Source of the DNA: an uncultured Pseudomonadota bacterium
GTDB lineage: Bacteria; Oederibacteriota; Muellerivitia; Muellerivitales; Muellerivitaceae
Direction: 5' to 3'
Length of the DNA stretch: 64,000 nucleotides
NCBI GenBank assembly: GCA_963843375.1
Contig: CAWJKT010000006.1
Span: 64,001 to 128,000, forward strand
Shown here: positions 1 through 64,000 of the stretch, one piece after another
Position numbering within the stretch: the first letter of the stretch is position 1
Layout: every line of letters begins with the position of its first letter
Notes under the pieces: generated by a model
Database searches by the model: none
What the model saw: the letters and a program-made list of their open reading frames with translations, nothing else
What the model was told of the DNA's origin: nothing
Position numbers and translations under genes: made by a program

Positions 1-89
1 GTGGACATGTTGTAAACTACCGTTTTTCGAAATATTTCAACGTTAATTCGCTCCCCGCCCATGACAAACCCATTCCCGTTGCCCTGTGC

Positions 90-1307
90 CTAAAAGCTAT
101 AAGATATTTGGAGGCCGCCTTTGAAGCCGCTCAAGGCCAAAGTCCAGGCAGAAGAATTGGGGGCTGGCGTTCCGGGGTAATAGGGGCTAAATTCTGCACC
201 CCGATAAACGATCCGCTCCAGATTGCCGTTCTGGATCGGTTCGAGGGCCGCTCCAAAATCGGTTTGCACCACATCCAATGCCATTCTCTCCCCCCCCGAA
301 CCCGGCAATGTCTGAAAGTTGGTGGCGGTGAGGATCTGGTACCCCACCGAAGGGGAAACGGCAAAACACTGCCCCAAGTCCCAATCCAATCCCACTTGAA
401 CTTGTCCCCCGAACCCCAAGGCCCCAAAAGTCTCATTCAATTTTTCGTTTACAAGCTCGTTGGAGTTGACATTGATATATATATCGTTGATGCCGTAAAT
501 GATCTGCATGGGAACCGCGACGACACCCCCGGAAACGAAAGGCCGGAAATTTCCGTGCGCGAAAGTGTACCGCCCCTGCACCCCTACCTCAATAGCGCTG
601 ATACTGTAGGCATCCTGCAACCTAAGGGTGACGGGTATGGCCCCGTTAGGACCATAATATGCAGTTATAGGCTGTAAATTATTCGTCACTGTGCCAACGG
701 GAAGGTAGGAAAAGAACAGGCCCCCCTCCAATTCCGGGGTGAGCCGGATGGAAGCCTCCAAGTCTACCTGTGGCAAAATGAACTCGGGGATATTTCCAAT
801 GTAGAAGCGCGCATTATCCCCAGAAGAATTTAAGTATTGGCTCAGATTTTGAAACTCCACTTTGTTGTTCTGGAAATCCGCAAGATTTATCCACGATTCT
901 TCGAAAGTGATCCGGATGTCAAACATTTTAAAAAAGGTAATATCCCTAATCGGGGGAGGCGTGATCCCCGAAAGATAAGCGGTATGAGTCTGGTATCCCA
1001 ACTGGGCCGCCCACTTTCGCAAATCGGGATTGTCCGGATGGAGAGTCAGGCTGGATTGAACGGCTGCGATCGCCTCAGCCTGATCACCCACTTGGTTATA
1101 GCTGAAAGCCAGTATCTGGTAGGCTTGCCAGGATTGGGGGTCGAGCCGGACCGCTTCCTTCAGACTGGCTATCGCTTGGTTATATTGCTCTTGTTGATAA
1201 AGTTGTACCCCGATGTTGTAGGCGTCCAGGGGTGGGTCGCCCCAAGCGGTCAAGCTTGAAAACAAAAAGATCAGCCCGAAGAAGAGGGGTATGAGCCGCA
1301 TTTCCAA
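90..1307 (-). CDS. Secreted TPR-repeat protein with probable C-terminal outer-membrane beta-barrel
   Basis: Signal peptide; N-terminal TPRs (YNIGVQLYQQEQYNQAIASLKEAVRLDP); alternating beta-strand pattern; ends GLQISYSF (BAM beta-signal-like). Confidence 0.7.
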   Translation of the reverse strand: MEMRLIPLFFGLIFLFSSLTAWGDPPLDAYNIGVQLYQQEQYNQAIASLKEAVRLDPQSWQAYQILAFSYNQVGDQAEAIAAVQSSLTLHPDNPDLRKWAAQLGYQTHTAYLSGITPPPIRDITFFKMFDIRITFEESWINLADFQNNKVEFQNLSQYLNSSGDNARFYIGNIPEFILPQVDLEASIRLTPELEGGLFFSYLPVGTVTNNLQPITAYYGPNGAIPVTLRLQDAYSISAIEVGVQGRYTFAHGNFRPFVSGGVVAVPMQIIYGINDIYINVNSNELVNEKLNETFGALGFGGQVQVGLDWDLGQCFAVSPSVGYQILTATNFQTLPGSGGERMALDVVQTDFGAALEPIQNGNLERIVYRGAEFSPYYPGTPAPNSSAWTLALSGFKGGLQISYSF

Positions 1308-1500
1308 AACCTTTCGGCGTTCAGAATATAACTTAAATGATTATACTTCGTCTTTTGACCGACCCATTTTTCAATCTTCCCTACTAATTCGGGTCCCCAT
1401 CGCGGACTTTCTTTTCAATTCAAGTTCAAATGCGGCATTAAATGCTTCGCTTTTCTAGCGAATTTGAAGAAAAAATACGATTGCCCCATTTCCTCAAATT

Positions 1501-2787
1501 TCACTTCGGAACGACAAGGGGGGGATGGCTCTGAAGGATGGGCCGCAATTTCTCCATGGCCGCCTCGGGGGTTTCCTTTCCATCCCACACCCTTTCCAAA
1601 CCGGTCGTGATGATGTTTTCCACCTCCTGCCAATTGCCGCACAGGGGAAAATACTTCACATACTGGACGGCATCGATCAAAATTTTCTTGTTTAAGGGGT
1701 CTTTCTGGTCCAGGAAAAGGTCGGAACTCGCCATCTTTTTCAAGGCAGGCTGGGCCAATCCGCTGGCCATCCTCTTTTGTTCGGCTTCCTCGCCAGTCAG
1801 GTATTTAACCAATTTCCAGGCGGTCTGCTTGTTCTTGGATTGCCTCCATATTGCGTAACCCGAACCTCCAGTCGAAAAGGCTCGGTCTCCGTTGGGCCCC
1901 TTGGGAAGCATGGCTACATCCCATTTAAAGTTTTTGATTTCTCGGAATTGGGGTGTCCATTTCAAACCCGAAAGGTACATGGCGGCGGAACCAAAGCGGA
2001 ACATATCCGAGCCTTCGCTCTCCGTAAACCCGGCGATTTTGGAGGGCGCCAGAGAAACCTTGTGCTTATGGATCAGGTCGTAACGGAACTGAACACCTTT
2101 CAGGGTATTCGGGTCGGCGGCGAAGGTCCATCGAGTGGGTTGGTGGACGTTGTCCGCAAAGGAACCGCCCGCGCTGAAAATCCACGCGCTGGGAAGGAGT
2201 TTGTCGTCAATGAATCCCCACTGCAGAACCTCGCCCGACCGGCTCTTTTTTTGGACCTTCAAGGCCGTTTCGACGAATTGATCCCAATTCCAATTATCCT
2301 TTGGATAGGGAACATTGGCCTCGTCAAAGGCGGACTTATTGTAATAAACCAGGCACCAGGGAGCGGTGTCACGGGGGAGGACGTAAGTTCTGCCCTGGGA
2401 AGTGAAACGATCCAAAACGGCCGGATAAAAATCCGTCAAATTCAATTCATCGGTTTTGACGTAGGAATCCAAGGGTTCGAGCATCCCCTGGTTAAAAAAT
2501 TCCGCGAAATTATTGACCTCCACAAAAATGACATCCGGGCCTCCGCCTTTGAGAAAGGCCAATACCATTTCGGAGTATTTGACATAGGGAGTGCGCCGCA
2601 ACGCGACCTTTATTGATGGGTTTAATTTCATAAAGTCATTGATCAGATCGATCAGGACCTGGTTTTCCTCGATGTCACCCCAAGAGAATACGACGATATT
2701 CGATTCCTTTGGTTTTGACCCGGACTTCAAGAGAAAGTCGAGAATTGTTTCCCCTCCAGTGGACGGCAGAACCCGGCAAAAGAACAT
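1501..2787 (-). CDS. Sugar ABC-transporter-type solute-binding protein (family 1), orphan; start uncertain
   Basis: GGPDVIFV, LEPLD, LVYYNKSAFDEANVPYP..WNWDQF, WDVAMLPKGP, AWKLVKYL motifs; no permease or ATPase genes adjacent. Confidence 0.85.
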   Translation of the reverse strand: MFFCRVLPSTGGETILDFLLKSGSKPKESNIVVFSWGDIEENQVLIDLINDFMKLNPSIKVALRRTPYVKYSEMVLAFLKGGGPDVIFVEVNNFAEFFNQGMLEPLDSYVKTDELNLTDFYPAVLDRFTSQGRTYVLPRDTAPWCLVYYNKSAFDEANVPYPKDNWNWDQFVETALKVQKKSRSGEVLQWGFIDDKLLPSAWIFSAGGSFADNVHQPTRWTFAADPNTLKGVQFRYDLIHKHKVSLAPSKIAGFTESEGSDMFRFGSAAMYLSGLKWTPQFREIKNFKWDVAMLPKGPNGDRAFSTGGSGYAIWRQSKNKQTAWKLVKYLTGEEAEQKRMASGLAQPALKKMASSDLFLDQKDPLNKKILIDAVQYVKYFPLCGNWQEVENIITTGLERVWDGKETPEAAMEKLRPILQSHPPLVVPK

Positions 2788-2825
2788 GGGGGTCAGCCCC
2801 CACGAGAAGCAATTGAAGTTTAATC

Positions 2826-2834
2826 ATTATAACA
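2826..2834 (-). promoter_or_regulatory. Extended -10 element (TGnTATAAT) upstream of the solute-binding protein gene
   Basis: Minus strand reads TGTTATAAT about 40 bp upstream of the ORF. Confidence 0.5.
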
Positions 2835-3011
2835 AGCCCTGGCCAAGCTGAGGTGCATAGCGTTCTCCATCGTGGGCAAGAATATCTCATCCTTCCTTTA
2901 CCACAAAAACAGCTTGGTTCCGATGCGGAATAAACCCAGCTTACTTTTTGTAAAGCATCAGTCCGGGAAAATGATCGAATTGTGAATCCAGGTTATAACG
3001 GTTAAGCCCTA

Positions 3012-3611
3012 TTAACCTTCCGAAGGCGCTTCCCTATTGCGTGTACACACCACCAATCCAGTAGACCAATTCATCTTACAAACATGAAAATCTTTCAACG
3101 CCTCAAATTTCACGAGCAATTCATCAACTAATACTTGATGTCCTTCCGGCCAATTTGACTGCGGAAGCATGTCATCAACGACATAAAACCCGCCAAGGGC
3201 AACGAGTCGAAGTGTTTCTTTTAGGGTGTTATATTTTCCGGGAAAGGAATCGGCAAAAACAAAATCAAACCTTTGGCCCGCCAATGACTTGATGAATTCT
3301 CCGCCGTCAGCGACTCGAAGCGTCAATCGAGGGTCAAAACCTAAATTTTTTTCCGCTAAAGAACTCAAATCGGGGTTATTATCCACCGACAACAAGGTTG
3401 AATGAGAATCCATCCCATTCAATATCCAGGCGGCCGATAATCCCGTGCCTGTCCCGATTTCTAAAAACCGGCCTTTTGGCTTTGCCGCCGCCAAAGTTTG
3501 GAGCAAATGTCCCGTCAGGACATCGGATCCCATTTTGAAATCCAGTAACTTGGTGGCTTTTAAAATCTCAAGGTATTTGGGCGGGAGTGGAACCCTTTTT
3601 TCGTCATTCAA
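3012..3611 (-). CDS. SAM-dependent O-methyltransferase
   Basis: LEIGTGTGLS motif I, FDFVFADS, GGFYVVDD. Confidence 0.85.
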   Translation of the reverse strand: MNDEKRVPLPPKYLEILKATKLLDFKMGSDVLTGHLLQTLAAAKPKGRFLEIGTGTGLSAAWILNGMDSHSTLLSVDNNPDLSSLAEKNLGFDPRLTLRVADGGEFIKSLAGQRFDFVFADSFPGKYNTLKETLRLVALGGFYVVDDMLPQSNWPEGHQVLVDELLVKFEALKDFHVCKMNWSTGLVVCTRNREAPSEG

Positions 3612-3826
3612 TGTAAGGCTCCATAATAAGTTATGGGGCCGAATGCCCGGGATGGCCCTTTTCCGCTTAAATCAATATTAGAATGTGAGTTGAGTCAATT
3701 TCGGTATCTTTTATGAATCCGAAAACCGCAGGACAGGCAGCACCCCCGTACCTTCTACTCCAACTGCTGGGTCATTCTGTCTATATCTTCCCGTCCTGGA
3801 AAAATTTATGCCGTTTCCATCCCGGT

Positions 3827-4213
3827 TCACCCAAGATATTTATCCACGGTTTCAAGCAGTTCAATTGCTTGAAGGGGTTTTGCCAGCAAAGCGTTAAAAC
3901 CGCTGCTGGGATCCCATGGCGTATCCTGCTTTTCAAGAAAACTCGTGAAAGCCAAAATGGGTAAAAGCGGATTTTCGGCCGCGGCCCTTAATTTGTGGAC
4001 CAAGTCATATCCGGTTATATCGGGCAATATCAAATCTTGTAAAACAATGTCGGGCTTTTCCTTCATCAGGGTGACAGCTGTCGCACCATCTTGTGCTTCC
4101 AAAACTTCATAACCGGCGTTCTCTAGAATTTTTCGGGTGATCTTTCGAAGGCTGGAATTGTCGTCCACAATTAAAATTTTTTTAAATTCCTTTTTAATTT
4201 CTCTTTCCCCCAT
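3827..4213 (-). CDS. Single-domain response regulator (receiver)
   Basis: ILIVDD, PDIVLQDLILP, AFT, AKP. Confidence 0.9.
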   Translation of the reverse strand: MGEREIKKEFKKILIVDDNSSLRKITRKILENAGYEVLEAQDGATAVTLMKEKPDIVLQDLILPDITGYDLVHKLRAAAENPLLPILAFTSFLEKQDTPWDPSSGFNALLAKPLQAIELLETVDKYLG

Positions 4214-4425
4214 CCAATTCCCGCTTTCCTGGCCTCTTTGAAATGTTTTGACATTGGAAAAGCACTGATGCGTAAAAAATCATATCATAATTAATCGAAG
4301 ACGCCGACCATTCGAAATTTGGGTTTTGCTTGGTTCCGGAAGGGAAAGAGTCAGGAAAAACTTAAGGGCTTGCACGCATCGAAACTTTTTTAAAAACGTT
4401 GTTTTTTAGACCGCTTTTTTTGCTT

Positions 4426-4479
4426 AAAAAAGGGATGGACGGGCCCAAACATAAAACCCCGTCCAACCCTTCCTTTTTT
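4426..4479. terminator. Imperfect stem-loop, probable intrinsic terminator of the beta-helix gene
   Basis: aagggatggacggg...cccgtccaaccctt flanked by A and T runs, about 20 bp past the stop codon. Confidence 0.4.
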
Positions 4480-4500
4480 CCAGGTCTTTGACTAGAAATG

Positions 4501-5253
4501 TTATTCTTTTGCGCTGGCCATTTGAACATTATGAAAGTGATTGGATTGGTTGGACAAAACCGTCAATTGAAGAGCCAATGGATCAAAGCAATTGGAAAGG
4601 TGGTTTCCATATACATGATTACCCGCCATCTGGGTTCCCTCAAAGTTCCCGGCAAAAATCCCATATTCATTGTCGTATATGGAATTACCTGAAACAACAG
4701 ATCCGGCAGCACCCTCAATAAAAGTCAGTCCAATCGTGTTACCCGCAATAAGGTTATCGATGATCTTGGGGTGGGAACCGGGACCCACTACCAGCGCGTT
4801 GCGTGAGCCCGAAATAAAACATTTTTCAATCGAAGGCGAAGAACCGTCGCAAACAACCCGCCCCCCCGTTATAACGCAATTTTTGAGGAAAGAATGACCT
4901 GGTGTGGATTGTTGAAAATGCAACTCTCCCCATTTTTCCCCTTTGACAAGGGGGGTAAAATAAACGGGCTTGGACTCAGAACCTTGTGCTTCCAAACCAC
5001 CCTGGATTATTAGCCCGGAGCCGCTCGTGGTATCCCCTGGCATGGGGGCAAAGCAAACACCTGTCCCTGGTCGCAGGGTCAGGGTGACACCCTTTTCGAT
5101 AACCAACTTGCCTTGGATAACATAAGGACCCTGACTTGCCTCCCAAACCGTGTCGGTGACGATCCTTCCCTGGACGACCGTCTGGCCAGCTTCAACCGCA
5201 AAAGGAACCAAAAGGCCGATGATTCCCATGACAATTGGAATAAGTATTTTCAT
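4501..5253 (-). CDS. Secreted right-handed parallel beta-helix (NosD/pectin-lyase-like) protein
   Basis: Start re-called at ATG 5253 (RBS AAGGGAG, signal peptide MKILIPIVMGIIGLLVPFAVEA); W...GPYVI, GVTLTLRPGT, repeated I..N.I.GN motifs. Confidence 0.8.
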   Translation of the reverse strand: MKILIPIVMGIIGLLVPFAVEAGQTVVQGRIVTDTVWEASQGPYVIQGKLVIEKGVTLTLRPGTGVCFAPMPGDTTSGSGLIIQGGLEAQGSESKPVYFTPLVKGEKWGELHFQQSTPGHSFLKNCVITGGRVVCDGSSPSIEKCFISGSRNALVVGPGSHPKIIDNLIAGNTIGLTFIEGAAGSVVSGNSIYDNEYGIFAGNFEGTQMAGNHVYGNHLSNCFDPLALQLTVLSNQSNHFHNVQMASAKE

Positions 5254-5299
5254 TTTTTTCTCCCTTTTGTTGATGAATAGTAAACTGAATACTTGTAAG

Positions 5300-5314
5300 G
5301 CAACGGTTGTGCCA
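5300..5314 (-). promoter_or_regulatory. Sigma-54 (-24/-12) promoter of the beta-helix gene
   Basis: TGGCACAACCGTTGC, i.e. GG-N10-GC matching TGGCAC-N5-TTGC, about 47 bp upstream of the ATG and next to an NtrC-type activator gene. Confidence 0.8.
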
Positions 5315-5374
5315 AGTCCCAGCCTCAAATAAAGCCATAAAAGAAGGGAATTTATTGGGATCGAAAGCCTGGGG

Positions 5375-5391
5375 CGGGTAATTTTTACACG
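5375..5391. promoter_or_regulatory. Candidate enhancer (UAS) for the adjacent activator
   Basis: Imperfect palindrome CGGGTAATTTTTACACG, 13/17 identical to the site at 7134-7150. Confidence 0.5.
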
Positions 5392-5656
5392 GGAATGGAA
5401 CTATTACTCATTGAGACAAGGTATGTTTCACCTTACAAATACGGGAAGGAATCAGTCAAAGATTTTCATATCATGAGGATTGGGGAAAAGGTCGATGAAT
5501 CAGATTCCTCGAAACGGAGGGACAAATTAAGGAAATGATTCCAATAAACAGTCCTTTTTCTGTCTTGTTTTCCGGGAGGACCCTTGGTGTTTTAACATAA
5601 AAATCAGGTTTTGATAGAATAGTCTTTGATACATTTTTTTAAGGGAGAATTCTTGA

Positions 5657-6997
5657 ATGCGCATATTGATGATTGACGACGAGGAATCCCTTGTCAAAAT
5701 CCTCTCGAAGTTCCTCCAACAAAGCGGCCATGAGGTCTTCTCCGCCTTCAACGGGGCTGAAGGCTTGGAAAAAGCCTTCCAGTTAAAACCCGACCTAATT
5801 CTTTTGGACCTCCATTTGCCCGACGCCTTGGGCATAGAAATTTTGCCAAAATTGAATGCGTCCGTACCTGCAACCTCAGTGGTGGTTATTACGGGTGAAG
5901 GTTCCGTGGATTCGGCGGTGGCGGCAATCCAATTGGGGGCTGAGGACTATCTGGAAAAACCCATCGATATGGAAAAAATGAAAATCGTTCTCAAAAAAAT
6001 AGAGGAAAAACGGGGACTCCAGCGGGAATTGAATACCCTGAAACGCCAGCAAAGGGAACTCTACCGGAAGGATTACCTGTTTCTACCCGACCCGGAGATG
6101 CAAAAGCTTTACGGGGAAATTGAGCAAATTGCCGCCCAGGAAAAGGTGACGGTGGTCGTTTACGGTGAGACGGGAACCGGCAAGGAACACGTAGCCAGGC
6201 TCATCCACGCCCTCTCTCCCCGGAAATCTCGGCCTTTCGTGGAGATTCACTGTGGTTCCCTTCCCGAATCCATCTTGGAATCCGAGCTCTTTGGCTATGA
6301 GCCCGGGGCCTTTACCGATGCCAAACGCCAGAAACCCGGGTTATTCGAGGAGGCCCAGGGAGGCAGTATTTTCCTTGATGAAATAGGGGAATTAACTCCC
6401 TCGGTCCAAATGAAACTATTGAAGGTTCTGGAACAAAAATCCATCCGCCGATTGGGCGGTAACCGGGAAATCCCACTGGACGTGCGGATCATCACGGCCA
6501 CCCACCGTAATCTGGAAAAAGAAGTCAAGGAAGGCAGGTTTCGACCCGACCTATTCTATCGTTTAAACGTCATTCCCTTGACCATTCCCGCCCTGCGGGA
6601 ACGGCCTGATGATATTGTTGAATTAGCCAATTTTTTCTTGCAGGAATCTTGCCGGGCTTTTAATAAAAAACTGGCCCTTTTTTCAGATGAAATACTTGCT
6701 TTGCTAAAAAATTACCATTGGCCGGGCAACGTTCGGGAACTGAAGCACGTGATTGAGCGCATGGTTGTGACGGCCAAAGGAAACAACTTGTCCCCGAAGG
6801 ACTTGCCAAAGGAAATAAAGGAAGCCAAAACCATTCCGCCTGCGGAAAAAGCGGCCCAACGCAAGGAAGACGCGGAGTTGGAAAACATCCGCCGGGCCTT
6901 GATCGAAACCAACGGCAATAGATCTCAAGCCGCCGATCTTTTGGGCATCACGCGTAAAACCCTCTTCAATAAGTTAAAAAAACATAAAATGGATTGA
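5657..6997 (+). CDS. Sigma-54-dependent response regulator, NtrC family (REC-AAA+-Fis HTH)
   Basis: Receiver, Walker A GETGTGKE, ESELFG, GAFTDA, Walker B IFLDEIGE, WPGNVREL, GNRSQAADLLGITRKTL. Confidence 0.95.
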   Translation: MRILMIDDEESLVKILSKFLQQSGHEVFSAFNGAEGLEKAFQLKPDLILLDLHLPDALGIEILPKLNASVPATSVVVITGEGSVDSAVAAIQLGAEDYLEKPIDMEKMKIVLKKIEEKRGLQRELNTLKRQQRELYRKDYLFLPDPEMQKLYGEIEQIAAQEKVTVVVYGETGTGKEHVARLIHALSPRKSRPFVEIHCGSLPESILESELFGYEPGAFTDAKRQKPGLFEEAQGGSIFLDEIGELTPSVQMKLLKVLEQKSIRRLGGNREIPLDVRIITATHRNLEKEVKEGRFRPDLFYRLNVIPLTIPALRERPDDIVELANFFLQESCRAFNKKLALFSDEILALLKNYHWPGNVRELKHVIERMVVTAKGNNLSPKDLPKEIKEAKTIPPAEKAAQRKEDAELENIRRALIETNGNRSQAADLLGITRKTLFNKLKKHKMD

Positions 6998-7133
6998 TTT
7001 GGATAACTGTCCGCGCCTCCAGCTTTCAAATCCAACGAAGGTCGTCCATCTTTCGTTTTTCATCCAAAACCTATTTTTCTAAAGCCTCTTTTAAGTCATT
7101 AAATCTTCAACTGACGGCTCTTCTTTCCCTAAC

Positions 7134-7150
7134 TGGGTCATTTTTACCCA
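7134..7150. promoter_or_regulatory. Candidate enhancer (UAS) upstream of the second sigma-54 promoter
   Basis: Palindrome TGGGTCATTTTTACCCA, with a weaker copy CGGGACAATTTTTTCTC at 7152-7168. Confidence 0.5.
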
Positions 7151-7219
7151 TCGGGACAATTTTTTCTCTTTACTCCTTTTGATCTCAAAGGAAATTGCTC
7201 CATTTTGCTAAATCCAATA

Positions 7220-7234
7220 TGGCATCACTTTTGC
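7220..7234 (+). promoter_or_regulatory. Sigma-54 (-24/-12) promoter of the CheX-like gene pair
   Basis: TGGCATCACTTTTGC (GG-N10-GC), about 52 bp upstream of ATG 7287; like the other site it continues CTTA. Confidence 0.75.
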
Positions 7235-7286
7235 CTTAACAATTCATAAGAAAACCAATCTACAAAAACATGAAAGGACGGAACTC

Positions 7287-7760
7287 ATGATCGCAACCTT
7301 GGAAAGGTTGGAGCCGAATACCCCCACTATGCCCATTTCACACCTTTTGGCTAATTTTTTCCAGAAATTCATAAAATACTGGACCCAAACCGATATTCAG
7401 TTTTTAGGGAACTTGCAGGAAGAAGTGGTCGAAATGCCCGTTGAACTTTGCGTTCGTTGGAACGGAAACGCTCGGGGAACGCTGATCATCCGCTGTTACG
7501 ACGACTTCATAAAGTGGTTTACCCAGAATAAAAACTACAAGCCATTGAATGTTTGTACAGGAAAGGAAATTCTCATCGAAATGATCAGCGAATATTGCAC
7601 CTATGTGGTTTGCAACTTCTGGAAACCCGAACTTTTGGAAATCGGGCCCCTTTTACCACGCCCCTGCCATCAAGAAGACTGGCCTTCCCAGTTACCCGCC
7701 GCGGCTTTCGGTGTCCTGGTAGGGAAACACCCAGTCGAAATACGGTTTTGGATCGATTGA
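7287..7760 (+). CDS. Hypothetical protein, CheX-like fold suspected (paralog 1)
   Basis: RBS AAGGA; V.W.G...G.L.I strand pattern followed by helix with EMIS; clearly homologous to the next ORF. Confidence 0.6.
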   Translation: MIATLERLEPNTPTMPISHLLANFFQKFIKYWTQTDIQFLGNLQEEVVEMPVELCVRWNGNARGTLIIRCYDDFIKWFTQNKNYKPLNVCTGKEILIEMISEYCTYVVCNFWKPELLEIGPLLPRPCHQEDWPSQLPAAAFGVLVGKHPVEIRFWID

Positions 7761-7804
7761 GTGGTGAATTCTTGGTCCACACATATGAAGGAGATCAGCC
7801 AATC

Positions 7805-8281
7805 ATGATGGTCGGCCAAAGAGAGAATATCTTGATGAATACTTCTAACTTGCATTACATCCAAATAGGACACCTATTCGAAAGGATCTTGCGATCCTGG
7901 GAAGTTGGGCAAATTCGTCACTTGGTTCCGTCCACCGGTCCCATCAGCGACCTGCCCCTGGAAAGAAAGATTAACCTGACCGGCACGTTGAACGGCTTTT
8001 TGGTCGTGCGAAGCACCCGGGAGTTCGCTAGTCATTTGAAGAGTCAAAGGGAAAATACCCCTTTAGGACGTTATCCCGATGAAGAAGTGTTCGAGGAATT
8101 GATCTCCCTGTTTTGCCTTTATCTTTTCCACGATTTTTGGAAGCCCCATCTCTTCAAAGTCGGCCCCATTCATCCCTATCCTTCGGTACCCCGGGATTGG
8201 CCGCAGGAGAACCCTACTGCGTCCTGCAGCCTGATAGTGGGAAGCTTTCCGTTGGAAATCAGGTTATGGGTCAAGCATTGA
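7805..8281 (+). CDS. Hypothetical protein, CheX-like fold suspected (paralog 2); start 7805 or 7835
   Basis: Shares E.IS..C.Y....FWKP.L...GP..P.P....DWP...P......VG..P.EIR.W with the previous ORF; RBS GAAGGAG before 7805. Confidence 0.6.
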   Translation: MMVGQRENILMNTSNLHYIQIGHLFERILRSWEVGQIRHLVPSTGPISDLPLERKINLTGTLNGFLVVRSTREFASHLKSQRENTPLGRYPDEEVFEELISLFCLYLFHDFWKPHLFKVGPIHPYPSVPRDWPQENPTASCSLIVGSFPLEIRLWVKH

Positions 8282-8318
8282 ATGGCGGCCAATTCCTACC
8301 GGTGCCAATCTGGCATTT

Positions 8319-8702
8319 TCACTTTCCGTCAATCTTCAAGATCTCACGGATTTTCGTTTTCAAGACGGACACTTCGGTTGGCTTGCTCAAAAAAGCCGAT
8401 ACTGCGTAGCCCCGGTCCAGAAAATCTCCTTGTAAATCCTTATAATGGCCGGAAACAACAATAACCGGAAGGCGGGGATATTGATTTTTCAAGATGGGAA
8501 ACAATTCCAATGTGTTCATCCCCGGCATTTCCAGGTCCGTCACCAAAAGATCGACTTTTTCTTCCTTCAATTCGGCTAAAACCCTGGCTCCATTTTCGCA
8601 GATCAAAACCCGGTAACCTTCCTGGGTAAAAGATTTGGCATATATCTTTTGAATGGCTGAATTATCCTCAGCGAACAAAAGTGTAAAATCCGAACATTTC
8701 AT
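8319..8702 (-). CDS. Single-domain response regulator (receiver)
   Basis: Start re-called at 8702 (RBS AAGGAGGGG); FAEDN, LVTDLEMP, VVSG, SKP. Confidence 0.9.
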   Translation of the reverse strand: MKCSDFTLLFAEDNSAIQKIYAKSFTQEGYRVLICENGARVLAELKEEKVDLLVTDLEMPGMNTLELFPILKNQYPRLPVIVVSGHYKDLQGDFLDRGYAVSAFLSKPTEVSVLKTKIREILKIDGK

Positions 8703-8809
8703 TATCCCCTCCTTTTGGAATATGCAAACTAAAAACGATGGCCCCACTGCCGACCTTTAGGTTGCCTCCTCTCTTCTTAATAGCCGCCTATCACCGAAGA
8801 TCTGACCGA

Positions 8810-11497
8810 TTATTTTTCATCCAAAATTTTGCGGATTTCACCTGCCAGATCCTCCAACTCAAAGGGTTTCTGGATGAGGTGGATGCCCGCGTTCAGGACA
8901 CCCTGCTGGGACAATACTTCACGCGGATATCCCGAGACAAAGAGAACTTTCAACTTGGGTCGGGATTTCTGCAATTCATCGGCCAATTCCTTTCCATTCA
9001 TCTTGGGCATGATAGTGTCCGTCAATAAGAGGTGTATCGTATCCTGATAATCCCAGGCCTTTTGAACGGCTTGCAATCCGTTGGCCGCCTCTAAAACCCG
9101 ATAACCGTACTTCTCCAGGGTTCTTACCAAAACTTTCCTTACCGGTTCCTCATCCTCGGCCAAAAGCACCGTTTCGTTTCCTCGTGGAATCAGGGCGATT
9201 TGCTTGGGCTTGGTCTCATAACCTTCCAATGAAACCATCGCCGGGAAATAAAGAGTGAAGGTCGTTCCCATTCCCGGCGTCGAATGAACGAAGATTTGGC
9301 CGTTCCATTTGGCGACCAAACCGTAAACTGTAGCGAGTCCCAGCCCCGTCCCCTTCCCCCCCTTGGTGGTAAAGAAAGGCTCGAAGATGTGTTTTTGAAC
9401 TTCCGGTGTCATACCCGTGCCCGTATCCGTCACCGAAAGGCGGATAAAGGAACCTTCCCGCAGGGTCGTTTTCTCAGCCCTTTCAACTTGGTGGCCCTCC
9501 ACGTTCTTGGTTTCGAGAATGAGATTTCCGCCTTTCGGCATGGCGTCCCGGGCGTTCAATGCCAAATTTAAGATGATCTGTTGCATTTGACCCGGGTCGG
9601 CGAGGACAGGTTTCAAATCCTTGTCCTGGATGATGGATAGATCAACGGTAGCGTCGATCAAACGCTTCAGCATCTTTCTCATTTCGTCGGAAATTTCGTT
9701 GAGATTCACCGGTTGAGGCCGAGAGACCTGCTTTTGACCGAACACCAACAGCTGTTTGGTCAGTTCCGCCCCGCGCCGAACGGCATTCTGGATTTCGCCC
9801 AGTTCTTCTCTCTGGGAACTGTCCTTTTCAAGGCTCGAAAGCAGGAACTCGGCGTTTCCTCCGATGACGGAGAGGAGATTGTTAAAATCATGCGCCACTC
9901 CTCCGGCGAGGCGGCCGATGGCGTTCATTTTTTCGACCCGACGCAGCTGTTCCTCGTGCTGGCGTAAGGATTCCTCCGCCATTTTCCTCTCGGTAATGTC
10001 CCGCATGATGGAGGAGACACCCACGATTTTCCCTCTCGAATCTTTAACCGGGGAAAGGGTGATGGAGACATCGATGAGTTCGCCGCTTTTTTTCACACGA
10101 ACCGTCTCGAAATTCGATATGCTTTCGTCGGCCAGGGCGATATCCAGCATTTCCTTCGCTTCGTGCTTGCGATCCTCGGGGGCGAGCAGGTCCTTGGGTT
10201 GCCCCGCGATCTCCGCCAATTTGTATCCAAACAGGGCTTCCGCCCCGCGGTTCCAGCTGAAAATCAGCCCGTCGATGTCGGTTCCGATGACGGCATCCGG
10301 GGTCTGTTGCAGTATCGCCGCCAATTGACCCTGAACCTCCGCCGCCTTGTGACGCTCGGTCACCTCAATCGCCATCGAGATCAAACCGGAAAAATTGCCT
10401 TCCGAATCATGCATCGGGGTGCGAAACCACTCGCAGAGGATGGCCTTTCCATCTTTGCGGATGTTTTCGCGGATCTTTCCCTGCACCGAACCTCCCGAGT
10501 CGGCCACTTCCCTTAATAATTTTTCATGGTCAGACATGTCTTCTTTTCTAACGAGGATCCCTTTGGCGCCCTCGACTTCCTTGAAGGAATAACCAAACAT
10601 TTTCTCCGCCGCCGGGTTCCAATAAGTGTAATGAAAGTTCGGATCGCTTAGGATACAGGCGATCGGCATGCTATCCATCTGGAGTTGGAGTTGCTCCAAA
10701 AGCTGGTCCCTTTCCGCCTCCAGCATTTCCTTGACGACTCTGGCTTTTTCGTTTTCGGTGATGTCCCGGGCGATGATGGAGGCGCCAGCCACCTGGCCCG
10801 AATGGCTCCGGATGGGAGAAAGAGTCAGGGAAAGAAGGGCTTCGTTTCCGTTTTTAATCTGATGGATGGCGATAAAATTGGAAACAGGGACCCCCTCCCG
10901 GACCACGTCCAGCAACCTCGTGAACTCAACCCTACGGCCGGGCGGAATGATGAGGGATATATCCCTCCCTCCGATTTCCTCGGGCTCAAACCCGTAAATT
11001 CTTTTGGCGCCCGGATTCCAACTGAGGATGACGCCCTCCAAAGTCACGGAGTAGATCGCGTCATTGGAGGATTCCACAATGGTCGCCAGGCGAAACCGGT
11101 ATTCATCGGCTTTCTTCCGCTCCAGGGCGTAACGAATGGATCGATCCAACATACTGCCGTCGATTTTATTTTTGTGGAGGAAATCGGACGCGCCCAATTG
11201 CATGGCTTCCACATCCACCTCGTAATCCCCCTGTCCGGTGAGGAATATGATGGGGATGTTGTAGCCTTTCTGGACGACTTCCCTCAGAAAATCCAGGCCG
11301 TTGCGGCCCTCCAAGCGGTAATCCAGGAGGCAGACATCATGATGGTTGTGGCCGAGTCTTTCGAGCGCCTCCTGGCAGGTGGAAACCCGGTCCATTTCGA
11401 AATGACGCTGTTTGATCTCTGAAAGCATTTTTTGAAGGATCAGAAAATCATCGCTGTCGTCTTCCACGATCAACAGTCGAACAGGCCTTCCGATCAT
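8810..11497 (-). CDS. Hybrid sensor kinase REC-PAS x3-HisKA-HATPase-REC
   Basis: AGGVAHDFNNLL H-box, NLALNARDAM, DTGTGM, FEPFFTTK, GTGLGL, receivers at both ends. Confidence 0.95.
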   Translation of the reverse strand: MIGRPVRLLIVEDDSDDFLILQKMLSEIKQRHFEMDRVSTCQEALERLGHNHHDVCLLDYRLEGRNGLDFLREVVQKGYNIPIIFLTGQGDYEVDVEAMQLGASDFLHKNKIDGSMLDRSIRYALERKKADEYRFRLATIVESSNDAIYSVTLEGVILSWNPGAKRIYGFEPEEIGGRDISLIIPPGRRVEFTRLLDVVREGVPVSNFIAIHQIKNGNEALLSLTLSPIRSHSGQVAGASIIARDITENEKARVVKEMLEAERDQLLEQLQLQMDSMPIACILSDPNFHYTYWNPAAEKMFGYSFKEVEGAKGILVRKEDMSDHEKLLREVADSGGSVQGKIRENIRKDGKAILCEWFRTPMHDSEGNFSGLISMAIEVTERHKAAEVQGQLAAILQQTPDAVIGTDIDGLIFSWNRGAEALFGYKLAEIAGQPKDLLAPEDRKHEAKEMLDIALADESISNFETVRVKKSGELIDVSITLSPVKDSRGKIVGVSSIMRDITERKMAEESLRQHEEQLRRVEKMNAIGRLAGGVAHDFNNLLSVIGGNAEFLLSSLEKDSSQREELGEIQNAVRRGAELTKQLLVFGQKQVSRPQPVNLNEISDEMRKMLKRLIDATVDLSIIQDKDLKPVLADPGQMQQIILNLALNARDAMPKGGNLILETKNVEGHQVERAEKTTLREGSFIRLSVTDTGTGMTPEVQKHIFEPFFTTKGGKGTGLGLATVYGLVAKWNGQIFVHSTPGMGTTFTLYFPAMVSLEGYETKPKQIALIPRGNETVLLAEDEEPVRKVLVRTLEKYGYRVLEAANGLQAVQKAWDYQDTIHLLLTDTIMPKMNGKELADELQKSRPKLKVLFVSGYPREVLSQQGVLNAGIHLIQKPFELEDLAGEIRKILDEK

Positions 11498-11961
11498 GGC
11501 GCCGCATTTCCGTTATTGGTGGGCAATTCAACGATTTCCAGCCAATAATTCTTCAAGGATTCCATCGTGGACACCAACCCGTCAAAAGTGACCGGCTTGG
11601 TGATAAAAGAATTGGCCCCCAAATTGTAGCTGCGCAGGATATCTTCCTCCGCGCTAGAAGTGCTCAGGACCACCACAGGAATTTTTTTTAGTTCCGGATC
11701 AGCCTTTAGAAAAAGAAGCGCCTTGCGCCCGTCCATTCGGGGCATATTCAAATCCAAAAGAACGAAACAGGGACGGGGAGATGCGCCCGGGTCCGAAAAT
11801 TTTCCCTTTCGCTTGATGTAATCCAATAATTCCTCTCCATCCGAGAGAAACTGGATGGGGTTAATAACTCGGTTTTTCCGCAGGGCCTTCTCGGTCATCA
11901 TGCGGTCGTCCTCATCATCATCCACCATCAAAATCGGCAGAATGCCTTTGTCCTTAACCAT
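11494..11961 (-). CDS. Single-domain response regulator (Rcp1-like)
   Basis: VDDDEDD, LLDLNMPRMDG, IPVVVLSTS, YNLGANSFITKP, YW tail; 4-bp overlap with the next gene. Confidence 0.92.
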   Translation of the reverse strand: MVKDKGILPILMVDDDEDDRMMTEKALRKNRVINPIQFLSDGEELLDYIKRKGKFSDPGASPRPCFVLLDLNMPRMDGRKALLFLKADPELKKIPVVVLSTSSAEEDILRSYNLGANSFITKPVTFDGLVSTMESLKNYWLEIVELPTNNGNAAP

Positions 11962-11976
11962 TCTTCCTCCTCCTTA

Positions 11977-14176
11977 TCATTTTTGCCGAAACGGTAACTC
12001 AATGGTGAAAGTGCTGCCCATTGCCAGGCTTACCCTCAGCCTTGATCGTTCCGCCATGCCTTTCCACGACTTTGCGGCAAATCGCCAGGCCTATTCCGGT
12101 CCCTTCATACTCGTCCCTGCCATGAAGCCTTTCGAAAACTTTGAAGATTTGTTCACCATATTTATTATCGAACCCGATGCCGTTGTCCTCCACCGTGATC
12201 CGGACCCGGGACTCCCGGGAAGCACCGCCCTTTTGCGGCGCGGAAGCGCTGATTTTAATCTCGGGAGATAGCCCGGGCTTCTGGAACTTGAGCGCGTTGG
12301 CGATGAGGTTCTGGAATAACTGCCGCATCTGGGTAGCATCGGCCTCCAGATTGGGAAGGGGGCCCACTTCCACCTTGGCTTTTTTCTCCTGAATGCTTGT
12401 TTCCAAATCCGAAAGGACCCCTTGAATAATCTCGTTAAGGTTTACTTGAACAAAGGGCTGGGCCTTGGTGGTGACCCGGGTAAGGGCCAAAAGGTCGTTG
12501 ATAAGGGTTTGCATCCGGTTGGCGGCGTTTCGCATTCGTTCAACATAATCCCTGCCCGTCTCCCCCAGGATATCCTTAAAATCATTCCGAAGAAATTCCC
12601 CGAAAGCCTGAATTTTCCGTAAGGGTTCTTGCAAGTCGTGGGAGGCTACGAAAACAAAATCCTGCAGTTCCCGGTTGCTGGTTTCCAGAGCCTGGGTGTA
12701 AATCTTCATTTTTTCCTGTTGTTTTTCCTCGGTGATGTCCTCCGATATTCCCAACAGATATTTGGGCTCCCCATCCGCGCCGAGGATCGGAATCTTCTTT
12801 GTGTGAAGGGTTCTTAGCCCCTTTTCGCGCGTGGGGAGCGATTCCTCGGGAATGTCCATGAGTTTTCCCTCCCCAAGGACTTTGCGGTCCTTGGAGGTGA
12901 AAAAATCCGCTTCTTCCTTGGAGAAGAAATCATAGTCGTTCTTGCCGATGAGATCGCCCTTCGGGATTCCCATCAACTCTTCCCCCGCTTTGTTGAACAT
13001 AACGAAGCGCAAGTCCTTGGCGTCCTTCACGAAAATCATGTTCGGGACGTTCTCCAAGACAGAAGTGACGAAACTTTGGGAACGAGTGGTCGCTTCCAGC
13101 TGCTTGCGGTCCGAAATGTCCCGCATAAAGGCGATCAACCGGGTCTTCCCCGCCAGGACAGTCTTCTGCAGGCTCACTTCAATCCAGTAGGTATGTCCAT
13201 CTTTATGAAGGGCCTGCCACTCAAAAAGTTGCGGTCCTTCGGTGAGAGCCTTTTGAGCCAAACGCCCGTAATCAGCCGAGGTAGAGCCGGGCTCCTGCGA
13301 GAAAAGTTTGTCGACAGGCATTTTCTTGTACTCCTCCAGGGTGAAACCGGTCATTTTCACAAGACTGCTGTTCATGTCCACGATAGGGTTCCCGGAGGTT
13401 TCGGGATCTGTAATAATGATGCCGTCGTTGGCTTTATCGAATATTTCACGGTAGTTAGCCTCGGAAGCTTTTAAAGCCTGGTCTTGCGCGAGGATTTCGG
13501 CGAGCATCTTGTTGAAAGCATCCGTCAGCGTCCCTAATTCATCTTCGCCAAATTTTTTGGCCCGGACAGAAAAATTCCGGTGGTTGGAAATCTCCTGCGC
13601 GGTTTCCGCCAAAGCCAGGATGGGCATGGAAATTTGCTTTTGCAGCATTCGCGAAAGCAGGTAAGCCAGCAAAATGGATCCGGCGATAATGGCCGCCGCG
13701 AGCCAGGCGTAGGCGCGGTAGCGGTCGGTCAAAGAAGACAAATCCGCTTGGAGATAAATCGTTCCCAGCCTCCGGTCCCCTAGACCCACGGGGAAAAAAA
13801 TATCAAGGTGCCCGTCACGGAAACCCGAAGTGCCAATGACGTCTGGAAAAAGGCCCTTGGGCGCATCGGCCGGATATTTCACAAAAATCTTCTGCTTCTC
13901 GTCATAAACGCAAGCCGCCGTTATCCGCTTGTCCGTTTTGAGCGCGCCAAGTACTTCGGCGGCATCGGCCTCGTTTTGGAAAGCCAGCGACGCCGTGGAG
14001 TTGGCGGCGATAATTTCAGCGCGAGTGGAATAGGATTGGATCATGTTCCGGTGCAGGGTGATGAATTCGTAAGTGATAAAAGACGCGCAGGTCAGCAGCA
14101 AAACCGCGCCGCTGGTCAGCAGCAGGGCGGTCATCAGTTTTTGTCGGATGGGCAGGTTTTCGAACAACAAGGTCAA
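11977..14176 (-). CDS. Membrane sensor histidine kinase (CHASE8-like periplasmic domain-HAMP-PAS-PAS-HisKA-HATPase); +1 frameshift near 12018
   Basis: Two TM segments, HAMP (DELGTLTDAFN), ASHDLQEPLR; removing one G restores the expected end GNGSTFTIELPFRQK-stop at 11977. Confidence 0.92.
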
Positions 14177-14751
14177 TCCTTTCCCGGTTCAACAATTTCG
14201 GCAAGCCGCAACACTTTGGAGCTGATGGTGAGGTTGGCGCGTCTCGCGGCTTCCAGGTTTATCCTGAAATGAATTTTATTTTCTTCCGTGACAAAACGGA
14301 CGACACCGCCATTTTTGACGAAACCTTCGCTGTCGCCGACCGTGAGAATATTTCTGCCTTTCAAATCAGCGAGAATATTTTCCATCCGTTCGCTTTCGGA
14401 CCGGCTGATAAACAAAATCTGGCAATCCTTGACGGCGTCGACGCTTTCATATCGCTGAATGACCAACGGGTGGCCGTCCACTTTTTCACCGCGCACGGTT
14501 TCATCCAGAAAATCATCGAAAGGGTCGTTGCCTAGGACGCCGATGCGAAAGGGCTCATCGGCGTTGGTAAAGGCCGAGGGCGGCCATTGGATGAATTGCG
14601 AGAAGTTGAAGAGGAAGAGAGCCTTAATTTGATATTCCCTGGGAATCTCCATTTTCGCGGACACAAGGGTTCCGCCCGTTGAGAACAGGACCAACAGGAT
14701 CAATCCAAGGCGGATTACCCTGCGACGATTGGAGGAAATCAAAACTGGCAC
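14173..14751 (-). CDS. YfiR family periplasmic protein (DUF4154)
   Basis: EYQIKALFLFNFSQFIQWP, CQILFIS, ILTVGD, FRINLEAARRANLTISSKVLRLA. Confidence 0.9.
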   Translation of the reverse strand: MPVLISSNRRRVIRLGLILLVLFSTGGTLVSAKMEIPREYQIKALFLFNFSQFIQWPPSAFTNADEPFRIGVLGNDPFDDFLDETVRGEKVDGHPLVIQRYESVDAVKDCQILFISRSESERMENILADLKGRNILTVGDSEGFVKNGGVVRFVTEENKIHFRINLEAARRANLTISSKVLRLAEIVEPGKD

Positions 14752-16991
14752 GAGATCTTCCCGTAGACGCTTCGCGGGATTTCTTCCTGCATGGAGCCCG
14801 GATAACCGTATTCGACGTGGTAAGGGTGCAGGAGGTTCTGCCCGACAAGGGAAATCTCAATGTTTTTGAGAGCCTGCCAGCCAAGGCGGGCATCCATTTC
14901 GGCGTAAGCCGGAACCGTTCCAAGCGCGGGTCCGTCCGTGGGCGATTGGACCAGTTGGATGGAATCAATCCAACGTCCATCCAAGTCCAGTTGCACGTTT
15001 TGGGGCAAGTCCATCGAAGAACGGAGGAATACCTGGTTTTGGGGATCCGCCGTTTGGCCCAACCCGTCATCCATATCCACTTGCCCCGGCTTGACCCAAA
15101 TGTCTTCATGCAAGTAGTCGTAACCGCCGTGCAGCCGCCACCAATCCATGATTTGATAATCCGTGGTGAATTCGACCCCGTAGGTCTGCCCTTCGAGGTT
15201 GTTCTGGAAAAAATAGGGCGCCGGTGCGGTCAGGTTGAGATTGTACCCATAATAGTAGTCCGGAGGGGTGGGGCTGGTGCTCTGTAAATTGTCATAATTG
15301 TTGAAAAAAAGCGAGAGGGAACTGGAGACTTTCGGGTTCAATTGGGCGCGATAGCCTAGTTCGTAGGCGATTACGGTTTCGGAAATGAAATCTGAACTTC
15401 CTTCCAGGTAGTTTGGCGAAAAATAGAATGGAGTTGGCGGCGAATAGGTAATGTGGGAGGGGACGACCAAATCCGTGTCATAACGCGATGGCGTCCTCAC
15501 TGCCCTCGAAACCGCGGCCCAAAGCATTTGCTGGTCCGTGATGTCCCATTTCAGGCGGCCACTGGGTTCGAATTCATAACCCGTATAATCGTTATGCTCA
15601 ATTTTGCTTCCTGCCGTGAGGTAAACCCGTTCCCATATTTCGATTTCATCCTGGGCAAACCCGGTGAACAGGTTCCGGTCAAGAGCCGGTGGTTGGAACT
15701 GAACATCCGAAACGTCCTCATCGATCTCCCGGGTGAACCGATAGCCAAGACCCCACATGAATTTGTTATTTTCCTCAAGGCGAAACCGGTGTTGAAAATC
15801 CAAGTCGTAGGTATAGAGGTCATCGGTCAATGCGCCGGCGGGAAAGCCGCTGGTGAAACCCGGGATTGCGGAAATCGCGACGAATGGATCGGAAAGATAC
15901 TCCCGGTCGAAATAGGTTTGGAGGCTCATGTCCGAATCATCCGAAATGGTATGGGTCCAACGCCCCAACACGTTTTCACCGCTGAGGTCCTCTTCCCCGG
16001 CCGCCCCCACGCTTACGCCGCTGTCGTAAATGTCCCCTTGCAGCGTGAAATGGTCCTGGGAACCGGCTTCGTCATCCATGCGGAAACCGGCTTGGCCCCG
16101 GTTCCAGGAGTCCTGGGCGCTGCCCGTCCCATCGGAAAAATTGTCGGCGTCTTCATTGGAATACTTTGCGTAAAAACGGTAGTAAACGTCGGGCGATAAT
16201 GAGCCGCCATAGCGGGCCGCGATGAAATCCTGCAGTTGCGTTCCGCCTCCTGTTTCCACGTAAATCCCTTGGGTGTCTTTGGCATCCTTGCTGGTGATAT
16301 TGATGACACCGTTAACCGCATTGGCGCCCCACATCGTTCCACCCGGTCCGCTGATAACTTCGATCCGGTCAATGTCCTCCAGCAAGTAGTCTTGGGCTCC
16401 CCAAATCATCCCTCCATAAAGCGGTGTATAGAGAGTCCTTCCATCCATCAAGACGAGGAGTTTATCGCCCAGGTTGGCGTTAAAACCCCGCGCGCTGATG
16501 GCCCACTCGTCCGAACTGATCTGCGCCACTTCCAGGTTATCCGCCAGCCGCAGCGCCTCCGGAAGGTTGGAGGATCCCGAACGGCGGATTTCATCGTTGG
16601 TGATGACGTCAATCGCCGCCGGCGCCTGTCCGTAGGGTTCTGGTTGCTTGTTCACGGAGGTGACATCCAAATTCATCAATTGCTCCAAATTCAATTTTTT
16701 CAAGGCATTGGGAGATGAGACGGTTTCCGGTGATTGGACCAACGAATTCAAATCCGGCGCTGGAGGGGGGGAAATGTTTGTCCGCGGTGTTGGAGTTGGG
16801 GAATTTGTCTGCGGAGTTGAAACCGGAGACGGGCTTGGTTGCGTTTCGGCGAAGGAGTAACAGGTCCATTGAATTAGTACAACCATGACCATCGCAAATG
16901 GCCTCAATCGCAAGCATAGTCCCATGCCAGCGGATAACGATGAATGGAATTGGAAATAAGAGAGAGGTAATCGGTTCTTGGTAAAGGCCAT
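14739..16991 (-). CDS. TonB-dependent receptor (type associated with YfiR cassettes)
   Basis: LKKLNLEQLMNLDVTSV, plug motifs (ISARGF, LLVLMDGR, IDRIEVISGPGGTMWGANAVNGVINI), C-terminal F. Confidence 0.93.
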   Translation of the reverse strand: MAFTKNRLPLSYFQFHSSLSAGMGLCLRLRPFAMVMVVLIQWTCYSFAETQPSPSPVSTPQTNSPTPTPRTNISPPPAPDLNSLVQSPETVSSPNALKKLNLEQLMNLDVTSVNKQPEPYGQAPAAIDVITNDEIRRSGSSNLPEALRLADNLEVAQISSDEWAISARGFNANLGDKLLVLMDGRTLYTPLYGGMIWGAQDYLLEDIDRIEVISGPGGTMWGANAVNGVINITSKDAKDTQGIYVETGGGTQLQDFIAARYGGSLSPDVYYRFYAKYSNEDADNFSDGTGSAQDSWNRGQAGFRMDDEAGSQDHFTLQGDIYDSGVSVGAAGEEDLSGENVLGRWTHTISDDSDMSLQTYFDREYLSDPFVAISAIPGFTSGFPAGALTDDLYTYDLDFQHRFRLEENNKFMWGLGYRFTREIDEDVSDVQFQPPALDRNLFTGFAQDEIEIWERVYLTAGSKIEHNDYTGYEFEPSGRLKWDITDQQMLWAAVSRAVRTPSRYDTDLVVPSHITYSPPTPFYFSPNYLEGSSDFISETVIAYELGYRAQLNPKVSSSLSLFFNNYDNLQSTSPTPPDYYYGYNLNLTAPAPYFFQNNLEGQTYGVEFTTDYQIMDWWRLHGGYDYLHEDIWVKPGQVDMDDGLGQTADPQNQVFLRSSMDLPQNVQLDLDGRWIDSIQLVQSPTDGPALGTVPAYAEMDARLGWQALKNIEISLVGQNLLHPYHVEYGYPGSMQEEIPRSVYGKISCQF

Positions 16992-17240
16992 TCAAAATCC
17001 TTTCGGATTCGTTTCAAGGCCGGGTCACCGTGTAAGAAACGAGTAGGGTTTAGACGTGAAATAGTTTATCACTGGTCGTTAAAACCACATTTATTTTCAC
17101 GATTGAAATAATATTTTTAAGTCAAAGTGGTCAGAAATAGTGCGAATTTTTTAATTTTTTCAGGATTTGCTCGCAATTAAGCGGAAAAATGATTTCGATT
17201 GAAAAACTGATGGGCCTAAAAGCCCTTTCGCCATGGGTTT

Positions 17241-17645
17241 TTAGGCCAGGGAGGAAACCAGTGAAATCGCTTTTAATAGATCCTCTGAAGCAAAGGGCTT
17301 GTTTAATTTTGGATTTGGGATTTTGTTAAGTGTATCGGCCATTTCCCCCGAAAATATCCCGCCGGTGATAAATATAATCTTACCCGCTAAATCAGGGCGC
17401 CGGTTTTGGACTATTTTATAAAACTCAATCCCGTTGAGTCCGGGCATGTTAATGTCGGTGATGATCAGATCCACCTTTGTTAGGCCTTGGTCGATTAATT
17501 CCAACGCCTCGACCGCAGATGAAACCGCCAATGTAAAATAGCCATTTTTGCGCAGAATTCTTTTATATAAATCAAGGACCGAGAGATCATCATCCACTAA
17601 AAATATTTTCAAGTCTCGAGATTCGTTTTTGGAGGGATTTTCCAT
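17241..17645 (-). CDS. Single-domain response regulator (receiver)
   Basis: FLVDDD, DLIITDINMPGLNG, FITG, KPF. Confidence 0.9.
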   Translation of the reverse strand: MENPSKNESRDLKIFLVDDDLSVLDLYKRILRKNGYFTLAVSSAVEALELIDQGLTKVDLIITDINMPGLNGIEFYKIVQNRRPDLAGKIIFITGGIFSGEMADTLNKIPNPKLNKPFASEDLLKAISLVSSLA

Positions 17646-17959
17646 TTTTCGTCACACCATTTCCGTTTTTGGAACTGGTTCAATATTAGACCAAAATCAC
17701 AGCCAATACGAACATTCCCAATCGCTCTTGAATATTTCCCTGCAAAAATACTCTCTTGTCCCAGCTACAATCCTATCCTGAAAATCGGCCCAACCATCGA
17801 CGACCCTAACACCCAAGAATCTAAATAAGGCCGACTTCATGGTTGAAGCAATCCAATAGCGAAGCCTTGATCGTTGCGTTGAGCGCAACTGAACGCCGGT
17901 CTTCAGGCTACAGGTTTTAGCGGATAAATGGAACCAATTAATAATGTTTGCGGCATCAA

Positions 17960-18940
17960 CTAACGGTTCACCGCGCTCATATCGGGATACCTTTGGCCTG
18001 CCGCCGCACCCCTGGGAAAAGTCTCATCCAAACGCCTCAAATCGTCGGCCGTCAGTTTTATTTCCACGGCATTGGCATTTTCTTCAAGCCGTGAAATCTT
18101 TCGAGTACCCGGTATAGGCACAATATCCTCTCCCTGGGCCATTACCCAGGCCAGCGCCAGTTGAGCCGGAGTTATTTTCTTTTCCAATGCCAGCTTCTTG
18201 ACGAACTCCACCAAAGGAAGGTTTTTCCCGAAATTCTCCTCGTGAAACCTCGGATTCTTCCGGCGCCAATCGTTTTCGGTCAGGTCGTCCAGCTTTTGGA
18301 AAACTCCAGTCAGGAATCCCCTGCCCAATGGGCTGTAAGCCACAAAACCAATCCCCAATTCACGAATTGTTTTTAACAGCTCATCTTCCGGATCCCGGCT
18401 CCAAAGGGAATATTCAGTCTGGAGGGCGGAAATAGGATGCATGGCGTGAGCCCGGCGGATGGTTTGGGGCCCTGCTTCGGACAAGCCCAGGTAACGCACC
18501 TTTCCCTGTTGAATCAACTTCGCCATGGCCCCGACGGTGTCTTCGATGGGAACGGTGTTATCCACCCGGTGCTGGTAATAAAGGTCGATCACATCGATTT
18601 TGAGACGCTTCAAGGAGGCGTCACAACACAACTGAACATATTCAGGTTTGCCGCTGACTCCCAGGAACTTTCCATCCGGGGACCTTTGATTCCCGAATTT
18701 GGTGGCGATGACGATCCGGGACCGTCTGCCTTGTAGGAATCGGCCCAACAGCTCCTCATTGGTAAAGGGCCCGTACATATCCGCCGTATCGAAAAAATCG
18801 ATTCCCAAGTCCAAGGCTTTTATCAGGGTTTCCGACGATTCCTGGTCGTCTCGAGGGCCGTAAAAATCGGACATTCCCATGCATCCCAATCCCAAACGCG
18901 AAACCTTCAGACCCTGCCGTCCCAACGGAATCTTTCTCAT
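17960..18940 (-). CDS. Aldo/keto reductase
   Basis: [43 protein letters not shown]. Confidence 0.95.
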
Positions 18941-19176
18941 CAGGATACCCCTTTAATTTTGATGAATGGATTTCATCTTAATTACACCCCTTTTGGCATT
19001 GCAATAGCCCGAAAGAGGTGGAATTGGGTCCAGGACCACCAAAAGGCGGGCGATTTTTAGTCAGTTTCCAGGAATCATGGCGTTATGGATAATCGTCCTG
19101 TTCAAAAAGTGAAAATTGGAGTATCCCTCTATCACGAGGATGAATACTATTTTGAAAGCATATAGGCTGGTTAACC

Positions 19177-22050
19177 ATGTACGCTAAATATAAGTTGATC
19201 TTCGGGCTGATCCTTTTACTGTTTATTTCCCTCGCCGCCATCGCCTACCTCAACCTCAAGTACTTTGAGAAGAGCACCAATTCGATTGACCACTCCCATC
19301 AAGTTATCCATTCGCTCCAAAAGATCTACGCCGGCTTGAAGGACGCCCAGGCTAATTATGCCGATTTTCTCCTGACCCAAAATTCCAATTATTCCATGTC
19401 CTGTAATTCCGACATGGAGGAAGTCCAGGAGGAATCCAAGAGGATAGGGGATTTGGCCGGCGGCGATCCCCTTCTTCAAAAGAACATGGACAATCTTAAA
19501 GACCTCGTGGACAAAAAATGCTCCTCCATGCGCAACGGTTTGGACGAGGCGATGACCGGGCACGTTGATTTGGCCGTCCGGAGCCTTCAAAAGAACAGCG
19601 AGAAAAAAAGCAACGAAGACATCAAAGCCTTAGTCGATGAAATGTCGCGAATTCAAGTCTGGCTCCTGAAGAACGGCAAAATTTTCGAGGATGCCGAAAC
19701 CGAAAAAAGCAGCCGTTTGGTGGTTTGGGGTTCCCTTTCCGCCCTGATGATTTGCGCCTTGGCGGGTTATTTCATCAACCGTCAAATCAGCGAACGGCAG
19801 GCGGCTCTGAACCAGTTGAAATCCAGCGAGGAAAAATTCCGGTTCCTTACCGAGACCGCCAACGATTCTTTCATCACCACCGATTCCCAAGGTGCGATCA
19901 CCGATATCAATCCCGCCGGGGAAGGGATGTTCGGTTTTTCCAAATCCGAGTTGGCCGGGAACCCCCTCTCGTTGTTGATGCCTCAAAAATTCAATCATGA
20001 AGGAACCGACTTATCCATTGAGAAATTCATCACCAATGTCTCCGCCATCCAAACCCTTGAAATTTCAGGTCGTCGAAAGGATTCCTCGGTTTTTCCCCTG
20101 GAAGTCTCGGTTTCAAAGTGGGAAACAAAGGCCGGGACCTTTTACACCACGATTTCCCGCGACATTACCGAAAGAAAATTTTTCATTAAGACCCTTTTGA
20201 ACAACGAACACCGGCTTTTCCAATTCCTGGACGCCATTCCGCTGGGGGTTTTGGTCCGGGACCCTACCGGCGCCCCCTATTACAGCAATCAAGCGCATAA
20301 TGAATTGTTTGGAACCGACATGGTCAAAAATAAAACGCCCATCAATCAAACACCCGAAGCCCACCATCTTTTCATTGCCGGAACAAATCAACACTATCCT
20401 TTTGACCAATTGCCGGGGGCAAAAGCCCTATTGGGGGAAAAATGCCATATTGACGACATTGAACTGCACCTTTCAAATCGCGTTATCCCTTTGGAAGCTT
20501 GGGGAACTCCCATTCAAGACGAGAAAGGGGGGGTCAAATTCACCTTGACCGCCATCATGGACGTGAGCCGCCAGAGGGAAATCCATGAAGCTACGAAGGA
20601 ACGCGAGGAATTTTTCAGGAATTTGTTCGAGGAAAGCCCCATCGGAATGACCCTGTCCTTTCCCGACGGCACTTTCGTCAACGTCAACCGGGCTTTCGGG
20701 AACATGCTGGGCTATTCCAAAAATGAGTTGGTGGGCCGTTCCATCCAGGACTTTACCTTTTCCGATGACCGGCCCACCGAAAAATCCCTCGACCAAAAAC
20801 TTTTCGATAAAATCCTGCCAAAGTACCAGATCGAAATACGTTACACCCCCAAAAAAGGGGGCTTCCTCTGGTGCAAAGTCTCCGCCTCGGTGATCCGAAA
20901 CCTGGAGGATGAACCCCTATTCCGGCTCGCCATCGTGGAAAACATCAGCGAACAAAAAAATATTGAACTCGAACTAAGAGAGAGTGGGGAAAAATTTCGC
21001 ATCCTCACTGAATCGGCCAACGACGCTATCATTTCCATTGATTCCAAAGGCGCTATCATTATTTTCAACCCTGCCGCGGAAAAGATTTTTGGCTACACCC
21101 AGGCGGAAGCCCTGGGCAAGCCCTTCACCTTCTTGATGGTCGCGGCTTCCTGGAAGGCCAATATGGAGCTCATCCAAAATTACCTGGCCTCGGGCAAATC
21201 CACCATTCCGGGGCGAACTTTGGAACTGGATGGCAAACGCAAAAATGGGGAGGAATTCCCCGCCGAGATATCCTACTTCTCCTGGAAAACCGAATCCGGC
21301 ATTTTCTTTACCTCCATCATGCGGGATATCACCTGGCGCAAGCAGGTCGAAGAAATGAAAAACGACCTGATATCAGTCGTTTCCCATCAGCTCAAAACTC
21401 CCGTGGCCGAGATCAACGGCTATATCGAAAACATGCTGGACGGGGTAACGGGAGATCTATCTGAAATCCAAAGGGAATACCTGATGGATATGCGCGTTAT
21501 CGGAAATAGGAATTATCGCCTGATTTCTGACCTGTTAAGCATGTCCAAAATCGAGAGGGGCGTCATGACGGTGGATTTAAACCCTGTTCGATTGGGAGAA
21601 ATTGTAGAATTGGCGCTGAGTGATTATGAATCCATGAGCGCCAAGAAAAACCTCAAGTTCACGGTGGATAAAACGCCTTCAGATATTTGGGTCCATGCCG
21701 ACAAGGAAAAATCCGCGGAAGCCCTGAGGAATATTATCGATAACGCCATCAAGTGCACCGACCAGGGTTCCATTCGAATCCACCCCATGCGCCAAGGCCG
21801 CTTTGGAGGAATCGAAGTTTCCGACACCGGAATTGGAATGACGGCGGCTACGCTTGAACGACTCTTCACGAAATCCCGGGTTTTAGGTTCCGAGGCCTCC
21901 AGGTCCGGAGCCGGTCTGGGGCTTTATATCGCCAAAAGTTTCATGAACCTGCAAAAGGGCGATATTACCGTGACCTCCGAATTGGGGAAAGGCAGCACTT
22001 TTTGCGTTACAATGCCTATTACGGAAGATAAAGGGGGAACAGATGTCTAA
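19177..22050 (+). CDS. Sensor histidine kinase CHASE3-PAS x4-HisKA-HATPase
   Basis: Two TM helices around a CHASE3-like helical domain, four PAS repeats, SHQLKTP H-box, NIIDNAIK, DTGIG, GAGLGL. Confidence 0.9.
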   Translation: MYAKYKLIFGLILLLFISLAAIAYLNLKYFEKSTNSIDHSHQVIHSLQKIYAGLKDAQANYADFLLTQNSNYSMSCNSDMEEVQEESKRIGDLAGGDPLLQKNMDNLKDLVDKKCSSMRNGLDEAMTGHVDLAVRSLQKNSEKKSNEDIKALVDEMSRIQVWLLKNGKIFEDAETEKSSRLVVWGSLSALMICALAGYFINRQISERQAALNQLKSSEEKFRFLTETANDSFITTDSQGAITDINPAGEGMFGFSKSELAGNPLSLLMPQKFNHEGTDLSIEKFITNVSAIQTLEISGRRKDSSVFPLEVSVSKWETKAGTFYTTISRDITERKFFIKTLLNNEHRLFQFLDAIPLGVLVRDPTGAPYYSNQAHNELFGTDMVKNKTPINQTPEAHHLFIAGTNQHYPFDQLPGAKALLGEKCHIDDIELHLSNRVIPLEAWGTPIQDEKGGVKFTLTAIMDVSRQREIHEATKEREEFFRNLFEESPIGMTLSFPDGTFVNVNRAFGNMLGYSKNELVGRSIQDFTFSDDRPTEKSLDQKLFDKILPKYQIEIRYTPKKGGFLWCKVSASVIRNLEDEPLFRLAIVENISEQKNIELELRESGEKFRILTESANDAIISIDSKGAIIIFNPAAEKIFGYTQAEALGKPFTFLMVAASWKANMELIQNYLASGKSTIPGRTLELDGKRKNGEEFPAEISYFSWKTESGIFFTSIMRDITWRKQVEEMKNDLISVVSHQLKTPVAEINGYIENMLDGVTGDLSEIQREYLMDMRVIGNRNYRLISDLLSMSKIERGVMTVDLNPVRLGEIVELALSDYESMSAKKNLKFTVDKTPSDIWVHADKEKSAEALRNIIDNAIKCTDQGSIRIHPMRQGRFGGIEVSDTGIGMTAATLERLFTKSRVLGSEASRSGAGLGLYIAKSFMNLQKGDITVTSELGKGSTFCVTMPITEDKGGTDV

Positions 22051-22633
22051 GGGAACCATATTAATCGTGGAGGACCAGCAGGGATTCCGGCGGATTTACC
22101 ACGATGTCCTGGTCAATGACGGATATGACATAATAGAAGCACAAGACGGGGAAGAGGGTTGGAATATGGTGAAAAGCCATAAACCCCATCTGGTTTTATT
22201 GGATCTCGGGTTGCCGAAAATTGATGGATTTGAAGTTTTAAAACGAATTCGCGCGGACGCGGAAACCAAGAATATCCCGGTCATCATCTTTTCTGTCCTG
22301 GGCGAACAAAAGGACGTGAAAAAAGGGTTGGAGCTGGGCGCCAATGATTACACGGTCAAAGGCTTCTATACCCCCCGGCAAATCCTGAGCAAGATCAAAG
22401 GCCTGATGAGCCAGGTGGACGTTAAAAAAAGCGTCCATTCCTACAATTTAAAAATCGACGGTGCAAAAGAGGACGCCCCGACTCTCCAAAGTGAAATCGG
22501 CCTTTCCCAAGGCTATCATTGCCCCCATTGCGGCAGCGAAATGGTCTTGGAGCTTTTCCCCGATTACGTTCGCAATGAAGGACATTGGTTCACCGCCCAT
22601 TTTGTCTGCCACAAATGCGGAAAATCCTTTTAG
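22043..22633 (+). CDS. Response regulator: receiver plus C-terminal zinc-ribbon-like domain
   Basis: IVEDQ, VLLDLGLP, IFS, VKG; tail CPHC...CHKC; overlaps the kinase stop. Confidence 0.85.
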   Translation: MSKGTILIVEDQQGFRRIYHDVLVNDGYDIIEAQDGEEGWNMVKSHKPHLVLLDLGLPKIDGFEVLKRIRADAETKNIPVIIFSVLGEQKDVKKGLELGANDYTVKGFYTPRQILSKIKGLMSQVDVKKSVHSYNLKIDGAKEDAPTLQSEIGLSQGYHCPHCGSEMVLELFPDYVRNEGHWFTAHFVCHKCGKSF

Positions 22634-22700
22634 TTAAAATTATTTATTTTCTAAATATAAAAATCGAGTTGAACACATAGTCAAAGTTAGGGGATGAATA

Positions 22701-23333
22701 ATGGAACCCATTGAAAATAAAGTTGAATCAACCAACGCCCCAGTGAAAAAAGGAACCATCCTGATTATGGAAGATCAGCGCGGTTTCCGGCGCATCTACC
22801 GGGACGTACTCGAAAAGGATGGCTACGAAGTACTGGAAGGCGCCGATGGCGAGGAAGGCTGGGAAATTATCATCAACCAAAAACCGGACTTGGTTCTTCT
22901 GGACTTGGGATTGCCGCTGATTGATGGCTTTCAGGTTCTGGGGAAAATCCGCCGTAGCGATCAGACCAAGCATATCCCCGTCATTATTTTTTCCGTTTTG
23001 GGCGAACCCCGGGATGTCAAAAAAGCCATGGATATGGGCGCCAACGATTACACCGTCAAAGGCTTCTATACGCCCCGGCAGGTTCTAAGCAAAATCCGCA
23101 ACCTCTTGAAAGACACCAAGCAACAAAACGCCATCAATTCCTATCGGCTTAAGACCAGCGGGGAAAGCAAAGATGCGGGTCGACTGGAACAGGACTTGGG
23201 ACTGGAAACGGGATTCAAATGCCCCCAATGCAGCACCCAAATGGAAACGGAGTTCTTCCCGGACTATGCCCGGGCCGATGGTCATTGGTTCGCGACGCGT
23301 TTCGTCTGCCCAACCTGTGAAAAACCCTTCTAG
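22701..23333 (+). CDS. Response regulator: receiver plus C-terminal zinc-ribbon-like domain (paralog)
   Basis: Highly similar to the previous gene; tail CPQC...CPTC. Confidence 0.85.
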   Translation: MEPIENKVESTNAPVKKGTILIMEDQRGFRRIYRDVLEKDGYEVLEGADGEEGWEIIINQKPDLVLLDLGLPLIDGFQVLGKIRRSDQTKHIPVIIFSVLGEPRDVKKAMDMGANDYTVKGFYTPRQVLSKIRNLLKDTKQQNAINSYRLKTSGESKDAGRLEQDLGLETGFKCPQCSTQMETEFFPDYARADGHWFATRFVCPTCEKPF

Positions 23334-23436
23334 GAAATAGGCCGGAGCCTTAATTTAACGGAAACGTTACTTTTATGTCACAGACTTAAGCTCTACCCCA
23401 CCTAAACTTGGCTTCCAAACGAGTGTTGGAGTCCTC

Positions 23437-24672
23437 CTGAAAGTCGCTTACTTTACCGAAAGCCTGCCCCCCCTTACCGACGGAGTTGCCCGAACCTATA
23501 CCCGTCTCGCCGAAACCTTGAATTCAAAAAAAATCGACTTTCAATTTTTCGCTCCCGTTTTTCCATCCGAAACCGAACCCTGGAGGGGACGGGTTAAAAA
23601 AGTTCCCTCGGTTCCCTTCCCCCTTTACCGCTATTACCGGGTCGGTATTCCTTATGGCCAAAAGCTGGACGTGGTTTTGGATCGATTCCAACCCGACCTA
23701 ATCCAAGTCGCGGCTCCGACTCCCCTTTGTATTTACGGACAAAATTACGCTTTCCGGAAAAAACTTCCATTGGTCGCCAGTTACCACACCCATTTCGTCG
23801 ATTATTTCCCTTATTACGGTTTCAATTGGGCCGTGGATTTGGGCTGGCAATACATGCGATGGTTTTATAACCGGAACCTGGCCACCTTCGCTCCTACTCC
23901 CGGAACCATATCCGAATTGGCCGGGAGGGGATTTCAGAACGTCCAGGCATGGCCCCGGGGAATTGACAGCCATAAATTCTCGCCCTCCCACCGGAATATG
24001 GCTTTGAGGAAAAAACTGGGTTTAGGAAAGGAATACCTCCTGCTTTTCGTGGGTCGCATGGTGGGAGAAAAAGACTTAGCCGATTTGGCCAAGGCTGCCC
24101 ATTTACTGCGGAAAAAAGGATACAAGTTCCAATTGGCCTTTGCCGGGGACGGGCCTTACCGTTCCATCATGGAAAAACAATTTCCAAAAGACCATTTTTT
24201 TGGATTTATCCAGGGACGGAAGCTTTCCGAGCTTTACGCCTCATCGGACCTTTTCGTCTTCCCTTCCACAACCGAAACATTCGGGAACGTTGTATTGGAA
24301 GCTTTTGCCTCCGGATTACCCGTGATCGGAGTCCGCAAAGGGGGAGTCGCCGACTTGGTTCAAGACCGGATCAACGGTTTCCTGGCCCGACCAAACCATT
24401 CGGAGGATTTTGCCCGTCGAATCCAATTCTTCCTGGATCATCCAGCCGCCATGCAAAAAGCCAGAAGAGGCGCCATCGCTACCGCCACCCATTACGACTG
24501 GCCAACCATCAATGGACGCTTGATCAATCACTATGAATTTCTGATCCGGGAATATAAAGGAAAAATCCCCAAGCTGCATGAAGGCTTAGAGGAACCCCAC
24601 CCATGGAAGTCCCAACTTCAAATTCTAAAAAAAGCCCCACCTAAAAGAATTGCCGGTTACAAAGCTTCCTAA
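23437..24672 (+). CDS. Glycosyltransferase family 4 (MgtA/PimA-like); probable CTG start
   Basis: In-frame N-terminus KVAYFTESLPPLTDGVART precedes the tracked ORF; FVGR..EK, FVFPSTTETFGNVVLEAFASGLPV. Confidence 0.9.
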   Translation: MKVAYFTESLPPLTDGVARTYTRLAETLNSKKIDFQFFAPVFPSETEPWRGRVKKVPSVPFPLYRYYRVGIPYGQKLDVVLDRFQPDLIQVAAPTPLCIYGQNYAFRKKLPLVASYHTHFVDYFPYYGFNWAVDLGWQYMRWFYNRNLATFAPTPGTISELAGRGFQNVQAWPRGIDSHKFSPSHRNMALRKKLGLGKEYLLLFVGRMVGEKDLADLAKAAHLLRKKGYKFQLAFAGDGPYRSIMEKQFPKDHFFGFIQGRKLSELYASSDLFVFPSTTETFGNVVLEAFASGLPVIGVRKGGVADLVQDRINGFLARPNHSEDFARRIQFFLDHPAAMQKARRGAIATATHYDWPTINGRLINHYEFLIREYKGKIPKLHEGLEEPHPWKSQLQILKKAPPKRIAGYKAS

Positions 24673-24731
24673 GTCCCATCATTTAAACTTTATCCCCCGC
24701 AAAATAACGCTTTCCCTTGTAAAATGACCTT

Positions 24732-25391
24732 GTGAATAAAATCCTTGTTTTGATAATCCTTCTTTGGGGAAGCCATGTCGCCGCCCAAACTACCGAAGTA
24801 CCCAATTTCAGCATTTTGGGACAAGTGGGAATGGAGCAATGCACGGGTTATTTGGGAAGCGCCAATCCCGCGCCCGCCGGAGGTTTATGGCTTGGCATTG
24901 GCCTGAACGATCGCTTTGACGGTCTGTGGGGCATTGATTATTTCACCATGCCCAATCAGCAAATCACCGTACCCCTCACCCCAAACACTTATAATTCCGC
25001 TACCTCCATGGTCATTGCGCCCACCGATGACCTTTCCTTTACCGTCAATACGCGTTGGTATTGGGCTTCCAAATATGACCAAATCCATAAAAGATTCAAC
25101 ACCGTACCTTATCTGGTGGGGGGATTCGGAATGGATATGGTCGTGGATGAGTATCCCCGTCCCCAAGGGACCAATCTATTTGGAGCGTCATTTGACGCCC
25201 TCTTCGCCCTCAATGTAGGGATGGGAATCGATCTTCCCATCGGGGATGACAAACAATGGTTCTTGTACGGTGAAGGTTTGGATCATTTGATTGCCTGGCA
25301 GGGGTTGACACAAATCTATTCGCTAAGGGTCGGCTTTAAGGTCATGCTGGACTCCGCCCACGTGGATCCTTTTCGGGGCTTTTTACAATAG
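24732..25391 (+). CDS. Probable small outer-membrane beta-barrel protein
   Basis: Signal peptide, amphipathic strands, PYLVGGFG, YSLRVGFKV. Confidence 0.6.
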   Translation: MNKILVLIILLWGSHVAAQTTEVPNFSILGQVGMEQCTGYLGSANPAPAGGLWLGIGLNDRFDGLWGIDYFTMPNQQITVPLTPNTYNSATSMVIAPTDDLSFTVNTRWYWASKYDQIHKRFNTVPYLVGGFGMDMVVDEYPRPQGTNLFGASFDALFALNVGMGIDLPIGDDKQWFLYGEGLDHLIAWQGLTQIYSLRVGFKVMLDSAHVDPFRGFLQ

Positions 25392-25437
25392 AACCTCCGT
25401 CGACTTTCACCCTTCCCCGGAAAATCTCCCAAATCCA

Positions 25438-26550
25438 TTAAAGCTTTTGGGGGCAGCCCATTTGGACTTTCTCGCTTTTTCGCCCATTATATTCATAGCC
25501 CTTTTCGAGGATTTTTTGAATCATCACGGCCTGCTCATTTTGTTCGGCTAAGGGCTCGGGCCGGCCCGAACTCAGGTCCAGGGGAACTGCCTTCCACTGG
25601 GGCGACTTTCCTTTGCGCAAATCCACTAGCAGAACGCAGCTGCTCAGGCAGGCGTCGTATTTCAGGTCGAAAAGAAAGTTTCCCAAACTATAGGCCACCA
25701 AGGTTTTTCCCAATTTCTGAACCTTTTGGAGAACATGGGGATGGGCCCCAATGACTAAGTCGGCCCCGCCTAAGTGCAGGGCCTCGGCTAGCTTTTTTTG
25801 GAGATGATTTGCCCCATAATATTCCGCCCCCCAATGCACCAGGACGATGACGTAATTGGCCTTAGACCTGGCTTTTTTGATTTCGGGAAGGATGACGGAG
25901 GAAAGAGCCACCTCAACTCCAGGCCTTTTCCCTTTGGCTTCGAATTTACCTGGACAAACCGAGCAAAAGCCCAGGAAAGCCAGCGTCACCCCTTGGGTGA
26001 CGACGTAAACAGGTTCCTGGCTTTTCCCACCGGACTGGGCAAGGCCTGTGTGCAGGATTCCCCGGGAGTCGAGTCCTTCTATTGTCTGTTCCATAACCTC
26101 AGGTCCGTAATCCAGCACATGGTTGTTGGCCAAAGTCACGAGTCCAATCCCGGCGTATGAAAGTGCGTCCAGGTCCCGATTTTTTCCTTTCAAGTAGACC
26201 GATTTCTTGGTGTACTTCTCCCCTCCCGCGCCCACCGGGGATTCCAGATTGGCCACAACCAGATCCGCATCGTCAAAAATCGGCTTGCAGGCCTCGAAAA
26301 CCCATTGATCCCCTTTTTTTCGCAAGAGACCTTTTACACGGCGGCCCAGATTGATGTCCCCCACGAAGGCTATCCGAACATGCCCTAAATCAACGGGGCG
26401 AAGGGGACGATAATCTTTGGATTGCGCCGGAGTTATGGGCGTGGTCGTCGGAGTGGAAAGATTCTGAAAGGATCCGGCTTTGCAGAAACTTACCGGCAAC
26501 AGGGATAGGGAAAAAAGAATCCAACAGGAACGAAAAATTATTTTATTCAT
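25438..26550 (-). CDS. CapA (PGA_cap) family metallophosphoesterase
   Basis: FVGDINL, NLESP, LANNHVLDYG, HWGAEY, GAHPHVLQ, YSLGNF. Confidence 0.92.
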   Translation of the reverse strand: MNKIIFRSCWILFSLSLLPVSFCKAGSFQNLSTPTTTPITPAQSKDYRPLRPVDLGHVRIAFVGDINLGRRVKGLLRKKGDQWVFEACKPIFDDADLVVANLESPVGAGGEKYTKKSVYLKGKNRDLDALSYAGIGLVTLANNHVLDYGPEVMEQTIEGLDSRGILHTGLAQSGGKSQEPVYVVTQGVTLAFLGFCSVCPGKFEAKGKRPGVEVALSSVILPEIKKARSKANYVIVLVHWGAEYYGANHLQKKLAEALHLGGADLVIGAHPHVLQKVQKLGKTLVAYSLGNFLFDLKYDACLSSCVLLVDLRKGKSPQWKAVPLDLSSGRPEPLAEQNEQAVMIQKILEKGYEYNGRKSEKVQMGCPQKL

Positions 26551-26599
26551 TACTTAAAGCGACGTTTAATTTTAACCTGTGGAAAATTAATTTCATCCG

Positions 26600-27364
26600 T
26601 CAATCCAACTCTTGGTTCAAAACCCTGAAAAATTCATCCCGGGCTTGCTTCTCCATCCAAGGAGTATGCCCGCATTTTTCCAGTAGGATGAACCTGAAGT
26701 TTTTGAGCGCTTGGGACAATGGTTTCTGGACTCCTTCCGCCGGGTGGGGATCATGGTCGCCGTGAACCGCGAGAACGGGACATTGAATCTGCTCGGCCGC
26801 CTTTAGAAGTTTCCCGCTTTTTCGAAGTTTCTTGGCTTCCGGCCAAACACCTTGGTAAATATCCGGGCGCAACTCCACACCCTCAATTTTGATCGGCAAA
26901 GGATCGTAATAATCGGTCCCGGCCATGATTTCACCGAACCGGGCAAAGGCCTTGGGATCTTCCAGTTTTTTTTCAAGGATCTGGACTTCCCTTTGTTCCT
27001 CCCAATTCAAGCGATTGACGCGGTTCCGGCGGACTTCCGCCGCGTACTTTTCCTCAAACGGACCGCTTGAAACCAAAATGATTTTTTTGACCAAGACTGG
27101 ATAGCGGGCGGCCAAAAGGAAAGCCAGCCAGGCTCCCCAAGAATAGCCCACCAGTGTAAAGGGGTCGTCCCCATGTCTATTCAGAATTAAACGCAGTTCC
27201 TCAACCTGGCCATCCAGGGAATCCACGGTCTGAAGCGGCTCCAAAATTCCTCGTTGAGCCGATAATTCAGCGGCGACCGGAGCCATTTCGCCGCTGACGC
27301 CGGGCCCCCCATGCAAAAGCGCAACCCTATAAGGCGGATTGCCATAAGTTCGTGGATTATTCAT
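26600..27364 (-). CDS. Alpha/beta hydrolase
   Basis: LHGGPG, GYSWG nucleophile elbow, HGDHD, CGHTPW. Confidence 0.92.
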   Translation of the reverse strand: MNNPRTYGNPPYRVALLHGGPGVSGEMAPVAAELSAQRGILEPLQTVDSLDGQVEELRLILNRHGDDPFTLVGYSWGAWLAFLLAARYPVLVKKIILVSSGPFEEKYAAEVRRNRVNRLNWEEQREVQILEKKLEDPKAFARFGEIMAGTDYYDPLPIKIEGVELRPDIYQGVWPEAKKLRKSGKLLKAAEQIQCPVLAVHGDHDPHPAEGVQKPLSQALKNFRFILLEKCGHTPWMEKQARDEFFRVLNQELD

Positions 27365-27462
27365 GCCGTTGGTTTATCCCTAGGTTCTTCATAGTAAATA
27401 GTCTGATCAAAGCCCAATCGGAAGGCAAGCCAAAACCCCTTAATCTAAACAATTTAAGGCCT

Positions 27463-27491
27463 TTGCCTGGCGGTGGCGATCAGGGTACACT
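27463..27491 (+). promoter_or_regulatory. Sigma-70-type promoter of the PilZ gene
   Basis: TTGCCT-N17-TACACT. Confidence 0.5.
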
Positions 27492-27537
27492 TGGAGCAAG
27501 TTGTGCCACAAGGTAACAGGCGAAAAGGCGGTAAGGA

Positions 27538-27996
27538 ATGACGATTCAAAAAGGGTGGATGGAACAGCGCCGCCACGAACGCGTGGCGACCACCTTAAAA
27601 ATCTCCTACCGGATTTTAGAGGATAGCGAAAAAGCAGGGACTCTTGAGCAACCCCGCTACAATCAAACCAAGGCCGAACATCTTCCCAATTTATCCCAGA
27701 GATTTCAGGTCTACCACGCCGTCACCCGTGATATTTCCGAAGGCGGCCTTTCTATCAATGGTGAAAAACCTTTTATCCAAGGCCAACATGTTGAAATGTC
27801 CATAGTCCTTCCCCAATACAATGTCCCGGTCACTTTCCTGACCGAAGTCATGCGCGCCGGTTCTTTTTTCGAGATGGGAAAAACCATGTATAGCGCAGGC
27901 GTCAAAATCCTCGCCCTGAACCGGGAAGACATGGACCGTTTAATGAAATACGTTCTTTCCGAGAAGCTCCGTCAACAAGCCGGTAAGCGAAATTAA
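27538..27996 (+). CDS. PilZ domain protein (c-di-GMP receptor)
   Basis: RRHER (RxxxR) and DISEGG (DxSxxG) motifs intact. Confidence 0.9.
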   Translation: MTIQKGWMEQRRHERVATTLKISYRILEDSEKAGTLEQPRYNQTKAEHLPNLSQRFQVYHAVTRDISEGGLSINGEKPFIQGQHVEMSIVLPQYNVPVTFLTEVMRAGSFFEMGKTMYSAGVKILALNREDMDRLMKYVLSEKLRQQAGKRN

Positions 27997-28120
27997 TTCA
28001 CCCTCCCAAGGTAAATAACCCTGAAAAAAAGGGACGCTGCTTTCATTCAAGTGTTTTTCCAGGAAAGGCCACTTAAGAAACGAAGCTTTTTCCTTTCTTC
28101 CTTTGTCGACGCCACCCGGC

Positions 28121-30272
28121 TCATTTTTGCCCGGCGGCCCTGAGGGATTCGTCCAGGGTGGGCCGGAGTTCCTTTTCCGAGTCTTTCTGCAAACCGGTTA
28201 AAAAAGCGATCACCGACGGCGTATGAAAATGGCCCAGAGCCTCCAGCGCCGCCCGTCGGACCTCCAGACTCCTGTTTTTCTTGCCTTCCATCATCTTGTA
28301 CTTGTCGGCCCATTCCATGAGGAACCCCACGCCAGAAGGATCTTCCAATTCCCCCATGACCTGGCAGGCTTTTACCCAAAATAACTCACGATCCTTTGCG
28401 CGGGCAGAGTTTTGTTTGACGGCCTCGCCTATCAATTGTCCATCCCCTTCTAGTCCAACTTTTGAAATCACCTGGAGCGCTTGCAGTGCCAATGGATTTT
28501 CCGGCTTCTTTAAAAGTTCGAGGAGGAGGCCCCTAAAATCGGATCTTTTCCACTGTTCCACGATTTCCAAAATTTTCAATTGGGCGGCCGGTCCAAAAGA
28601 GGTCCAATGCCGCTCGAAATAATCGGCCATTTCCCCCGTGAGGGGCTTCACTTTGAATATTTCCAGGAACTTTTCCAGTTGCCCCCTTTTTTCCGGCCAT
28701 TCCAGCCAAAATTCAAAAACATGGGCTCCCCCAACCTGCAAGGCGTATAAAAAATCCACCGCTTTTTTCCAATCGGCGCTTTCCAGAGATTCGTCCTCGA
28801 TCTTTCGGAACAGAAAAGGGGTCGCCCGGTTACCCAATATCGTGAAAAGTTTCAAAATTTCTTCGCCATCGCGGGTCTCCGCCTGGTACCTTTTCATGAG
28901 CGAGTCCAGTATGGGTTCGCAAAACATGGTTTCCAATGCCACTTTGGCGGCCTCGTTTTGCTTTTCAAAAGCCGGGGGCTTTTTCTCGGCAGCCGTTTTC
29001 AACAACCGTGTCATCTCCAATATTTCTTCCCAATCGGGATGGGCCAATTCCGAGGGAATCCAATCCTGAACCAGGGTTAGGGCTATGGGATAAACCGCCG
29101 ATCGATGAGTTTCCGAAAGAAATTTCCTCAAATTTCGAAGGCCATCTTTTTGAAGAATCCGGGGTATCCCGTTCCATTGCAACCGATTCAAATGCCTCAG
29201 ACAAAGGGCTTGGGTTTTTTCGTCACCCGAATTTATCTTTTCCCACAAAGCGTTCCAAAAGGTCTCGAAAATCTCCAGTTTTTCCGGTTCTTGAAGGCCG
29301 GAAATATGTTGGTTTACTTTTTCTTCAAAGTTGGGATCCCAAAAAACTTCCCAACGTTGCTCGTCAATCGCCGTGAGAACTGGGTCGGCTTCAAAAAGGG
29401 AGGCCTGGTCTGGAATATAGCTGGGGGGCGGGGCTTGCGGAAGAGAATCGCTGGCCCCGGGAACCTGGATTCCCTGGGTCTCGCCCAAAAAAACTAATTT
29501 CTTGAGTAATTCCTCCATACTGATTTGGACATCCTTAACAGGTGCCGCGACGAGATTATTTTTAAGGGCCATGAACCCGCCAAATACCTCGGTCCAGGCT
29601 TGGGCCGTTGCCGGTGGAGCCTTGGGGTGTTGGGGATTCGTTTCATCACCCTCCGTATTCAACCAATTTCCCATATTGTCCATAAGCTTCCGGGCCAATT
29701 CATGTTTATTACTATCGGGCCTAACCTTCGCGAATATCTGAAGAAAATATTGGAGCGCTTCGAGGGCCTCCTGCAGATTTTGTTCACCGCCCGGTCCCCC
29801 AACAGTTCCAGCGGGAACTACCATCTTCCCCTTCCCCCACCGCCACAAAGACCTTTTCATTCGCCCGGATATGTTCCAGTGAATGCTGGACCAACGCTTG
29901 GGAAAACGAGACTCCAGTCGGCAGACCTTTGGGTTTCAAAAGCGAAAAAAGAGTCTTCACCTCCTCCGCGGCAAGCCCTTTCAACAAGGTCAGGCTGTGA
30001 ATCTTATGAGTGAGGAAAAGGTCCTTGATCATGTTGGTGGACCCCGTCGTATGCTCGTCTAAGGGAGTCCCTTCCACCACCAGCCGACCTTCCGATTCCC
30101 CCAGCATGACGGAAGGCATTTCCTGGAAAAGTCCATCCAGGGCGGTCAAAAATCTTTGGATGGAAAGAAGCGCCATATTGTTTTCGGAAGCGTAAAGGAA
30201 AAAATTGGAGAGGGATACGCGCAACTCCCGCACCATGGAAGAAGCCACTTGAATTTGAAGCGGATTCAACAT
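28121..30272 (-). CDS. HEAT-repeat protein; one gene split by a frameshift near 29825
   Basis: ORFs 29784-30272 and 28121-29860 join at FVAVGEGE/MVVPAG; C-terminal HEAT repeats (EVRRAALEALG). Confidence 0.65.
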
Positions 30273-30418
30273 AAAGATTTCCCCTAAAACCCATACGGAG
30301 GGCGAAAAAGTTTTTGAAAACCTATTTTGTCAGGGTTTCCGGAAAAGAATAAGCTATTTCTTCAATCTTCAAGAATATTGTATCCAAAGAACTTTGAATT
30401 TAGTTTTGAGATGAACTT

Positions 30419-31496
30419 CTAGGGATTTTGGCGGTAATCCCAGGATGTGGTTGAAAGCGAAACCTCTGCCAAAGCTTCCTCCAAGCGGGGCCTATAGGGC
30501 GAGAGGCCGCAAGCGGGATCCGTTACGGTTGGATTTCCGGTGAGCAAGGCCGCCTGGCAGCGGCATCCGCCAAAATCCACTTCCTTGAGATCGCAGGAGG
30601 CGCAAGGTTCGGGCATCCATTGGGTGCCTCGAAAGCGGTTAAAGGATTCGGAATCCTTCCAAATCCAGGAAAGGGATTTTTCTCCCACGTTTTCCAATTT
30701 CAAAGATCCGATGGAATAGGCCGTGGGGCAGGGCAATACCTCTCCCCAGGGATTTACCGTGATATATCGCCGGCCCCAACCGTTCATGCAGGGTTTGGGC
30801 CGGTCGTAAAAATAATCGGGGATCACATAAAGGACTTCCATTTTCCCCTTCAACCGCGCTCGGGCCTTTTCAGCCACAAGCGAGGAGGCGAGGACCTGTT
30901 TCCGGGTAGGCAAAAGCTTCGACCGGTTGCGGAAGGCCCAGCCGTAATACTGGGTGTTGGCCACTTCTAGCCGGTGGGCGCCCATTTGTTCCGCCAGGTC
31001 GATGAGGGCCTCCAGTCGGTCAATATTGGCCCGATGGAGGACGATATTGACCGTGAGTGGCAACCCCAGTGAACGGACCAGTCTGGGCGGCTTCCAGTTT
31101 TTCGAATGGGCGTGGGTCCCGGCGATCTCATCGGCCAGGGATTCCTCATCGGCCTGGAAACTGAGTTGAACGCTGTCCAAACCGGCATTTCTAAGGGACT
31201 TGGCCCTGGTCTCTGATAAGCCCATGCCGCTGGTGATGAGGTTGGTATAAAGGCCCAAACCATGGGCATGAACAACCAGTTCTTCTAGGTCATGGCGCTG
31301 GAGCGGTTCTCCACCCGAAAAAAAAACGTGCAAGACCCCTAAATCCCGGGCTTGGTTCATAACCTCTTTCCACTTTTCCCCCGTTAAATCGCCGCCCTTT
31401 CCGGCTCCCTTCTCAAGCGGATTGGAACAATAGGGGCAATGCAGAGGGGCAGCGGTAGGTGAGTTCGGCTAAAAGCCCCAAGGGACGAAATTCCAG
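30419..31496 (-). CDS. pqqE: PQQ biosynthesis radical SAM/SPASM enzyme PqqE; frameshift near 31448, start unclear
   Basis: [22 protein letters not shown] restored by removing one C; SGGEP, YTNLITSG, ANTQYYGWA, KPCMNGWG, DFGGCRCQA, DPAC. Confidence 0.93.
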
Positions 31497-31536
31497 ATGG
31501 TTTTCCAGCCCTAGGGGTTCGCCGATAGAGATCTGT

Positions 31537-31837
31537 TCAACTTTTGTGGATTGGGTGGAAGGGCTCCGCCCATTCGATCAAACCCTTGGATTCAAGCCTT
31601 TGGAGTAAATTCCCGGACATCCCCTTCCAATTGGGAGACGGGGGTTTTAAAGAAAACGGACATTTTTCCCAAAAGTTGAGACAGGCTCCGGTCCCCGTCG
31701 CAAAAACCCAGGATCGCCGCGGCGCTTTCATTGAGGTTTAAAAGCCCCTCAGGAAACAAAAGCACCTGAAGACCCGTGGCAGGATCCTTCTGAAGTTTTG
31801 CCCTGGCCGCCAGTCGGGGAGCTAGATGATCTTCCAT
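31537..31837 (-). CDS. pqqD: PqqA-binding chaperone PqqD; frameshift near 31606
   Basis: VLLFPEG...LNESAAAILGFCDG; DVREF continues as LQRLESKGLIEW in the next frame. Confidence 0.88.
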
Positions 31838-31840
31838 GTT

Positions 31841-32542
31841 TCAGCCTTCCGCTCCGCCATAGGCTGCGGCCATAGCGTCCAAAAGATCCCACAAAAGCCC
31901 GCACTTAAAAGAAAGCGCCTTCACGGCTTCCTCTTGGAGCTCACGGGTATCGCAATAGGTAAAAGCCAGTTCCAAACCCTGGTCCGAATCCAACCGTGCT
32001 TGGGTCACGCGGGAACGAAAATAATCCAAACCCCAAGGCTTCACCCAGGTGTAGTACTTCTCGAAGGCTAGTATTCTTTCTTTCATCAGGTCGGGCGCAA
32101 AAAGTTCGGTCAGTGAGGAAGCCACCGCTATGGGCCAAGGTTTGGTGCGGGCAAAGTGAACATACGAGTCCACTGCCGCCTTGGCCTTGGGAAGAAGCCT
32201 CTGCCCTGATAATAGCTCATCCCGAGTAAGTCCTGTGGCTTCCCCCAGCCGGAGCCAGTTCTCAATTCCGCCTTCACCCTCTTTCAAGCCGTCATGATCG
32301 CTAATCCGGTGAAGCCAAATACGGCGGACTTCCCGAATGGGACAGTTGGAAATAATGGCAGCGTCCTTTATGGGAATATTTCGCTGGTAATAAAAGCGGT
32401 TGGCCACCCAGCCCCGTACCTGGTCGGGGTTGAGCTTCCCATCATTCATGTGACGATGGAATGGATGTTTGTCGTGATAACTGGACATCCCGATGGCTCG
32501 CAGCCGTTCGAGAAAGGAAGGCCTGTCTAAAAGGTTCTCCAT
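31841..32542 (-). CDS. pqqC: Pyrroloquinoline-quinone synthase PqqC
   Basis: YHDKHPFH, WVANRFYYQ, IPIKDAAI, RISDHDG, SSLTELFAP, LDYFRSR, FKCGLLW. Confidence 0.95.
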   Translation of the reverse strand: MENLLDRPSFLERLRAIGMSSYHDKHPFHRHMNDGKLNPDQVRGWVANRFYYQRNIPIKDAAIISNCPIREVRRIWLHRISDHDGLKEGEGGIENWLRLGEATGLTRDELLSGQRLLPKAKAAVDSYVHFARTKPWPIAVASSLTELFAPDLMKERILAFEKYYTWVKPWGLDYFRSRVTQARLDSDQGLELAFTYCDTRELQEEAVKALSFKCGLLWDLLDAMAAAYGGAEG

Positions 32543-32584
32543 CAAAACTCCTCAAATTTTACTGAAATATTTTTTCAGCGCCTT

Positions 32585-33499
32585 TTAAATCTCAAATTCC
32601 ATTCCGTCCAAGCCAACCTCCACGCCTGCCTGGATTACTTCCTGGTGCTGGGGTGTCGACTCTTTTAAAATGGGGTTTGTATTGTTGATGTGCATATAGA
32701 TTTTACGCCGGATGGGAAATTTTCGAAGGATTTCCAAGCTGCCTTGGGACCCACCTAAGGGCAAGTGGGCCATTTGTGAGGCCGTCAACTTACCTGTGCC
32801 GGTCTTAGTCATTTCCTCCTCGTCCCAAAAGGTGCCGTCCAAAAGAAGGGCATCGCAATCCTTAAGTTTTTCCTGGACCATTGGGGAAAGACCGGCGGTA
32901 TCGGGCAGGAAAACCAGGCGCCCTTGAGTGGCGGGATCCACTAACCGATAGCCCACGGCGCTTCCCTTCAAAGCGGTTGAACCCGCATATCGTGGAAGTT
33001 TGCCCGGGACTTCAAACGCCTCATAAAGAAGTCCGCTTTCCGAACCATCGCTTTTTAAGAGGGGTTTAAGGCTGGAAGGGGGCACATGCCAGGACACCCC
33101 GCCATAAGCTTTCAGGACTTCAGAGATTCTCAAACCCTCATCCAGGGCCTTTCGGACCGCGACGGGAGCGTGGAGGGGAAGAACGCCTCCCTCCCGAAGG
33201 ATGAAGATGCCAAGCACGTGGTCCAAGTCCGCATTGGTGATGAGAACCCCCTCGATGGAGGTCCCGCGAATACGTTCCGGTTGCGGCAACAAGGGGGGGA
33301 AAGACTCGATCTGATGGCGAATATCGGGCGAGGCATTCAGCAAAAACCAGGATTTCCCATCAGCACTGACCGTGGCCGAGGATTGGCTTCGCGCCATTAC
33401 ACCCGGACGGCCCTGCCGGGCTTCCAGGCAGAGGATGCAATTACAGTTCCACTGGGGGAAACCGCCGCCAGCGGCGGTTCCGAGCAATCGAATTCGCAA
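32585..33499 (-). CDS. pqqB: PQQ biosynthesis protein PqqB
   Basis: LGTAAGGGFPQWNCNC, LNASPDIRHQ, NADLDH, DGTFW, HINNTNP. Confidence 0.95.
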   Translation of the reverse strand: MRIRLLGTAAGGGFPQWNCNCILCLEARQGRPGVMARSQSSATVSADGKSWFLLNASPDIRHQIESFPPLLPQPERIRGTSIEGVLITNADLDHVLGIFILREGGVLPLHAPVAVRKALDEGLRISEVLKAYGGVSWHVPPSSLKPLLKSDGSESGLLYEAFEVPGKLPRYAGSTALKGSAVGYRLVDPATQGRLVFLPDTAGLSPMVQEKLKDCDALLLDGTFWDEEEMTKTGTGKLTASQMAHLPLGGSQGSLEILRKFPIRRKIYMHINNTNPILKESTPQHQEVIQAGVEVGLDGMEFEI

Positions 33500-33522
33500 A
33501 ACCGGTTTATGGCCGGATTTAT

Positions 33523-33615
33523 TTAAATAACGCTGTCGTCAATACCCGAATAAGCGGTGCATTCCGAATTCACGCTCACTTCTTCGATGATTGGCTTTAT
33601 CCAAAGATTTTCCAT
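33523..33615 (-). CDS. pqqA: PQQ precursor peptide PqqA (30 aa)
   Basis: Hand-translated MENLWIKPIIEEVSVNSECTAYSGIDDSVI; W.KP leader and E-xxx-Y core; RBS GGAGGT; directly upstream of pqqB. Confidence 0.92.
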   Translation of the reverse strand: MENLWIKPIIEEVSVNSECTAYSGIDDSVI

Positions 33616-33690
33616 CAGCTACCTCCAGTTTTTATTGCAAAACCCAAAAGGATTTTGCCACAGCCTACCTCCCAAAACAAGCCAAGCGGC

Positions 33691-36603
33691 CTATCCCAGG
33701 ATCAAAAGCTTCAAAACCCATCGTTTTCCGTTCGCCGTGACCACCACGTAATAAAGGCCGTTGGCAAGCGGTTTCCCTTCACGGTCCACCAACGAAACCG
33801 GTAACCTCGCGGTTCCGGCGGGTACATCAGGAATGGTTTCATCCTGCACTTCGCGGAAAGCCACCGTGAAAATCTGGATGCGCACGTTGCCGGATGAGGA
33901 AAGATTCAACAAGAGGGTAACCGGCGCCCCAATGGGAACCGGATTAGGATAAAAAATCGGCGTGGAGGTTGCGCCAGGGGTCATGGTGGGTGGAATCGTT
34001 GGACTCGAAGTATAAACAGGGGTTGAGGAAAGGGTTGAAGTGGGATTGGGGGTGAATGAGTAGGTCGGTGAAATGGTAGCAGAGTTTGTAGGTGTGAGAG
34101 TGGCCGTCAAGATGGAGGTGGGTGGGGCGGTAGCGGTTAAGGTGGAAGTTAGAGTCGAGGTAATGGAAGCAGTAGGAGTTTGGGACGCGGTCCTGGTTGC
34201 GGTAAGAGAGGCCGTAGAAGTTATCGAATTGCTTGGTGTTGGAGTAGAGGTTTTAGTGCTGGAGGAAGTCGCGCTGGAACTGGGGGACGCGGTCTGGGTG
34301 AAGGTGGGACTATTCGTGAGGGTAATGGTCGAGGTTTGAGTAAATGTTAAGGAAGAGGTAGGCGTGCCACTCGCTGTGGAGGTTGTGGAAAAGGTGGGAG
34401 TTAACGTTCCTGTTTTAGTAACCGAAGGAGTCGTGGTCAAGGAGGGGGTAGAGCTGAAGGTTGGGGTAATGGAGGCCGTATCGGTGCTGGTTGGGGTAAA
34501 GGTCATAGTCGAGGTAGGCACGGGGGTCAGGGTTCCAGTGAAAGAAGGAGTCGAGCTTTGGGTCAAAGTGGCGGTCATGGTGATGGTAGCGGTTGGAGTT
34601 TGGGTGGCCGAGGACGTGGAAGTGGATGTCAGGCTCGAAGTGGGTGTCGAGGAGGTCGTCTTAGAAGCCGTGGGAGTTGGAGTCAAGGAGGGTGAACCCG
34701 TTGCGGTCAAAGTGGCTGTTTGCGTTTGGCTATTGGTTGAAGTGGCAACGGGGGTATTGGAAGCCGTTAAAGTCGGGGTAGAGCTAGTCGTCATACTGGA
34801 AGTCGCAGTTGGCGTCTTGGAAGCCGTGGAAGTAGGGGTTGAGGTTGTTGTGGAAGTGGCGGTTGAGGTCGCCGTTAGGGTGTGCGTGGAAGTGGTGGTT
34901 GACGTTGCAGTTAGGGTGGGCGTGGAGGTGGGCGTTGAAGTAGGAGTTGCCGTCGCAACCGGACTGCCGGTGGAAGTGGGGGTGGGGGTTGTCAAAAGCC
35001 CATAAACCACCAGGCTGGAGGAAGTCGGTACGTAAACCTTGCCATTCACCACGCTGGGGGGCGCAAATTTGACACTGGCGGCCACGGCCGAATCTCGAGC
35101 GTCGTTTTGTTCGCTGTAATAAAGAGGAGTGGCCAAGTTAGTTGCGTTATAGGCAATAAGGGTGACCGGTGTTCCAGGGGCTAGAGCCCAGACGATACCG
35201 TTAGTGGTTCCATTAGAAGAAACGCTCGGGACACAACCTCCAGAATAAGTCCCGCCGAAAATGGCCGTAGTCGATGAGGAAGGAGTCGTCACATATTGAC
35301 CGTTGGCGAAGACAAAGGCTTTCAAGGCCACGCCCGACATACCCCAGTAAACAAAGTTGGTCACTCCGTTGCTGTAAATCGCCGCGGTTGTATAACCCTT
35401 TCCCCCGATGGCTGCCACGGTTTGGGGGACATTATTGGTTGTAGCGCTGAACTTACCCATACTGCCCGTGTCGGCGTCAACCACATAAAGATCGGCCGGT
35501 TTGTCCGCTCCAATGATGAGGCTGGGATGGGCCGTGGTTCCCCAAGATGAAGGCAAAAGTACTTGCCCCGCCGAACCGATGTCATTGTCCGCGCCGCTAA
35601 GGGTTGATTCGTTATAAGGGGAGAAATAATCCAATACGGTCACCGCATTGCCGGCAGTGTTCAATTTCAGGAAGCATTGTCCGTAATCCGAGACCGGTGC
35701 CGTTTGGTCGAATATACCGTTCGCGGATAGGTAGTAAAGGTTCCCCGCCGAGTCCACCGATGGGCCGTCCCCCGATTCCCAAAAGGAGGATTCGCTTCCA
35801 TTGGGGGATGCATTGAAAACGGAAACCTGCTGGGTGATGTTGGAAGCGCTATAGCCGATGACCCAGCCGTGATAATTTCCGGCAATCCCGTCGTTGTCGC
35901 AATGTCCGGTCCAACTGGTGTAAACCACCCCATTGACCAGTGCCAAGGCGCACCTTTCCTTGTAAGCCTGAGGAACAAAAGTGACCGCCGAAGCGCCGGC
36001 GCCATTCGTGCCTGGGAATGTCGCCCCGATGGTTTGGGGGCCGCTAAACTTTTCATCCCCGGTCGTGATGTCCAGCGCATGCAGGGTTTGAGTGTAAGTG
36101 GTAACTCCGGCCGAAATTTGCATGGTCATCGCCACGAAGTAGATGGTATTGGTGGTCGGGTCAATGACCGGCGTATCCGTGATGCCGATCACGGGGGAGA
36201 TTTGGGTGCAGTTACCGACATCGGCGATGGGAACGGTGGTAATCCCTGTGGCGGCATTCAGGAAACTGTCCTGCCAATAGGTCACTCCCGCCGTATCGGC
36301 ATCAAAGGCATAGGCGCTGTCATTTTCCGTAACTATGTAAATCACATTGTGGGTTCCACCGCCAATGCTGACCTTGGGCATGTAGAGCGGTTGGGCGTAG
36401 ACTTGGCCGTCCACGGCATCTGAAAAAAGTTTTCCAAAATTGGTACTGTTGACGTTGGTCGTGGTAAGAATGGTTTCGTCCTGGTTCCATCCGTCCCGGG
36501 CTTGGTCATTGTGGTAGGTCGTCAAGGAAGTTTGGGCGAAAACCGCGGAACCTGAAAGAAGGATAAGGCCAAAAGTAATTAACCGCACAGCGACCTTCCA
36601 CAT
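33691..36603 (-). CDS. Secreted PQQ-like beta-propeller protein with Thr/Ser/Pro stalk and T9SS-like C-terminal domain
   Basis: Signal peptide from ATG 36603; TYHNDQARDGWNQDETILT...FGKLF..VDGQVYAQPLY; LHALDITTGDE; KFAPPSVVNGKVYV; tail FYPNP...LANGLYYV...KLLIL. Confidence 0.75.
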   Translation of the reverse strand: MWKVAVRLITFGLILLSGSAVFAQTSLTTYHNDQARDGWNQDETILTTTNVNSTNFGKLFSDAVDGQVYAQPLYMPKVSIGGGTHNVIYIVTENDSAYAFDADTAGVTYWQDSFLNAATGITTVPIADVGNCTQISPVIGITDTPVIDPTTNTIYFVAMTMQISAGVTTYTQTLHALDITTGDEKFSGPQTIGATFPGTNGAGASAVTFVPQAYKERCALALVNGVVYTSWTGHCDNDGIAGNYHGWVIGYSASNITQQVSVFNASPNGSESSFWESGDGPSVDSAGNLYYLSANGIFDQTAPVSDYGQCFLKLNTAGNAVTVLDYFSPYNESTLSGADNDIGSAGQVLLPSSWGTTAHPSLIIGADKPADLYVVDADTGSMGKFSATTNNVPQTVAAIGGKGYTTAAIYSNGVTNFVYWGMSGVALKAFVFANGQYVTTPSSSTTAIFGGTYSGGCVPSVSSNGTTNGIVWALAPGTPVTLIAYNATNLATPLYYSEQNDARDSAVAASVKFAPPSVVNGKVYVPTSSSLVVYGLLTTPTPTSTGSPVATATPTSTPTSTPTLTATSTTTSTHTLTATSTATSTTTSTPTSTASKTPTATSSMTTSSTPTLTASNTPVATSTNSQTQTATLTATGSPSLTPTPTASKTTSSTPTSSLTSTSTSSATQTPTATITMTATLTQSSTPSFTGTLTPVPTSTMTFTPTSTDTASITPTFSSTPSLTTTPSVTKTGTLTPTFSTTSTASGTPTSSLTFTQTSTITLTNSPTFTQTASPSSSATSSSTKTSTPTPSNSITSTASLTATRTASQTPTASITSTLTSTLTATAPPTSILTATLTPTNSATISPTYSFTPNPTSTLSSTPVYTSSPTIPPTMTPGATSTPIFYPNPVPIGAPVTLLLNLSSSGNVRIQIFTVAFREVQDETIPDVPAGTARLPVSLVDREGKPLANGLYYVVVTANGKRWVLKLLILG
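33961..34990 (-). repeat. Low-complexity Thr/Ser/Pro coding repeat (TxTP-type, about 340 aa)
   Basis: Degenerate TPT/TAT/TST units with varied codons. Confidence 0.9.
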
Positions 36604-36869
36604 TTTTAAGGTAGGTTCGGTTAAAAGAAAAGGTCGCAAAGATGCCCCTATGGTAATCCGGTGCTTCAACACCGAAAAAGCTTCCAAAACCTTTGAATGG
36701 TCCCAAAGGATTGGAATGACGGTTAAAAAATACCACCTTTTGGCGATTTTTGTGGTCTGAAAGCCTTTTTTTTAGGAAACCGACTACACCGTTTACTTTA
36801 ACGTTCCAGATTAGTTGGTTTTGAAACCGCAAAAAACTTTTTTTAAGCCTCCAGACTGATCTATATTCC

Positions 36870-39329
36870 ATGTTCATGAAGACAAACGCCGCCCTGCCCA
36901 TTGACCCCCTCATCCCCGATATCATGGCGGCGCTGGAAAAACACAATGCCGCCGTCGTGACCGCCGAGCCAGGCGCGGGCAAAACCACACGGATTCCCCC
37001 TTTCCTTCTTTCAGCCGCCTTCGCTAAAAATAAAGAAATCTGGGTTCTTCAACCCCGGCGCTTGGCCGCCAAATATGCGGCCCTTCGAGTTGCTGAGGAG
37101 TTGGGCGAGGAACCGGGCCGAAGCGTGGGTTACCAGTTTCGTTTTGAGAAAAAATTAGGTCCGCAAACCCGTCTGCGGTTCATGACGGACGGAATGCTTC
37201 TTCCCCTGTCCCAATCCGATCCCACCCTGACCAATGTGGCGGCGGTGATCTTGGATGAATTCCACGAACGAAGCCTGGCCTTGGAACTGGGACTGGCTTG
37301 GCTCCGGCGTCTTCAATTGAGCTCTCGGCCCGACCTTCGACTCTTGGTCATGAGCGCCACACTGGACGCCGTACCCCTTTCGTCCTACCTTTCGAATTGC
37401 CCCGTGTTTAAAAGTTCAGGCCGGGTTTTTCCGGTCGCCGTCGAATACCACCCTTTTCCCCAACAGCCCGATTTGAGTCTCAAAGTCAAATCCGCGCTGC
37501 GTCAGGTAGAGGCCAAGGGCCTCCAAGGAACCACCCTGGTTTTCCTGCCGGGCTTAGCTGAAATCAAACGTTGCCAATCGGCCCTTGAAAAAGAATCGAT
37601 GGAAGTGCACGCCCTCTACGGGGATCTTTCCATTCAAGAACAACAGGCCGTGCTCAACCCCTCTGGGGGAAACAAGGTCATCTTGAGCACCAATCTGGCG
37701 GAAACCTCCCTGACTGTTCCGGGCGTAACAACGGTCATTGATTCTGGACTGACCCGCCAATCACGAGTCTCCGCCTGGTCGGGCCTGCAAAGTCTTGTCA
37801 CGGTCCCCGCCAGCCAGTCCTCGGCGACCCAGCGAACCGGACGCGCCGGGCGTCTGAAGGAAGGCTTCTGCCTGCGCCTCTTCACGAAGTACGATTTCGA
37901 CCACCGGGCTGCTTTTGATTTACCCGAACTTTTGCGAAGTGATCTTTCCAAAAGCCTTTTGGATTTATTGTTCCTTGCCGTAAAGGACATGGATACCTTC
38001 CCCTGGTTCCTGAGGCCATCGCCCCTGGCCCTTGAGGCGGCCCACCATTTATTGGTCCGCCTTGGCGCCCAAACTCCCGAGGGAGATCTGACTGAAACGG
38101 GACGCCGTATGGCCCCCTTCCCTTTGCCGCCGCGTTTAAGCAAGTTTTTGTTAAAGGTGGAGGAACTGGCGTCCGGGAATTCTTCGGCTTTACGACAAGC
38201 CTGCCGTTTGGCGGCCTTGATCAGCGAGGAAAGACCCGGTTCCGAGGATATCCTGGAGGAACTTGGTAAATTTAACCCCGGTTTTGAAGCCAAAAAACTC
38301 GAGGAACAGTTGGCCGGACACCTTTATCTGGGTTCCACCGTGGCAAAAACAAAACTGGAAGGCTCCCAATTATTGGCCCAAGGGCTCTTGGCCGCCTTTC
38401 CCGACCGGGTGGCCCGGGTACGCCCTGCCGATTCCTCCCAAACCCGCAACCGATCCGGCAAAGTCCGGGAACTCCTGCTCTCCTCCGGTGGAATGGCTTT
38501 CGCCCAAGACGGCGCACTCACTCGCGAACATGAGTTTTTCGTCGTAGTGGAAGCGCAGGAAGCCGCCCAAGGATCCGTAGGTCAGGTCAAGGCCAGGTCA
38601 CTGTGTCCGATTGAGGTCGATTGGTTGTTGGACTTTTTCCCTGATGATCTGGTAGACGAACAAACTTGTGAATGGAACGGAAAAGCTAAACGATTGGAAG
38701 GTTTCAAGCGCTTTAAATACGGCCAATTGGTCCTGGACGAAAAACCGCTTTCCCCCAGGGACTTCGGTTTGGAAGCTCAGGACATTCTTTTCAAGGAAGC
38801 CCTGGCCGCCGGCCCTTCCGCCTATTGCGACCCCGAAGAATTGGCGGCCTTTCTCAATCGGATAAAATTTGTCGGGGGGCGTGCCAAAGGGTTCCATGAA
38901 TTTTCACAAAAGTTAATGGAAGAAACACTCCAAAAACTCTGCCTGGGTTGTCGCGGTTTTGAAGACTTAAAAACCTCCGGTTACGTCGCCGCCTTAAAAG
39001 CCAATCTTCCTTCAAAGGACCAAGTTTTGCTTGAAAAATTGGCGCCCAGTTCTGTTTCCTTGTCCTTGAATCGCCGGATGATTGTCCATTACGAGGAGGG
39101 GAAGGCACCCTGGGGCGAGTCGCGCATCCAGGATTTTTTTGGTTTAAAACATGGCCCCACCGTAGCCGGAGGCGAGGTGCCGGTGGTTTTACATCTTCTT
39201 TCCCCCGCTCGAAGACCGGTTCAAGTCACCAGCGACCTAGCGGGGTTCTGGAAGAATCATTATCCCCAAATCCGAAAAGAACTTAGCCGCAAATATCCCC
39301 GCCATAAGTGGCCCGAGAATCCGCTTTAG
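36870..39329 (+). CDS. hrpB: ATP-dependent RNA helicase HrpB
   Basis: AEPGAGKTT, QPRRLAA, DEFHERSL, MSAT, TNLAETSLTV, QRTGRAGR, LLSPARRPVQVTSDLAGFW, YPRHKWP. Confidence 0.95.
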   Translation: MFMKTNAALPIDPLIPDIMAALEKHNAAVVTAEPGAGKTTRIPPFLLSAAFAKNKEIWVLQPRRLAAKYAALRVAEELGEEPGRSVGYQFRFEKKLGPQTRLRFMTDGMLLPLSQSDPTLTNVAAVILDEFHERSLALELGLAWLRRLQLSSRPDLRLLVMSATLDAVPLSSYLSNCPVFKSSGRVFPVAVEYHPFPQQPDLSLKVKSALRQVEAKGLQGTTLVFLPGLAEIKRCQSALEKESMEVHALYGDLSIQEQQAVLNPSGGNKVILSTNLAETSLTVPGVTTVIDSGLTRQSRVSAWSGLQSLVTVPASQSSATQRTGRAGRLKEGFCLRLFTKYDFDHRAAFDLPELLRSDLSKSLLDLLFLAVKDMDTFPWFLRPSPLALEAAHHLLVRLGAQTPEGDLTETGRRMAPFPLPPRLSKFLLKVEELASGNSSALRQACRLAALISEERPGSEDILEELGKFNPGFEAKKLEEQLAGHLYLGSTVAKTKLEGSQLLAQGLLAAFPDRVARVRPADSSQTRNRSGKVRELLLSSGGMAFAQDGALTREHEFFVVVEAQEAAQGSVGQVKARSLCPIEVDWLLDFFPDDLVDEQTCEWNGKAKRLEGFKRFKYGQLVLDEKPLSPRDFGLEAQDILFKEALAAGPSAYCDPEELAAFLNRIKFVGGRAKGFHEFSQKLMEETLQKLCLGCRGFEDLKTSGYVAALKANLPSKDQVLLEKLAPSSVSLSLNRRMIVHYEEGKAPWGESRIQDFFGLKHGPTVAGGEVPVVLHLLSPARRPVQVTSDLAGFWKNHYPQIRKELSRKYPRHKWPENPL

Positions 39330-39348
39330 GGCTTAAAAAAAATTATTT

Positions 39349-40395
39349 TTAAGAAGCGTGAATGGAATTGCGATGGCTCATATCGCCCATAATGCTATAG
39401 GGGGTCACTTTATCCGTCTTACCCTTCAACTGAACTGGCATGCGGGATTCGATGTGAAATTGGTCGGAGACCATCATGGCCAATTCCTCATTGACCAGAA
39501 TTTCCCATTCGGGAGCGATACTGCACAACCGGGAGGCCAAGTTGACGGCGTCTCCAATAAGGGTGAATTCCATGCGGTTGCGGGAACCCAGATTGCCCAT
39601 GAGGGCTTCTCCCGCCACAATACCAATGCCCAACCCGATCGAAATGGATTTGGAGTTTAATTCGCTGCTAGCCTTTGCGGCTTGTCCGAACTTGGCTTGC
39701 ATATCGATCGCCGCGCGAATGACTTTTTGGGCGTCGGCTTTCTCGTTTTCCACCGACCGCCTGAAGTAGGCCAGTATGGCGTCACCGATGAACTTGTTGA
39801 TCTCACCCCCCTGAACCTCTATAGCTATGCCGAGGGAAGTGTAAATTTGGTTTAAAACCCGCATGGTTTCCTGGGGTGTCAGTTGCTCCGACATCTGGGT
39901 GAAACCCCTGATATCGGAAAAAAGGATGAACATTTTCTGCAATTGCCCGCCCAAGGCAACGTTGCTTCCTTTTGCCTGCCGGGAAGCCTCCGAGCCCAGG
40001 TATTTCTCCAAAGTATGGCGGCTTGAGATGATTTCCTTTTCCTTACTTAACACCGTCTCCATGGCCGCCTTAACAGCGGCATCAATACGAGGCTTGATTT
40101 TCAAAGGCGAGGCGTCGTCCCAATAGGCATAATCCTTTGGAAGCAGGTTCAATTTGGCCAAGGTCAATTGATAGTTGCACATCCATGTGACGGAAGTCTG
40201 CCATTGGAGCAAAAACCACCAAACGCCCAAAATCAGCGCGAAAGCCCAACCTGTGTAAAGGGCCAGATCCACGCGCTGGGTATAAATCCAGACCATCCAA
40301 CCCGATCCAGCGGATAAAACAATCATGGCGAAGAAAAAAACAAAATTAATGGAATCGGTCTCGGCCCGTTTTTTTACAGAAAAATGAGTCGCCAT
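39349..40395 (-). CDS. Membrane-anchored class III adenylate cyclase
   Basis: Two TM helices; FSDIRGFT, KFIGDAI, EFTLIGDAVNLASRL (Lys/Thr ATP-specifying residues). Confidence 0.9.
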   Translation of the reverse strand: MATHFSVKKRAETDSINFVFFFAMIVLSAGSGWMVWIYTQRVDLALYTGWAFALILGVWWFLLQWQTSVTWMCNYQLTLAKLNLLPKDYAYWDDASPLKIKPRIDAAVKAAMETVLSKEKEIISSRHTLEKYLGSEASRQAKGSNVALGGQLQKMFILFSDIRGFTQMSEQLTPQETMRVLNQIYTSLGIAIEVQGGEINKFIGDAILAYFRRSVENEKADAQKVIRAAIDMQAKFGQAAKASSELNSKSISIGLGIGIVAGEALMGNLGSRNRMEFTLIGDAVNLASRLCSIAPEWEILVNEELAMMVSDQFHIESRMPVQLKGKTDKVTPYSIMGDMSHRNSIHAS

Positions 40396-40441
40396 AACGC
40401 GCCTTTATCGTAATGAGTTGCTTTTTCAACAAGGTTAGGGA

Positions 40442-41590
40442 TTAACTGCCCCCGGAATGGTAGACACTTTTGACAGCCTGAAGCATTTTTTTATAGATTT
40501 CCGTCAAGGTGTCCGCCGTGCTGCGGGCTTGTTGAAAATTGGGATTGACCTCAATGGCCTTGTTCATCTCTTTCAACGAGCGATGGATGAGAAAATTGGA
40601 TTTCATGAGAGTCCCCATACCATAATGAAGACGCAGATCAACATATTGGGGATTGGTTTCCACCAGTTGTTCCAGCTGGCGGACATATTCCTCGGTTTCT
40701 TGAGCGCTGACTCCTCTATCCCCGTAGAGAAGTTTCAAGGTGTAAAAATAAACAACTTCCGAACCAGTCTTCGGGATATATTTGGGCCTGGCTTCCAAAT
40801 AGTTTTTGAAGGCGATGGGGTATTTCCCCGATTTCAGGTTTGCCGTACCGGTCAGTAACGAGCCGCTCATGATCTTGGAATTGCAATCCAAGGCCAACTG
40901 GGTTTCCCGCTGGGCTTCTTCAACGTATCCTTGGACCGCCGCCTCTACCAAGCTGCTATTTTCCCCGGCAATCACGGCGACCGCGCAGGTGGCCAGTTTT
41001 AAATGGGCATCGGCGTAATTGGGATTGATCTTGACCGCCTGCTCATACTGTTTTTTCGCTTTTTCAAACTGCCTTTGGTACAAATAAACGTTACCCAGGT
41101 AATAGTAAATATCCGCATAAACCGAACCCAGCTCCAGGATGTGACTGAAAACATGAATCGCATTATCATAGTCGCCTTTGAGGGTGAGGGTGATGCCATA
41201 ATGCTTGATGGCTTGGATATGCCCCGGATCCAAATCCACGGATTTCTGGAACTGCTGGAGAGCGTCGTCGTAAAATCCCCGGGTCAGTAGAATGACCCCC
41301 ATGGCGAAACACATATGGGAAGATGGCTTCTCCAGAATTTTCTGGGCCGTCGTGAAAATGAATTCCATTTCAGAGATAAGGACTTGATGGGTCTGGGAAA
41401 GGAGTTTTTCCGCATCACCCTGGGAACCCGAAACCAGTTCCTTGGTGATGGTTTTTTTCCTCTCAAAAACCAGCACACCGTCCCTTTGGACGGTTGAAAT
41501 GAGTTGCTTTTGCGACTCGTTGATGGAACTCTCAAAAGCGAGCTTTTTACGGTCCATTTCAACGAGGGTCCTCAAATTTTGAGACGCCAT
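40442..41590 (-). CDS. Cytoplasmic TPR-repeat protein
   Basis: YADIYYYLGNVY, AVKINPNYADAH, AIEVNPNFQQA; no signal peptide. Confidence 0.85.
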   Translation of the reverse strand: MASQNLRTLVEMDRKKLAFESSINESQKQLISTVQRDGVLVFERKKTITKELVSGSQGDAEKLLSQTHQVLISEMEFIFTTAQKILEKPSSHMCFAMGVILLTRGFYDDALQQFQKSVDLDPGHIQAIKHYGITLTLKGDYDNAIHVFSHILELGSVYADIYYYLGNVYLYQRQFEKAKKQYEQAVKINPNYADAHLKLATCAVAVIAGENSSLVEAAVQGYVEEAQRETQLALDCNSKIMSGSLLTGTANLKSGKYPIAFKNYLEARPKYIPKTGSEVVYFYTLKLLYGDRGVSAQETEEYVRQLEQLVETNPQYVDLRLHYGMGTLMKSNFLIHRSLKEMNKAIEVNPNFQQARSTADTLTEIYKKMLQAVKSVYHSGGS

Positions 41591-41930
41591 CTAAAAAGCC
41601 TTCCGGTTTCATATCTTCAAAACATAGAATCAACGAGTTGGGGTGCCTATAAGATGCATGAATAAGCCATAATAATCCAGGGTCTTTCAGGTTAAAGCAA
41701 CTTAATTTATCCCAAGGCTCCAAAAAAGGGATTTCGGGAAAGCTGGAGAAGAAGTAAAAAATGAGGAAGGTTTAACATTTACCGAACATGTTAAAAGGTT
41801 TATTTCCAAGCGATTAGATTTCATTTTCTGACTTTGGGGCATTTCCCATTCACAGAAATAAAGTATGTCTCAACCTGAGAACAAACCGTCCCTTTTTGAC
41901 GTCTAATTCTCATATTAAATTGGAGAACGG

Positions 41931-42785
41931 ATGAATTTTTCTAAGATATTCTTTTTTCTGGCGGTCGCCGGGTGTTGTACCCCGCTTTGGGCGGTGCCCG
42001 CAACGGTCGAAAACCTGGATTATAAAATCACACTTTCGGAAACTCTTCCGGGCATCGATGACCAAGTCGTGCCGCAAATGGGTCCTACGATCACCGTTAC
42101 CATCCAGGATAAATTTCGTTCAACGGGTATGGTTTATCCATTAAACGTTTATGCCATCAACGATTATGCCTTGTCGGGGGACTTTTTAAATCTTCTTTGC
42201 CGGGTCACACCCAAAATTTCCGATGGGGGCCCCCGTTACACCTTCATCCAATTGAACCTCTCTTCACCTTCCGATTCCAAGCAATTTCAACCTTTGAAAA
42301 CATTTTCCTTTTCTCCAGGCAACCAATATCTCTTGGCCGTTTTTGACGGGATAGACCAGGCCGATTCCATCGGTCTAATCCAGCTTGATGGATCCGCCAA
42401 GATGGGCTGGCTTTATTCCAATAAATTCACGATTAATCTTTTTCAAAAAGCCCAGCCCGCCATGGCCCGGGGGATTGTCCTGAACAATCCCATCGGGTGG
42501 TCGGGGGATTCCTCAACCGCCATTTTTGTCGCCTCCGCGAGCGATGGCACCCAGGACGCTCAAGGCAAAACGGTTCAAAAGGACTATTTGACCCGCTTGG
42601 AGTTGAACGGGGATGATTTCAACCTGGCAGCCGAACCCATCGATTTGTCTTCTTACCATTACCGCGACGGTTCGATCATTTCGGACATTAAGTGTTCTCC
42701 GGACAAGGCCACCCTTTCTTTCAGCCAATCCAACTCATCGGACATCCTTCAGGCCGATTTTCCGCTTCCCGCACTCCCCCATTAA
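41931..42785 (+). CDS. Hypothetical exported protein
   Basis: 284-aa ORF, RBS GGAG, signal peptide or possible lipobox (VAGC). Confidence 0.6.
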   Translation: MNFSKIFFFLAVAGCCTPLWAVPATVENLDYKITLSETLPGIDDQVVPQMGPTITVTIQDKFRSTGMVYPLNVYAINDYALSGDFLNLLCRVTPKISDGGPRYTFIQLNLSSPSDSKQFQPLKTFSFSPGNQYLLAVFDGIDQADSIGLIQLDGSAKMGWLYSNKFTINLFQKAQPAMARGIVLNNPIGWSGDSSTAIFVASASDGTQDAQGKTVQKDYLTRLELNGDDFNLAAEPIDLSSYHYRDGSIISDIKCSPDKATLSFSQSNSSDILQADFPLPALPH

Positions 42786-42849
42786 GTTTTAACAATTCTT
42801 TTGCATTGGCCCGAAGGGTCATTGGCTTAGGTTGTTGTACAATAGATCC

Positions 42850-44144
42850 GTGGATTCCTTCACTTTCAACACCGATGGCACTCCGATCCCGCCCCATCCC
42901 CGCCCCTCGTGGGTGAAGGATCATATCCGCCGATTCAACCGCGGCCTAGAACCCCGCACCCGGGAAATGAAATTTTCCCTCATGGTCCAGTCCCCCTGGG
43001 CTTTCTTCCGCGCACGAACCATCTTTTTTGGGCGGACTTCGGGAAAAGTGATTGGTCCGAAGCTTTTGGCGGGGACAAGGCCACCCGCACATGGATCAAC
43101 GGCGACCTTCAATGGGACAATTTCGGGAGTTTCACCGACGCCACCGGCAGGTTGGTTTACGACCTTAACAGCTTCGACCAATCCATCGTGGCGGATTACC
43201 AGTTCGACCTATGGCGTTTGGGCGTGAGCCTGGTACTTTTAAGTCGGAAAAATAAAAAAAATCCCAAGGCCATCCGCAGAATGTTGGTGGAATGCGCCCG
43301 GGGTTATTGGCGGGAAATCAAAAGCTGTCGCTGGTATAAATCCCTTAGCCAAGCCCCCTGGGACGAAGAACAATCCGCCCAATCCCTGCGCCATTATTTG
43401 ATTCATGTCCGCAAACATTATGGCTTTCCCAATTTGCTGGAGAACTGGACCAAACCCGGGAAGGGCGGACTGGCTTTTAAAACCAAAGGGAATCCCGACT
43501 TGGAAATTGTCTCCAAAGAAGCCACCCGAAAATTGGAAAAAACCTTGAAGGATTATGCCCTGCGCCTCAAACCCTGGCCGGTGGAGAAACCACGGGTTTT
43601 CGAAATCGAATGCCTTGCCCAGCGATTGAACTCCGAACCCGGTTCGGAGGGACAGAAACATTATTACGCATTGGTACGAGTGCGAGAAGAGGCTCAGAAC
43701 CCTTATCGGATATTACAAATCAAGCAACAGGTGGAACCCGGTGCCTGGAATTATTTGTCCCGGAAGTCCCTGCGAAAAACCCGCAGGCTTTGCGGGAATA
43801 ACCATGCCCTCCGGGTGGAACTAGCCTGCCAATCCTTAAGCCGTCAACCCGATCCCTGGCTGGGACGATTGGAATGGAAGGGGGATGATTATACCGTCGG
43901 CGAATTGTCGCCTTACACCGGGGTCCTGCCCCACGACATGTTGGATGAAAACAGCGCCTACCAATTGGGAGGAATCCTGGCCCGGGCTCATTGCCGCACC
44001 AAGGGCGGTTTCGCCAAGAACGCGTTCGAATGCATCAAAAGGGATAAAAAGGAATTCCGGCGATTGATTGCCGACCTTTCTTTAGCATATGCCGACCAGG
44101 TTGAGGAAGACTACCGGAGCTTCTGTGAGGCCGAATTGGTATAA
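42850..44144 (+). CDS. DUF2252 family kinase-like protein; frameshift near 43011
   Basis: KFSLMVQSPWAFFR joins (G)TNHLFWADF; W.NGDLQWDNFG, DLWRLGVS, GGILARAH, AYADQVEEDY. Confidence 0.8.
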
Positions 44145-44167
44145 CTCCCCGAATCAATTCCAACAAA

Positions 44168-44713
44168 TCAAGGCGATGAAGACGCTTCCAGTTCCTCGAG
44201 CTTCGGTCCCACCAAATCGCCCAAATGACTTCCGGCATTAAACAAAACAAATCCAAAAACGATCAGCCCAAATGCCAAGGCCATAAAAGACCAGAGGTGC
44301 CGTGATTCAAAACGCTTAATAGACCTTGCGTAAGCTACCAATCCAATGAGGGCCGCCACCACGATGACCGCGTCCAAGCTCACTCTTTGCCAATAGCTGC
44401 CCCCCAGATGAAGCCACATCCCAAACTCATCAAAAGTCAGAGCCATGGCGAACCCGTAAAGAAGCGCGGTGATTTCCGCAGCGTGTCCGGTTGGCCTTCG
44501 AAACACGCTGTACCCTCCCACAGCGGAGAGAAGAAAAATTCCATAATTCAAGTGATGGACATGAGTGCCTCGAAGAAAGAAATACATATTTGGAATCTGG
44601 TGCGACATGATCAGGAAAACATCCACCCGTGCGATAAGAAAAGTCATCAGGAAAGCGAACAGGGCCCTCCGCGCCAAACGGTGGGTTGTTTCGGTGACGA
44701 ATAGATGATACAT
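44168..44713 (-). CDS. Conserved integral membrane protein
   Basis: Several TM helices; GTHVHHLNYGI, ALTFDEFGMWLHL, YW..SLDAV. Confidence 0.75.
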   Translation of the reverse strand: MYHLFVTETTHRLARRALFAFLMTFLIARVDVFLIMSHQIPNMYFFLRGTHVHHLNYGIFLLSAVGGYSVFRRPTGHAAEITALLYGFAMALTFDEFGMWLHLGGSYWQRVSLDAVIVVAALIGLVAYARSIKRFESRHLWSFMALAFGLIVFGFVLFNAGSHLGDLVGPKLEELEASSSP

Positions 44714-44762
44714 TCATGGATTTTTTTACCACTAAACGGTATCCCCGGTTTTCAAAGCCACC

Positions 44763-45055
44763 TTATGATTTCCGCGAAGCAACAAACGCTTTCACGGCGG
44801 ACAGAGCATTATCCAATGGAGGGATGCCAATAACCGTCACATACTCGATTTTCTTTTGTTCATTTTGAAAACCCCAACCGAAGGCTAATTTCGCCTGAGG
44901 ATGGTCCTTGAGCTGAACACCTCAACTTTTCCTTTCCATACCACCTGACCGTCGATCGCCAATCGGGCAGGCTGGGTCTGAAAATGAACCGCGGTGCATT
45001 TGGCCCTATTTTCAATTGCGGTTAAAAGCGCTTCACGATATTCCTTGTAATCCAT
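44763..45055 (-). CDS. Small hypothetical protein (about 97 aa), frameshift near 44915; missed by the ORF track
   Basis: RBS AAGGA; adding one T gives MDYKEY...VVWKGKVEVFQLKDHPQAKLAFGW...YVTVIGIPPLDNALSAVKAFVASRKS. Confidence 0.6.
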
Positions 45056-45200
45056 AAATTGATGTTCCTTTGATTAAAATTCACTGTTCAGTTTTTTCAG
45101 GCAATTCTTCTAAATAAGGCCGCTTTTTAAAAACTGAAAGACCCAAAATTTTAAAAAATACAGTCTTTCCCCACACTTGAGGTTGGAAATCAAGTACCGC

Positions 45201-46418
45201 CTAGTATTTCGGCGCGATCGTTAAGGTGGCCATGGGGCTTTCACCGACCTTCGGAATTCACTGTGGTAATTCCAAAGATATAAGATTTTCCCGGCTTCAT
45301 TTTCTTGAGCGTAACGGTGGTTTCAAGCAAAAGACTTTTATTTGCCTTTCGAGAAACCCATCGGATTCTGTTTTCTTCACGTAAAAATTGTAACCTGCCA
45401 CCCTTTATCTTGAACATCATTCCAATGAAGGATAACCCATCCCCGTCCCCATTTCATAATCCAGTCCCCCTGGTGCGGGTAGAATAGGGGCTTCAGAGGG
45501 GCCAAACCGGTAACTCAGCGAAATTTGACTGCCATACCCCAGGTCGCCTAAGTGTGGTCAGGGCGTAATCCAATTCCGCTTGCTCCAATTTTACTCCCAC
45601 CCCCGCCGATAATCCGGCTAATCCCTGAAGGTTTCCATAACCAGCCAGGCGATATCCTGCCCGTAAAGCCACCGTCCCCCTATACCAATACTCGGTCGCC
45701 GATACCCGCGGTGGAGGCCGTGGAATCATTAAGGGTCAAATTTCCATCCAGACCCAACAATAACAAGTGACTCGCCGAGAGCCGGTTGACATAGGAGGCC
45801 GCCACATCCAAGGAAGAAGGAAGATTGGACCCTTCCAGGGTTCCACCCAGGTTCAATAGCGCCACACTGGCTCCCAACCCCGTCGGATAATTCTTGTATT
45901 TCAACCCCGCATCCAACGCCCAGTGGAGGAACTCATGCCGCTTACCAGGTTTTCCATGATGAATTTTCCATCCACTCCCAATTCCAATCCGCGAAACAAG
46001 GTCAGACCCACTCCCCCGTAAAGATCCAGTCCCATGGGGTTGAAGCTACCGTTGGCCACCGGATTCCCAGAAGAATTCAGGTTATAGAAATCCACTTGGC
46101 CAAAGTCAAAGTAATCCCCCCCCAGGGCCAGCCCCCAGTTTCCGAATCCATGGCCATAAGCCAAGTGTTCCACTGTCAGGTTTTGAGCCCAAATATTGTG
46201 AAGTAATTCAGCTTCATTTCCCGAAAGTTCCGCCAGACCCGCCGGGTTTACCCCAGGGCATCCACATCGTCCACCATGGCCCCCACAGCCCCGGACAGGG
46301 CGGCCTGCCGCGTGCTGGTAGGAATTTGAAGCCAGGAGGCAGCGATATCGTCGGCATGGGCCAACCCTGGGGCGAACCCCAACATGACAATCAGAATTTC
46401 CTTCTTCGTTATATTCAT
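45201..46418 (-). pseudogene. PorV/PorQ-family beta-barrel with C-terminal FN3 domain, broken by about 8 indels (decay or assembly error)
   Basis: Fragments read in order: signal peptide, LQIPTSTRQAALSGA..AMVDD..AL..NPAGLA, DAGLKY, EYWY....ALRAGY, GLSAGVG, LDYA...LGDLG..SQISLSYRFG, then VILHW, VAGYNFY, KPGKSYIFGITTVNSEG.ES. Confidence 0.75.
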
Positions 46419-46452
46419 TAATATTTCCCGCTTTTTATATCTGATCGTGTGA

Positions 46453-48683
46453 TTAAGGCGTAATGACAATCTTTTTCCAAATGGTTGCCTTCGTATTGTC
46501 GGCATAATCCAACTTCACCCGCACTAGATAAACCCCCGCAGCCGTTCCCGCCGTATTCCAACAATCGTTAAGGCCCGACGAAAAAGAGATACTGGCCTGT
46601 GACTCCCCTATAAAATTAAAAACATCCCATTGGCTGCTTTGGATCGGCCTGTCCGGATAAAGACATATAGTGCCGCCCTTGGGAACAGGAACAGGCGCTA
46701 AGATCGGCTGACCAAAAGAAGATAATATGGGGGTAGGGGTTGAGGTGGGGGTGGAAGTAGGGGTGAAAGTAAAGGTTGGGGTACAAGTGTTGCCAGGATA
46801 GCCGCAAGGTGTAAAAGTGAAAGTCGGCGTGGGTGAATTGGTAGGGGTAAAAGTAAACGTAGGGGTAAATGTGGGAGTGAGTGTGGGTGCCAAACCCACT
46901 AGGTCGTTGATAAGATTTTGCCCATTGGGACTTCCCCAGCCGGTAGCCAAGTCAAAACCGGAAACGGCCGGAAATTGGGTGACACTGCCGTTGTTACCCG
47001 TATCGATATCGTGGAAATCGTTGTTGTAATCAGGCCCTTTGCCAATCGTGTATAGATCCTGATTTGCAAATCCTATCGAACCCAATCCCATATTCGCAGC
47101 CTGTTGATTGACTAGCGCGGTAAACCCGGCCCAAAGGGGCGCCGAGGCGCTCGTCCCCCCATCATCATCTTTCCCTAAGCAATCGTAAACAAAGCAATCG
47201 GCTCCTACCATGGAAACATCCGGAACATTTCGGTAGGTTGGGGAAACGTAATTGGAACTTGTGTTGAGCCCGGCTTGATAGGGTGCGTAGCTCGAAAGGG
47301 AATCACCAGTGATGGTGCCGGATAATACCCCTCCCGTAGAAAAAAACTGAATCGCATTGGATGGTGAGGTTGACACTGGAACTTCGGAAGACCAGGCCAG
47401 AGGGCTTCCGCTCATGGTCAACTCAGTGGCCCCCACCAAGGTTTCATCAATTTCGTCGTCATTTCCCAAGCTGGTGTCCCCATAAGGGGGATCCGAAGTG
47501 AAGCCCCCATAAGTTACAAATTCATCATCAGCCACCTCTTCAATGTTCCCGTCACCCGCCGCGAGAAAATAAGACTGCCCCTGAGCGGCAAATTCACTCA
47601 GACAATTGTTATCCGTAGTACGATCGGGATCCCAACCCCAGGAACAACTGATCTGCTTACAGGTATCATCGGAAGCAATACGGGCCAATATGCTGTCTTG
47701 GTCGCTTCCCATATAAACGAATACTCTTTCAAGGCCTGGCGCCATGGACATGGATAACTCAATGTCCATGGCCACTTCGATTTCGGGAAAATTATCAGCT
47801 TCCGTGCAATCAATCGGACTTTGTGAATTGAGGGTGTTATCCGCATAAACATTGGAAACGGGGACATTGGGACTAATATTGGCTATGCTTTCATAATTAG
47901 TGATATCACTTGCCGTATAAACCGTGAACTCGACCACCGCCAAAGATTGCCCGGTCCCGGTGAGCGTTACCCCTGGTACGTAAGCGTTGCGATAGTCGCT
48001 GCCCATAAAAGTACCGTTACCCTCAATCGAAGGTCCCGATCCGCCCAGATGACTGACGGCCCTCACAGTTGAAGACTTCCGCAGACGAGGCCTGGGATGG
48101 AATTCGTTGTCGAGTCCGCTGATATGTTGAATTTGAACATCTGAATCCAAAGAAGGTTCCTGGTCCGGGGCATAGAAAACACTCCCGTCGGGCCGCCGAT
48201 AGTCGTTGATATGAACATAAAATGCTTTTTCGACGTCTTGAGTTGAACCGCTTACATCCAAAACCAACCGATTGTTAAAAGTGGCTGTAACTTTCAAATG
48301 ATGGGAAAGCGCGAAATCCTGAAGTGCCTGGTAATCCTGTTCGGAAGGACCGAACATTTCGACGAATTGCCCCGGGTTGAGGTAATGACGGTACGAAGGA
48401 CTACGAGGGTCGTAAAGTTGCTTTAAAAAATAATCGAGTTTTTGGGTGTTTCGAAGGGGCAAAGAAAGAGCCAACCGAATCGGGGAAACGCCATCATGAG
48501 GGCCTACCAGCGGAGCCGTTGGAATCGATTGGTTTCGATGCCCTTTAAGTTGTTGTTTGCCTGCGGCCCATATTCTTGCTTCGCTTCCCCCAAAAAGATT
48601 ACCATCGCAAAAAAGGCCGTCAGAATTGGATGAGAGACGCAATTTGTTTGTTTTTTCAATGTTTTTCCACGAAACCGACACAT
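46453..48683 (-). CDS. Sedolisin (peptidase S53) with pro-domain, Thr/Pro linker and T9SS-like C-terminal domain; signal peptide lies in another frame (indel near 48590)
   Basis: Pro-domain LYDPRSPSYRHYL; catalytic EVAMD, AAGDG, GGTSASAP; GFDLATGWGSP; tail APVP...AAGVYLVRV...KKIVI; PILTAFFAMVIFLG in the frame of ATG 48683. Confidence 0.9.
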
Positions 48684-48831
48684 GATTTCATTCCAATAAT
48701 TAAGATTATCACAGGATATCGGGCTTTAGACATTCCAAATATGGTTTCCTTAAATAAGCAAATCAAGGAATTTACATATTTTTAAAACGCATGATGAAGT
48801 TTTGAACGGCGGAACTCATTTTTAGCTCTTC

Positions 48832-49494
48832 CTACCCCCATCGATTGATATCCCTGCTCTCGATCCATTTTTCGGGGGAACCTTCTTTTGCAAGCCTGAT
48901 CATCGCCCGCCCCACTTTCCGGGTGGTTGTAACGGAATCAGGAAAAAGCCGTTTGAAAAAGGGAAAGAGCGGACCCATTATCGCCAAGGTTGCCCGAATC
49001 CATTTGTTCTTGGGTTTGATACCGTCCAATGGCTCTATGGCGCCCGGCCTGAACATATAAGCCGCTTTGAAGGGAAGACGAAGCAGGGCGTTTTCGGTTT
49101 CCCCTTTCACCCTGGCCCACATCACGCCCCCCTTTTCGGTGCTGTCGGTTCCCATTCCGGAGACGTAAATAAAGGTCATTGCGGGGTTCAACCTGGACAA
49201 AACATTCGCCGCCGCCAAGGTGAAATCGTAAGTCACGTGCCGGTAGGCCCGCTCATCCCTGCCTACCGAGGAAACACCCAGGCAAAAGAAACAGGCGTCA
49301 TAACCGCTCAATTGGCTTTCAATAGGAGAAAAATCCGAAAAATTTTCATGAATGATTTCACGCAACTTGGGGTGATTTTGTCCGGTAGTCCCCCGGCCAA
49401 TGACCAATACCTGAGTGACTTCGGGGTCCGCCAGGCATTCCCTGAGGACACCCTGCCCCACCATTCCTGTAGCTCCGAAAAGGATTGTCTTCAT
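48832..49494 (-). CDS. NAD(P)-binding Rossmann-fold oxidoreductase (epimerase/HTATIP2-like)
   Basis: FGATGMVG, CFFCLGVSS, YVSG.GTDS, WARVKGETEN, FRPG. Confidence 0.88.
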   Translation of the reverse strand: MKTILFGATGMVGQGVLRECLADPEVTQVLVIGRGTTGQNHPKLREIIHENFSDFSPIESQLSGYDACFFCLGVSSVGRDERAYRHVTYDFTLAAANVLSRLNPAMTFIYVSGMGTDSTEKGGVMWARVKGETENALLRLPFKAAYMFRPGAIEPLDGIKPKNKWIRATLAIMGPLFPFFKRLFPDSVTTTRKVGRAMIRLAKEGSPEKWIESRDINRWG

Positions 49495-51326
49495 TTGGTC
49501 CCCACCTTATTCCGTTTGGCTTCCAATTCTTCCCAACGCCTGAAAAGTAAATCCAGTTTAGCCTGTTCAGCGTCGACCTTCTTTTGCTGCTGTCGCGTCT
49601 TGTGGACATCCGAGGCGATATCGGAATCCCCCAATTTGGCTTTGGCCGCCAGTAGTTTTTCCTCCGCGACCCGAAGGGCGGTTTCCATATCCTTGAGTTC
49701 CTGAGTTTCTTGGGTGGATAACACCTTGGAAGCCGCTTTTTCCGGCATGGGGTTTGTGGATGGGGATAGCTTCCCGCCATTATCCTTTCCCTTGGAGCGT
49801 TCCCGGTTCCGAAAGTCCTCCCATTGGGACAGGTCCGCAAAAAAGTCGGCGTGGCCCTTACCATCCAGCGCCAGGATTCGGTGGCTTAAGCGGTCGAGTA
49901 GATAACGGTCATGGGTCACCAATACCAAAGCCCCCGGAAATTCCACCAGGCTTTGTTCCAGCACTTCCAGGGAAGGAATATCCAAATCGTTCGTAGGCTC
50001 GTCTAACAAAAGCAAGTCCGCAGGCCTCAACATGAGCCGTGCGATCAACACACGGGACTGTTCCCCGCCGGAAAAACGGTTTAACGGTCTGTCCAATTGG
50101 TCCTTGTCAAAAAGAAACCGGGTGGCCCAGCTAGCCACATGGATACGGCTTTCTTTATAACTCACGTAATCGCCCGTTTCGCAAAGGGCCTTGCGCAAGG
50201 TTTGGTTTAAATCCAATTGGTCGCGGTGTTGGTCGAAAGTCACGACCCGCAACCTTTCCGCCTGTTTAACGGTCCCGGAATCTGGCTGGATTTCGCCCGC
50301 CAGCATCTTCAACAGGGTGCTTTTGCCGCTGCCGTTTTCCCCCAACAGACCCAGCTTATCACCCGGCGTAAGCAGCAAATCCAAAGTCCCAAAAAGCTTC
50401 CGCCCGCCCAGGCTCTTGGTCACCTTTTCCGCCGCGACCAGGCGTTTAGTCTGGCGTTCACTTCCGGAGAAATCGATGTCCACGCTTTTTCCCTGGGAGT
50501 TGCGGTACTTCAATTCACCCAGTTCACCCATCAATTCTCCGGCCCGGTCAATGCGGGCCTGCTGCTTGGTCTGGCGGGCTTTGGGGCCCCGGCGCAACCA
50601 TTCAATTTCACGGCGCACCAGGTTGGCCACGGTATCCTCGCGCTGGGCTTGGCTGTTGAAAAGATTGTCCTTTTTTTCCAAAAACTGACTGTAATTCCCC
50701 TCATTGCTGAAATAACCTTCCGGATAGCCTTTGTTCAATTCGATCACGCGGTTGCTTACCTGCTCCAAAAAACGCCGGTCATGGGTCACGACAAGAAATG
50801 AGAAATTCAGGGTTTCCATATAATCTTCGAGCCAAAGCACGCCTTCCATATCCAGGTGGTTGGTGGGCTCGTCCAGCAACAACAAATCCGGTTCCCTGAG
50901 GATCTGCGTCAAGATAGCAAGCCTTTTTCGCCAGCCGCCCGAAAGCTTCGTGACCTTTTGGCCGGGGTCGGTGAACCCGGCGTCATCAAGCCCGGCTTCC
51001 ACCCGAATGTCGACCTCATAATCTTCCAGTCCCAATCCCTCCAGGCCTTTGGCCAGCGCGGATCGGACATCCAAGTCCTCTTTGGAATCCTCAAACCGGT
51101 CCTGCTGGGCCAGATAACCGACCCGAAGCCCCTTTCGGGAAGAGATAATTCCGCTATCCGGTTTGTCGAGTCCTGCGAGTATTTTGATCAGTGTGGATTT
51201 GCCCGTCCCGTTGGGCCCAATGAGCCCTGTGCGCTCCCCATCAAAGAGGCCGAAAGAGAGGTTCTCAAAAAGCGGTCGGGCGCCAAAGCTTTTGGCTAGG
51301 TTTTGACAACTCAACAGAATTCCCAC
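49491..51326 (-). CDS. uup: ABC-F family ATPase, Uup-like
   Basis: Start re-called at GTG 51326; two ABC domains (GPNGTGKST, LSGG, LDEPTNHLD; GENGSGKST, FSGG), REIEWLRRGPKARQTKQQARI linker, C-terminal coiled coil ending RWEELE. Confidence 0.85.
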   Translation of the reverse strand: MGILLSCQNLAKSFGARPLFENLSFGLFDGERTGLIGPNGTGKSTLIKILAGLDKPDSGIISSRKGLRVGYLAQQDRFEDSKEDLDVRSALAKGLEGLGLEDYEVDIRVEAGLDDAGFTDPGQKVTKLSGGWRKRLAILTQILREPDLLLLDEPTNHLDMEGVLWLEDYMETLNFSFLVVTHDRRFLEQVSNRVIELNKGYPEGYFSNEGNYSQFLEKKDNLFNSQAQREDTVANLVRREIEWLRRGPKARQTKQQARIDRAGELMGELGELKYRNSQGKSVDIDFSGSERQTKRLVAAEKVTKSLGGRKLFGTLDLLLTPGDKLGLLGENGSGKSTLLKMLAGEIQPDSGTVKQAERLRVVTFDQHRDQLDLNQTLRKALCETGDYVSYKESRIHVASWATRFLFDKDQLDRPLNRFSGGEQSRVLIARLMLRPADLLLLDEPTNDLDIPSLEVLEQSLVEFPGALVLVTHDRYLLDRLSHRILALDGKGHADFFADLSQWEDFRNRERSKGKDNGGKLSPSTNPMPEKAASKVLSTQETQELKDMETALRVAEEKLLAAKAKLGDSDIASDVHKTRQQQKKVDAEQAKLDLLFRRWEELEAKRNKVGTK

Positions 51327-51587
51327 GTTAATAATCCTTGGTTTGGAGATGTCCGATTTGCCGGCACCCCGCTCGTAAGCGAAGTTCGGTCTCATTTCTC
51401 TCATGACTAAAGTGGTTTGAAAATGAGGGGGGTAGGATAAGGCGGCGGCGATCAAAAGCAAAGACCAATTAATTCGGGCTTTAGAAACGGAGGTTTAGGG
51501 GAAGAATTGCGGCATGGCCATTAAAAAAATCAGACCCATTCCCCTTTGGGGAGATGTCGGGTGGTCGAGGCGAAGACCCGGCCATTT

Positions 51588-51941
51588 TCAGAAACCATTA
51601 TTGGCGGCACTTTCAACGCTTGGAAAGGATTTCATAATTCGGTTGAATTCCAAAAGCTCAAACACTTCGGTCACCGCGGGATTCATTCCGGAGAGGATCA
51701 AATCCCCTTTTTCTTTGCGGATACGTTTTATCTGGCTTACAAAAACCCCCCAACCCGTGCTGGCGATGTATTGGACTTCTTTCAAATCAATAATGAGCTT
51801 GAATTTTTTGTTCTTCAACAGCCAAAGCAACTCTTTCTCAAAATCGGGAGTGGTGCGGCTGTCGAGGGACCCCTTGACCGAAAGAAGGGTTATGTTTTTT
51901 TTGACGGGATGATCGGTTACTTGAACCGTTATGTTTTCCAT
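51588..51941 (-). CDS. STAS-domain anti-sigma-factor antagonist
   Basis: GSLDS, IIDLKEVQYIASTGWG, GDLILSGM, VFELL. Confidence 0.9.
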   Translation of the reverse strand: MENITVQVTDHPVKKNITLLSVKGSLDSRTTPDFEKELLWLLKNKKFKLIIDLKEVQYIASTGWGVFVSQIKRIRKEKGDLILSGMNPAVTEVFELLEFNRIMKSFPSVESAANNGF

Positions 51942-52133
51942 GTCGCTTCTGTCCTTCAAGAACCTCGAGTATGCAAACTTCGCGTCAAGAAATAACATCC
52001 CTCACGGAATAATTCAATCTAACAACGATGGGTTTTTGAAGATCGTTTTAAATTTTTCGAAATTGTTTCAAGAGGTTTGGTTGAAGGTTTGTACGTTTTT
52101 CGGAGTTAAACGGACCACCCGGTTGGATTCGAA

Positions 52134-52763
52134 TCAGATTTTTACGGGTTCGGTCTCCCACCTCTTGAGCGTGTATATCTTGTTCGCCAACAATACCGCC
52201 AAAAAGCGAGGAAATTGCATTTCGATCATTTTCAACCGCACATTTTCATGCATCATTTCCATGGTCATCTTGGGATCGGTGTAAAGACCCGATTGGTAAC
52301 ACCGGCGGCAAAAGTTTTCCGAAAACCCGCCGTTTTTTTCCGTTCCTTTTTCAAAATCCTTGCGGATGGGGGTGGCGCAGCTTTGGCAAATTAACTTGGA
52401 AAATTTCATGCGCTTGGCCGCCAATTCCTCCTCCAGTTGCGTTCCTTCAACCGGCAATCCCGCTTTATGCCATTCCTGGAGGCCGCCTGAATAATTCAAC
52501 GCCCGAAGTCCATGATCCTCCAGAGCCTTGACCGCCAGATAGCTTTCCAAAAGGCCGAAACGATCACCATAGGCGACAAAGGATTTCGCTTTTCCGTATT
52601 TCTCTTCGACTTCCTTGGAAAACACCGCGGGGTCTCCCGTCATGGGATGGCTTTGGGAACCATTAATATGAAGTCTCTTAAAATCTCCCTTGGAAAGAAC
52701 GTTCAAGACAACCACTTGGTCGCCTTTCATTTTTTCGAACAATTCAAGCATATTTATTTTCAT
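52134..52763 (-). CDS. Rhodanese-like domain fused to putative zinc ribbon (Zn_ribbon_2-like)
   Basis: HINGS, YSGGLQEWHKAGLPVE; then CQSC..P, GTE..G, FCRRCY..G.YTDP, LKRW. Confidence 0.75.
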   Translation of the reverse strand: MKINMLELFEKMKGDQVVVLNVLSKGDFKRLHINGSQSHPMTGDPAVFSKEVEEKYGKAKSFVAYGDRFGLLESYLAVKALEDHGLRALNYSGGLQEWHKAGLPVEGTQLEEELAAKRMKFSKLICQSCATPIRKDFEKGTEKNGGFSENFCRRCYQSGLYTDPKMTMEMMHENVRLKMIEMQFPRFLAVLLANKIYTLKRWETEPVKI

Positions 52764-52938
52764 CGTTGAAATTCCTTTCGTGACTTAACCGGCGGACGAT
52801 AAAACTCTTCTGGAAGGAAGCGGCTCGTGTCGAATAGGTCTTGCTTAACTATAGGCCTTATTAGGCAAAGAAAGGGATAAATCGCCCATGATTACGGCCC
52901 AAAAGGGTTACCCATTAACTTGGCCGCAATTAGCCTAC

Positions 52939-52967
52939 TTGCCTTAAAGAGACGAACGGCGTAAAGT
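52939..52967 (+). promoter_or_regulatory. Sigma-70-type promoter of the rhodanese gene
   Basis: TTGCCT-N17-TAAAGT, 48 bp upstream of the ATG. Confidence 0.5.
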
Positions 52968-53015
52968 TAAAGCATAAATCAATCGCCGGTAAACCGGCTC
53001 AACGAGGAGAAAACA

Positions 53016-53639
53016 ATGTCAGCTAGCCTAAAGATCACGAAACAAAGCACCATGCAGGAAGTCCTTGATGCTTATCCCAGCGCCCAACGCGCCCTTTTCC
53101 GCAAATACCACATTGGGGGATGCCACAGCTGTGGCTATGAGCCCAATGACATCCTCGAGAATGTTGCCCAAAAGCACAACATCACCGATATGGATGAAGT
53201 TTTGAACTTCATTGAGGAAGCCGAGCAAATCGACCAACGCATCAAAATAAGTCCCGCGGATACGGCGGCTGCCATGAAAGGCCCCAACAAGCCCCGCTTG
53301 ATCGATGTGCGAACCCCGCAGGAATGGGAGTTGGCCAAGATTCCCGGAGCCGAGCTGATTACCGAGGAGCTTTCTTACGAGATCATGAACTGGCCGAAGA
53401 ATACGCCCATGATTTTCCACTGTCATCACGGCCAAAGAAGCATGGATGCGGCTTCCTACTTTGCCGGGCACGGCTTCACCAACGCCAAATCAATGACCGG
53501 CGGAATTGACGCCTGGTCGGTTTCAATCGACCCCTCTGTTCCGCGTTATGAGGTCGCCCGGGATATGTCCACCGGAAGGTCGAAACTTCAGCCTCTTCGC
53601 ACTGTTGTATCCAAAGCCGAGGGTTGCATGAATCCCTAA
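53016..53639 (+). CDS. Rhodanese-domain protein with N-terminal Cys-containing (DUF1858-like) domain
   Basis: YHIGGCHSC; LIDVRTPQEW, FHCHHGQRS active-site loop, GGIDAWS..IDPSVPRY. Confidence 0.85.
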   Translation: MSASLKITKQSTMQEVLDAYPSAQRALFRKYHIGGCHSCGYEPNDILENVAQKHNITDMDEVLNFIEEAEQIDQRIKISPADTAAAMKGPNKPRLIDVRTPQEWELAKIPGAELITEELSYEIMNWPKNTPMIFHCHHGQRSMDAASYFAGHGFTNAKSMTGGIDAWSVSIDPSVPRYEVARDMSTGRSKLQPLRTVVSKAEGCMNP

Positions 53640-53664
53640 CAGGACCGAACCCGTCGAAGTCTTC

Positions 53665-53704
53665 AAAGGGCCATCCCAAAAGGATCGGCCCTTTTTGTTT
53701 TTTT
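53665..53704 (+). terminator. Intrinsic terminator of the rhodanese gene
   Basis: aaagggccatcc-caaaa-ggatcggcccttt followed by T-run. Confidence 0.7.
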
Positions 53705-53708
53705 AGGT

Positions 53709-53743
53709 AAAAAAAAGCCGGGAGGAAATCCTCCCGGCTTTTT
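53709..53743. terminator. Bidirectional intrinsic terminator after rpoD
   Basis: Perfect stem gccgggagga/tcctcccggc flanked by A8 and T5. Confidence 0.85.
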
Positions 53744-53753
53744 ACAATTCTAA

Positions 53754-55562
53754 TTAATTCAAATAATCCCTCAGCAACCGGCTTCGGGAAGGATGCATCA
53801 GTTTTCTCAAGGCCTTGGCCTCAATCTGACGCACACGTTCGCGCGTGACCTTATAAATGTTTCCCACTTCTTCCAGGGTATGGGGGGAACCATCCGTCAA
53901 GCCGAAGCGCAGGCGCAAAACCTCCGCCTCCCGCTCCTTAAGCGTTCCCAAAACTTTGGAAATATGCTCCCGCAAAAGCACAAAAGCAGCCGCGTCATCG
54001 GGACTGACGGCTTCCTTGTCCGCTATGAAATCACCCAGATGGCTATCTTTCTCCTCGCCCAATGGGGTTTCCAGCGAAATGGGGTTCTGAGCGATCTTTA
54101 GAACCGCCCGGACTTTTTCGACCGGCATTTCCATGCGCTTAGCAATCTCATCCGAGGTCGGCTCATGCCCCAACTCCTGCACCAAATCGCGCGAAGTTTG
54201 GATGGACTTATTGATGACCTCATGCATGTGGACAGGAATACGGATCGTACGGCTCATGTCCGCTATGGCGCGGGTAATGGATTGACGGATCCACCAAGTG
54301 GCGTAAGTGGAAAATTTATACCCGCGGCGGTATTCGAATTTTTCCACTCCCCGCATCAAACCGATGTTCCCTTCCTGGATGAGGTCCAGGAACGGCAAGC
54401 CGCGATTGTTATATTTCTTAGCGATCGATATGACGAGCCGTAAATTGGCTTCCACTAATTCCATACGGGAATGATAGGCCTCACGCTCGCCCACCCGGAT
54501 GGTTCTCATCATGATCTTGAGATGGTTCCGGTCGGTCATAGCCTCTTTCTCGAGACGTTTGATTTCCCGCCGTGCCGCATCCCAAGTGCGGCACGCCTTG
54601 ATAAAGTCTTCACCCTTCAAGGCGCTTTTCTTTTCCAATGTTTTAACGCCAACCGGTTCCCCATCCTTGAGCAGGCTGGGGAGTTTGATATAAAGCTCGG
54701 GAGGAAGCTTCATCCTCTTTTCCTGGGAGTGCATGATATGTTCGTGTTCCTCAATGGCTTCGCCTCGGTCACGAAGGGAAGCGGTAAACCGTTCCTTCAC
54801 CTTCTTTTGAAACTGACAATCCTTGACCAGCCAGATAAGGTCAATGAGCTTGGCGTCCAATTGCTCAGCCAGGGTCTTTCGCTTTTCCTCTCCCAGGGAC
54901 TTGAGGCCGACCTTATGTTGCAGCGCTTTGATTTGTCTTTCCAGGGTCTTAAGTTTAAGGTGGTTTTTGCGAAGCTTGGCCAGGATCTTTTTTTCCGGCG
55001 GGCCGCCCGGAAGTTCGGCGTAAGAATCCAGATTGATGGTCTCCTGGATGGTCTTCCTTTTTTTTAGGATATCGGTGAGGAGGTTGTTTAGTTCCTGGAA
55101 TCCAAGAAGGGAACCCAGCACAGCCTTATCGACCTTGAACTCGCCGGCCTCGATTCGTTTGGCGATGGCTATTTCTTCCGCTCGGGTCAGGAGTGAAATT
55201 CGACCCATCTGGTGTAAGTACATTTTGACGGGATCCCCGACGCGGGTCTCGACCCCGGCGGTATCGAGCGCCTTTTCGAAAACCTCATCCTCGTCGGTAT
55301 CTTCGTCCTTCAAAGTCGCTCCCGGAAGGGCTGTTTCCGATTCTTTCTCATCGTCCGGAATGGCCGTTTTCTCCTCCTGGTCAACGATCTTGATATCGTT
55401 TTCCCCCAGCATGAGCAGAATGTCATCGATCTCTTCGGATGAAACCACCTCGTCCGGAAGGATGTCATTCACCTGTTTAAAGGTGATGTAACCTTTTTCT
55501 TTTCCCACTTTGAGAATATTGTTCGCGTGATCTGACTTATTCTTGGGCGCTTCTGACTTCAT
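53754..55562 (-). CDS. rpoD: RNA polymerase sigma-70 factor, RpoD type
   Basis: Region 1.1, DPVKMYL, non-conserved region, [42 protein letters not shown]...[10 protein letters not shown]. Confidence 0.92.
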
Positions 55563-55785
55563 GAAATCTCCACTTCTTTAAAAAAATTTAGGCTCGTTCA
55601 AAATACAAACCCTCGTGTATCACCGTTTTCAAGCGGTTTCCAGCAAGAGGTTTATTGTACCGCAATAATAAGATGGATAGGAATTGTTCTGTAAGAATCA
55701 AAGGGATTTGCACAATAACCCTAAGGAAATTCCCTATAAAATCTCATTGTTGTTAAGTGGATTAGGACAAGCCGAACAACGTGAA

Positions 55786-56322
55786 CTAAAATTTATTGCC
55801 ATTGATCCAATTTTGCACTTCTTGTTCCACTGAAAAGGGCTGTTGCGGGTTTTGAATATAGGCCTTATCCAAGGCATAAGCGTTTTTTTCCAGGGGGATT
55901 GATTCATAAACCCCGGTGGCCAGAAACCCCCGAAGATATTTATGGGCGAATTGTTTAAGACCCAGTTTTTGGTATTGGACCACGTGCACAAGCTCGTGGA
56001 ATTGAATTTGCGGTTTCAACTCTTCATAGGACACAACCACATCCATAAAAGTGATGGCCCGAAGATGATCGAGAGAAAAATAGATCCCGCGATCATTCAG
56101 TTCCTTTAAAAAAGCGGGATCTTCGATGGGCCCGTCAATCTTACGATAAAAGAAAGTGTTCTTTAAAAGGCCCGTGTTAAAAAAAGGACTGAAATTCTCA
56201 ATCTGGACTTCCGATAATCCCGCGGCCTTTTCCAAATAGGTATCTCTTTGGCTCCGGATAAAGGCAGCGATCAGACCCGAATATTCGACAATTTCCCCTT
56301 CGGAAAACTTAGTAGCAACCAA
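55786..56322 (-). CDS. Hypothetical protein with HExxH zincin motif (DUF4157-like)
   Basis: AITF, FHELVHVVQY, Y..IPLEKNAY. Confidence 0.65.
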   Translation of the reverse strand: MVATKFSEGEIVEYSGLIAAFIRSQRDTYLEKAAGLSEVQIENFSPFFNTGLLKNTFFYRKIDGPIEDPAFLKELNDRGIYFSLDHLRAITFMDVVVSYEELKPQIQFHELVHVVQYQKLGLKQFAHKYLRGFLATGVYESIPLEKNAYALDKAYIQNPQQPFSVEQEVQNWINGNKF

Positions 56323-56406
56323 AATAAACCGTTCTTTCTTTTGCGTCTTAATTAGGGACTTTCCTTGGATTCCATTTAAGCAAGGAAAATTAAGCGGATT
56401 AAAATT

Positions 56407-59005
56407 TTAAGCCTTGATGACCAGCTCTCCACCCTTGGAAACGTCCACTTTGATTGTTTGTCCTTCGAGGATGTCACCATCAAGCAGTTTAAGCGCCATA
56501 CGATCCACAAGTTCGTGCTGAATAAGCCTTTTTAAAGGTCTGGCACCGTAGACAGGATCATAGCCCCTTTCGGCCAGGAATACCAAGGCCCCCTTGGACA
56601 TTTCCAGCTTTATCTTCTTGTCCGCTAACCGGGCGCGAAGGCCCTCCAACTGGATATTCACAATGGACTTCTAATTGTTCTTCCTTCAAACGGTGGAAAA
56701 TAACGATGTCGTCGATACGATTCAGGAACTCGGGTCGGAAGAACTGCCTCAACTCTTTTTGCAAGGCGTCCTTTAAGTCTTCCTCCTTATTCCCTTCCAT
56801 GATTTTCTGAGAGGCGATATTGCTGGTCATGATGAGAACGGTGTTTTTGAAATCCACGATCCTTCCCTGGCTGTCCGTAAGGCGCCCATCATCCAAAACT
56901 TGCAAAAGCACGTTGAACACATCCGCATGGGCTTTTTCCACCTCGTCGAAGAGTACCACGGAATATGGCCTGCGGCGCACCGCCTCGGTCAATTGTCCAC
57001 CCTCATCGTATCCCACATAGCCCGGAGGGGCGCCGATCAACCGCGCCACCGAGTGCTTTTCCATGTATTCGCTCATGTCGATTCGAATCATCATTTTTTC
57101 GTCGTCAAATAGGTAGCCGGCAAGGGCCTTGGCAAGTTCGGTCTTTCCCACGCCCGTAGGCCCCACAAAAAGGAAACTTCCCAGGGGCCGGTTGGGATCG
57201 GCTAAACCCGACCGGGACCGGCGAATCGCGTTGGCCACCGCGGAAACCGCCTCATCCTGCCCGACAACCCGCTCTTTCAACTTTTCTTCCATCTTGATGA
57301 GCTTTTCGGTTTCCCCCTCCATCATTTTGGAAACGGGGATACCGGTCCACTTGGCTACGACCTCGGCGATTCCCTGATCGGTCACTTCTTCCTTGAGCAG
57401 GGCGCCCTTTTTTTGTAAATCCGCCAGTTGGTTGCCGAATTCTTCCATTTTTTTCTGCAATTTCGGAACCTTGTCGTAGCGTATTTCCGCGACCTTATCG
57501 AGTTTGCCTTCTCTTTCGAAATGGGTTTCCTGAAGTTTTAAAGTTTCAATTTCTTCCTTGATCTTGCGAAGGTCTTGGATGACTTTCTTTTCCGACTGCC
57601 ACCGGGCCTTCATCCCCGAAGAGTTTTCCTTGAGATTGGCCATTTCCTTTTCCAGTTTGGCGAGGCGATCCTTGGAAGCTTCGTCTTTTTCCTTTTGGAG
57701 AGCTTGTTTTTCGATTTCCAATTGGCGAATTTTTCGTTCCGCCTCGTCCAATGCTACCGGCATGGAATCGATTTCGATACGAAGCTTGGAAGCGGCCTCG
57801 TCTACCAAGTCGATGGCTTTATCAGGTAAAAAGCGGTTGGTAATATAACGGTTGGAAAGAACTGCGGCGGCTACCAGGGCAGCGTCCTGAATTCGCACAC
57901 CATGGTGCAATTCATAGCGCTCTTTGAGGCCCCGCAGTATGGAAATGGTATCGGCCACACTGGGCTCGCCCACCAGCACCTGTTGGAATCGGCGTTCCAG
58001 AGCCGGGTCCTTCTCGATATATTTCCGGTACTCATCCAAGGTTGTGGCTCCGATGGCTCGTAGTTCCCCCCTCGCCAAGGCGGGTTTGAGCATATTGGAA
58101 GCGTCCATGGAGCCTTCAGCCCGCCCCGCTCCTACCAGGTTGTGCAGTTCGTCAATGAAAAGGATGATTTGTCCTTCACTGGAAGTGACTTCTTTCAAAA
58201 AGGCCTTCAGTCGGTCCTCAAACTCACCCCGAAATTTGGCTCCGGCCACCATCGCCCCTAGATCCAGCGAGATGACTTTCTTGCCCTTCAAACCTTCAGG
58301 CACATCCCCGGAAACGATGCGGCCCGCCAAACCTTCGGCAATGGCGGTCTTGCCCACGCCTGGCTCCCCGATCAGTACGGGATTGTTCTTGGTGCGGCGG
58401 GAAAGAACCTGGATGACTCGGCGAATTTCCTCATCCCGGCCAATGACCGGGTCCAATTTGCCCCGGCGGGCCAGGTCCGTTAGGTCTTTGCCGTATTTCG
58501 TGAGGGCCTGGTATTTGGCCTCGGGATTCTGGTCCGTCACTTTCGTGTTGCCCCGAACTTCGGCAAGGGCTGAAAGCACCTTCTCTCGGTTCAAGTGATT
58601 CAGTTTGACCAGTTTCTTCACTCCCCAATCTTCGGGATGGCCTTGGGCACTGGATGCGTTTAAAAGGGCTAAAAGTAGATGCTCGGTGGAGACATATTCA
58701 TCCTTCATCTTATCCGCTTCTTTATGGGCGTCCTCAAGGGTCTTGGCCAGACGAGGGGTCATATAAATTTGACCCCCTCCTTCCACTTTCGGAAGTCCGG
58801 CGATGTCCTTTTCCAGACTTTTGTCCAATGCGGCAGGATCTACCCCGATCTTTTTCAAGATCGGATCCACCACGCTTTCTTCCTGGCGTAAAAGGGCAAG
58901 GAACAGGTGTTCGTTGTCCACCTGTTGTTGGCCGTATTCGGAGGACAGGGACTGGGCTGCCTGCACCGCGTTTTGGGCGTTGAGCGTAAATTGATTGATA
59001 TCCAT
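56407..59005 (-). CDS. clpB: Disaggregase ClpB; +1 frameshift near 56672
   Basis: Two AAA+ modules ([16 protein letters not shown]), coiled-coil M domain, [10 protein letters not shown]-terminus ([13 protein letters not shown]) in ORF 56407-56661. Confidence 0.95.
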
Positions 59006-59053
59006 TGCGGACCCCTAAAAAGACTAATTGACTTATTCTTGGCGATTGACAGC

Positions 59054-59082
59054 AATTTAGTATTGGAATGGGGTTCTTTCAA
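59054..59082 (-). promoter_or_regulatory. Possible sigma-70-type promoter of clpB
   Basis: TTGAAA-N17-TAAATT. Confidence 0.35.
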
Positions 59083-59140
59083 TGCTTTGGATCATGTTTA
59101 AGGCAAGAATTTTAACCTCTATAATCCCATCTGAACCTTT

Positions 59141-61342
59141 ATGAAAAACACTCGCTTCTGCGAACCCCTAACCCAAGCATTGCTCCTTATGGCCGCCTTC
59201 ACGCTCGGGGCCTTGGGCCAATTCTTTCTCATTCAACAAACCGTTCCCTGGACCGTCTGGTCGGGACTGGCCCTATACGTTGGAGCCATATCCCTCTTTC
59301 TTTGTGGGGTTAAAACCAGCGGCAAGGAACAACTTCCCTCACCCCATTTGACTGTTAAGCAAGAGTTCCTGATTCTCATTTTGATATTCCTGACGGCTCT
59401 TTTTTTCCGTTTCTTCAAACTCGGGGAATTCCCCTCCGGGATCTTCCCGGACGACGCTTGCGCGGCTTATGGGGCTTTGCGGGTTCTCCACGAAGGCTGG
59501 CGTCCATTTCAAGAGATATTTCTTCTGCATGCGGCCGTTCCTTCGATTTATTATGATTTGGCTCTATGGTTCTCCTTTTTTTCACCAACTCAAATCCATC
59601 TTTTTGGTTATTCGATCTTCCTCTCCCTTTTAACCCTGGGTTTCCTTTACTTGGCTTTCCGAAGATTGGCTGGGACTCCCACGGCATTGTTGGCGGTTTA
59701 TATTTTGGCGGTTATGCGGTGGGACATTACTTTCAGCCGCAACGCTCATCTTTGTATCGAGGTTCCTTTTTACCTTTCCGCCACGCTTTGCTTTTGGCTT
59801 TACGCCCTTTCCACGGGAAAACGCTGGGCCTATGTGATTTGCGCCGTTTTTTTCACGGCCGGCTTTTACAGCTATACGTCCTACTATGCCTTCATCCCCC
59901 TGATGATGATATATGCGCTCTATGAATGGAACCAAACCCGGCAGAAGCCAAGGGACTTCCCCTCGAACCTGGCCCTTTTCTTTTCTCTTTTCCTCCTCCT
60001 TTCGCTCCCGCTGCTTTTTCATATCATCTTCAGCGCCGACCACGGCAACCTTCTAGGGGCTTCCCAGGACCGGCTTAACAGTTTTCTCGCCTCCCTCGCC
60101 CATGGAGACTTTTCTCTCTTACCACCCCATCTGGCCGGAACCGCTTTGATGTTTAACCGCACGGGCGATTCCTGGTACCTCGACAACCTGCCCTACCATC
60201 GCATGGTAGATGACGTTACCGGAGTCTTGTGGATTCTTGGACTAAGTTTGGCCGTGGTTCGGTTTAAGCAAAGGAAATACTTTTACGCCCTTACCGGCTT
60301 TATCGTCATGTGTTTACCCACCTTGCTTTCCAATTACCCCGCTCAATCTGGCCGGGCCCTCGGGGCGGCTCCATTCCTGGCACTTCTGGGAGCCTTCGGG
60401 CTTGGGGGGGCGTTGGAAACAGCGGGGAAAATAAAGAGATTGAAGTTATTCCTTCCTATCTTACTAGCCGCAGCCTTAGGACTAATGGCCTTTGAGAATT
60501 ATCAGACCTATTTCAACCAGCAGGCTTTGGATCCCGATTGCTGGAGAGACCCCGCAACGGACGCCACTTTGGCTGGAAAAAGAATTGCCCAATCCGGCAG
60601 TTCGGATGAGGTTTACGTTTCTTCCCGCTTCTTCCTCCACTATGCGGTTTTATTCCTGGGCTACCCGCAAAAGGAACATGTCCATGAATTGAGGATACCG
60701 GAAGATCTCGTGATGCTCCCGAGACCGGCGGATAGGGGTCTATTGTTTGTTTTGGACGAGGGAAAAACAGGGGTGTTGGGACTTCTACAGTCCCTATTCC
60801 CAGGGGGAGAAACCGAAAAAGTGCGTGATCTCCAAGGAGAACCTTTTGTTTACTTTTACCATGTGAACGCGAAGGATGCCGCCCAAGGACAGCTCCGGGC
60901 TAAAAATTTTTTGTCCCAAAGTTTTGGCCTGAAGGGAAGTTACTATCTGTCGATGGAAGAAAAGGGGCCTGCGGACTTGGTCAAGAAGGATCCAGTGTTG
61001 AATTTCACCTTCCGAAATGATTTTCCCATGATCCAGTTTCCGCCCCTAACCGTTGACTGGATCGGCAAACTTATCGTTCCGGAAACGGGCAGCTACCACT
61101 TTGTGTTCCTGGCTACCAATTCCTCCACCTTGAAAATCGACGGGAAGAAGATTTTAGCCCGGGAAAATGTTGAATCAAATGGCCTGACACTGGCTAAAGG
61201 CCCCCATAGGCTTGAGGTCCTTTTCCAAAAGGTTGTTTACACCAGTAAGGAAGAAGGACAAGCCGCGGCTCTTAGTTTATTGTGGAAAAAACCTGGGGAC
61301 GCCAGATTTGATGTGGTTCCCTATACGGCTTTTATGCAATAA
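59141..61342 (+). CDS. Multi-TM GT-C glycosyltransferase (ArnT/PMT-like) with C-terminal PA14 domain
   Basis: FRFFKLGEFPSGIFPDD loop after TM, W.ITFSR, many TMs; GLKGSYY, WIGKLIVPETGSYHF, LKIDGK, LAKGPHRLEV. Confidence 0.8.
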   Translation: MKNTRFCEPLTQALLLMAAFTLGALGQFFLIQQTVPWTVWSGLALYVGAISLFLCGVKTSGKEQLPSPHLTVKQEFLILILIFLTALFFRFFKLGEFPSGIFPDDACAAYGALRVLHEGWRPFQEIFLLHAAVPSIYYDLALWFSFFSPTQIHLFGYSIFLSLLTLGFLYLAFRRLAGTPTALLAVYILAVMRWDITFSRNAHLCIEVPFYLSATLCFWLYALSTGKRWAYVICAVFFTAGFYSYTSYYAFIPLMMIYALYEWNQTRQKPRDFPSNLALFFSLFLLLSLPLLFHIIFSADHGNLLGASQDRLNSFLASLAHGDFSLLPPHLAGTALMFNRTGDSWYLDNLPYHRMVDDVTGVLWILGLSLAVVRFKQRKYFYALTGFIVMCLPTLLSNYPAQSGRALGAAPFLALLGAFGLGGALETAGKIKRLKLFLPILLAAALGLMAFENYQTYFNQQALDPDCWRDPATDATLAGKRIAQSGSSDEVYVSSRFFLHYAVLFLGYPQKEHVHELRIPEDLVMLPRPADRGLLFVLDEGKTGVLGLLQSLFPGGETEKVRDLQGEPFVYFYHVNAKDAAQGQLRAKNFLSQSFGLKGSYYLSMEEKGPADLVKKDPVLNFTFRNDFPMIQFPPLTVDWIGKLIVPETGSYHFVFLATNSSTLKIDGKKILARENVESNGLTLAKGPHRLEVLFQKVVYTSKEEGQAAALSLLWKKPGDARFDVVPYTAFMQ

Positions 61343-61468
61343 GGAAAAGTTCCTGGTTTAAAACCTTCCTTGCAGGCCGCCATTGAAATACCCGGTTAAA
61401 AGAAAGTGGAAGCGGTCGGCTAAAAGCTGGCGCATTTTCTCCCCTTGACCAATAACCAATCACCTTGT

Positions 61469-62872
61469 TCAGAAGTTTCTAGCCGCAGCATTCTGGGCGT
61501 GATGGATCCGATAGGGAGGATTTTGGGGCAAGGCTTTAAAATCAAAACCATTCTCCCGAATAACTTTCTGGTACCACTTGGCGCTCTTCTTAAAGGTGCG
61601 CTTTTGGGTTTTAAAATCTACATGAATAAGCCCGAACCTCGGGTCATAGCCATGGCACCATTCAAAATTGTCCATGAAACTCCAGGCATAGTAGCCCTTC
61701 AGGGGCGCTCCATCTTGGATGGCCCGGTTGGCTTCAGCCAGGTAGTTGCCCAAGAAATGGACGCGAATGTCATCCTCCAGGGTTTCTTCCACCGTTCTTT
61801 CGGAATCCCTCGTGGGTATTCCGTTTTCGGTGATATACATTTTCCAGCCATAGGTTTTCCAAAGGTGCATGAGTAGGTCATAAAGGGCGTCAGGCACGAC
61901 TGGCCATTTGAGATCATTGATCGGCATCTTATCCGGCACGGAAAAATCATTATCGAAGATATTATTCCCCTTGGAATAACGAGCATAGTTTGGGAAGTAA
62001 TGATTGACCCCTAAAAAGTCCAGCGGATGGGCGATGTCCTTAAGATCCTTTTCATAGTACCCGGGCTTTTCGCCTGAGAACTCAAAGAAGAAAGACGGAT
62101 AACCTTTGCCGGCCAGGGGGTCCAGAAAGCTTTCGATAAGGAGGTTTTGCATATGAAAAGCGTATTCTTTATCCGCCTTATCATCCCGCAGGGTGCGGCA
62201 CAGCGCCAAGGCCGCCACCGTTCCGATTTCCCCCTTGAGGTTCATCTGCCGATAGCTTTGCAACGCCAAGCCGTGGCCCAGATTCAAGTGATGGGCAGTT
62301 AAGGCGAACTCCTTGCGATTTGCGTGGCCCGGCGGGAAATACCCCCACAGATAGCCCAGTTGGGCCGTAACCGCTGATTCATTTTGGGTTGCCCATAAAG
62401 GGATGTCTTTTCCAAAGGCCTTGAAAAGGACTTCCGAATATTCACGGAACGCCAAGGCCGTCTCGCGATTGACCCAGCCACCTTCGGCCCACTCAGGAAT
62501 TTCCCAATGGAACAGGGTGGCGTTGGGGACGATCCCGGCCTTATGGAGTTCCTCAATGAGACGGTGATAAAAATCCAATGCTTTCTCATTGATCTTTCCC
62601 CTTTGGGGAATAATCCGGGGCCAGGAAAAGGAAAAACGATAGCTTTGGAGGCCCATTTCCTTCATCAGGGCGATGTCTTCCTTATAACGGTGATAATGGT
62701 CACAGGCCGTGTCGGCGTCTTGGTTGTCGGCGATACGCCCCGGCGTTCGTGTCCATTCATACCAGTTGCTTTTGGCCGCTCCATCCGCCAAAGGGCTTCC
62801 TTCGATTTGGAAAGAACTGGTAGCCGCTCCCCATAGAAAATCTTTGGGGAATGAAATAAAATTGGAAGACAT
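61469..62872 (-). CDS. Glycoside hydrolase family 1 beta-glucosidase
   Basis: FLWGAATSSFQIEG, DHYHRYKED, YRFSFSWPRI, TQNES (acid/base), YITENG (nucleophile), WSFMDNFEW. Confidence 0.95.
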   Translation of the reverse strand: MSSNFISFPKDFLWGAATSSFQIEGSPLADGAAKSNWYEWTRTPGRIADNQDADTACDHYHRYKEDIALMKEMGLQSYRFSFSWPRIIPQRGKINEKALDFYHRLIEELHKAGIVPNATLFHWEIPEWAEGGWVNRETALAFREYSEVLFKAFGKDIPLWATQNESAVTAQLGYLWGYFPPGHANRKEFALTAHHLNLGHGLALQSYRQMNLKGEIGTVAALALCRTLRDDKADKEYAFHMQNLLIESFLDPLAGKGYPSFFFEFSGEKPGYYEKDLKDIAHPLDFLGVNHYFPNYARYSKGNNIFDNDFSVPDKMPINDLKWPVVPDALYDLLMHLWKTYGWKMYITENGIPTRDSERTVEETLEDDIRVHFLGNYLAEANRAIQDGAPLKGYYAWSFMDNFEWCHGYDPRFGLIHVDFKTQKRTFKKSAKWYQKVIRENGFDFKALPQNPPYRIHHAQNAAARNF

Positions 62873-63019
62873 GGGTGGTTTAGCCTTTCCTAAAATAAAT
62901 AATGCGATAGTTTATGGTTTTTATTTGAAAAATAAACTCAATAAATTTAAGCGGGCCGCAAGTCGTTGAGTAAACTTTCCGGACGGAAAGCCCAAACACT
63001 TTCGAGGAAAAGCCCTTTT

Positions 63020-63566
63020 ATGGAATACAACATCGTTAAAATGGGCAACTCGGTCCTCCGGAAGAAAACTTATTCCGTAACCGAAAAACATTTGGTTTCA
63101 AAAAAATTCCAGCTTTTTTTAAAGCAAATGGTGCCCCAAATGCGAAAAGCTGGAGGTGTCGGTTTAGCCGCAAACCAACTGGGCTTCAATATCAACAGCC
63201 TTCGTCATGGAATGTCGCGGGAATAAGCGTTATCCTAAAGTCAAATCCTTTCCACTTCAGACATACATCAACGCCCGCATCATAAAATATTCCCGGTTGA
63301 AGGAAAAAGGATGGGAAGGCTGCCTGAGCATCCCTGGTTTCCGAGGCATGGTTCCCCGTTCCAAGTGGGTGACCTTTGAAGCCCAAACACCAGACGGCCA
63401 AAAAGTTCGAAAGACCGTTCACGGATTCGAGGCTCGAGTCATTCAGCACGAAGTGGATCACTTGAATGGATTTTTTTACATAAACCGAATGAAAGATTTG
63501 AAAACCTGGATACATTTGGAGGAATTTAATAAACAATTCAAATCAGGGATAAGGGATAATAAGTGA
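63020..63566 (+). CDS. def: Peptide deformylase; frameshift near 63197
   Basis: GVGLAANQ in the first frame; EGCLS and QHEVDHLNG in the second. Confidence 0.92.
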
Positions 63567-63740
63567 AATTAGATTCAAATTTTTTCAATGTCGTCGGACG
63601 CACCGCTTAAATAATAAAGGATTTATCAACCTAAATATTTCTGGCGTTTTGGTAACAAATATCTTTTTAGTTTCTATTTAGAAATAGATATGAGCTGATC
63701 GTCATCCTTTCAACGGCAACTTATTTAAAAGCAGGCCCTT

Positions 63741-64000
63741 ATGAATCTTTATCTTTTTCGCCACGGCAAAGCCGCACGCCTCGACACCAACCAACCTCGC
63801 TCCCTCACCGTTCGGGGAAAAGCCGAAGTAACTCTCATCGCGGAACACTTTAAAAAACAATCTCTCCAAATTAACCACCTTTGGCACAGCCCAAAAACCC
63901 GAGCCATTCAGACCGCTGAAATATTCCTAAAAATCAATGGCAAGTCAGGCATAAAAGTGGAAGAAAAAAAAGAGCTAAAACCCGAAGGTGACGCCCGGGA
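63741..64000 (+). CDS. sixA: Phosphohistidine phosphatase SixA (runs off the window)
   Basis: Hand-translated MNLYLFRHGKA...RSLTVRG...LWHSPKTRAIQTAEI. Confidence 0.85.
   Translation, partial: MNLYLFRHGKAARLDTNQPRSLTVRGKAEVTLIAEHFKKQSLQINHLWHSPKTRAIQTAEIFLKINGKSGIKVEEKKELKPEGDAR

Follow-up and report, generated by a model that had tools for sequence, protein, structure and literature searches.

A candidate family of secreted eight-bladed PQQ dehydrogenases linked to a pqq operon in FCPU426

We found that the pqq locus of a bacterium of the phylum FCPU426 is headed by the gene for a secreted-type protein whose propeller domain belongs to a diverged branch of the quinoprotein-dehydrogenase superfamily. 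Recurrent adjacency to pqq genes, co-occurrence with them in four lineages, retained active-site residues and cytochrome fusions together make this protein a likely PQQ client, and its relatives are predicted to be an undescribed secreted PQQ dehydrogenase family, again as the likely reading. The fuller proposal, a PQQ/Ca2+ dehydrogenase exported by a T9SS-like route and oxidising sugars or sugar-derived alcohols outside the outer membrane, is given a probability of roughly 0.55.

Gene order and protein anatomy

The following features were identified in the window, which is the whole 64,000-nucleotide stretch analysed.

ATG 36603 to stop 33691, minus strand: propeller gene, whole ORF, 970 aa
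36535..36603, minus strand: predicted Sec-type signal peptide, residues 1-23, a hydrophobic N-terminus ending AVFAQ (read by eye)
34993..36534, minus strand: eight-bladed beta-propeller, residues 24-537, of the diverged quinoprotein-dehydrogenase superfamily type
33970..34992, minus strand: T/S/P-rich linker or stalk, residues 538-878 (341 aa, 71% T+S+P)
33691..33969, minus strand: Ig-like YPNP...KLLxx C-terminal tail plus stop codon, T9SS type A / FlgD-like, below cut-off
33616..33690, minus strand: 75-bp gap with a GGAGG ribosome site, no terminator found, and a possible weak internal promoter TTGTTT-17-CAAAAT
33523..33615, minus strand: pqqA, 30-aa precursor peptide with an ExxxY motif (PqqA models match below cut-off)
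32585..33499, minus strand: pqqB (TIGR02108, 350 bits against a cut-off of 245)
31841..32545, minus strand: pqqC (TIGR02111, 298 bits against a cut-off of 240)
30419..31837, minus strand: pqqD-pqqE fusion gene (TIGR02109, 427 bits; PqqE above the NCBIfam cut-off)

The 970-aa ORF has the signal peptide, beta-rich domain, T/S/P stalk and YPNP tail that had been described for the first gene; the mature domain of homologues begins at the same AQ, and the tail runs from IFYPNP at its start to KLLILG at its end. Since the propeller gene ends at 33691 and pqqA starts at 33615, the gap is exactly 75 bp, as originally given. The reported lack of a U-tailed terminator between the two genes was also borne out, no terminator-like site being found in 33616-33690 (the region as a whole has 13, against 11.7 expected by chance). 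Elements resembling TTGTTT-17-CAAAAT were seen by eye in the gaps of two relatives (G054 and G072), and pqqA may have its own promoter there. A short-read contig from one run spans the 3′ end of the propeller gene, pqqA and pqqB, and is identical to the assembly. PqqA is 73-90% identical across family-relative genomes.

The pqq genes do follow the propeller gene, as proposed, except that pqqD and pqqE are not separate: in relatives (G054 and others) the two are fused into a single ORF, roughly 471 aa long. Three single-base insertions, near 31449, 31563 and 31612, interrupt this ORF in the window; one falls within the CX3CX2C motif, and there is also a compensating pair at 31085/31097. The insertions at 31612 and 31562/3 are missing from the short-read contigs of four of four runs, and the one at 31448/9 from those of all three runs covering the site; the three breaks are therefore assembly errors, and pseudogenisation of pqqD/E is ruled out.

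Fold and candidate cofactor site

The AF2 model of the propeller domain (pLDDT 95.4) is an eight-bladed propeller with quinoprotein-type loops, as judged with Foldseek and VIA. The top eight Foldseek matches are quinoprotein alcohol or methanol dehydrogenases, with tetrathionate hydrolase (TTH) at rank 9. The shared fold with MxaF/XoxF, ExaA/PedH, type II quinohemoprotein ADH and sorbose dehydrogenase (PF01011, TIGR03075) covers some 400 residues at 2.4 A (by VIA, 392-402 at 2.3-2.5 A). BamB, YxaL, Rv3035 and TTH, which are cofactor-free, are also eight-bladed and reach comparable or higher Z-scores, and Z-score alone puts non-PQQ propellers (YxaL, Rv3035, BamB) first; yet their structural alignments are shorter, only 297-366 residues with designed propellers included, and omit loops common to quinoproteins. 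Profile alignment by hhalign joins the family to quinoproteins (P 98.4, E 7.7e-15), the N-terminal two-thirds being collinear; against a membrane-GDH-like protein it gave no informative result. Identity to eight-bladed quinoproteins is only 10-18%. The 970-aa protein has no match to PF01011, TIGR03074 or TIGR03075 at E 0.1, nor to the six-bladed models PF07995 and PF22807. A PDB search by sequence found no solved relative: the single domain had nothing at E 0.001, and the profile reached only E 0.19. The likeness to fungal AA12 enzymes drawn in the original prediction survives only as an analogy, because the fold is eight-bladed (ADH/MDH type) and not six-bladed; AA12 and bacterial six-bladed PQQ enzymes are, moreover, unrelated in sequence.

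In quinoproteins PQQ is stacked between a Trp (Trp243) and a vicinal disulfide (the CC pair), while Glu55, Arg109, Thr159 and Ser174 hold its carboxylates. The candidate equivalents in the propeller domain, mapped at the level of alignment through HMMER to 8gy2, hhalign and conservation, are as follows.

Propeller domain, candidate PQQ/Ca2+ residues: Q71, R217, D236, W275, N295, D339, D341, K368
Propeller domain, candidate non-vicinal disulfide: C132-C235, from cysteine covariation

N295, D341 and K368 align directly with quinoprotein residues, the equivalence of D236 depends on reading an S-x-x-D motif that is one column off in hhalign, and that of W275 is likewise a motif reading, the invariant W being off register there. 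Over 106 domains conservation is R 106, W 106, D 105, K 105, D 104, D 102 and N 101, so that the metal, base and Lys equivalents (N295, D341, K368, D236) are kept in 101-105; where quinoproteins have E, the family has Q or E (79/21). The catalytic Asp is retained in 102 of the 106, and the pqq-adjacent copy of G099 has Asn in its place. In MxaF the metal ligands and base are Glu177, Asn261 and Asp303, to which Arg331/Lys is added (numbering from PMC8028316). The family differs from such eight-bladed enzymes in having Asp for the Glu metal ligand, a non-vicinal disulfide rather than the CC pair (of 132 sequences 95 have both cysteines, 35 neither and 2 a single one), and a replaced NRG-motif arginine (Arg109), its own invariant Arg sitting at the Thr159 position. 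Where lanthanide-type enzymes (XoxF/PedH) have a second Asp, two positions beyond the catalytic one, 100 of 106 domains have Gly and one has Asp, for which reason Ca2+ is preferred over a lanthanide; the family has an extra conserved Asp two residues before the catalytic one.

Spread of the family and its association with pqq genes

We surveyed 99 FCPU426 genomes together with a Binatia-like class, Acidobacteriota and one Verrucomicrobiota order. Ten FCPU426 genomes have pqqC and all ten carry the propeller family, against no pqqC in the 79 without it. The propeller gene lies directly before pqqA in at least seven of the ten; G072 shows the tail and then pqqA at a contig end, in G035 gene and operon are divergent, and in G065 the locus is cut inside pqqC. 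Adjacent members occur also in a second FCPU426 family, one Binatia-like genome and two Verrucomicrobiota. Separate adjacencies of this kind involve other paralogues: in G099 the member lies 146 bp from pqqA; in G627 it is the next gene after pqqE and carries fused PA14 and diheme cytochrome c domains; in G101 it is divergent from the operon with two ORFs between. On a FastTree tree of 106 domains from 107 loci (one per locus, one domain being too short), separate adjacencies were counted as label changes: seven are needed, at least six of them forced.

The expectation that homologs co-localise with pqqA-E above chance held in part. Outside FCPU426 a copy lies within 5 kb of pqqC in 3 of 21 genomes having both, against 0.15-0.36 expected, an excess that drops to P 0.01-0.05 without G099, which was found by deliberate search; yet only 1 of 79 distant propeller loci has pqq genes within 10 kb, and no adjacency was found in the five Acidobacteriota or seven other Binatia-like genomes having both. 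Carriers have pqqC more often than non-carriers in the Binatia-like class (8/21 against 9/130), Acidobacteriota (5/9 against 7/192) and the Verrucomicrobiota order (8/39 against 1/202), counts that are inflated by kinship and shared habitat. Carriers without pqqC number 10/20 in FCPU426, 13/21, 4/9 and 31/39 in the other three groups respectively, and five orthologues of 77-80% identity occur in genomes without pqqC (G047-G051). The claim that the first gene encodes the PQQ client has adjacency, co-occurrence and the retained active-site residues on its side, and against it that most members neither lie close to pqq nor belong to genomes that make PQQ.

The family comprises 13,072 clusters at 50% identity, with thousands of members in Acidobacteriota, Verrucomicrobiota, Burkholderiaceae and FCPU426. 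Its "PQQ-like" label comes from automatic annotation only, and a literature search, whose coverage mostly excluded subscription papers, found no paper describing it. Unlike the eight-bladed quinoproteins, members are modular, with carbohydrate-binding modules, stalks and export tails; fusions include CBM6, CBM35, CBM96, PA14, malectin and lectin domains and, in Verrucomicrobiota, an SO2930-type diheme cytochrome. These last mirror the fungal AA12 enzyme CcPDH, a secreted PQQ domain with carbohydrate-binding and cytochrome modules (bioRxiv 10.64898/2026.07.10.737718). In contrast to AA12, the protein studied here lacks a heme domain, and 31 family genomes yielded no LPMO10 partner. Heme motifs were found in one of 266 database homologues and in none of the 74 tail-bearing ORFs of the host genome; no electron acceptor is apparent there.

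Other PQQ clients and a cofactor-free function

That the window lacks a canonical quinoprotein was confirmed by genome-wide searches with PF01011, PF07995 and PF13360, none of which matched on the pqq contig. Two canonical quinoproteins of the host assembly (contigs C13 and C4) were rejected as the operon's clients because the contig ends that hold them are foreign in composition, with a tetranucleotide correlation of 0.3-0.6 as against about 0.95, and because 30 family-relative genomes yielded no full-length PF01011 protein. PF07995 proteins occur in six of eight pqq-bearing family relatives and once in the host; many relatives encode an AA12-like six-bladed protein with an NGRD motif, and the host has an HHIP/GSDH-type protein. 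With such six-bladed clients elsewhere in many relatives, the propeller need not be the sole PQQ client.

It is rather unlikely, though it deserves weight, that the propeller descends from quinoproteins yet works without PQQ in the manner of TTH, BamB or YxaL, as an Asp-dependent hydrolase or lyase or as a lectin, the operon serving six-bladed clients and the adjacency being an inherited accident. The rank of TTH, the Z-score lead of YxaL, Rv3035 and BamB, the many carriers without pqqC, the persistence of orthologues there and the six-bladed proteins just mentioned speak for this reading. However, adjacency recurs across paralogues and orientations, the diheme fusions imply redox chemistry, and 10 of the 22 family genomes without pqq have six-bladed proteins as well. 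In four pqq genomes neither a six- nor an eight-bladed client was detected: G067 (96% complete), G035 (89%) and G065 (84%) have pqqC without a PF01011 or PF07995 match, and G099 has only an 83-position PF01011 match in a BamB-like repeat protein. TTH is reported to lack the residues for PQQ, the disulfide and calcium (PMC10859504), whereas the propeller family keeps equivalents.

Export and site of action

The YPNP tail ends nearly all of the 74 host ORFs that have it, many with T/S/P-type linkers before it. Stalk and tail are present as described, but are generic to the secreted proteins of the lineage rather than special to the propeller gene. Seven of 20 hand-picked tail ORFs matched glycoside hydrolase families, and polymer-acting GH5, GH8, GH9, GH28 and GH30 enzymes end in the tail. 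PorV-family matches above cut-off number 24 in the host and 24-32 per genome in five of five genomes, and an SprA-like protein of about 2000 aa (E 1e-31 to 1e-35, under cut-off) is found in four of four FCPU426 genomes and not in the Trinickia control. These tail ORFs, SprA-like and PorV-like genes make a T9SS-like route plausible for the propeller protein, as judged from sequence. The resemblance to T9SS cargo lies in the tail, with its terminal K and hydrophobic residues in an Ig-like domain on many secreted enzymes, and in these genes; it differs in the expanded PorV family and in a tail below cut-off (TIGR04183 E 0.037, PF13860 E 0.005), and neither PF14349 (SprA_N) nor PF11751 (PorP/SprF) gave a match, positive controls being equally silent.

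The weak tail scores and missing SprA_N and PorP/SprF would suit a PQQ dehydrogenase that stays in the periplasm or at the inner face of the outer membrane, the tail being no export signal in FCPU426; so would the restriction of T9SS genes to FCB phyla, as a review has it (PMC11285876), and the periplasm would solve the electron-acceptor problem, native multi-heme ORFs being present in the host. We consider this improbable, as polymer-degrading hydrolases carry the same tail beside SprA-like and many PorV-like genes. Binding of PQQ outside the cell for a non-respiratory role, as a PQQ reservoir or as a redox catalyst with O2, Fe(III) or humic quinones as its electron sinks (peroxide or Fenton reactions that act on plant polymers), is quite improbable too: the absence of fused or tail-bearing cytochromes and of an LPMO10 partner in the FCPU426 lineage and the Asn of the G099 copy are consistent with it, but the catalytic Asp is generally kept and the Verrucomicrobiota fusions fit ordinary dehydrogenase wiring.

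For the preferred secreted dehydrogenase, the apoprotein would be exported by Sec, and PQQ made by PqqA-E would load with Ca2+ at the propeller centre. There D236, N295 and D341 may bind the metal or act as base, PQQ may be contacted by K368, W275, Q71 and R217, and C132-C235 would form a disulfide lid. PorV/SprA-like proteins would read the tail, and the stalk would space the catalytic head, as those of co-exported glycoside hydrolases may do. In Verrucomicrobiota the electrons would pass to the diheme cytochrome of the fusion; in the FCPU426 host the acceptor would have to be soluble or at the surface. Relatives that lack pqq genes would depend on scavenged PQQ.

Significance

Bacterial quinoproteins known so far are mostly periplasmic and respiratory. 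We tentatively suggest that the family is a third, very large class of PQQ enzymes, secreted carbohydrate-targeted eight-bladed dehydrogenases of soil and peat bacteria and a bacterial counterpart of AA12, which would account for client-less pqq operons, and that FCPU426 export is T9SS-like with an expanded PorV family. If its members are PQQ enzymes, the family would explain orphan pqq operons and would bring a large oxidative component into the turnover of soil carbon, and its stand-alone members in cultured Trinickia, Caballeronia, Granulicella and Tunturiibacter would make testing easy.

Propeller gene and pqq operon

Translation of the ORF preceding pqqA agrees with the original prediction of a signal peptide, beta-rich domain, T/S/P-rich stalk and YPNP tail, and the short spacing to pqqA is as predicted, a search of the gap finding no terminator-like site. 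The features, in window positions, are:

36603-33691, minus strand: propeller-stalk-tail gene, ORF of 970 aa
N-terminus of the 970-aa ORF, minus strand: signal peptide, judged by eye
Residues 24-537, minus strand: beta-rich (propeller) domain
Stalk of 341 aa, minus strand: T/S/P = 71%
C-terminus of the 970-aa ORF, minus strand: YPNP tail
Start 33615, minus strand: pqqA, 75 bp past the propeller gene, followed by pqqB, pqqC and pqqD-E
30419-31837, minus strand: pqqD-pqqE fusion gene

A weak promoter-like element, spotted by eye in this gap in three genomes, could drive pqqA separately. The predicted pqqABCDE run has pqqA, B and C, but not pqqD and pqqE as two genes; they are a single ORF in relatives, with the fusion seen across the host's family (L049-L057). 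The window's copy of pqqD-E has extra single bases at three places, plus one compensating pair, all missing from short-read contigs, so the PQQ synthesis pathway of the source organism is likely intact despite these frame breaks.

Three relatives have unrelated genes inserted between pqqB and pqqC, for a small membrane protein (L049:7835-8272), a secreted unknown protein (L052:11398-12204) and a serine-hydrolase-like protein (L054:7370-8815). ORFs of 162 and 579 aa at 28121-30272 correspond to a single HEAT-repeat gene of 716 aa in the relative G054; the extra base at 29826 is missing from short-read contigs.

The source assembly (G000) is 80% complete and chimeric, with contig ends of foreign composition (C4 1-120 kb and 460-564 kb, C10 1-50 kb, C13 1-20 kb, C1 1-10 kb and others); the part that holds the window is native. 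Two eight-bladed quinoproteins of canonical type occur in this assembly; both were rejected as the explanation for the operon, since they lie within foreign stretches and none was found full-length in 30 family relatives. An 18-25-heme cytochrome cluster (C4:95-100 kb) is also in a foreign contig end. One native six-bladed protein, HHIP/GSDH-type, is on C11. The FCPU426 16S cluster has been tied to cellulose-degrading Goldbacteria (PMC7031533).

Association with pqq genes

Among 99 FCPU426 genomes, the propeller family (homologues of residues 24-537) occurs in 20 and pqqC in 10, all within those 20. Seven pqqC genomes have the order propeller-stalk-tail-pqqA-B-C-DE; in G072 the tail is followed by pqqA at a contig end, in G065 the contig is cut within pqqC, and in G035, of another family, pqqA and the start of a different paralogue point away from each other where a contig ends, the rest presumably being on another contig. 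Five orthologues (77-80% identity; G047-G051, 86-99% complete) persist without pqqC, that of G048 near hrpB with the operon absent, which counts against the link within the phylum. FCPU426 PqqC has 68-70% identity to some Verrucomicrobiota PqqC vs 44-57% to Acidobacteriota and Binatia-like ones (L187, L189, L191), a hint of operon exchange.

Among 79 distant propeller loci, pqqA-E adjoin in one, from the Binatia-like class (G099), with the gene 146 bp before pqqA. Paired searches found pqqC in carriers vs non-carriers at 8/21 vs 9/130 in that class, 5/9 vs 7/192 in Acidobacteriota and 8/39 vs 1/202 in a Verrucomicrobiota order, counts inflated by kinship and habitat and, for the latter two, scored with only 6-7 candidates per genome. 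The gene right after pqqE in G627 (Verrucomicrobiota) encodes an 1814-aa propeller-PA14-Ig-diheme cytochrome protein; G101 has a divergent copy two ORFs away from pqqA, and the copies in G556, G567 and G603 are 14-28 kb from pqq genes. Adjacency was found in 0/5 Acidobacteriota and 0/7 other Binatia-like genomes with both. Twenty further pqq loci served as a positive control: a canonical dehydrogenase lay within 10 kb in nine of them, the propeller family in none. Pqq-adjacent copies are spread over several separate clades of the tree. Co-localization above chance, which the original reading proposed to test, is seen for proximity (a copy within 5 kb of pqqC in 3/21 genomes outside FCPU426 that have both, vs 0.15-0.36 expected), but is tempered by the single adjacency among distant loci and by the drop to 2 (vs 0.15-0.35) without G099, which was ascertained.

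In Binatia-like pqq loci (L203-L215), a canonical dehydrogenase adjoins in 6/9, all genomes without the propeller family, and eight genomes with the family have none next to pqq; the two are possibly alternative PQQ clients there. The pqq-adjacent G099 copy (L155:7850-11503) carries Asn in place of the catalytic Asp, and an N-terminal domain of unassigned type is repeated in it three times.

Fold and candidate active site

The AF2 model of the propeller domain has pLDDT 95.4 and pTM 0.95. Foldseek ranks quinoprotein dehydrogenases in the first 8 places and tetrathionate hydrolase next. In VIA comparisons Z-scores are slightly higher for cofactor-free propellers than for quinoproteins (30-32 vs 29), whereas more residues align to quinoproteins (~400 vs 297-366), so the fold alone is not decisive. 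In MxaF numbering the PQQ site includes Glu55, Arg109, Trp243 and the CC pair. When the family profile is aligned to 12 ADH-type proteins (P 98.4), Q71 matches the Glu of the site, N295 the Asn, K368 the Arg/Lys and C132 the first of the paired Cys; in separate alignments D341 matches the catalytic Asp, and D236 and W275 are matched by motif only. No polar residues of the family are better conserved than these candidates, C132 and C235 covary, and the lanthanide Asp position is Gly. Numbering of MxaF Glu177, Asn261, Asp303, Arg331, Thr159 and Ser174 is from PMC8028316. Tetrathionate hydrolase is reported (PMC10859504) to lack these PQQ-site residues, whereas the propeller family appears to keep aligned equivalents.

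Relatives of the domain number at least 8,000 at 90% clustering and 13,072 at 50%, labelled hypothetical or PQQ-like, and sequence searches assigned the domain to no entry of Pfam, NCBIfam or the PDB. Partner domains in the 43 long relatives scanned are Ig/FN3 repeats and carbohydrate-binding modules (e.g., CBM6, CBM35, CBM96, PA14, malectin, lectins). Verrucomicrobiota fusions combine propeller, PA14, Ig and SO2930-type diheme cytochrome c (L184:12629-18070, L185, L188 and the database protein P0124, which has two propeller copies). In literature searches we found no published description of the family; eight-bladed clades, this family among them, could be listed in the supplement of bioRxiv 10.64898/2026.07.10.737718. 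The full complement of PQQ proteins is called unknown in PMC13088180, whose scope is limited to E. coli and P. putida. The family probably belongs to the quinoprotein superfamily, and to no named family within it.

PQQ clients

The protein is predicted, at somewhat better than even odds (about 0.55), to be a secreted PQQ/Ca2+ dehydrogenase: co-exported hydrolases would release sugars, which the secreted propeller would oxidise with PQQ and Ca2+. Its original proposal as the PQQ client gains from the recurrent pqq adjacency and aligned site residues, and is weakened by the orthologues without pqqC and by six-bladed clients in relatives. The rival reading, in which such six-bladed clients account for the operon, has genuine support, as many relatives carry an AA12-like protein with NGRD, a motif reported in the bioRxiv preprint; however, this protein shows no linkage to pqq, and searches did not find it in the pqqC-bearing G067, G035 or G065. 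Neither there nor in G099 was a known PQQ client detectable. The weak step for the propeller as dehydrogenase is the electron acceptor, since no heme motif was found in any of the 74 tail-bearing ORFs and no LPMO10 in 31 family genomes. AA12-like proteins with the lanthanide-type motif are common in the host's family, also without pqq genes, and several of their genes adjoin a Rieske-protein gene (L068-L077).

Export

The YPNP-type tail terminates 74 ORFs of the source assembly, many of them secreted enzymes, so the stalk-and-tail arrangement is a general format of secreted proteins in this lineage. Glycoside hydrolase families were matched by 7 of 20 hand-chosen tail ORFs, and malectin, lyase or protease domains by others. 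PorV/PorQ-family matches number 24-32 per genome in 5/5 genomes, and a SprA-like protein of ~2000 aa, below cut-off, was seen in 4/4 FCPU426 genomes; searches for SprA_N and PorP/SprF gave no match, with controls also silent. The predicted T9SS-like export is plausible from the PorV-family and SprA-like proteins; the stalk and tail are not special to this protein. PMC11285876 places T9SS in FCB phyla only. The putative T9SS-like system in FCPU426 (e.g., G000:C15:110969-114545, L164, L167), with its large PorV expansion, merits separate study.
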